Virus record (IMG/VR): IMGVR_UViG_2579778786_000003
Origin: a virus
Taxonomy: Duplodnaviria; Heunggongvirae; Uroviricota; Caudoviricetes; Drexlerviridae
Direction: 5' to 3' (one strand)
DNA length: 4,116 nucleotides
In this document: in pieces, positions 1 through 4,116 of the stretch
Layout of the letters: each line of letters starts with the position of its first letter
Position numbering within the stretch: position 1 is the first letter of the stretch
Made by a program: the position numbers and the translations under genes
The notes under the pieces: generated by a model
Databases searched by the model: none
Told to the model about the DNA's origin: nothing
Seen by the model: the letters and a program-made list of their open reading frames with translations, nothing else

Positions 1-138
1 GCCAATCGCAACCGAGTGCGTATGAGCACCAATACCGACAGTATGTGCGTGTGTACCTGCGCTTGCAGCAGTACCCGATACAGAGTGCGCGTGACGCGGT
101 AAATTTAAAAATCGACAAATATCGTCCAGGAGCGCCAT
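1..138 (-). pseudogene. Orphan fragment encoding a lambda Stf-type C-terminal His-x-His repeat tail fiber domain; 3' end runs off the window start
   Basis: The minus-strand frame with codons 138..136, 135..133 and so on reads MALLDDICRFLNLPRHAHSVSGTAASAGTHAHTVGIGAHTHSVAIG and continues past position 1. The part from about nt 96 down resembles the lambda Stf C-terminal region as I recall it (SHSHSLSGTAVSAGAHAHTVGIGAHQHPVVIG). The frame is open back to a TGA at 207..205, but the only ATG (138) has no convincing SD, so this looks like a remnant rather than an independently expressed gene. Confidence 0.5.
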
Positions 139-205
139 TTTCAATGGCTGGAGATAGCAATCAACATGTGTTGTTTGCAATGTTTGGCGAAATTCACTGA
201 TTTTT

Positions 206-225
206 CATGCCCCACCCATGCCCCA
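206..225. repeat. Tandem direct repeat, 2 x CATGCCCCA separated by CC
   Basis: Plus strand 206..214 CATGCCCCA, 215..216 CC, 217..225 CATGCCCCA. It lies between the gene B stop (266) and the stf C-terminal fragment, next to an AT-rich tract. Confidence 0.6.
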
Positions 226-265
226 AGAGGCCTGCCACGCGAAATCTCCCATCAATTGACAGCAA

Positions 266-583
266 CTAAACAACCGCATTGTCCTGGCGCACATCGCAGA
301 TAGTAAACGTCACGACGCCGATGACATTAACATCGTCCAAGGCCTCGCCCTCGATCGCTTCGCCATCTTCGGTAATCAGCGACTTTCCTCTCAGCGTGGC
401 AAGCTCCGTCCCGCCGCCGTGCTGGATCAGAACCTGACTACCTTGTGATGGCTTCAGGGAGATATCCAGCACAACGTAACCGCCTGAACGCTCGAAGAGG
501 CGCGTATTTGGCCCAACACTGCAGATCGAGTTAACCGTTAATCGCTGTTCCGTGTAGTCCGTCGCCGGTGATGGAAAGCCCAT
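266..583 (-). CDS. Hypothetical acidic protein (105 aa), second gene of the coupled operon
   Basis: ATG at 583..581 is preceded by GGGGAGGA (598..591) with a 7-nt spacer, embedded in the 3' end of the upstream gene. It runs 105 codons to TAG at 268..266. Protein: MGFPSPATDYTEQRLTVNSICSVGPNTRLFERSGGYVVLDISLKPSQGSQVLIQHGGGTELATLRGKSLITEDGEAIEGEALDDVNVIGVVTFTICDVRQDNAVV. Net acidic, no signal peptide or transmembrane segment apparent. The ORF track uses an upstream GTG (616) that would overlap the first gene by 34 nt; ATG 583 is preferred. Confidence 0.65.
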   Translation of the reverse strand: MGFPSPATDYTEQRLTVNSICSVGPNTRLFERSGGYVVLDISLKPSQGSQVLIQHGGGTELATLRGKSLITEDGEAIEGEALDDVNVIGVVTFTICDVRQDNAVV

Positions 584-822
584 TACAGAATCCTCCCCAT
601 GTTGGCCATCATCCACAGGCAGTTTTCACTATGCTCTGCCGTTTTGTCGACGAAATACGTTTGCTCGCGTGCGATCCAGGAGTTCGCCTCCACCTCGGAA
701 AAATGGATGCCGCGCCGGCGCAGCGCGGTAACGAAGTCGCGGGTGTGAAGGTACTGGAACCCCTTGGAACTGCGCAATACCGACTCGCGGAACGCCGCTG
801 CGATGTCTGACTGTCGAAGCAT
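583..822 (-). CDS. Hypothetical small basic protein (79 aa), first gene of a translationally coupled two-gene operon downstream of the tail fiber
   Basis: ATG at 822..820 is preceded by GGGAGGG (835..829) with a 6-nt spacer. It runs 79 codons to TAA at 585..583, which overlaps the ATG of the next gene (TAATG). Protein: MLRQSDIAAAFRESVLRSSKGFQYLHTRDFVTALRRRGIHFSEVEANSWIAREQTYFVDKTAEHSENCLWMMANMGRIL. It is Arg-rich with no hydrophobic segment. The ORF track starts this frame at an upstream TTG (837); the ATG with the SD is preferred. Local GC is about 60-65 percent. Confidence 0.65.
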   Translation of the reverse strand: MLRQSDIAAAFRESVLRSSKGFQYLHTRDFVTALRRRGIHFSEVEANSWIAREQTYFVDKTAEHSENCLWMMANMGRIL

Positions 823-834
823 GATCTGCCCTCC

Positions 835-866
835 CAATAATACTGCACAAACATACAGTATTATTG
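835..866. repeat. Perfect 11-bp inverted repeat (CAATAATACTG, 10-nt spacer, CAGTATTATTG) in the stf to gene A intergenic region, abutting the gene A Shine-Dalgarno
   Basis: Plus strand 835..845 is CAATAATACTG and 856..866 is CAGTATTATTG, which are exact reverse complements. On the minus-strand transcript the 3' arm ends at nt 835, which is also the first G of the SD GGGAGGG. Confidence 0.7.
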
Positions 867-893
867 TTGTGAGGGAAGATCAATGTAGGAGTT

Positions 894-3800
894 TTACATT
901 AACTTCAAAACAGCAGAAACGATCGGCAGCCCACCTCCAGTTGCAGGGTCAGGATGGATTCCATCAGCATTGAACCAGTTGCGTGGAGATGTCGATGCGT
1001 AATCAGATGGCTTGTCTCCGTAGTCAATCTGGAGATTGTGATAAGCCACCCTGTTTAGCGCACAAACATCCCGTACAACAGACGCATACGCCGCCATTGC
1101 CACATTGTTATTCCTCTGGTTTTCACATGGCATGATCACCAGAACATCAGCCAACGGGCATGCAGTGCGAACTGCTGTGATTATCGTCTGAATATCGGCA
1201 GCAAACGCGGATGGATCACGGGATGATGTCTGGTCATTGGTCCCATGCAGAATTGTCACCAGATTGGGGGCCAGCGCGGTGAATGCTGCTTTCCATGTTG
1301 CGCTGGTAACCTGCGCCGCCCATTGTTGAGCAGAACTCCCCGTCGCACCCAGCTTGTGAGACCGGACACCATCTGTCGCGGTCTGCACATCCAGACCGTA
1401 CAGTTCAACGGTTCCTGATACCGGACTGAACCAGATATTGAAAGCTGTTGCCGGTACCGTGAGGCTGACAACCGCAAGGTCAGTGAACGTGCTCAGGTCG
1501 ATAGTTGTCCAGTTAACTCCACCATCTGTGCTGTATTTAACACTCCCCTGAGGTTTAGCAAAAAGGCGGACTGACGATGCATTTGCCGGTATACCGTTCG
1601 CCCTGAAAGTAGCGGTGGTATCAGAAGACGAGACGCTACAAATATCTGCGCTCTGTGCTGCCGCATATGTCGGAGTCCATGTTCCTGTTTTGGTCAAAGT
1701 TATCTGACCAAGTATATTGCCGTTATACTGCCCGAAACCCGCCTCAGACGGATAGCCAAATCCGATATAGCCGATACCTGCACTGCCATAGTCAGCCTGC
1801 ATTTTTCCGGCAAAAATTCCGCTCCATCGGTTCCACAGGTGAGTCCAGCTATCGCCAATGTGCGCTGTTACCAGTGTTGCTGACTGAGAAAGCCGCCTGT
1901 TCATCAGGCGCTTATGTGTCTCTCTGAGTGAATCCTGATTTAACGTGAATGCTCTGGAAGTTGTGTAATCGACATCCTGTCGGTACGTATCATCACTCAG
2001 TACAGGAGAGCCATTCCCAACAAAGAGCCCCCTGGCAACAACATAAACACCTGCAGCGCCAACAGTCTGCCCATTCATAAGGCGGATTTGCAGATATCCA
2101 GCCGTATCAACAATAGTCTGGGTGATAGCTATTGTGCGAACCAGAGTCTGATATTGCTGGGTTGGGAACTGGAACAACTGAGACGAACTGTCACTAATAA
2201 CAGTCCCGCTAGCCGTCCGGAAATATGCTGCCACGTTGATTGCCTGAGACGATACCACACCCAGCGCTACTGTCAGCGAATCTCCAGCACGCAGTCCAAG
2301 CCGCTTTGCTGAAATGTTAATATCCGTCTGACCACCACCTACTGGGATAATCAGAGATTTTTTCCTAAGAAACGGGCTGCCAGAATAATCCGCAACATAT
2401 GCTGGTAGTGAAACCCCTGCTACTTGAGCAGGACCCCAACCATCAATACACGTTTCCCCGCACTCGTAGCGGCGATACCAGGGATCAGGCCACAGGTTAA
2501 TCTGCTGGCGCTGGTATCCTGAATACTCTGCTGGAAGGCTACCGTAAATAAACTCAGGGCGAGATCGTCCGAAAGCTACACCTATGGCAACCAGCTCCTT
2601 GACCATAGCCCCTGATGCGCGAAGCGTAAGGTATGTCGTTGATGCTGGTATTGTCAGCGTGGTACTTCCATCATTAAAGCCGGATGCTGATGCGGCAATA
2701 GTTGCCGAAGAAAGTACTCCGGATGCATTACGACAGAAAACCTGAAACGTGCCACCCGTTGACGCGAACCATGCAGCCAGACGGACAGTGATTGTGTCTC
2801 CCGGCTTAACCCCCATCGAACTGAGAGAAATAATACGATCAGCACCAACTCCTGACGTGTTTTGGATCCCGGTCTTACCCCATGGTGAATTTGCGCTGTT
2901 CTGAATCAATGTTCCTGCGTAACTCATGGCGTCAACCACGCCTGCAGGAAGTCCTTGCTTAGGACGAACGGAAAGCATCTCGCCAAAAGGGTCGTACACG
3001 AGGTTATCAGGGGTACCCAATGCCTCCTGGTACGCTTTTGAAGGGAAAGACCTTGTGAATTCAGGAGTAACATCACCAATAGCTGCGGCATAGACACCGA
3101 TTTTGAACGCCCCTGACACAGTGTTTTGCACCCGAATTCGTATGGATGATGCGCCAGATGGCACAGCAATGACCACAACCGGAGAGGATATACCAGCAAC
3201 CAGTGGAGAGGCCTCCCCTGTAGTGATGGTTACTCCTGCTGAATCAAGCCAATAAATCTGTAACTTGCCTCCAGCGTTCTCGAACCATACCAAAACAGAG
3301 AAAGCTAAAGTGTCTCCTGGTTTTATCTGTAATTTTGACACATCGTAATATTTATCAAACGATGTTACACCAGAAGCTTGAATAACAGGTGTTGGAAGCG
3401 GCAAATTAACATCAGTAGTAGAAAATGTTGGCGTAGCGCCTTTATACCAATCCCAGTTAGCGAATGTTAAAAGGCTTGAGGAATATTCATTAAATGCGTC
3501 GAATAAAATGTTGCCTCTACGCAAAGCGGAATACGCTGGAATTTTTCTTCCGGTTGCTACCAACGTACCAGCGGTATTGATAACCTCAATTGAAAGATTA
3601 TTGTCATCTGAGCTGCGATAATAAGCAGTTGATCCCACCGGTATATTACCCGCAGCTGCGTCTGCCTGCGCCGCAGCCAGCGTCGGAAACTCGCGGATTG
3701 TCCCTGTTATGGCTGCCGTGCCTGGCTGCTTTGCCTGCAATACGGCCACGCCAGCATTGTTTTGATACTGCCATGCAGCAGAAAGCGCATCTGGCCCCTG

Positions 3801-4116
3801 AGCTACCCAGAACGACTGGCCGTCAGTAGTTGCTGCCAACCCTGCAATGGTGCCATCAGGATCGCTGGCAGTCTTATAGAACGTGAACTTATTCTGTGCG
3901 TAGTCAGAAGCGTTATTTGCATACTCTTCAGCCTGTGCTGCTGAACCTGCGGCTGCCGTTGCCGATTCGGATGAGGCTGCTGTGTTCTGCGCCACTGCGG
4001 ACGCGTTACGCGCCACCTCTTCCACCATCAGTTCAAAACGGCGCAGTGCCTCCGGACGGGCATCATCCTCCGTCATGGCACCGAGAAAATCATTCAGCGT
4101 ACCGGGTCGGGAATCT
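894..4116 (-). CDS. stf: Side tail fiber protein, 5'-partial (start outside window): lambda Stf-like N-terminal segment, three tandem beta-rich modules, C-terminal SGNH/GDSL hydrolase (putative polysaccharide esterase/deacetylase) domain
   Basis: One uninterrupted minus-strand frame from the window end to TAA at 896..894. The frame stays open upstream of the ORF-track Met at 4076: in-frame codons 4115..4077 read DSRPGTLNDFLGA, so the ATG at 4076 is an internal Met. The segment DSRPGTLNDFLGAMTEDDARPEALRRFELMVEEVARNAS matches my recollection of lambda Stf (...PGTLNDFLCAMTEDDARPEVLRRLELMVEEVARNAS...). The C-terminal ~320 aa carry the SGNH signature blocks (see separate feature). Confidence 0.9.
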   Translation of the reverse strand, partial: DSRPGTLNDFLGAMTEDDARPEALRRFELMVEEVARNASAVAQNTAASSESATAAAGSAAQAEEYANNASDYAQNKFTFYKTASDPDGTIAGLAATTDGQSFWVAQGPDALSAAWQYQNNAGVAVLQAKQPGTAAITGTIREFPTLAAAQADAAAGNIPVGSTAYYRSSDDNNLSIEVINTAGTLVATGRKIPAYSALRRGNILFDAFNEYSSSLLTFANWDWYKGATPTFSTTDVNLPLPTPVIQASGVTSFDKYYDVSKLQIKPGDTLAFSVLVWFENAGGKLQIYWLDSAGVTITTGEASPLVAGISSPVVVIAVPSGASSIRIRVQNTVSGAFKIGVYAAAIGDVTPEFTRSFPSKAYQEALGTPDNLVYDPFGEMLSVRPKQGLPAGVVDAMSYAGTLIQNSANSPWGKTGIQNTSGVGADRIISLSSMGVKPGDTITVRLAAWFASTGGTFQVFCRNASGVLSSATIAASASGFNDGSTTLTIPASTTYLTLRASGAMVKELVAIGVAFGRSRPEFIYGSLPAEYSGYQRQQINLWPDPWYRRYECGETCIDGWGPAQVAGVSLPAYVADYSGSPFLRKKSLIIPVGGGQTDINISAKRLGLRAGDSLTVALGVVSSQAINVAAYFRTASGTVISDSSSQLFQFPTQQYQTLVRTIAITQTIVDTAGYLQIRLMNGQTVGAAGVYVVARGLFVGNGSPVLSDDTYRQDVDYTTSRAFTLNQDSLRETHKRLMNRRLSQSATLVTAHIGDSWTHLWNRWSGIFAGKMQADYGSAGIGYIGFGYPSEAGFGQYNGNILGQITLTKTGTWTPTYAAAQSADICSVSSSDTTATFRANGIPANASSVRLFAKPQGSVKYSTDGGVNWTTIDLSTFTDLAVVSLTVPATAFNIWFSPVSGTVELYGLDVQTATDGVRSHKLGATGSSAQQWAAQVTSATWKAAFTALAPNLVTILHGTNDQTSSRDPSAFAADIQTIITAVRTACPLADVLVIMPCENQRNNNVAMAAYASVVRDVCALNRVAYHNLQIDYGDKPSDYASTSPRNWFNADGIHPDPATGGGLPIVSAVLKLM
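897..1862 (-). other. SGNH/GDSL hydrolase catalytic domain inside the tail fiber CDS
   Basis: Block I HIGDSWTH with the nucleophile Ser codon at 1850..1848 (GDS = 1856..1848). Block III LHGTNDQ (GTND = 1244..1233). Block V NADGIHP (DGIHP = 965..951) a few residues from the C-terminus. The order Ser, Asn, then Asp-x-x-His is canonical for SGNH esterases. All codons were checked by hand against the sequence. Confidence 0.8.
2007..3371 (-). other. Three tandem, diverged ~115-130 aa beta-rich repeat modules within the tail fiber (putative carbohydrate-binding modules)
   Basis: The repeated protein pattern is visible by eye. Module 1 (about nt 3371..3027): VSKLQIKPGDTLAFSVLVWFENAGGKLQIYWLDSAGV ... 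IGDVTPEFTRSFPSKAY. Module 2 (about 2864..2517): LSSMGVKPGDTITVRLAAWFASTGGTFQVFCRNASGV ... FGRSRPEFIYGSLPAEY. Module 3 (about 2354..2007) is weaker: LGLRAGDSLTVALGVV ... AAYFRTASGTV. Boundaries are approximate. Confidence 0.55.

Follow-up and report, generated by a model that had tools for sequence, protein, structure and literature searches.

A patchwork side tail fibre locus in a lambda-like prophage of Escherichia coli, with one joint inside a phage attachment-site core

Genes and features of the locus

The DNA analyzed here, called the window, comprises 4,116 nt and is the reverse complement of positions 1732532-1736647 of the E. coli CFS3313 chromosome. It belongs to a lambda-like prophage (L001) that contains J, lom, stf, and tfa and adjoins tRNA-Pro. 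The features of the window are listed in Table 1. A single continuous fibre open reading frame (ORF; L001 11759-15223) encodes a protein of 1,152 aa, which carries both the Stf N-terminal and the SGNH Pfam domain. The fibre gene starts at L001 11765, 236 nt past the window end, its frame is open as far as window 4116, and its stop codon lies at 894-896. Two further genes and a spacer follow before a short Stf-like frame at the left end, an order that the first-pass annotation had already recognized.

Table 1. Features of the window in the direction of fibre transcription
Feature	Position (nt)	Strand	Basis
End of lambda/Rac-type Stf N-terminal (tail-attachment) domain, coding	3975..4116	-	Pfam PF08400 and DNA identity
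Left joint, 6-nt microhomology GCAGCC	3975..3980	-	Aligned junction sequences
Conserved proximal shaft of non-Stf fibre	3601..3974	-	GC ~0.56; common to fibres that differ in N-terminus and distal part
Distal receptor-binding part ending in SGNH/GDSL esterase domain (predicted)	894..3600	-	Pfam and PHROG
LexA-box-like operator TACTGTATGTTTGTGCAGTA	841..860	-	Pattern search, inverted repeat, conservation
Gene for 79-aa protein	583..822	-	Model: small four-helix protein
Gene for 105-aa UmuD'-like protein	266..583	-	UmuD'-like start, S24/LexA-C-terminal-domain fold
P arm of attP/attR of yecE-integrating phages ("AT-rich spacer")	94..265	-	Position in relatives
First 5 nt (CACGC) of 21-bp att core CACGCAGTTAAAGTGGCGGGC	89..93	-	Core from attL, attR, attP, attB
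Orphan stf 3' end (HxH repeats)	1..88	-	95-97% identity to intact stfR/stfQ 3' ends and tfa; Pfam, PHROG

The N-terminal part of the fibre was confirmed as the conserved lambda Stf segment. Residues 1-40, counted from the ATG at 4076, matched positions 93-132 of 134 of PF08400 (Prophage tail fibre N-terminal; E 5e-11). DNA identity to lambda stf was 88.6%, ending at window 3977, and to the intact loci Rac stfR, Qin-type stf, and L013 it was 96-98% up to window 3975. The adjoining shaft matches phrog_19652, phrog_31000, and phrog_14987 and is shared with PDP110P1 (window 3980-3537), MEI008 (from 3957), L002 (to 3604), L007 (to 3643), and L018 (3956-3641). The distal part matches the tail fibre protein phrog_38670 (1886 bits) and also occurs in the myovirus-type prophage L016 (window 3684-812, 97.7%); in the non-lambda prophage L004, fibre body and downstream operon are found together at 97.8%. 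The match to Pfam Lipase_GDSL_2 (5.6e-14) exceeded the curated cutoff, and the catalytic motifs GDSW, GTND, and DGIHP (GDS / GxND / DxxH) are in place, the SGNH domain being an intact-looking, predicted esterase. The GC contents reported in the first-pass annotation were reproduced, with 0.38 for 101-200, 0.392 for 3241-3600, where the distal part opens, 0.65 for both 3661-3720 and 3961-4020, and 0.518 for the SGNH part (894-1700). The fibre body is itself mosaic, with a further joint near window 3600-3684; the fall in GC there agrees with the earlier proposal of modules from different sources.

The LexA-box-like operator is located 19 nt upstream of the gene for the 79-aa protein and lies within a perfect inverted repeat of 11 bp (835-866); the pattern search had a chance expectation of 0.04 matches. 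The box is kept in six loci, three of which (L008, RothC, and PDP110P1) have ACTACTGTATATAA, and that of L008 is the full umuD core TACTGTATATAAAAACAGTA, as judged from the E. coli umuD operator sequence (PMC3009722). The stop codon of the 79-aa gene overlaps the start of the next gene (TAATG). The second product begins with MGFPSPATDY and resembles self-cleaved UmuD'; it has the S24/LexA-C-terminal-domain fold without the catalytic Ser and Lys, and a Pfam search with it gave no Peptidase_S24 match. Phage P1 encodes HumD, a pre-processed UmuD' homologue. The 105-aa protein shares with UmuD' and HumD the start at the UmuD' N-terminus (GFPSPA-DY-EQR) and the S24 fold, but differs from them in its length, in the deletion of the Ser60 segment, and in having no Lys97 equivalent. 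In relatives, the operator has exactly the sequence of the LexA-controlled one at umuD in E. coli, whereas an unrelated 79-aa gene precedes the UmuD'-like gene and a umuC partner is missing. The operon is predicted to be under SOS control and would be switched on by DNA damage.

The orphaned stf end, the spacer, and the two joints

Window 1-93 matches, on the minus strand, the Pfam family Phage_fiber (HxH repeat) and positions 739-794 of 794 of the tail fibre protein phrog_295, and stf homology begins at window 87-93 in thousands of intact E. coli stf genes. In stfR, Qin-type stf, and L013, identity is 95-97% from window 89-75 on through tfa. The frame extends 93 nt past the window to L001 16209, where it meets an intact tfa (L001 16209-16793), in line with the expectation that the Stf C-terminus and tfa would continue beyond position 1. 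An ATG at 138, in a frame open from a stop at about 207, would allow this end to be read as a separate small gene or as the 5' end of another fibre gene. The remnant does match residues 22-82 of the 82-aa phrog_36248, similar small phage ORFs are called by gene callers, and the stop of the ORF overlaps the tfa start, as in intact stf-tfa. However, the ATG and the next 15 codons, all upstream of 89, consist of attachment-site P-arm DNA, not fibre DNA, which in other phages adjoins yecE or int, and the ATG has no Shine-Dalgarno motif; the first-pass annotation had seen no adequate start here. Only 61 codons are fibre derived, compared with 970-1,120 aa in intact Stf, PGAP annotates the frame as a pseudogene without N-terminus, and in L002 an IS1 parts the orphan from tfaQ. 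We consider a separate gene very improbable. The left end is an orphan of 61 stf-derived codons followed by an intact tfa.

The spacer that had been described as AT-rich does have a low GC content, and its identity can now be refined. It runs to the host yecE junction in the prophages L008, L009, and L017, in which operon and spacer form the terminal segment, and it directly precedes int in phage RothC. The spacer is hence the P arm of the attP of yecE phages, and the two genes are the usual right-end unit of this donor phage type, situated between the receptor-binding genes and att and having their own LexA box. Within the P arm, TGGGGCATG occurs twice in direct orientation (window 206-225), and the two copies are candidate integrase sites of the arm type. 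The exact 9-mer CATGCCCCA is repeated at 206-214 and 217-225 (11-nt spacing), just outside the range 101-200 in which a 9-bp tandem repeat had been placed; inside that range, TRF found none, and only an imperfect pair, CAAACATTG/CAAACAACA at 169-186, could be seen by eye.

The 21-bp core is common to attL, attR, attP, and attB. L001 becomes stf after CACGC, which puts the right joint between window 89 and 88. Phage records divide at this point, with Klebsiella phages to the left, matching the P-arm side only, and Escherichia stf genes to the right; no phage record spanning the right joint was found. At the left joint, located at codon 126 of the fibre, GCAGCC is common to the stf-type and PDP110P1-type parents. 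No donor was found that combines a Stf N-terminus of lambda type with an att of the yecE type, and the left joint therefore cannot be ascribed to long homology. The breakpoints are within ~10-25 nt of those predicted earlier (96-100 and 3950-3990), and the short homology sought at the junctions amounts to 6 nt at the left joint and a 1-nt exact overlap at the right one.

Replacement of the stf middle and proposed origin

The foreign segment, window 89-3974, comprises 3,886 bp and takes the place of 2.5-2.8 kb of the stf body. The first-pass proposal that roughly 3.8 kb recombined into stf and orphaned its 3' end thus holds for the foreign segment and the orphan, but the event is a replacement rather than a pure insertion. 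Both flanks, J-lom-stfN and stf 3'-tfa, trace to one collinear intact J-lom-stf-tfa family at 95-98% identity, and lambda stf gives the same two-flank pattern; the most economical interpretation is therefore an exchange of the stf middle for foreign DNA. We conclude, with a probability of roughly 0.85, that this patchwork locus is a recombinant of two phage genomes in which right-end DNA of another phage has taken the place of the middle of stf. Topologically, a hybrid that joins circular genomes at two points can be read both ways, and the integration end downstream of the right joint in L001 is a different one (tRNA-Pro). A resident phage with SGNH fibre, operon, and yecE-type att could accordingly have picked up, on its downstream side, the 3' end of stf together with tfa and a new integration module and, separately, a lambda-type J-lom-stfN upstream. 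We regard this direction as unlikely, as it needs two independent acquisitions versus one donor segment under replacement, both flanks come from one collinear family, and the other L001 tail genes are lambda-like.

Under replacement, the recipient would have been a late region of the lambda/Rac/Qin type with J, lom, stf, and tfa. One contiguous right-end piece (window 3974 to 89) would have come from the donor, with shaft, receptor-binding part with SGNH esterase, LexA-controlled two-gene operon, and attP P arm. At the left joint, the Stf tail-attachment domain is fused in frame to the foreign shaft at the 6-nt microhomology, giving one predicted functional side tail fibre. Beyond the right joint, 5 nt into the donor att core, the old stf tip and a partnerless intact tfa are left as relics. 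This joint may have arisen when the donor integrase used stf as a weak secondary target, or when the DNA broke at the att core. Recombination through fibre or late genes of the same orientation could then have removed the remaining donor DNA.

That an integrase took part in forming the right joint is a tentative proposal, at or just under even odds. The break lies inside the 21-bp core, 5 nt from its edge, and within the 9 nt that separate the imperfect inverted repeats CCGCGTCAC and GTGGCGGGC; had it been free to fall within a few kb downstream of the fibre, the odds of hitting the core would be below ~1%. The orientation is exactly attR-like (P arm, core, target), and the donor fibre is co-directional with stf. 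These points speak against a chance illegitimate event (microhomology or end joining) in the att core without integrase, which would yield the same structure and which we rate a little short of an even chance. In its favor, the exact overlap is 1 nt only (imperfect TCAnnC), and microhomology plainly accounts for the left joint. At the right joint, stf is a poor match to the core, with 9 of 21 positions alike (top 6.4% of stf-tfa positions, not significant) and no agreement at any of the 7 central AT-rich positions. The predicted reciprocal joint, consisting of the stf left part, the rest of the core, and the P' arm, did not occur in any of the 5,426 complete E. coli genomes. The lack of a donor combining both features, mentioned above, likewise counts against integrase involvement.

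Spread of the hybrid and comparison with known systems

The whole window was present at ≥99% identity in 13 independent complete E. coli genomes, and the arrangement is therefore not an assembly accident. In a 14th genome (H14, MEI008), 88% of the window was found at 98.1% in a non-lambda prophage. The right joint was detected in 17 of the 5,426 genomes. Both joints recur in lambdoid prophages at other chromosomal sites and with other fibre bodies, the right joint being identical in L002 and L007, which suggests that the hybrid is old and that receptor-binding parts were exchanged later. In such swaps, the conserved shaft and the two-gene operon could have served as flanking homologies.

Like lambda stf-tfa, Rac stfR-tfaR, and Qin stfQ-tfaQ, the locus follows J and lom, starts with the PF08400 domain, and has the same last 61 stf codons and tfa (94-98% DNA identity). 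It departs from them in that foreign DNA has displaced ~2.5-2.8 kb of the stf body, with almost the whole Tfa-dependent tip; the fibre that is expressed terminates in a predicted SGNH esterase, and the Stf tip is an untranslatable-looking relic. Helper-embedded PICIs are satellites whose integrase puts them into late genes of prophages (PMC10111431); stf was not among the terms found in that paper. In contrast to these satellites, the insert contains no integrase, AlpA, primase, or second att site, and no att core occurs elsewhere in L001. The insert is a fixed, non-excisable scar and not a mobile satellite.

Known SGNH-esterase receptor-binding proteins are gp63.1 of phage G7C and SGNH tail fibres of Klebsiella prophages (PMC13123978). 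The L001 fibre resembles them in its C-terminal SGNH hydrolase domain with seemingly intact catalytic motifs, but it belongs to an E. coli prophage, and its predicted esterase part is joined to the N-terminal domain of a lambda Stf. Going by its family, the fibre probably dispenses with the Stf/Tfa tip and recognizes a surface polysaccharide, which it deacetylates; tfa, intact in L001 and L007, may have a residual function.

In classical tail fibre mosaicism, segments are exchanged among unrelated phages (P2 H, Mu S, P1 S, lambda stf, T4 gp37). The present locus agrees with this in its in-frame joints at domain boundaries and in the occurrence of one distal part on siphovirus-type and myovirus-type tails (L001, L004, L016), but its foreign piece extends to genes other than fibre genes and to an att arm, and the orphan left behind is precisely mappable. 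The locus thus represents ordinary phage mosaicism, except that one of its joints lies inside the core of an integration site.

Source and boundaries of the hybrid stf locus

The window was found to be the reverse complement of nucleotides 1732532-1736647 of the Escherichia coli CFS3313 chromosome (NZ_CP026939.2; 100% identity). It is present at 100% identity in four further complete genomes, and the whole window occurs at at least 99% identity in 13 independent complete genomes, which rules out an assembly artefact. In a 14th genome, MEI008, a non-lambda prophage covers 88% of the window at 98.1% identity. The window and its surroundings (L001, 28 kb; window position = 16117 - L001 position) represent a lambda-like prophage adjoining tRNA-Pro and yejM, in which tail genes, J, lom, the fibre gene, two small genes, a short pseudogene, tfa, three accessory genes, and the prophage end follow each other, with all genes of interest on the minus strand of the window. 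The segment from tfa to the prophage end at tRNA-Pro (L001 16897-19626) carries a DUF2971 gene, a DUF4236 gene, and a frameshifted dinI-like gene; two lambdoid prophages, L002 and L007, have an intact dinI-like gene at the corresponding prophage end position. Literature searches returned no paper on this locus, on the two-gene unit, or on integration into stf.

We aligned L001 with three intact loci, namely, the Rac stfR of K-12 (L010), a Qin-type stf (L011), and a third intact stf locus (L013). All three matched with 96-98% identity up to L001 12142 (window 3975), and the match resumed at L001 16028-16042 (window 89-75) and continued with 95-97% identity through tfa. The same pattern was obtained with lambda stf, and among 4,121 E. 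coli records, the intact stf homology begins at window 87-93. The breakpoints predicted by the first-pass annotation, 96-100 and 3950-3990, were thus essentially right, and the L001 gene map bore out its expectation that the sequence past window position 1 leads into the Stf C-terminus and then tfa. Recomputation reproduced its GC figures exactly, and the GC steps behind the heterogeneous composition that it had reported inside the fibre gene coincide with real mosaic joints. The 3,886 bp of window 89-3974 stand in place of the 2.5-2.8 kb stf body of the intact loci, indicating that the event was a replacement and not a pure insertion. The features located within and around this segment are listed in the table.

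Features of the hybrid locus and of related loci
Feature	Position	Strand	Description
Conserved shaft	window 3974 to ~3600	minus	common to the fibres of L002, L003, L004, L007, and L018, which have varied N-termini and distal parts
Specific distal fibre part	window ~3684-3600 to 894	minus	low-GC start, SGNH/GDSL end
LexA-box-like operator TACTGTATGTTTGTGCAGTA	window 841-860		exact pattern match; 11-bp perfect inverted repeat at 835-866
9-mer TGGGGCATG	window 206-225; L006 6628 and 6835; L015 6124; L008 6620 and 6631		candidate arm-type integrase sites

Left joint and chimeric fibre

The reading frame of the fibre stays open as far as window 4116 and in L001 forms one continuous ORF (11759-15223), encoding 1,152 amino acids from the ATG at 11765. 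Its DNA for the N-terminal part is 96-98% identical to stfR and Qin-type stf. As in lambda-type Stf, the fibre is encoded directly after J and lom, and its N-terminus, previously recognized as Stf-like from the sequence alone, matched PF08400 ('Prophage tail fibre N-terminal') with an E value of 5e-11 (43.1 bits; cutoff, 26.6). The difference from lambda-type Stf lies at the other end: the HxH tip, which lambda-type Stf carries in its own polypeptide and which is assembled with Tfa, is absent from the window fibre, whose ORF stops at window 894.

The left joint, between the stf N-terminus and the foreign shaft, is in frame at codon 126, directly past the Pfam N-terminal domain and in an Ala/Ser-rich stretch. 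The hexanucleotide GCAGCC at window 3980-3975 is common to stf-type sequences, L001, and the fibre gene of Lambdavirus PDP110P1 (L003), with divergence on opposite sides, and no att sequence was present in the junction alignment. The left joint is thus one of microhomology, placed at a domain boundary. The distal fibre part recurs with 97.7% identity in a myovirus-type prophage at tRNA-Arg (L016), and a non-lambda prophage (L004) carries the whole fibre body together with the two small genes at 97.8%. A first impression of three tandem carbohydrate-binding repeats in the fibre was dropped, as self-BLASTP revealed no internal repeats. In the coding region of the conserved shaft, TRF reported 2.2 copies of the 13-nt unit TGGCTGCCGTGCC (86% matches; window 3710-3737), which in this Ala-rich stretch is likely to be mere coding-sequence repetition.

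The C-terminal part of the fibre scored above the Pfam curated thresholds for PF13472 (53.5 bits; cutoff, 32.9) and PF00657 (32.2 bits; cutoff, 23.6). The SGNH catalytic blocks I, III, and V (GDS, GxND, and DxxH) are present as GDSW at 833, GTND at 1037, and DGIHP at 1130. By profile and motifs, the fibre tip is a predicted SGNH/GDSL esterase. Among the receptor-binding proteins of temperate Klebsiella phages, fibres with an SGNH tip form a common, documented class; esterase activity has been demonstrated for two of them, and gp63.1 of phage G7C is an O-antigen deacetylase (PMC13123978).

PGAP divides the fibre ORF into a 'pseudogene' for the N-terminal part (L001 11765-12215) and an SGNH gene of its own that starts at L001 12776. 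As the ORF is uninterrupted, this split is an annotation artefact. The fibres of L002, L004, and L016 are split alike, and a systematic mis-annotation of chimeric fibres is likely.

Attachment-site arm and two-gene unit of the donor

In three prophages at yecE (L008, L009, and L017), the two-gene unit and the AT-rich spacer extend exactly to window 89 and are followed by host yecE; in the phage RothC, the spacer sequence lies immediately before the integrase gene. Window 89-265 is 88-94% identical to prophage ends at yecE. A 21-bp core, CACGCAGTTAAAGTGGCGGGC, is common to attL and attR of a complete yecE-type prophage (L015), attP of RothC, and attB of an uninterrupted yecE (L012), and the arms around this core swap among the four site types as site-specific integration predicts. 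The adjacency to yecE or int and the shared core with its swapping arms indicate that the spacer is the P arm of attP of yecE-integrating phages. Such phages integrate 91 nt into yecE, so that the gene is truncated and not restored.

The first-pass annotation had assigned to the spacer a GC content, which was confirmed, and a 9-bp tandem repeat within window 101-200, the sole detail that failed, as TRF (minimum score, 30) found none there. According to the repeat search, the nearest real repeat consists of two copies of CATGCCCCA, with an exact 9-mer at window 206-214 and 217-225. The reported repeat was probably this P-arm 9-mer, TGGGGCATG, half-seen. The P arm of the yecE-type attP has two copies of this 9-mer and the P′ arm has one, as would be expected of arm-type integrase sites, for which the copies are candidates.

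At the right joint, the full 21-bp core is missing and its first 5 nt alone remain. No second att core or P′ arm was found within 3 mismatches across the 28 kb of L001, and the gene map contains no integrase gene adjacent to the P arm. What the window carries of the att sequence is a scar and not a working site. A 51-aa ORF on the plus strand (window 45-200) runs across the att/stf joint in the frame that corresponds to yecE reading into the phage arm in genuine yecE lysogens; it is without meaning at this locus.

The first gene of the two-gene unit encodes a 79-aa protein of phrog_3893, a family of unknown function with 307 homologues, all from Enterobacteriaceae. Its predicted structure is a small four-helix model, the helix-turn-helix-like structural neighbours of which are weak ones only. 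Some homologue entries (P0011, P0051, P0090, and P0116) comprise 93-124 aa, with N-terminal extensions containing PF00239 and PF02796 (resolvase/invertase), and bear names such as 'recombinase family protein' or 'putative invertase'; these ORFs probably run on from an invertase remnant lying upstream. A GC-rich hairpin with a T-run within the coding sequence of the 79-aa protein (window 709-728, minus strand) was flagged as terminator-like by the scan. It is probably due to chance, because shuffled sequences give a number of such sites (mean, 1.0; sd, 1.1) similar to the 2 found.

The two genes (window 266-822, minus strand) are translationally coupled, the start of the second overlapping the end of the first in TAATG. 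The 105-aa product of the second gene begins with MGFPSPATDY, which corresponds to the N-terminus of UmuD after self-cleavage. The protein shows the beta fold of the LexA/CI C-terminal domain and UmuD′ as well as the UmuD′ N-terminal arm. UmuD has the catalytic dyad Ser60/Lys97. This Ser-Lys dyad is absent from the 105-aa protein: in an HMMER alignment to PDB UmuD, Ser60 aligns with Tyr36, and in a MAFFT alignment with UmuD, the 12-residue segment ASGDSMIDGGIS is deleted and no Lys stands opposite Lys97. The protein also gave no Pfam Peptidase_S24 match. The pair resembles a protein whose DNA-binding and oligomerisation parts have been placed on separate chains.

A LexA-box pattern search, for which 0.04 matches are expected by chance, identified the operator listed in the table, a CTG-N10-CAG box with TA flanks located 19 nt upstream of the 79-aa gene. 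The box is kept in 6 loci, with ACTACTGTATATAA in three of them (L008, RothC, and PDP110P1). The L008 box, ACTACTGTATATAAAAACAGTAT, includes the full umuD core TACTGTATATAAAAACAGTA and does not differ from the umuD operator that PMC3009722 lists for E. coli; those of RothC and PDP110P1 are close variants. By this box, the two-gene unit is predicted to be SOS-controlled from a putative LexA-repressed promoter. A sigma-70 promoter scan of window 1-1000 returned no site by its rule; by our own reading, TTGATC-17-TACTGT, which overlaps the LexA box, is a possible promoter.

A defence-system reading of the unit was dropped, as PADLOC-DB gave no match at E 0.1 or better for the fibre, the 79-aa protein, or the 105-aa protein. 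In E. coli, 146 of the 5,426 genomes contain the unit, which many Klebsiella phages also carry. In every context examined (L004, L006, L008, L009, L017, and L018), it lies after the receptor-binding genes and before att/int, and it is therefore the usual accessory unit at the right end of donor-type phages and not separately acquired cargo. The comparisons show a recipient J-lom-stf-tfa locus, the right end of a donor, and two joints. Satellite integration into prophage late genes is a known phenomenon (PMC10111431), and in a helper-embedded PICI, the genes for an integrase, AlpA, and a primase lie between attL and attR within such a late gene. The window insert differs in that it is without these genes and without a second att and consists only of the fibre body, the two small genes, and the P arm.

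Right joint and later history of the hybrid

The right joint was detected in 17 of the 5,426 genomes. In L001, ...ttaccgcgtCACGC passes directly into GCACTCTGTATCGGG; in the phage att, ...ttaccgcgtCACGC is followed by AGTTAAAGTGGCGGGC, and in intact stf, GCACTCTGTATCGGG is preceded by ...ggcgctcatac. At the joint position, the stf 3′-end sequence reads GCTCATAC/GCACTCTGTATCGGG, and the switch to stf comes 5 nt into the att core, after CACGC. According to our reading of the alignment, two imperfect inverted repeats, CCGCGTCAC and GTGGCGGGC, are 9 nt apart in the core, and the joint lies between them. Its orientation is that of attR. The phage collection holds no record across the joint; Klebsiella phages match on the left only and Escherichia stf genes on the right only.

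Because the right joint falls inside the att core, a role of the integrase is suggested, and we put the chance that the donor integrase made or initiated this joint slightly below even. Chance illegitimate joining, which we rate at a similar level, is at odds with the breakpoint position inside the core and draws its support from the poor resemblance of the stf target and from the missing reciprocal joint. When stf-tfa of the three intact loci was scanned with the core, the joint position matched at 9/21 (top 6.4%) and the central AT-rich part was without a match. Better matches (12-14/21) occur elsewhere in stf-tfa, and sequence similarity gives no support for a secondary att site. A synthetic query for the reciprocal joint, composed of the stf left part, the rest of the core, and the P′ arm, found it in 0 of the 5,426 genomes, in which all P′ arm matches are located at yecE.

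A further-reaching reading, to which we give a probability of about 0.4, sees in the right joint the trace of an integrase-driven event in the stf of a resident prophage. A yecE-integrating temperate phage would have inserted at a poor secondary site in the HxH-repeat end of stf; alternatively, an incoming att core would have been cut and mis-joined there. Recombination between the two co-directional fibre/late regions would then have deleted the rest of the incomer, and the resident phage would have gained a new receptor-binding fibre and an SOS-controlled operon in one step.

The lambdoid prophages L002 and L007, which are located at other chromosomal sites (prfC in the case of L007), have a right joint identical to that of L001 over 160 nt as well as the stfN-shaft fusion, and their distal fibre parts differ from that of L001. 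The presence of common joints despite other distal parts indicates that the hybrid is older than the present receptor-binding part. The flanking homology for later swaps of this part may have come from the conserved shaft on one side and the two-gene unit on the other. In L002, most of the two-gene unit is gone: what is left of the 79-aa gene is 67 nt, and of the UmuD′-like gene the last 50 nt. An inserted IS1A element (L002 5861-6558) separates the orphan stf end from tfaQ, which fits a relic status of the stf tip and tfa.

The HxH tip forms a separate relic (window 1-93 and beyond) located 800 nt downstream of the fibre and behind the two genes. Its earlier assignment to the Stf C-terminal domain was supported by matches to the Pfam 'Phage_fiber' repeat and to the last 56 positions of phrog_295, a family of tail fibre proteins. 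The possibility that the orphan is a gene of its own was rejected: the ATG at 138 and the first 15 codons are P-arm DNA, no Shine-Dalgarno motif is present ahead of this ATG, and the fibre-derived codons number only 61. The stf remnant is also matched by phrog_36248 (82-aa proteins), which shows gene callers naming similar leftovers and not a function.

Mosaic tail fibres, fibres with SGNH tips, and orphaned gene ends are all already known, and the added interest, which is modest, lies in the att-core joint and the UmuD′-like unit with its putative SOS box. The locus is a clean, nucleotide-resolved case of a temperate phage changing its receptor-binding equipment, in which a lambda-type attachment domain is fused to a fibre with a predicted esterase tip that is also found on myovirus-type tails. 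Since PGAP splits the fibre into a 'pseudogene' and a hydrolase gene, host-range predictions based on its annotation would miss a probably functional 1,152-aa fibre. The pair behind the putative SOS box, the 79-aa protein and a catalytically dead UmuD′-like protein, occurs widely among prophages of Klebsiella and E. coli and merits its own study. The position of the right joint in the att core hints that integrases may aid module shuffling between prophages. If true and general, the action of site-specific integrases on resident prophages would be a further route, besides homologous and microhomology recombination, by which host-range modules are exchanged between unrelated tail types.

Follow-up and report, generated by a model that had tools for sequence, protein, structure and literature searches.

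A predicted LexA operator inside an inverted repeat upstream of a prophage cassette encoding a UmuD'-like protein

The perfect inverted repeat that precedes a two-gene operon of a prophage, at the end of its late region, is, judging from its sequence and from the comparison of related loci, very probably a host LexA operator (SOS box) located on a umuDC-type promoter of this operon, which encodes a small protein (gene A) and a UmuD'-like protein (gene B). The window analysed here, that is, the whole stretch of 4,116 nt taken from an IMG/VR virus record, matches with 100% identity a lambdoid prophage of E. coli CFS3313 that is integrated near yejM, beside a tRNA-Pro gene. The same prophage match was found in about 12 further complete genomes. 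Every relevant gene of the window is carried by the minus strand. A tail-fibre gene, of which the window contains the 3' part (4116..894), encodes a C-terminal SGNH/GDSL domain in a frame open to the window edge and is followed by an intergenic gap of 71 nt (893..823), then by gene A (822..583; 79 aa; phrog_3893, E 1.2e-37), the first gene of the two-gene operon, and by gene B (583..266; 105 aa; UmuD'/HumD-like; phrog_3469 'UmuD-like', E 2.8e-46). Together, A and B are a two-gene moron directly behind the tail-fibre gene, and the latter is the predicted source of read-through transcription into the cassette. The TAA stop codon of gene A shares one base with the ATG of gene B (TAATG, 585..581), an overlap that suggests translational coupling of gene B to gene A.

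Searches of gene A against Pfam, NCBIfam, PADLOC and PDB sequences yielded nothing significant. An exhaustive HMMER search of 1.84 billion proteins delineated only a small gene A family, with 65 cluster representatives and proteins of about 79 aa. The AlphaFold2 model of the protein consists of four helices (pLDDT 74.6), and a Foldseek comparison of this model with the PDB gave no match below E 0.7. The relationships of gene B are more readily traced. From its own second residue (MGFPSPA...), the gene B product matches UmuD' residues 25-67, such that M-GFPSPA is aligned with G25-FPSPA of UmuD, i.e., with the Cys24/Gly25 cleavage site, and the catalytic Ser60 of UmuD is replaced by Val. Because the alignment starts at Gly25 and Val takes the place of Ser60, gene B looks like a pre-processed, divergent analogue of UmuD', similar to HumD of phage P1. 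The divergence is substantial: the match to UmuD' in the PDB (E 1e-4) covers residues 2-44 only, the score on the NCBIfam HumD equivalog is 41.7 bits against a cut-off of 120 bits, and identity to HumD/gp26 is 30-32%.

The SOS box and the candidate promoter

The inverted repeat occupies positions 835..866 and consists of two 11-nt arms, CAATAATACTG (835-845) and CAGTATTATTG (856-866), that are 100% complementary and lie 10 nt apart. A repeat search reproduced the coordinates and the complementarity that had been reported in an initial, sequence-only reading of this DNA, which also described the fusion of the repeat to the Shine-Dalgarno (SD) sequence. No other perfect inverted repeat of at least 11 bp with a loop of 3-20 nt is present in the window, and at least one such repeat appeared in 15 of 1000 dinucleotide-preserving shuffles of the window (mean 0.021). 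In the minus-strand direction, the 3' arm (845..835) is followed immediately by GGGAGGG, the SD of gene A (828..834), of which GGAGGG is kept in relatives; CAGATC and the ATG of gene A (822..820) follow.

The core of the repeat (841..860) is an exact TACTG-N10-CAGTA, which reads TACTGTATGTTTGTGCAGTA on the minus strand and TACTGCACAAACATACAGTA on the plus strand. Its ten fixed bases are the outer ones of the LexA consensus of E. coli, and the segment conforms to the sequence pattern of enterobacterial LexA operators, a TACTG(TA)5CAGTA palindrome with a CTG-N10-CAG core. The exact motif, to which the initial reading did not draw attention, occurred in 2 of 1000 dinucleotide-preserving shuffles. 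The repeat as a whole is this predicted SOS box extended by six more symmetric bases on each side (CAATAA / TTATTG). The CAATAA / TTATTG flanks are confined to one lineage (L002, L003 and L017), and in other relatives, the flanks are AAAAC / TTTAT.

The heterology index (HI) matrix that we used was rebuilt from a set of 19 published boxes of E. coli, and its values are approximate; on this scale, the 841-860 site scores 6.7 or 9.4 depending on orientation and is the best 20-mer in the window, compared to a range of 0.3-9.8 among the 19 training boxes and a window-wide 20-mer median of 36. The box has a G at position 15 (GTGCAG), where relatives and known sites have ACAG or CCAG, and this atypical base is expected to weaken the operator relative to the family consensus. 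The end of the box is 18 nt from the gene A start codon, in agreement with the pattern in Salmonella, where the boxes of the tightly controlled umuD, dinI and sulA genes are located 15-21 nt from the ATG and overlap the transcription start site (PMC8072944).

A putative sigma-70 promoter can be assigned to the same segment of the minus strand. Its -35 hexamer would be TTGATC (883..878), which begins 10 nt after the tail-fibre stop codon and contains a GATC Dam site. The hexamer is followed by a 17-nt spacer, TTCCCTCACAACAATAA (877..861), of which the pyrimidine-rich distal portion, TTCCCTC (877..871), is complementary to the SD, and then by the probable -10 hexamer TACTGT (860..855), which coincides with the first six bases of the SOS box and accordingly lies inside the repeat. 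From promoter geometry only, transcription is predicted to start at G848 or G846 (848..846), about 7 nt past the -10 hexamer and inside the loop of the repeat; with a start near G848, the transcript would likely have a leader of about 26 nt that includes the SD. In this arrangement, the SOS box appears to cover both the -10 hexamer and the start site, an overlap expected of enterobacterial LexA operators.

The initial reading found no convincing sigma-70 promoter in the intergenic region. This claim is not supported, given that TTGATC stands 17 nt before TACTGT and that this spacing is kept among relatives: TTGAYN occurs exactly 17 nt upstream of a box starting with TACTGT in 53 of the 55 parsed distinct close relatives, and the spacing is retained in divergent subfamilies as well. 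The hexamer is TTGATC in 46 of these 55 close relatives, and the variants TTGACC/G/T retain TTGA. The earlier search for a -10 element looked outside the repeat, and the inferred one is inside it. A consensus promoter scan of positions 1-1200 likewise found no promoter; it missed this one because TACTGT, which agrees with TATAAT in only 3 of 6 bases, falls below the scan threshold. The promoter was recognised solely through comparative data.

The placement of the -10 hexamer within the box draws on the umuDC operon. A 47-bp fragment derived from umuDC, which begins at the -35 position, altered to TTGACA, and ends just past the box, is reported to be an SOS-inducible promoter (PMC9074414). Accordingly, the -10 hexamer should be contained in the box. 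A recA-like promoter (ATAATA as the -35 hexamer, a 16-nt spacer and TATTAT as the -10 hexamer) was considered from the sequence and rejected: its -35 hexamer is a poor one, relatives do not keep either hexamer, and the transcription start would land within the SD.

Under this interpretation, a LexA dimer bound at 841-860 in the lysogen would block RNA polymerase. Upon DNA damage, RecA-stimulated self-cleavage of LexA would free the cassette promoter, and proteins A and B would then be produced along with the host SOS regulon.

Homologous cassettes and the umuDC-type regulatory region

We collected 256 IMG/VR loci that contain relatives of gene A. These comprise four subfamilies, with protein identity ranging from 100% to about 35%, and include 223 distinct upstream regions. 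The CTG-N10-CAG core is kept in 215 of the 223 distinct regions across the four subfamilies; this core was required by the search pattern, so the invariance of CTG and CAG is not independent evidence. TTGnnn, mostly TTGATC, is present 16-18 nt upstream of the box in 208 regions, again from all four subfamilies, and gene B (MGFPSPA...) directly follows gene A in 237 of 253 loci. The pattern recurs in each subfamily: the box core was detected in 64 of 69 regions of the window-like subfamily (TTGnnn in 60; gene B next in 75 of 79 loci), in 61 of 64 regions of the mEp390-like subfamily (61; 74 of 80), in all 16 regions of the P0167-like subfamily (16; 15 of 16) and in all 74 regions of the P0174-like subfamily (71; 73 of 78). 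TTGnnn and the box are separated by 18 nt in the P0174-like subfamily and by 17 nt in the other three, and all four have 14-24 nt between the box end and the start codon.

The 58 distinct boxes yield the consensus TACTGTATATATATACAGTA, which is the canonical LexA consensus. Among these boxes, positions 1, 2, 6, 8, 15 and 19 are conserved at 88-97%, positions 11, 12 and 20 are variable, and conservation is far higher in the half-sites than in the centre. Among the relatives, the segment that separates the hexamer from the box varies strongly, as expected of a promoter spacer. The gene upstream of the cassette also varies widely and contributes many unrelated tail-fibre or spike C-termini. Because the upstream gene differs between loci, the box must be counted as part of the A-B cassette, not of the preceding gene. 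The cassette is widespread in lambdoid prophages of E. coli, Klebsiella and their relatives; a scan of genome contigs for gene A produced two confirmed loci only. A literature search for a description of the A-B cassette found none, and it is apparently undescribed.

The regulatory region of the cassette can be compared directly with that of the chromosomal umuDC operon. The commonest box of the family, TACTGTATATAAAAACAGTA, is identical to the E. coli umuDC box, the HI of which (2.77) is among the lowest published and which allows no detectable basal expression (PMC2994835). In an alignment with the region upstream of the chromosomal umuD, homology extends from ATTGATAGCC through TTGATCTGC, the spacer and the box, the homologous elements being the ATTGATAGCC motif, TATTGATCTGC, the 17-nt spacer, the box and GGCAGAT just before the ATG. 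This alignment shows that the cassette regulatory region and the promoter-operator of chromosomal umuDC are homologous. The two share TTGATC, a 17-nt spacer, a 20-bp box starting with TACTGT, the distance of 18-19 nt between the box end and the start codon, and a UmuD-family gene downstream. Unlike umuDC, the phage cassette opens with the unrelated 79-aa gene A, its UmuD-like gene comes second and is truncated to the UmuD' form, and umuC is missing. The box of the window itself (TACTGTATGTTTGTGCAGTA) has diverged from that of umuDC and has longer, perfectly symmetric flanks, and the complementarity between the -35/spacer segment and the SD/AUG segment is far stronger in the window (z -5.9 vs -1.7).

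Several phages harbor arrangements of the same kind. In the P1 genome record, a feature located 19 nt before humD is annotated as 'LexA binding site in the regulatory region of lxr and humD', and we confirmed the humD box as TACTGTATAAATGAACAGTA. In N15, the UmuD-like gene 26 comes right after the tail-fibre gene 25 and is preceded by TTGCAT, 17 nt and then TACTGTATAAAAAAACAGTT. The genome of mEp390 contains an unannotated homologue of gene A, with TTGATC, 17 nt and TACTGTATATGCATACAGTC, ahead of the UmuD-like gp26. P1 humD and N15 gene 26 resemble the cassette in that a phage-encoded, pre-processed UmuD' homologue (MGFP...) has an SOS box 14-19 nt from its ATG; for N15, the likeness extends to the location just behind a tail-fibre gene and to the TTGCAT-17-TACTGT arrangement. 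Both P1 and N15 differ from the cassette in having no gene A, and in P1, the LexA site is annotated as common to humD and the divergent gene lxr.

More distant parallels are provided by other prophage accessory genes under host LexA control. The tum gene of phage 186 and P2-like phages (PMC12055606) and the dinI homologues of the Gifsy prophages (PMC8072944) are silenced by LexA and induced by DNA damage independently of the phage repressor. However, Tum and the Gifsy antirepressors trigger prophage induction, whereas nothing points to an action of A or B on a phage repressor, and family and profile searches found no sequence relationship of A or B to tum or the Gifsy genes. In kind, the arrangement has precedents in umuDC itself, in P1 humD, which is a LexA-regulated phage UmuD' gene, and in LexA-controlled prophage genes such as tum; the new details are this specific cassette, the partner gene A and a possible fold-back of read-through RNA.

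The extended palindrome and read-through transcripts

The perfect repeat is nested within an extended imperfect palindrome (822..882, minus strand), with 21-nt arms that are 86% complementary and a register offset of 3 nt. A read-through RNA spanning 882..822 is predicted to form a hairpin of about 25 pairs (-33.1 kcal/mol, z -5.88), and none of 200 shuffles was as stable. In the minimum free energy structure, 882..870 pairs with 834..822, so that GGGAGGG is buried together with the AU of the start codon. If the RNA starts in the loop, it has no significant structure (z +0.8). Late-operon transcripts may thus fold into a long hairpin in which the -35/spacer segment pairs with the 5' UTR, the SD and the start codon and hides the ribosome-binding site, and transcripts from the cassette promoter would start inside the loop and stay open. 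The initial reading listed, among the possible functions of the short repeat, an RNA structure that modulates translation or read-through; this suggestion is plausible, as a hypothesis, only for the 822-882 hairpin, which that reading did not describe.

In lambdoid phages, the Q-modified RNA polymerase ignores terminators. Late transcripts reading into the cassette would presumably be Q-antiterminated and hence could not be stopped by a terminator, so that only translational insulation could keep a late-region moron under its own control. Such insulation has a possible parallel in transposons. The geometry in the window is of the IS10/IS50 type, with the 5' arm upstream of the inferred start and the 3' arm comprising the SD and the start codon. 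According to the statement in PMC13181058 that cites Davis, Simons & Kleckner 1985, IS10 and IS50 are protected from outside transcription by a fold-back in the read-through RNA that sequesters the ribosome-binding site. By analogy, the cassette's own promoter would start inside the potential hairpin, and only the outside transcripts would carry the 5' arm that can pair with the SD. The differences are that the protected gene would be a phage moron rather than a transposase, that the 5' arm here doubles as the -35 hexamer and spacer, with a repressor operator as the loop, and that the comparative support for the proposed phage arrangement is energetic and not covariational.

The competing interpretation is that the cassette has a LexA operator and promoter only, and that the 822-882 palindrome has no function of its own, being a product of the ancestral, umuDC-type partial symmetry combined with a pyrimidine-rich spacer opposite a purine-rich SD. 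We consider this interpretation to be evenly poised between right and wrong. Several observations run against it. In addition to the strong z-score of the window hairpin, the variable spacers pair with the 3' flank at -9.8 kcal/mol, compared to -5.4 kcal/mol for shuffles. The TGATC...GATCA hairpin folds in all 16 spacer lineages, and in 15 of the 16, it is more stable than in shuffles of the lineage's own distal spacer, which is 66% pyrimidine. With the register fixed, 81% of the outer-pair cells are paired, as opposed to 38-51% with slid partners. The sense RNA is more stable than the antisense RNA in 35 of 48 sequences, and there are 54 U.G pairs; this combination points to an RNA rather than a DNA palindrome.

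Other results favour the absence of a separate function. An RNAalifold analysis of 72 sequences recovered only the inner stem of the box and showed no column covariation in the outer stem, where covariation went undetected because the register shifts between sequences. Within the window-like subfamily, the changes are one-sided, with C or U opposite the invariant SD guanines. Composition-preserving shuffles of the pyrimidine-rich spacers show pairing with the SD at about the frequency of the real sequences. E. coli umuDC already has part of the outer pairing (TGATCTGC / GCAGAT), and its fold is weak (z -1.7).

The subfamilies differ in this respect. Flank complementarity exceeds that of shuffles in three of the four (window-like, -16.9 vs -7.7 kcal/mol, z -3.9; P0167-like, -19.5 vs -11.7 kcal/mol, z -2.7; P0174-like, -9.1 vs -6.4 kcal/mol, z -1.1), which speaks against an operator without a fold-back, and is absent from the mEp390-like one (-6.1 vs -7.3 kcal/mol, z +0.5), which speaks for it. 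The two subfamilies with strong complementarity, window-like and P0167-like, are those in which the upstream gene is mostly co-directional (43 of 56 and 14 of 15, respectively, against 16 of 65 in the P0174-like and 26 of 50 in the mEp390-like subfamily, counted over distinct sequences, the remainder being opposite-strand or unresolved). A second strand call, based on ORFs with a start codon, gave 41/56, 13/15, 18/65 and 16/50 for the window-like, P0167-, P0174- and mEp390-like subfamilies, and again, a co-directional majority was seen in the first two only. Inside the subfamilies, the presence of the hairpin does not follow the orientation of the neighbour, so the association between hairpin and orientation rests on four lineages only.

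Taken together, the comparative support for the hairpin is moderate and comes from folding energies. A functional read-through fold-back at 822-882 is conceivable at slightly less than even probability. The fuller scheme is to be taken as tentative and somewhat doubtful: here, the dual-use palindrome, with the -35 hexamer and spacer as its anti-SD arm, would act as an IS10-like fold-back insulator, such that the moron is translated solely from the LexA-regulated transcript and stays silent on late read-through RNA, and A would be a new modulator of UmuD'/Pol V or of RecA.

Other readings of the repeat and biological implications

It is very unlikely that the repeat is mainly an RNA element of the late transcript, be it a 3' stabilising hairpin, an RNase III site or a terminator of the tail-fibre gene, with the likeness to a LexA site being incidental. 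The repeat is within about 30 nt of the tail-fibre stop codon, and the predicted hairpin of about 25 pairs is a plausible RNase III substrate. However, the AT-rich stem is followed by GGGAGGGCAG, in place of the G+C-rich stem and U-tract of a Rho-independent terminator, and a scan for terminator-like sites in 823-893 detected none, so the initial judgement that the repeat is not an intrinsic terminator was upheld. The Rfam 15 covariance models gave no match at E <= 1 in positions 1-1200 on either strand. The rarity of an exact SOS box in shuffles argues against an incidental likeness, and so does the distribution of the box, which travels with gene A, not with the widely differing upstream gene, and persists next to a divergent upstream gene, as in mEp390.

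Still less probable is an operator for a dimeric phage regulator, A or B acting on its own promoter in place of LexA: gene A does encode a small protein predicted to be helical, and the symmetric flanks do extend past the 20-bp LexA box, but conservation falls exactly on the positions of the LexA consensus, with the centre and the flanks varying, the family box is the umuDC box, P1 and N15 have such a box before humD and gene 26 without gene A, gene A matches no DNA-binding family or fold, and gene B, a UmuD' homologue, has no DNA-binding domain. Of the initial proposal that the repeat is an operator for an autoregulating protein, the operator part is well founded in the exact SOS box, its presence across the distinct upstream regions and the umuDC homology, and the autoregulation by A or B is not, the evidence favouring LexA.

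The identity of the repeat and the position of the promoter, both of which had been left open, now have an answer in the predicted LexA operator and its umuDC-type promoter. In this prophage, a captured promoter-operator of the umuDC type appears to place a UmuD' mimic, together with its conserved 79-aa partner, under the SOS response of the host. Such cassettes could change damage-induced mutagenesis in lysogens, with a bearing on antibiotic-induced mutation. If the fold-back proves true, it would show how a moron located behind late genes keeps its own control despite read-through.

The predicted SOS box and -35 hexamer

The predicted LexA operator of the gene A-gene B cassette (SOS box, window 841-860) departs at one position from its counterparts in the closest relatives of the window. 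The difference is at window 846 (minus-strand box position 15), where a G (GTGCAG) stands in the window; its closest relatives L002 and L017 have an A (GTACAG), and A also occurs in 52 of the 58 distinct boxes in the family. The G is a derived change that makes the palindrome one pair shorter and should weaken LexA binding.

The box lies between two symmetrically placed Dam sites (GATC; window 823-826 and 879-882), the second of which falls within the -35 hexamer of the inferred promoter, TTGATC. In all four gene A subfamilies, TTGATC predominates over the consensus TTGACA, and the same hexamer is present in Escherichia coli umuDC. The paired GATC sites together with the prevalence of TTGATC raise the possibility that promoter activity is sensitive to methylation or, alternatively, that the hexamer is selected for its ability to pair with the GAUCA of the start codon region.

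Gain and loss of upstream elements

The chromosomal umuD upstream region of E. coli (L084) and many phage cassettes, for example, L004 and L041, share a ATTGATAGCC motif that precedes the -35 hexamer by about 25 nt. This motif is missing from the window, having been lost in this lineage because the stop codon of the tail-fibre gene is only 10 nt before the -35. E. coli umuDC contains an additional CTG-N10-CAG (ATCTGCTGGCAAGAACAGAC; L084 132-151) within the promoter spacer, which is regarded as a second SOS box (PMC9074414); conservation of this element does not extend to the phage cassettes.

In a few loci, both the promoter and the box upstream of gene A are gone. In L006, L009, L014, L050, L051, and L056, GC-rich sequence adjoins ATTTATCGGAGGG just past the expected end of the box, and in L090, L106, and L157, ...GGGGAAGACCC stands where the left half of the box would be. 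These altered upstream regions resemble junctions formed by recombination or insertion, either at the operator or inside it. The 'invertase/recombinase' annotation of some gene A relatives stems from N-terminal fusions to upstream remnants.

Gene A and the tail-fibre region

In phage mEp390 (L087; NC_019721, around 20750-20990), a homologue of gene A (MPRQLDIRAAF...) is located directly upstream of, and coupled to, the UmuD-like gp26. This homologue is unannotated in the record, where a 'hypothetical protein', gp25, is annotated on the opposite strand instead. Within the gene A coding sequence of the window, a G+C-rich hairpin with a T-run behind it (CCGCGCTGCGCCGGCGCGG CATCCATTTT) resembles a terminator on the minus strand (700-728), probably by chance, because the scanned region contains two terminator-like matches vs 1.0 expected.

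Upstream of gene A, the tail-fibre region (window 894-4116 and L001 8125-13153) has a tail-fibre frame that is open up to the edge of the window. RefSeq splits the tail-fibre gene of CFS3313 in two, annotating an N-terminal pseudogene and, separately, an SGNH protein, and the region downstream of gene B contains remnants of a further tail-fibre gene and a tail-fibre assembly gene. The split gene and the remnants beyond gene B suggest that the module comprising the tail-fibre gene (stf), gene A and gene B recombined into an older tail-fibre region.

Follow-up and report, generated by a model that had tools for sequence, protein, structure and literature searches.

A prophage tail fiber carries an internal triplication of a predicted carbohydrate-binding-fold module beside an SGNH esterase domain

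The stretch of DNA analyzed here (4,116 nucleotides, IMG/VR record IMGVR_UViG_2579778786_000003; hereafter the window) is 100% identical to part of the chromosome of E. coli CFS3313 (NZ_CP026939.2), where it belongs to a lambdoid prophage that sits beside tRNA-Pro and yejM. It is dominated by a fiber gene on the minus strand, listed at 894..4076 with a product of 1,060 aa counted from the first ATG, in a frame that stays open up to nt 4116. In the source genome the full ORF is continuous and encodes 1,152 aa (16352..12894 in the coordinates of the prophage, L001), and the window therefore truncates it. RefSeq/PGAP divides this intact ORF (L001 12894-16352) into a tail-fiber N-terminal piece marked "pseudo" and an "SGNH/GDSL hydrolase" CDS, the latter with a GTG start at V246 of the window ORF (nt 3341), within the first of the three modules described below; this split of the 1,152-aa gene is an annotation error. 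The order of genes in the prophage is J, lom, fiber ORF, which places the fiber in the position of a side-tail-fiber (stf) gene. All that Pfam recognizes in it is, at aa 1-40, the tail end of the Stf N-terminal domain and, at the C-terminus, a GDSL/SGNH domain. Both the N-terminal domain (PF08400) and the position behind J and lom are those of an Stf protein, while the C-terminus is formed by an SGNH domain instead of the Stf-type, Tfa-dependent receptor-binding tip. The gene most likely encodes the side tail fiber of the lambdoid prophage, and the nearest relatives of its product are Klebsiella prophage proteins with 96-97% identity.

Two small ORFs follow on the same strand. The first, at 583-837 (minus strand), encodes 79-84 aa directly after the fiber gene; RefSeq calls its product hypothetical, and it had no match in NCBIfam, the sole library scanned. 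Its stop overlaps the start of a UmuD/HumD-like ORF at 266-616 (minus strand; NCBIfam NF051876, E = 1e-10, below the cutoff), which is kept beside such fibers in many Klebsiella phages. This second ORF reads SGGYV at the site of the catalytic SGDSM of UmuD, and its product may be a catalytically dead S24-like protein. Further downstream, L001 11324-12093 holds, as separate features, the remnant of an stf C-terminus (a partial pseudogene, 11908-12093) and a tail fiber assembly (tfa) gene, suggesting that most of an ancestral stf gave way to the SGNH fiber cassette together with the two small ORFs.

Within the window, the fiber protein starts with the end of a lambda-Stf-type "prophage tail fibre N-terminal" domain (3957..4116, minus strand; PF08400, E = 5.2e-11, ORF aa 1-40, profile positions 93-132). 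A stalk follows at aa 41-185 (3522..3956, minus strand), Ala-rich at first and then of mixed composition; phrog_19652, phrog_31000 and phrog_14987 match over aa 21-195. Between the stalk and the esterase domain lie three modules on the minus strand: module 1 (M1; aa 186-350, 3027..3521), predicted to be a carbohydrate-binding-module (CBM)-fold jelly-roll, of the M1 subtype; module 2 (M2; aa 355-520, 2517..3014), of the M2 subtype of the same family; and module 3 (M3; aa 523-703, 1968..2510), of a diverged M3 subtype with two short insertions, which abuts the esterase. An N-terminal strand motif, N[IL]xxD[AP][FW] (N-x-x-x-D-[AP]-[FW]), recurs in them at aa 189, 358 and 527, with an exact spacing of 169 aa.

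Mutual identity among the modules is ~20-25%. A blastp self-comparison of the fiber protein returned the identity match alone, and self-similarity was then assessed by Smith-Waterman alignment with shuffles and by profiles. A first module alignment, made of the window segments and their counterparts in a few divergent homologs (P0017, P0019 and P0020), yielded shallow profiles with hhalign P values of 2e-9 for M1-M2 and ~1e-3 for the pairs involving M3. An earlier jackknife HMM was partly circular for M3, as it contained M3-type sequences of other proteins, and type-specific profiles (20 M1-like, 20 M2-like and 26 M3-like sequences) were used to replace it. With these, hhalign gave P values of 3e-34 (M1-M2), 9e-18 (M1-M3) and 3e-20 (M2-M3), each over ~155 columns. 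HMMs built exclusively from the M1-type or the M2-type modules of other proteins also match the M3 of the window (5e-10 and 2e-16, respectively). A three-module AlphaFold model from an 18-sequence alignment was poor (mean pLDDT 48.7) and served solely for strand register; even there, strands are predicted in M2 and M3 in the same register as in M1.

These comparisons show that M1, M2 and M3 are homologous and that the fiber contains a true internal triplication, of which M3 is a diverged but genuine copy. The idea that the similarity of M3 to M1 and M2, or among all three, is a compositional artifact of beta-rich, Ala/Gly/Ser/Thr/Val-rich sequence has next to no chance of being correct, contradicted as it is by the deeper type-specific profiles (with both M3 pairs significant over ~155 columns), by motifs in identical register at an exact period and by the coincidence of the predicted strands. 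A preliminary description of this DNA had proposed a beta-rich triplication with a more diverged third copy, and formal profile-profile comparison bears it out where the blastp self-comparison did not. The motifs on which it relied are in place, with KPGDT at aa 252 and 424, RAGDS at 596, and PEF at 338 (PEFTRSFPS) and 507 (PEFIYGSLP). Its range of 2007-3371 (aa 236-690) captured the right region and fell short in extent, leaving out the first ~50 residues of M1 and the last ~13 of M3, and its term "fiber shaft" was loose wording for what are predicted to be globular jelly-rolls distal to the N-terminal stalk and outside it. We also detected no DNA-level repeat within 1900-3560, in agreement with its reading of the nucleotide sequence.

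For M1, AlphaFold, given an alignment of 47 family sequences, returned a model with pLDDT 95.6 and pTM 0.90, in which M1 is predicted to adopt a CBM-type beta-sandwich jelly-roll resembling the type-B CBM4/16/22 domains. Its structural neighbors include a porphyran-binding CBM (8xmz, score 12.5), CBM22 domains (2w5f, 1h6x and 4xup, 11.2-11.8), a CBM16 (2zew, 10.9) and CBM4 domains (4bj0 and 1gui, 10.2-10.8), together with phage proteins: CBA120 TSP4 (5w6h, 11.1), the Klebsiella phage Kp7 fiber gp52 (7xyc, 10.6) and KP32gp38 (9qrm, 10.0). Foldseek against the PDB placed the K2-2 tailspike first (8iq9, E = 2e-7), and the neighbors in BFVD are phage tail proteins, several of them labeled "CBM-cenC domain-containing". 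By predicted fold, a beta-sandwich jelly-roll of the CBM4/16/22 type, the module would thus qualify as a CBM. By sequence it does not: Pfam matched no family among the 47 members, with sub-threshold hits to CBM_6 (E = 0.0039) and CBM_35_2 (E = 0.032) in one member each, and the module profile found no CBM among the sequences of solved structures in the PDB, where it gave spurious weak matches only (e.g., Peptidase M23, E = 0.03). Because no CBM family matched in sequence, we use "CBM" here as a statement on fold and likely function, not on family membership. The fold is modeled with confidence for M1 alone, and the tandem carbohydrate-binding modules suggested earlier remain putative as binders.

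The array directly precedes an SGNH/GDSL esterase domain, as had been suggested, at aa 704-1060 plus the stop codon (894..1967, minus strand; PF13472, E = 5.6e-14, 53.5 bits with the gathering score at 32.9; PF00657, 32.2 bits with the gathering score at 23.6). Its block I (GDS) lies at aa 741-743 (nt 1848-1856, minus strand), block III (GTND) at aa 945-948 (nt 1233-1244, minus strand) and block V (DGIH) at aa 1038-1041 (nt 954-965, minus strand). Across 52 aligned C-terminal regions (the window and 51 homologs), S743, N947 and H1041 are invariant (52/52), and G741 (50/52), D742 (49/52) and D1038 (44/52) are conserved in most. Judged by these residues, the catalytic Ser, Asn and His are intact and blocks I, III and V are present. 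The position of the block II Gly is uncertain owing to a beta-rich insert of ~130 aa between blocks I and III (aa 775-905, 1362..1754, minus strand), which carries an Asp-box-like STDGGVNWT (Pfam BNR, E = 0.13). We considered this insert as a fourth module copy and do not count it as one, because what it shares with the module is a weak, local similarity (HMM match E = 1.2e-3; hhalign P = 2e-3 over 32 columns only). Ancillary domains inserted into SGNH folds are known for CE20 esterases (PMC12313940).

The module is widespread beyond this prophage. A word-index homolog search with the module profile gave close relatives only, and distant ones came from running HMMER exhaustively over 1.84 billion representative proteins, which matched 127 representatives at E ≤ 1e-3. 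Confident modules were present in 90 of these 127, with one copy in 40 proteins, two in 38, three in 10 and four in 2. A window-like SGNH region stands behind the modules in 67 of the 90, and among ten sampled homologs seven had a Pfam GDSL-family (SGNH) match at E ≤ 1e-3, six of them above a Pfam gathering score. The module family is thus strongly coupled to SGNH domains in phage tail-fiber loci. Relatives include a four-module protein of Burkholderia vietnamiensis, encoded behind Mu-type baseplate genes, and the "tail fiber" gp19 of BUCT541, an isolated siphophage of Klebsiella; in gp19, an SGNH domain accompanies one full module and a second match that is weaker and partial (E = 4e-5).

The order of subtypes recurs across this family. 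Of nine three-module proteins, seven have an M1-type first copy, six an M2-type middle copy and eight an M3-type last copy, and many two-module proteins show an M2-M3 or M1-M3 pattern. The M3 type of relatives is the last module and mostly lies less than 40 aa from the SGNH domain. Since the family representatives are mutually less than 50% identical and the M1, M2, M3 order is shared by distant relatives, including proteins from other bacterial classes, the triplication is ancient, one of the two options that the preliminary description had offered; that these relatives belong to differing phage types further implies that the duplication predates the spread of the cassette among them. The copies are only ~20-25% identical, each position has a subtype of its own and M3 is fused to the esterase, a pattern that suggests specialized roles and a division of labor more than three equivalent, redundant binders.

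The locus is also mosaic. The stalk upstream of M1 is common at the DNA level to many Klebsiella and Pectobacterium phages, and the phage DNA matches (H17-H19) stop at nt 3541-3550, a mosaic junction just ahead of module 1. The tail spike of the Klebsiella myophage vB_KpnM_NDO71 (P0018; OP558001.1, ~30631-31197) matches window 3148-3714, having the stalk and the first ~125 residues of M1 in common with it (84% DNA and ~90% protein identity); beyond that point, still within the jelly-roll, the spike continues into an unrelated C-terminus that carries a Peptidase_S74 chaperone domain, placing the recombination breakpoint within a domain. Three other Klebsiella proteins (P0019-P0021) carry an M1-type module followed by two copies of an unrelated ~130-aa repeat (…YINKSNG…VYYNA…) and a different SGNH domain, a second form of the design in which tandem beta modules accompany an esterase. 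Taken together, these sequences indicate that the modules behave as recombination units.

We propose that the protein is a tail-fiber receptor-binding protein in which three paralogous CBM-fold modules target a polysaccharide for an O-acetyl esterase, a reading that we consider probable. The fiber would be laid out as an N-terminal Stf-type attachment domain, a stalk, three jelly-rolls of ~169 residues and an SGNH O-acetyl-esterase. From the CBM fold and from precedent, we infer that the modules would bind O-antigen or capsule on the host surface and offer this polysaccharide to the esterase, holding and orienting the chain while the enzyme strips its O-acetyl groups, as G7C gp63.1 does. The result would be a reversible, enzyme-coupled adsorption through which the virion works its way toward the outer membrane. 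M3, whose subtype is conserved for its position and which is fused to the esterase, is probably part of the esterase substrate platform, while M1 and M2 may extend its reach, supply more binding sites (avidity) or bring a second specificity. In CAZymes, multiple CBMs increase avidity for polymeric ligands.

The modules could also be structural spacers that extend the fiber, set the distance of the esterase or pack the three chains, with no sugar site of their own. The variation in copy number from 1 to 4 among relatives is what length-tuning spacers would be expected to show, no CBM sequence family matches the modules, and likeness of fold is no proof of binding, since toxins and other proteins use the same fold. 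We nonetheless regard a pure spacer role as unlikely: among the nearest structural neighbors, bona fide CBMs and sugar-binding domains from phage tailspikes predominate by far, simple fiber spacers are usually Ig-like, coiled-coil or beta-helical repeats, and position-specific subtypes have been kept over long evolutionary distances, which suggests a selected surface on each copy and not bulk alone.

A bolder version of the proposed polysaccharide targeting, which we hold to be speculative and rather unlikely, is that the modules constitute an uncatalogued CBM family dedicated to phage esterase fibers, with three position-specific subtypes that have distinct jobs. If so, M1 and M2 might recognize the acetylated polymer, with M3 feeding the esterase or binding the deacetylated product, and a directional cycle of binding, deacetylation and stepping would carry the virion downward through the O-antigen or capsule layer. 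On this view, the order of modules conserved between lambdoid and Mu-like phages, in Gamma- and Betaproteobacteria, would be the mark of a functional assembly line and not of simple avidity.

It is improbable, in our estimate, that the modules and not the esterase are the main receptor determinant, directed at a target distinct from the esterase substrate, such as another glycan epitope or a protein of the outer membrane, which would make this a dual-specificity fiber. M1 does move independently of M2, M3 and the esterase, given that P0019-P0021 combine an M1-type module with other repeats downstream and with a different SGNH domain and that the NDO71 spike joins the stalk to the first ~125 residues of an M1-type module alone, and the subtypes are only ~20-25% identical to each other. 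Against this, nothing points to a protein as the receptor, linkage of the M3 type to the esterase is tight, and the NDO71 copy, being cut inside the domain, is perhaps unable to fold. The targeting of a polysaccharide for the esterase remains our preferred reading, in which the modules mark the likely seat of host-glycan specificity.

Several known systems resemble this fiber. The tailspike gp63.1 of coliphage G7C (PDB 4QNL) is likewise a phage receptor-binding protein. According to passages of one source, it combines an SGNH domain with CBM-like beta-sandwich domains (PMC12625404), and the removal of O-acetyl groups is described as the mechanism shown for this O-antigen deacetylase (PMC13123978, PMC12625404). 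In these accounts gp63.1 deacetylates the surface polysaccharide rather than cutting it, and by analogy the same may be true of the window fiber. Unlike gp63.1, to which it has no sequence match, the window fiber has another domain order and another virion context.

SGNH fibers are described in passages of a 2026 PLoS Biology study as common in Klebsiella prophages, with O-acetyl removal as their proposed activity; two of them, 164_08-KL2 and 174_38-KL55, are esterases active on pNP-acetate with a "brush-like" C-terminal architecture (PMC13123978). These are temperate-phage tail fibers with a C-terminal SGNH domain, like the window fiber, a likeness in described features. The searched passages annotate only the SGNH domain in them and leave the preceding modules unmentioned, and the words "sandwich", "carbohydrate-binding" and "jelly" are absent from the main text (PMC13123978). 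By the same passages, SGNH-esterase fibers seem to rank with the most common receptor-binding proteins in temperate phages of Klebsiella and E. coli, and usually the catalytic domain alone is annotated (PMC13123978). The triple array accounts for most of this "unannotated" mass, and its domain boundaries are now defined for expression constructs and the engineering of chimeric fibers.

Tandem CBMs are also found in bacterial enzymes, as in the CBM22-1-CBM22-2 pair of the Paenibacillus xylanase Xyn10C (PDB 4xup). The identity of the window modules to these domains and to CBM4 and CBM16 is 10-16%, with no match at the profile level; the xylanases are secreted bacterial enzymes, not virion proteins, and their CBM22 domains are partnered with a glycoside hydrolase, whereas the partner of the window modules is an esterase.

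The protein family as such is already catalogued, in RefSeq and in PHROGs, where phrog_38670 extends over the entire window protein (E = 0, profile positions 154-1276 of 1280) under the label "tail fiber protein" alone, without domain dissection or internal triplication. Neither Pfam nor the PHROG label nor the literature searched was found to recognize an ordered triple of ~520 residues from one unclassified CBM-fold family, or the wide association of that family with SGNH fibers. Current understanding is not overturned by what we report, which amounts to a useful dissection and no surprise: the window fiber is of a known kind, the phage receptor-binding protein in which an SGNH esterase and CBM-like domains are combined, and a fairly ordinary variant of it.

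Follow-up and report, generated by a model that had tools for sequence, protein, structure and literature searches.

A predicted Ape1-type O-acetylesterase head with an integral carbohydrate-binding-module-like insert in a lambdoid side tail fibre of Escherichia coli

Introduction

The window analysed here, a 4,116-nt stretch of phage DNA, encodes a protein with an SGNH esterase domain in which, according to a first-pass annotation made from the sequence alone, about 110 aa (1383-1715) are inserted, forming perhaps a notable glycan-recognition lid on the esterase and carrying a single motif of the Asp-box/BNR pattern that is found in sialidases. The question raised by this locus is what kind of domain interrupts the esterase, whether the Asp-box has any part in glycan recognition, and what an esterase built in this way would do at the end of a virion fibre.

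Results

The tail-fibre gene and its genomic setting

The single long ORF of the window lies on the minus strand (894..4076) and encodes 1060 aa counted from its first ATG, the numbering to which all residues given here refer. The frame check found no stop upstream of this ATG up to the window edge; the frame is still open at the 5′ edge of the window, so its true extent is 894..4116 (Table 1). In the identical prophage of E. coli CFS3313 the complete ORF is uninterrupted, comprises 1152 aa and starts with MAVKISGVLKDG. In RefSeq, it is divided between a CDS labelled simply "SGNH/GDSL hydrolase" and a tail-fibre pseudogene for the N-terminal part, an annotation that is corrected by reading one continuous 1152-aa fibre gene. 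At the N-terminus, aa 1-40 of the ORF match profile positions 93-132 of Pfam phage_tail_N (PF08400), the protein matches PHROG 38670 'tail fiber protein' (E=0), and the gene occupies the Stf slot of a lambdoid prophage, after gpJ and then lom; no NCBIfam model matched the fibre. The protein has the layout of a receptor-binding protein, with a Stf virion-attachment N-terminus and a C-terminal SGNH esterase encoded within a tail gene cluster, and it is rare, being carried by 14 of 5426 complete genomes. Upstream of the esterase module, the fibre contains two or three modules of ~150 aa and an A/B repeat, which was recovered by Smith-Waterman alignment with shuffles and was not among the output of a self-BLAST of the fibre, where no internal repeats were printed. 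In the same alignments, the insert showed no sequence relationship to these upstream modules (z <= 1.6), which ruled out an origin as a displaced copy of one of them.

Table 1. Features of the fibre gene and of its C-terminal module, in positions of the window
Feature	Position (nt)	Strand	Residues and remarks
Side tail fibre gene (lambda Stf-type)	894..4116	-	last 1073 codons + stop (894-896)
C-terminal Ape1-type two-domain O-acetylesterase module (predicted)	897..1961	-	ORF aa 706-1060; SGNH split by beta-sandwich
SGNH segment 1	1788..1880	-	beta1 aa 733-740, block I GDSWT, helix aa 751-763
Block I GDSWT	1856-1842	-	aa 741-745; nucleophile Ser743
CBM35-like jelly-roll beta-sandwich insert (modelled)	1371..1787	-	aa 764-902, about 11 strands; contains 1383-1715
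Long first loop of insert, proposed CBML1 equivalent	1701..1760	-	aa 773-792; N785-G786
Insert marker ILGQITLTKTG	1715-1683	-	aa 788-798
Second loop, proposed CBML2 equivalent	1641..1664	-	aa 805-812; D811, preceding Pro/Ala810
Asp-box-like beta-hairpin	1497..1544	-	strand aa 845-849, turn T850-W856, strand aa 857-860
STDGGVNW	1532-1509	-	aa 849-856
Insert marker VELYGLDVQ	1409-1383	-	aa 890-898
SGNH segment 2	897..1370	-	aa 903-1060; blocks II, III, V
Block II HKLGATGS	1335-1358	-	aa 907-914
Block III GTND	1244-1233	-	aa 945-948; Asn947
Block V DGIHP	951-965	-	aa 1038-1042; Asp1038 + His1041

An SGNH domain split between blocks I and II

Translation of the ORF placed GDSWT, ILGQITLTKTG, STDGGVNW, VELYGLDVQ and GTND where the first-pass annotation had located them, and all of blocks I, II, III and V of the SGNH superfamily are present. 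D742 and S743 are conserved in 96% of 52 family clusters, and G913, N947, D948, D1038 and H1041 are invariant or near-invariant among homologues, in agreement with a putative catalytic triad of Ser743, Asp1038 and His1041 and an oxyanion hole that would be formed by the block II Gly and Asn947. Pfam Lipase_GDSL_2 (PF13472) matches above its cut-off (E=5.6e-14), and the AF2 model of the two-domain module (pLDDT 93.6, pTM 0.92) matches TesA, PAF-AH and acetyl xylan esterases among many SGNH structures, in keeping with the alpha/beta/alpha fold of the superfamily and its central parallel sheet.

The distance between blocks I and III, which had been put at about 160 residues, is in fact 204 residues (S743 to N947). 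Along the chain, beta1, Ser743 and helix 751-763 are followed by 11 strands (769-899), by a strand at 903-910 and by block II, so that the extra material sits between blocks I and II; the Lipase_GDSL_2 alignment covers only aa 904-1045, corresponding to profile positions 33-174, which gives independent support for a split domain. The presence of an inserted subdomain is thus borne out by the split Pfam alignment, by the all-beta models and by an Ape1-like topology; its extent had been underestimated, as the bounds taken from the structure model give about 135 aa and a start about 24 residues further upstream.

The insert as a beta-sandwich

The insert is all-beta both in the two-domain model and when modelled in isolation (pLDDT 85.8, pTM 0.83, 11 strands) and, as predicted by these models, it is a discrete inserted beta-sandwich with the fold of a carbohydrate-binding module. 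It is not a set of long loops, and STDGG lies in a beta-hairpin turn, so that neither of the outcomes that the first-pass annotation had held against its own proposal (an ordinary SGNH core with long loops, and a motif outside a hairpin) was observed. In Foldseek searches with the isolated insert, the best TM-scores were to the CBM35 of CjApe1 (TMq 0.66-0.67); CBM11, CBM6, CBM29 and CBM32, the CE2 N-terminal domain and the CBM-like domains of Cry protoxins were matched as well, with TMq values of 0.5-0.57 for CBM6, CBM11, CBM29 and the Pc1,3Gal43A CBM35, and there was no sialidase or propeller fold among the matches. The likeness to CBM35 and CBM6 is one of jelly-roll fold and not of sequence membership: Pfam searches with the insert alone returned no CBM family at E<=10, but only sub-threshold Reelin_subrepeat-B, BNR and DUF7354.

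The insert is kept in 24 of 24 homologues and in about 50 representative clusters. The search for the same insertion in other SGNH tail fibres, which had been suggested as a check, was positive for several phages, since phages of Klebsiella, Proteus, Staphylococcus, Arthrobacter and Gordonia also carry the full module in annotated tail fibres, with 36-40% identity to the whole module in the case of the Klebsiella phages.

Homology to Ape1

The two-domain model matches NmApe1 (4k3u) with TM 0.79/0.80 and E 6e-19 to 1e-19, and CjApe1 (8gkd/8gld) with TM 0.76; overall, the Foldseek matches to Ape1 extend over about 350 residues at TM 0.76-0.80 and E 1e-19 to 9e-18, and the next matches (CE2 and others) are down at TM about 0.3. 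Identity to Ape1 is only 11-17%. Single-sequence phmmer searches of the PDB with the full ORF or the C-terminal 355 aa gave nothing meaningful, and Ape1 was reached only with a 25-sequence profile; the alignment of the family profile to 4k3u (E=1.8e-12, profile positions 223-546, chain residues 31-341) spans GDS, the insert including its 'NGGGW' hairpin, and blocks II-III. In NmApe, catalytic residues 45-99 and 227-393 flank a sandwich at 104-221 (PMC6174289), and in CjApe1 helix alpha2 is separated from strand beta14 by the CBM35 (I94-T222) (10.1101/2021.09.23.461501). The module studied here has the same layout, with the insert placed after the helix that follows block I and before the strand that precedes block II, and its similarity to Ape1, an enzyme that 'remains CAZy-unclassified' (PMC9487903), runs across both domains. 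The architecture is accordingly not notable in itself: it is that published for Ape1 (PMC9487903, PMC6174289), Ape1-like SGNH modules have already been described from tail proteins of phages and prophages (PMC8471582, PMC12115436), and no new architecture or mechanism is involved.

Insert loops and the catalytic core

The most conserved residues of the insert, N785-G786 (87-88% of the 52 clusters) and the near-invariant D811 (98%), which follows a position occupied by Pro in 92% of the clusters, are all located in two loops, and the NGN of the first loop aligns with 'HNGNW' of NmApe1 in the profile match. Both loops are modelled with more confidence in the presence of the SGNH core, pLDDT being 57-59 in the isolated insert and 82-88 in the two-domain model for aa 773-792, and 75 and about 95, respectively, for aa 805-812; this gap was taken as a proxy for contact of the loops with the core. 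In CjApe1, the equivalent domain has two loops that adjoin the active site (bioRxiv 10.1101/2021.09.23.461501); named CBML1 and CBML2, they stabilise the oxyanion hole, and the substitutions Q105A, N121A and R123A lower activity to 34-60% (10.1101/2021.09.23.461501). The equivalence of the two loops to CBML1 and CBML2 is proposed from chain order, conservation and pLDDT behaviour rather than from superposition. By analogy with the solved Ape1 structures, the sandwich would be rigidly packed on the catalytic domain, and its two loops may brace the loop of the oxyanion hole and serve as one side of a polysaccharide groove; the insert would then belong integrally to the enzyme, shaping and positioning the glycan substrate, rather than being a free-standing lectin. 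The CjApe1 CBM35 is without the canonical Ca2+ and sugar-binding residues (10.1101/2021.09.23.461501), and as no sugar site is known for the CBM35 of Ape1, the shaping of a glycan groove is hypothetical for the reference enzyme too.

The Asp-box and its hairpin

The motif fits the S-x-D-x-G-x-x-W pattern, as had been claimed, and with its BNR-like flanks it reads K-Y-S-T-D-G-G-V-N-W, in agreement with the Asp-box consensus x-x-(S/t)-x-(D/n)-x-G-x-(T/s)-(W/f/y) (PMC2716378) except for an Asn at the T/s position. Judged by sequence statistics, it is more than chance: the strict pattern S.D.G..W appeared in only 0.75% of shuffles of the protein (7.9% for a relaxed pattern), which speaks against the earlier reservation that a single occurrence might be coincidental. 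With the insert alone as query, phmmer recruited multi-repeat Asp-box propeller proteins solely via the hairpin segment, and Pfam BNR reached 12.8-13.6 bits (cut-off 27), a sub-threshold score that is expected because there is a single copy. The protein holds one Asp-box, embedded in a jelly roll and not in the repeats of a propeller, and for these two reasons a sialidase or propeller relationship was rejected.

The hairpin is predicted in both models, with a pLDDT of about 96-97 in isolation and in context; unlike that of the two loops, its pLDDT is unaffected by removal of the SGNH core. Y848, G853 and W856 are 90-94% conserved, S849 is replaced by Arg in most homologues, and the full Asp-box pattern occurs in 12 of the 52 clusters, the majority variant being one residue shorter (Y-R-x-[ND]-G-G-x-W); the hairpin S-A-N-G-G-G-W of NmApe1 aligns with the motif in the profile match. 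STDGGVNW is best described as a self-contained structural hairpin, one of two interchangeable versions within the family, in agreement with the view that the conserved residues of an Asp-box serve its own hairpin fold and that it is 'highly unlikely to be involved in ligand binding' (Quistgaard & Thirup, PMC2716378). Single Asp-boxes are known in jelly-roll sandwiches, where they often mediate domain-domain contacts (PMC2716378). Of the glycan-recognition lid first proposed, the carbohydrate-binding-module fold and, in CjApe1, the position of the loops by the active site stand, whereas the Asp-box has to be given up as evidence of recognition, both on the published analysis (PMC2716378) and because only 12 of 52 clusters have it.

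As a separate observation, a simple strand-parity argument would place the hairpin at the end of the sandwich that is shared with the SGNH junction.

Discussion

Taken together, we conclude with good confidence that the last 355 residues of the fibre are an Ape1-type O-acetylesterase head in which the CBM35-like insert (~135 aa) is integral and the hairpin structural, and which would deacetylate a surface polysaccharide at adsorption. The fibre would bind an O-acetylated surface polysaccharide of E. coli, of O-antigen or capsule type, and remove acetyl groups from it. Deacetylation of such a polysaccharide is the most likely activity by analogy with G7C gp63.1 and Acinetobacter phage Aristophanes gp41, SGNH proteins of phages for which removal of acetyl groups from surface glycans has experimental precedent (PMC8471582, PMC13123978). 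The substrate suggested here also takes into account that E. coli peptidoglycan is not O-acetylated (PMC6174289), which makes a surface polysaccharide the likelier target.

The main alternative would be that the insert acts as an autonomous lectin, as in influenza C virus HEF or coronavirus HE, with a site apart from the esterase pocket that sets host specificity and an SGNH domain that is only receptor-destroying. The insert is indeed a CBM-type jelly roll, receptor binding is what a tail fibre such as this protein is for, and in HE/HEF specificity is ascribed to a receptor-binding domain of jelly-roll fold that accompanies the SGNH esterase (PMC9487903). Nevertheless, the nearest relatives by far are the Ape1 enzymes and not HE/HEF, the CBM35 of CjApe1 lacks canonical Ca2+ and sugar residues and works via loops that support catalysis, and the residues most conserved in the insert, across phages of very different hosts, fall in loops that appear to pack on the core, which is the opposite of the pattern for a host-specific lectin site; in addition, the upstream ~150-aa modules are better candidates for variable binding. 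An autonomous lectin is, in consequence, unlikely. Still less probable is a bolder variant, restricted to the minority subclade with the full Asp-box (12 of 52 clusters, this fibre included), in which Ser849 and the longer G-x-x-W turn would have made the hairpin newly functional as an inter-subunit contact among the three esterase heads of a trimeric fibre or as a secondary glycan-binding platform, the insert then being lectin plus lid as in influenza C HEF.

A role of the module as a genuine peptidoglycan O-acetylesterase, which would de-O-acetylate murein at genome injection, is very improbable. The closest solved relatives, NmApe1 and CjApe1, do have this activity, and related modules occur in tail/neck proteins of Staphylococcus phages, whose hosts O-acetylate peptidoglycan (PMC6174289); however, the substrate is rejected for E. 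coli on the composition of its peptidoglycan (PMC6174289), a domain located distally on a side tail fibre makes contact with the surface of the cell rather than with the periplasm, and the Ape1-like phage tailspikes tested so far deacetylate capsule (PMC8471582). That the Asp-box itself contacts carbohydrate as a sialidase-like or glycan-active site, which its pattern, its flanks resembling true BNR repeats and the many glycosidases among Asp-box proteins (PMC2716378) could suggest, is scarcely credible and already largely refuted by its single copy in a jelly roll rather than a propeller, the structural service of its conserved residues (PMC2716378), the Ser to Arg replacement and one-residue-shorter loop of most family members, and the sub-threshold BNR score.

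With the Ape1-type esterase as the preferred reading, the distal head of a rare lambdoid side tail fibre of E. coli obtains an annotation, and the prophage is predicted to recognise or modify an O-acetylated surface polysaccharide, which would add an E. coli example to the growing body of evidence that temperate phages often engage surface glycans by deacetylation and not by depolymerisation (PMC13123978). S743, N785, D811 and the D851/W856 hairpin are candidate residues for testing.

Comparison with known systems

Ape1 of N. meningitidis (4k3u/4k40/4k7j/4k9s) and C. jejuni (8gkd/8gld) has the same SGNH domain split by a CBM35-like sandwich of about 120-135 aa, but it is a free periplasmic enzyme that belongs to the patA/patB/ape O-acetyl-peptidoglycan cluster and acts on the 6-O-acetyl of MurNAc, whereas the module described here forms the C-terminal head of a side tail fibre of 1152 aa, and its host has no O-acetylated peptidoglycan. 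It is not a periplasmic enzyme encoded with patA/patB; no OAP cluster lies beside the gene, whose neighbourhood consists of lambdoid prophage tail genes. Because of the tail-fibre context and the E. coli peptidoglycan, it is filed as a homologous module of the same architecture and not as an orthologue of the peptidoglycan esterases.

The singly occurring Asp-box hairpins of reelin subrepeats and of the C-terminal domains of chitobiase and sulfite oxidase are likewise one surface-exposed structural hairpin in a jelly-roll or Ig-like sandwich (PMC2716378); the weak Pfam match of Reelin_subrepeat-B over the hairpin residues (E=0.027) does not establish homology to these single-Asp-box sandwiches and, unlike in them, the Asp-box here alternates within the family with a shorter, Arg-containing hairpin. 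In the HE/HEF proteins of influenza C virus, toroviruses and coronaviruses, which are exposed on the virion surface, a receptor-destroying SGNH esterase is likewise combined with a carbohydrate-binding domain of jelly-roll fold (PMC9487903); the resemblance is limited to the design, as there is no detectable sequence or top-ranking structural similarity to the module.

Among phages, the E. coli tailspike G7C gp63.1 is an SGNH esterase that deacetylates O-antigen without depolymerising it, a step on which infection depends (summarised in PMC13123978); it is absent from the best 50 structural neighbours of the module in Foldseek, which points to a different SGNH subtype and a functional analogy only. 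Further phage counterparts are gp41 of Acinetobacter phage Aristophanes and tail proteins of Klebsiella prophages, the SGNH domain of which is most similar to NmApe1 (4K7J) and CjApe1 (8GKD) (PMC8471582, PMC12115436); gp41 takes one O-acetyl group off the K26 capsule and is required for adsorption (PMC8471582, PMC12115436). Those proteins serve other hosts and carry other N-terminal virion adaptors; the fibre described here presents its predicted esterase on a lambda Stf N-terminus, in a lambdoid prophage of E. coli.

A carbohydrate-binding-module fold inserted in the predicted esterase head

The sequence landmarks picked out by the first-pass annotation all lie exactly where it placed them, and the extra subdomain that it proposed inside the SGNH domain is real, with adjusted boundaries; since the extra material precedes block II, the insertion lies between blocks I and II. 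The spacing from block I to block III is indeed longer than in minimal SGNH esterases, although the true count is 204 residues rather than ~160. In minimal SGNH enzymes such as E. coli TesA/TAP, some 60 residues separate the Ser of block I from the Asn of block III, which leaves ~140 as surplus here. The split of the SGNH domain is independently apparent from the Pfam GDSL model, as this aligns only with aa 904–1045 (profile positions 33–174) and leaves block I stranded ~160 residues upstream. Homologues at 25–55% identity span 97–99% of the C-terminal 355 aa, and the insertion is therefore a conserved part of the family.

The family profile of the homologues matches the N. meningitidis peptidoglycan O-acetylesterase NmApe1 (PDB 4k3u; E=1.8e-12) in an alignment unbroken across GDS, the insertion, and blocks II–III. 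In the AlphaFold2 model of aa 706–1060 (pLDDT 93.6, pTM 0.92), SGNH strand β1 is followed by Ser743, helix 751–763, eleven β-strands (aa 769–899), SGNH strand 903–910, and block II; this order agrees with the published Ape1 topology, where NmApe has catalytic residues 45–99 and 227–393 and a β-sandwich resembling CBM35 at 104–221 (PMC6174289), and the C. jejuni enzyme, CjApe1, has its CBM35 at I94–T222, between helix α2 and strand β14 (10.1101/2021.09.23.461501). The whole two-domain model superposes in Foldseek on NmApe1 (TM 0.79–0.80) and CjApe1 (TM 0.76), the remaining SGNH structures giving a one-domain match or another domain arrangement (TM ~0.3). The discrete inserted domain sought by structure prediction is a CBM-fold domain that folds even without the SGNH core (aa 764–902 modelled alone, pTM 0.83); its best match is the CjApe1 CBM35 (TM 0.66–0.67), followed by CBM11, CBM6, CBM29, CBM35, and CBM32, and it also resembles the CE2 N-terminal domain and the CBM-like domains of Cry protoxins. 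Judged from the model, the structural neighbors of the isolated insert are jelly-roll carbohydrate-binding modules, and no sialidase or propeller was matched among them.

The Asp-box-like hairpin

The fit of STDGGVNW to the Asp-box pattern might be put down to chance; this is disfavored by the occurrence of the strict pattern in only 0.75% of shuffles of the fiber protein, and by a phmmer search with the insert alone (1.8 billion representatives), which retrieved multi-repeat Asp-box propeller proteins via the motif segment, all six matches checked containing Sortilin-Vps10 or BNR-type repeat families. The motif is thus a genuine Asp-box-like sequence and no regular-expression accident. In both models the motif is in a β-hairpin, as the turn joining strands 845–849 and 857–860 (pLDDT ~96).

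The observation of the first-pass annotation holds with adjusted boundaries, and its suggestion of a glycan-recognition lid is half right: the insert is a discrete domain with a CBM fold, probably next to the active site, but the Asp-box is not its recognition signature. The full pattern is present in 12 of 52 representative clusters, most others having Y-R-x-[ND]-G-G-x-W; of the 24 closest homologues, 22 carry Arg instead of Ser together with a Gly-to-Trp spacing shortened by one residue. Y848, D/N, G853, and W856, conserved across the hairpin versions, are the residues holding the hairpin together; according to Quistgaard and Thirup, conserved Asp-box residues all support their own hairpin and are 'highly unlikely to be involved in ligand binding', and single Asp-boxes are known in jelly-roll and Ig-like sandwiches, surface-exposed and sometimes aiding domain–domain contacts (PMC2716378). 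The aligned position of NmApe1, S-A-N-G-G-G-W, fits the 'short Asp-box' pattern of these authors. The model confidence of the hairpin stays high without the SGNH core, unlike that of loops aa 773–792 and 805–812. This family variability, the published structural role, and the core-independent confidence undercut a functional reading: the Asp-box is a structural hairpin, not a glycan-recognition signature.

Two co-varying hairpin versions occur in the insert family (window 1509–1532, minus strand; homologues P0029–P0098): in 12 of the 13 clusters that have Ser at Asp-box position 3 the turn is G-x-x-W, and Arg is paired with a G-x-W turn shorter by one residue, in raw cluster counts uncorrected for relatedness.

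Active site and insert loops

The catalytic residues, namely Ser743, the Gly of block II, Asn947, and Asp1038-x-x-His1041, are all intact and conserved. In CjApe1, the long CBM35 loops CBML1 and CBML2 adjoin the active cleft and form hydrogen bonds with the oxyanion-hole loop, and Q105, N121, or R123 mutants fall to 34–60% activity (10.1101/2021.09.23.461501). The loops at the equivalent points along the chain of the fiber head, aa 773–792 and 805–812, contain N785-G786 and D811, the most strongly conserved residues of the insert, with the NGN aligned to HNGNW of NmApe1, and are the only insert parts whose pLDDT collapses without the SGNH domain (57–59 and 75, respectively, vs 82–95 in context). 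Chain position, conservation, and pLDDT loss suggest that both loops pack on the catalytic domain, where they would have a buttressing and groove-forming role like that of CBML1 and CBML2.

Fiber gene and genomic setting

Prophage DNA in the chromosomes of several E. coli strains, e.g., CFS3313, matches the 4116-base window at 100% identity, and at least 80% of the window is found in only 14 of 5426 complete genomes. The identical CFS3313 locus has one unbroken 1152-aa ORF starting with the lambda Stf N-terminus MAVKISGVLKDG... (full-length numbering = window-ORF residue + 92). The gene directly follows gpJ and lom, the side-tail-fiber slot of a lambdoid prophage; aa 1–40 of the ORF are the end of the prophage tail-fiber N-terminal domain (Pfam), and PHROGs places the protein in a 'tail fiber protein' family. 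RefSeq/PGAP has two features instead of one at window 894–4116 (−), or L001 12001–15459, namely a protein of 816 aa named 'SGNH/GDSL hydrolase family protein' and, N-terminal to it, a pseudogene labelled 'prophage tail fiber N-terminal domain' and flagged as without C-terminus; since the DNA encodes a single uninterrupted Stf-type fiber, this split is an annotation artefact.

Coordinates of the fiber gene, its motifs and modules, and neighboring features
Feature	Window (nt)	Residues (aa)	Strand	Remark
Main ORF	894..4076	1060 aa from first ATG	-	frame still open at 5′ window edge
GDSWT (block I)	1856-1842	741-745	-	motif mapping on ORF
ILGQITLTKTG	1715-1683	788-798	-	motif mapping on ORF
STDGGVNW	1532-1509	849-856	-	motif mapping on ORF
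VELYGLDVQ	1409-1383	890-898	-	motif mapping on ORF
HKLGATGS (block II)		907-914	-	after the extra material
GTND (block III)		945-948	-	motif mapping on ORF
Module A	2985-3428	217-364	-	~150 aa; between Stf N-terminus and esterase head
Module B	2478-2912	389-533	-	~150 aa; tandem with module A
Module C	1932-2441	about 546-715	-	weaker third copy; Smith-Waterman
Small ORF	583-837	79-84 aa	-	MLRQSDIAAAFRESV...; immediately downstream of fiber gene
Putative UmuD′-like ORF	about 266-582	105 aa	-	begins M-GFPSPATDY...
Tail-fiber shaft remnant	1 to about 110		-	reads ...GTHAHTVGIGAHTHSVAIG; stops precede, without N-terminus

Modules A and B each have a 'KPGDT...WF..GG..Q' core. Smith–Waterman comparison against shuffles gave z=16 for A–B and z=3.5 for B–C; the upstream modules match no Pfam family and are unrelated in sequence to the insert. 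They may be binding domains of β-sandwich fold that actually determine specificity. A stretch within the N-terminal third of the fiber (window 3148–3714) has 84% nucleotide identity to a 'tail spike protein' gene of Klebsiella phage vB_KpnM_NDO71 (136 kb), which suggests modular exchange of fiber segments between unrelated phage types.

An older stf gene appears to have had its distal part replaced by the esterase-fiber cassette, with its 3′ end and tfa still in place; the genome annotation gives the remnant as N-terminally truncated and followed by a tail fiber assembly gene. The remnant has a His-x-His repeat typical of distal tail-fiber shafts. The small ORF, with no family match in NCBIfam, is kept adjacent to the UmuD′-like gene in Klebsiella phages. 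The 105-aa ORF looks like a pre-processed UmuD′-like (HumD-like) gene carried beside the fiber gene; its match to NCBIfam HumD is sub-threshold (E=1e-10, 41.7 bits, cut-off 120), and some records label it 'S24/S26 family peptidase' or 'UmuD'. Its start is at the position of UmuD cleavage to UmuD′ and overlaps the stop of the upstream ORF as TAATG.

Distribution and predicted substrate

The insertion is widespread in other SGNH tail fibers: 35 phage GenBank records, mostly annotated as tail fiber proteins, have the module at a coverage of at least 80%, and the insert is present in about 50 clusters (50%-identity level). Predicted phage structures with the complete module, insert included, are those of Proteus phage Mydo (TM 0.93), the Klebsiella phage Sin4 tail fiber, and Gordonia, Arthrobacter, and Rhodococcus minor tail proteins. 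The fiber-head architecture is the already-solved Ape1 layout, already noticed in phage receptor-binding proteins, and the value of the analysis lies mainly in annotation and in the prediction that the prophage targets an O-acetylated surface glycan. E. coli peptidoglycan is not O-acetylated (PMC6174289) and the esterase domain is at the distal end of the side tail fiber, which together make an O-acetylated surface polysaccharide far more likely than peptidoglycan as the predicted substrate.

Direct precedents are provided by three systems. In PMC13123978, G7C gp63.1 is described as deacetylating the O-antigen, a step essential for infection, and two SGNH fibers of Klebsiella prophages as active esterases; gp41 of Acinetobacter phage Aristophanes, whose SGNH domain was modelled on NmApe1 (4K7J), strips one O-acetyl group from the K26 capsule and is needed for adsorption (PMC8471582).
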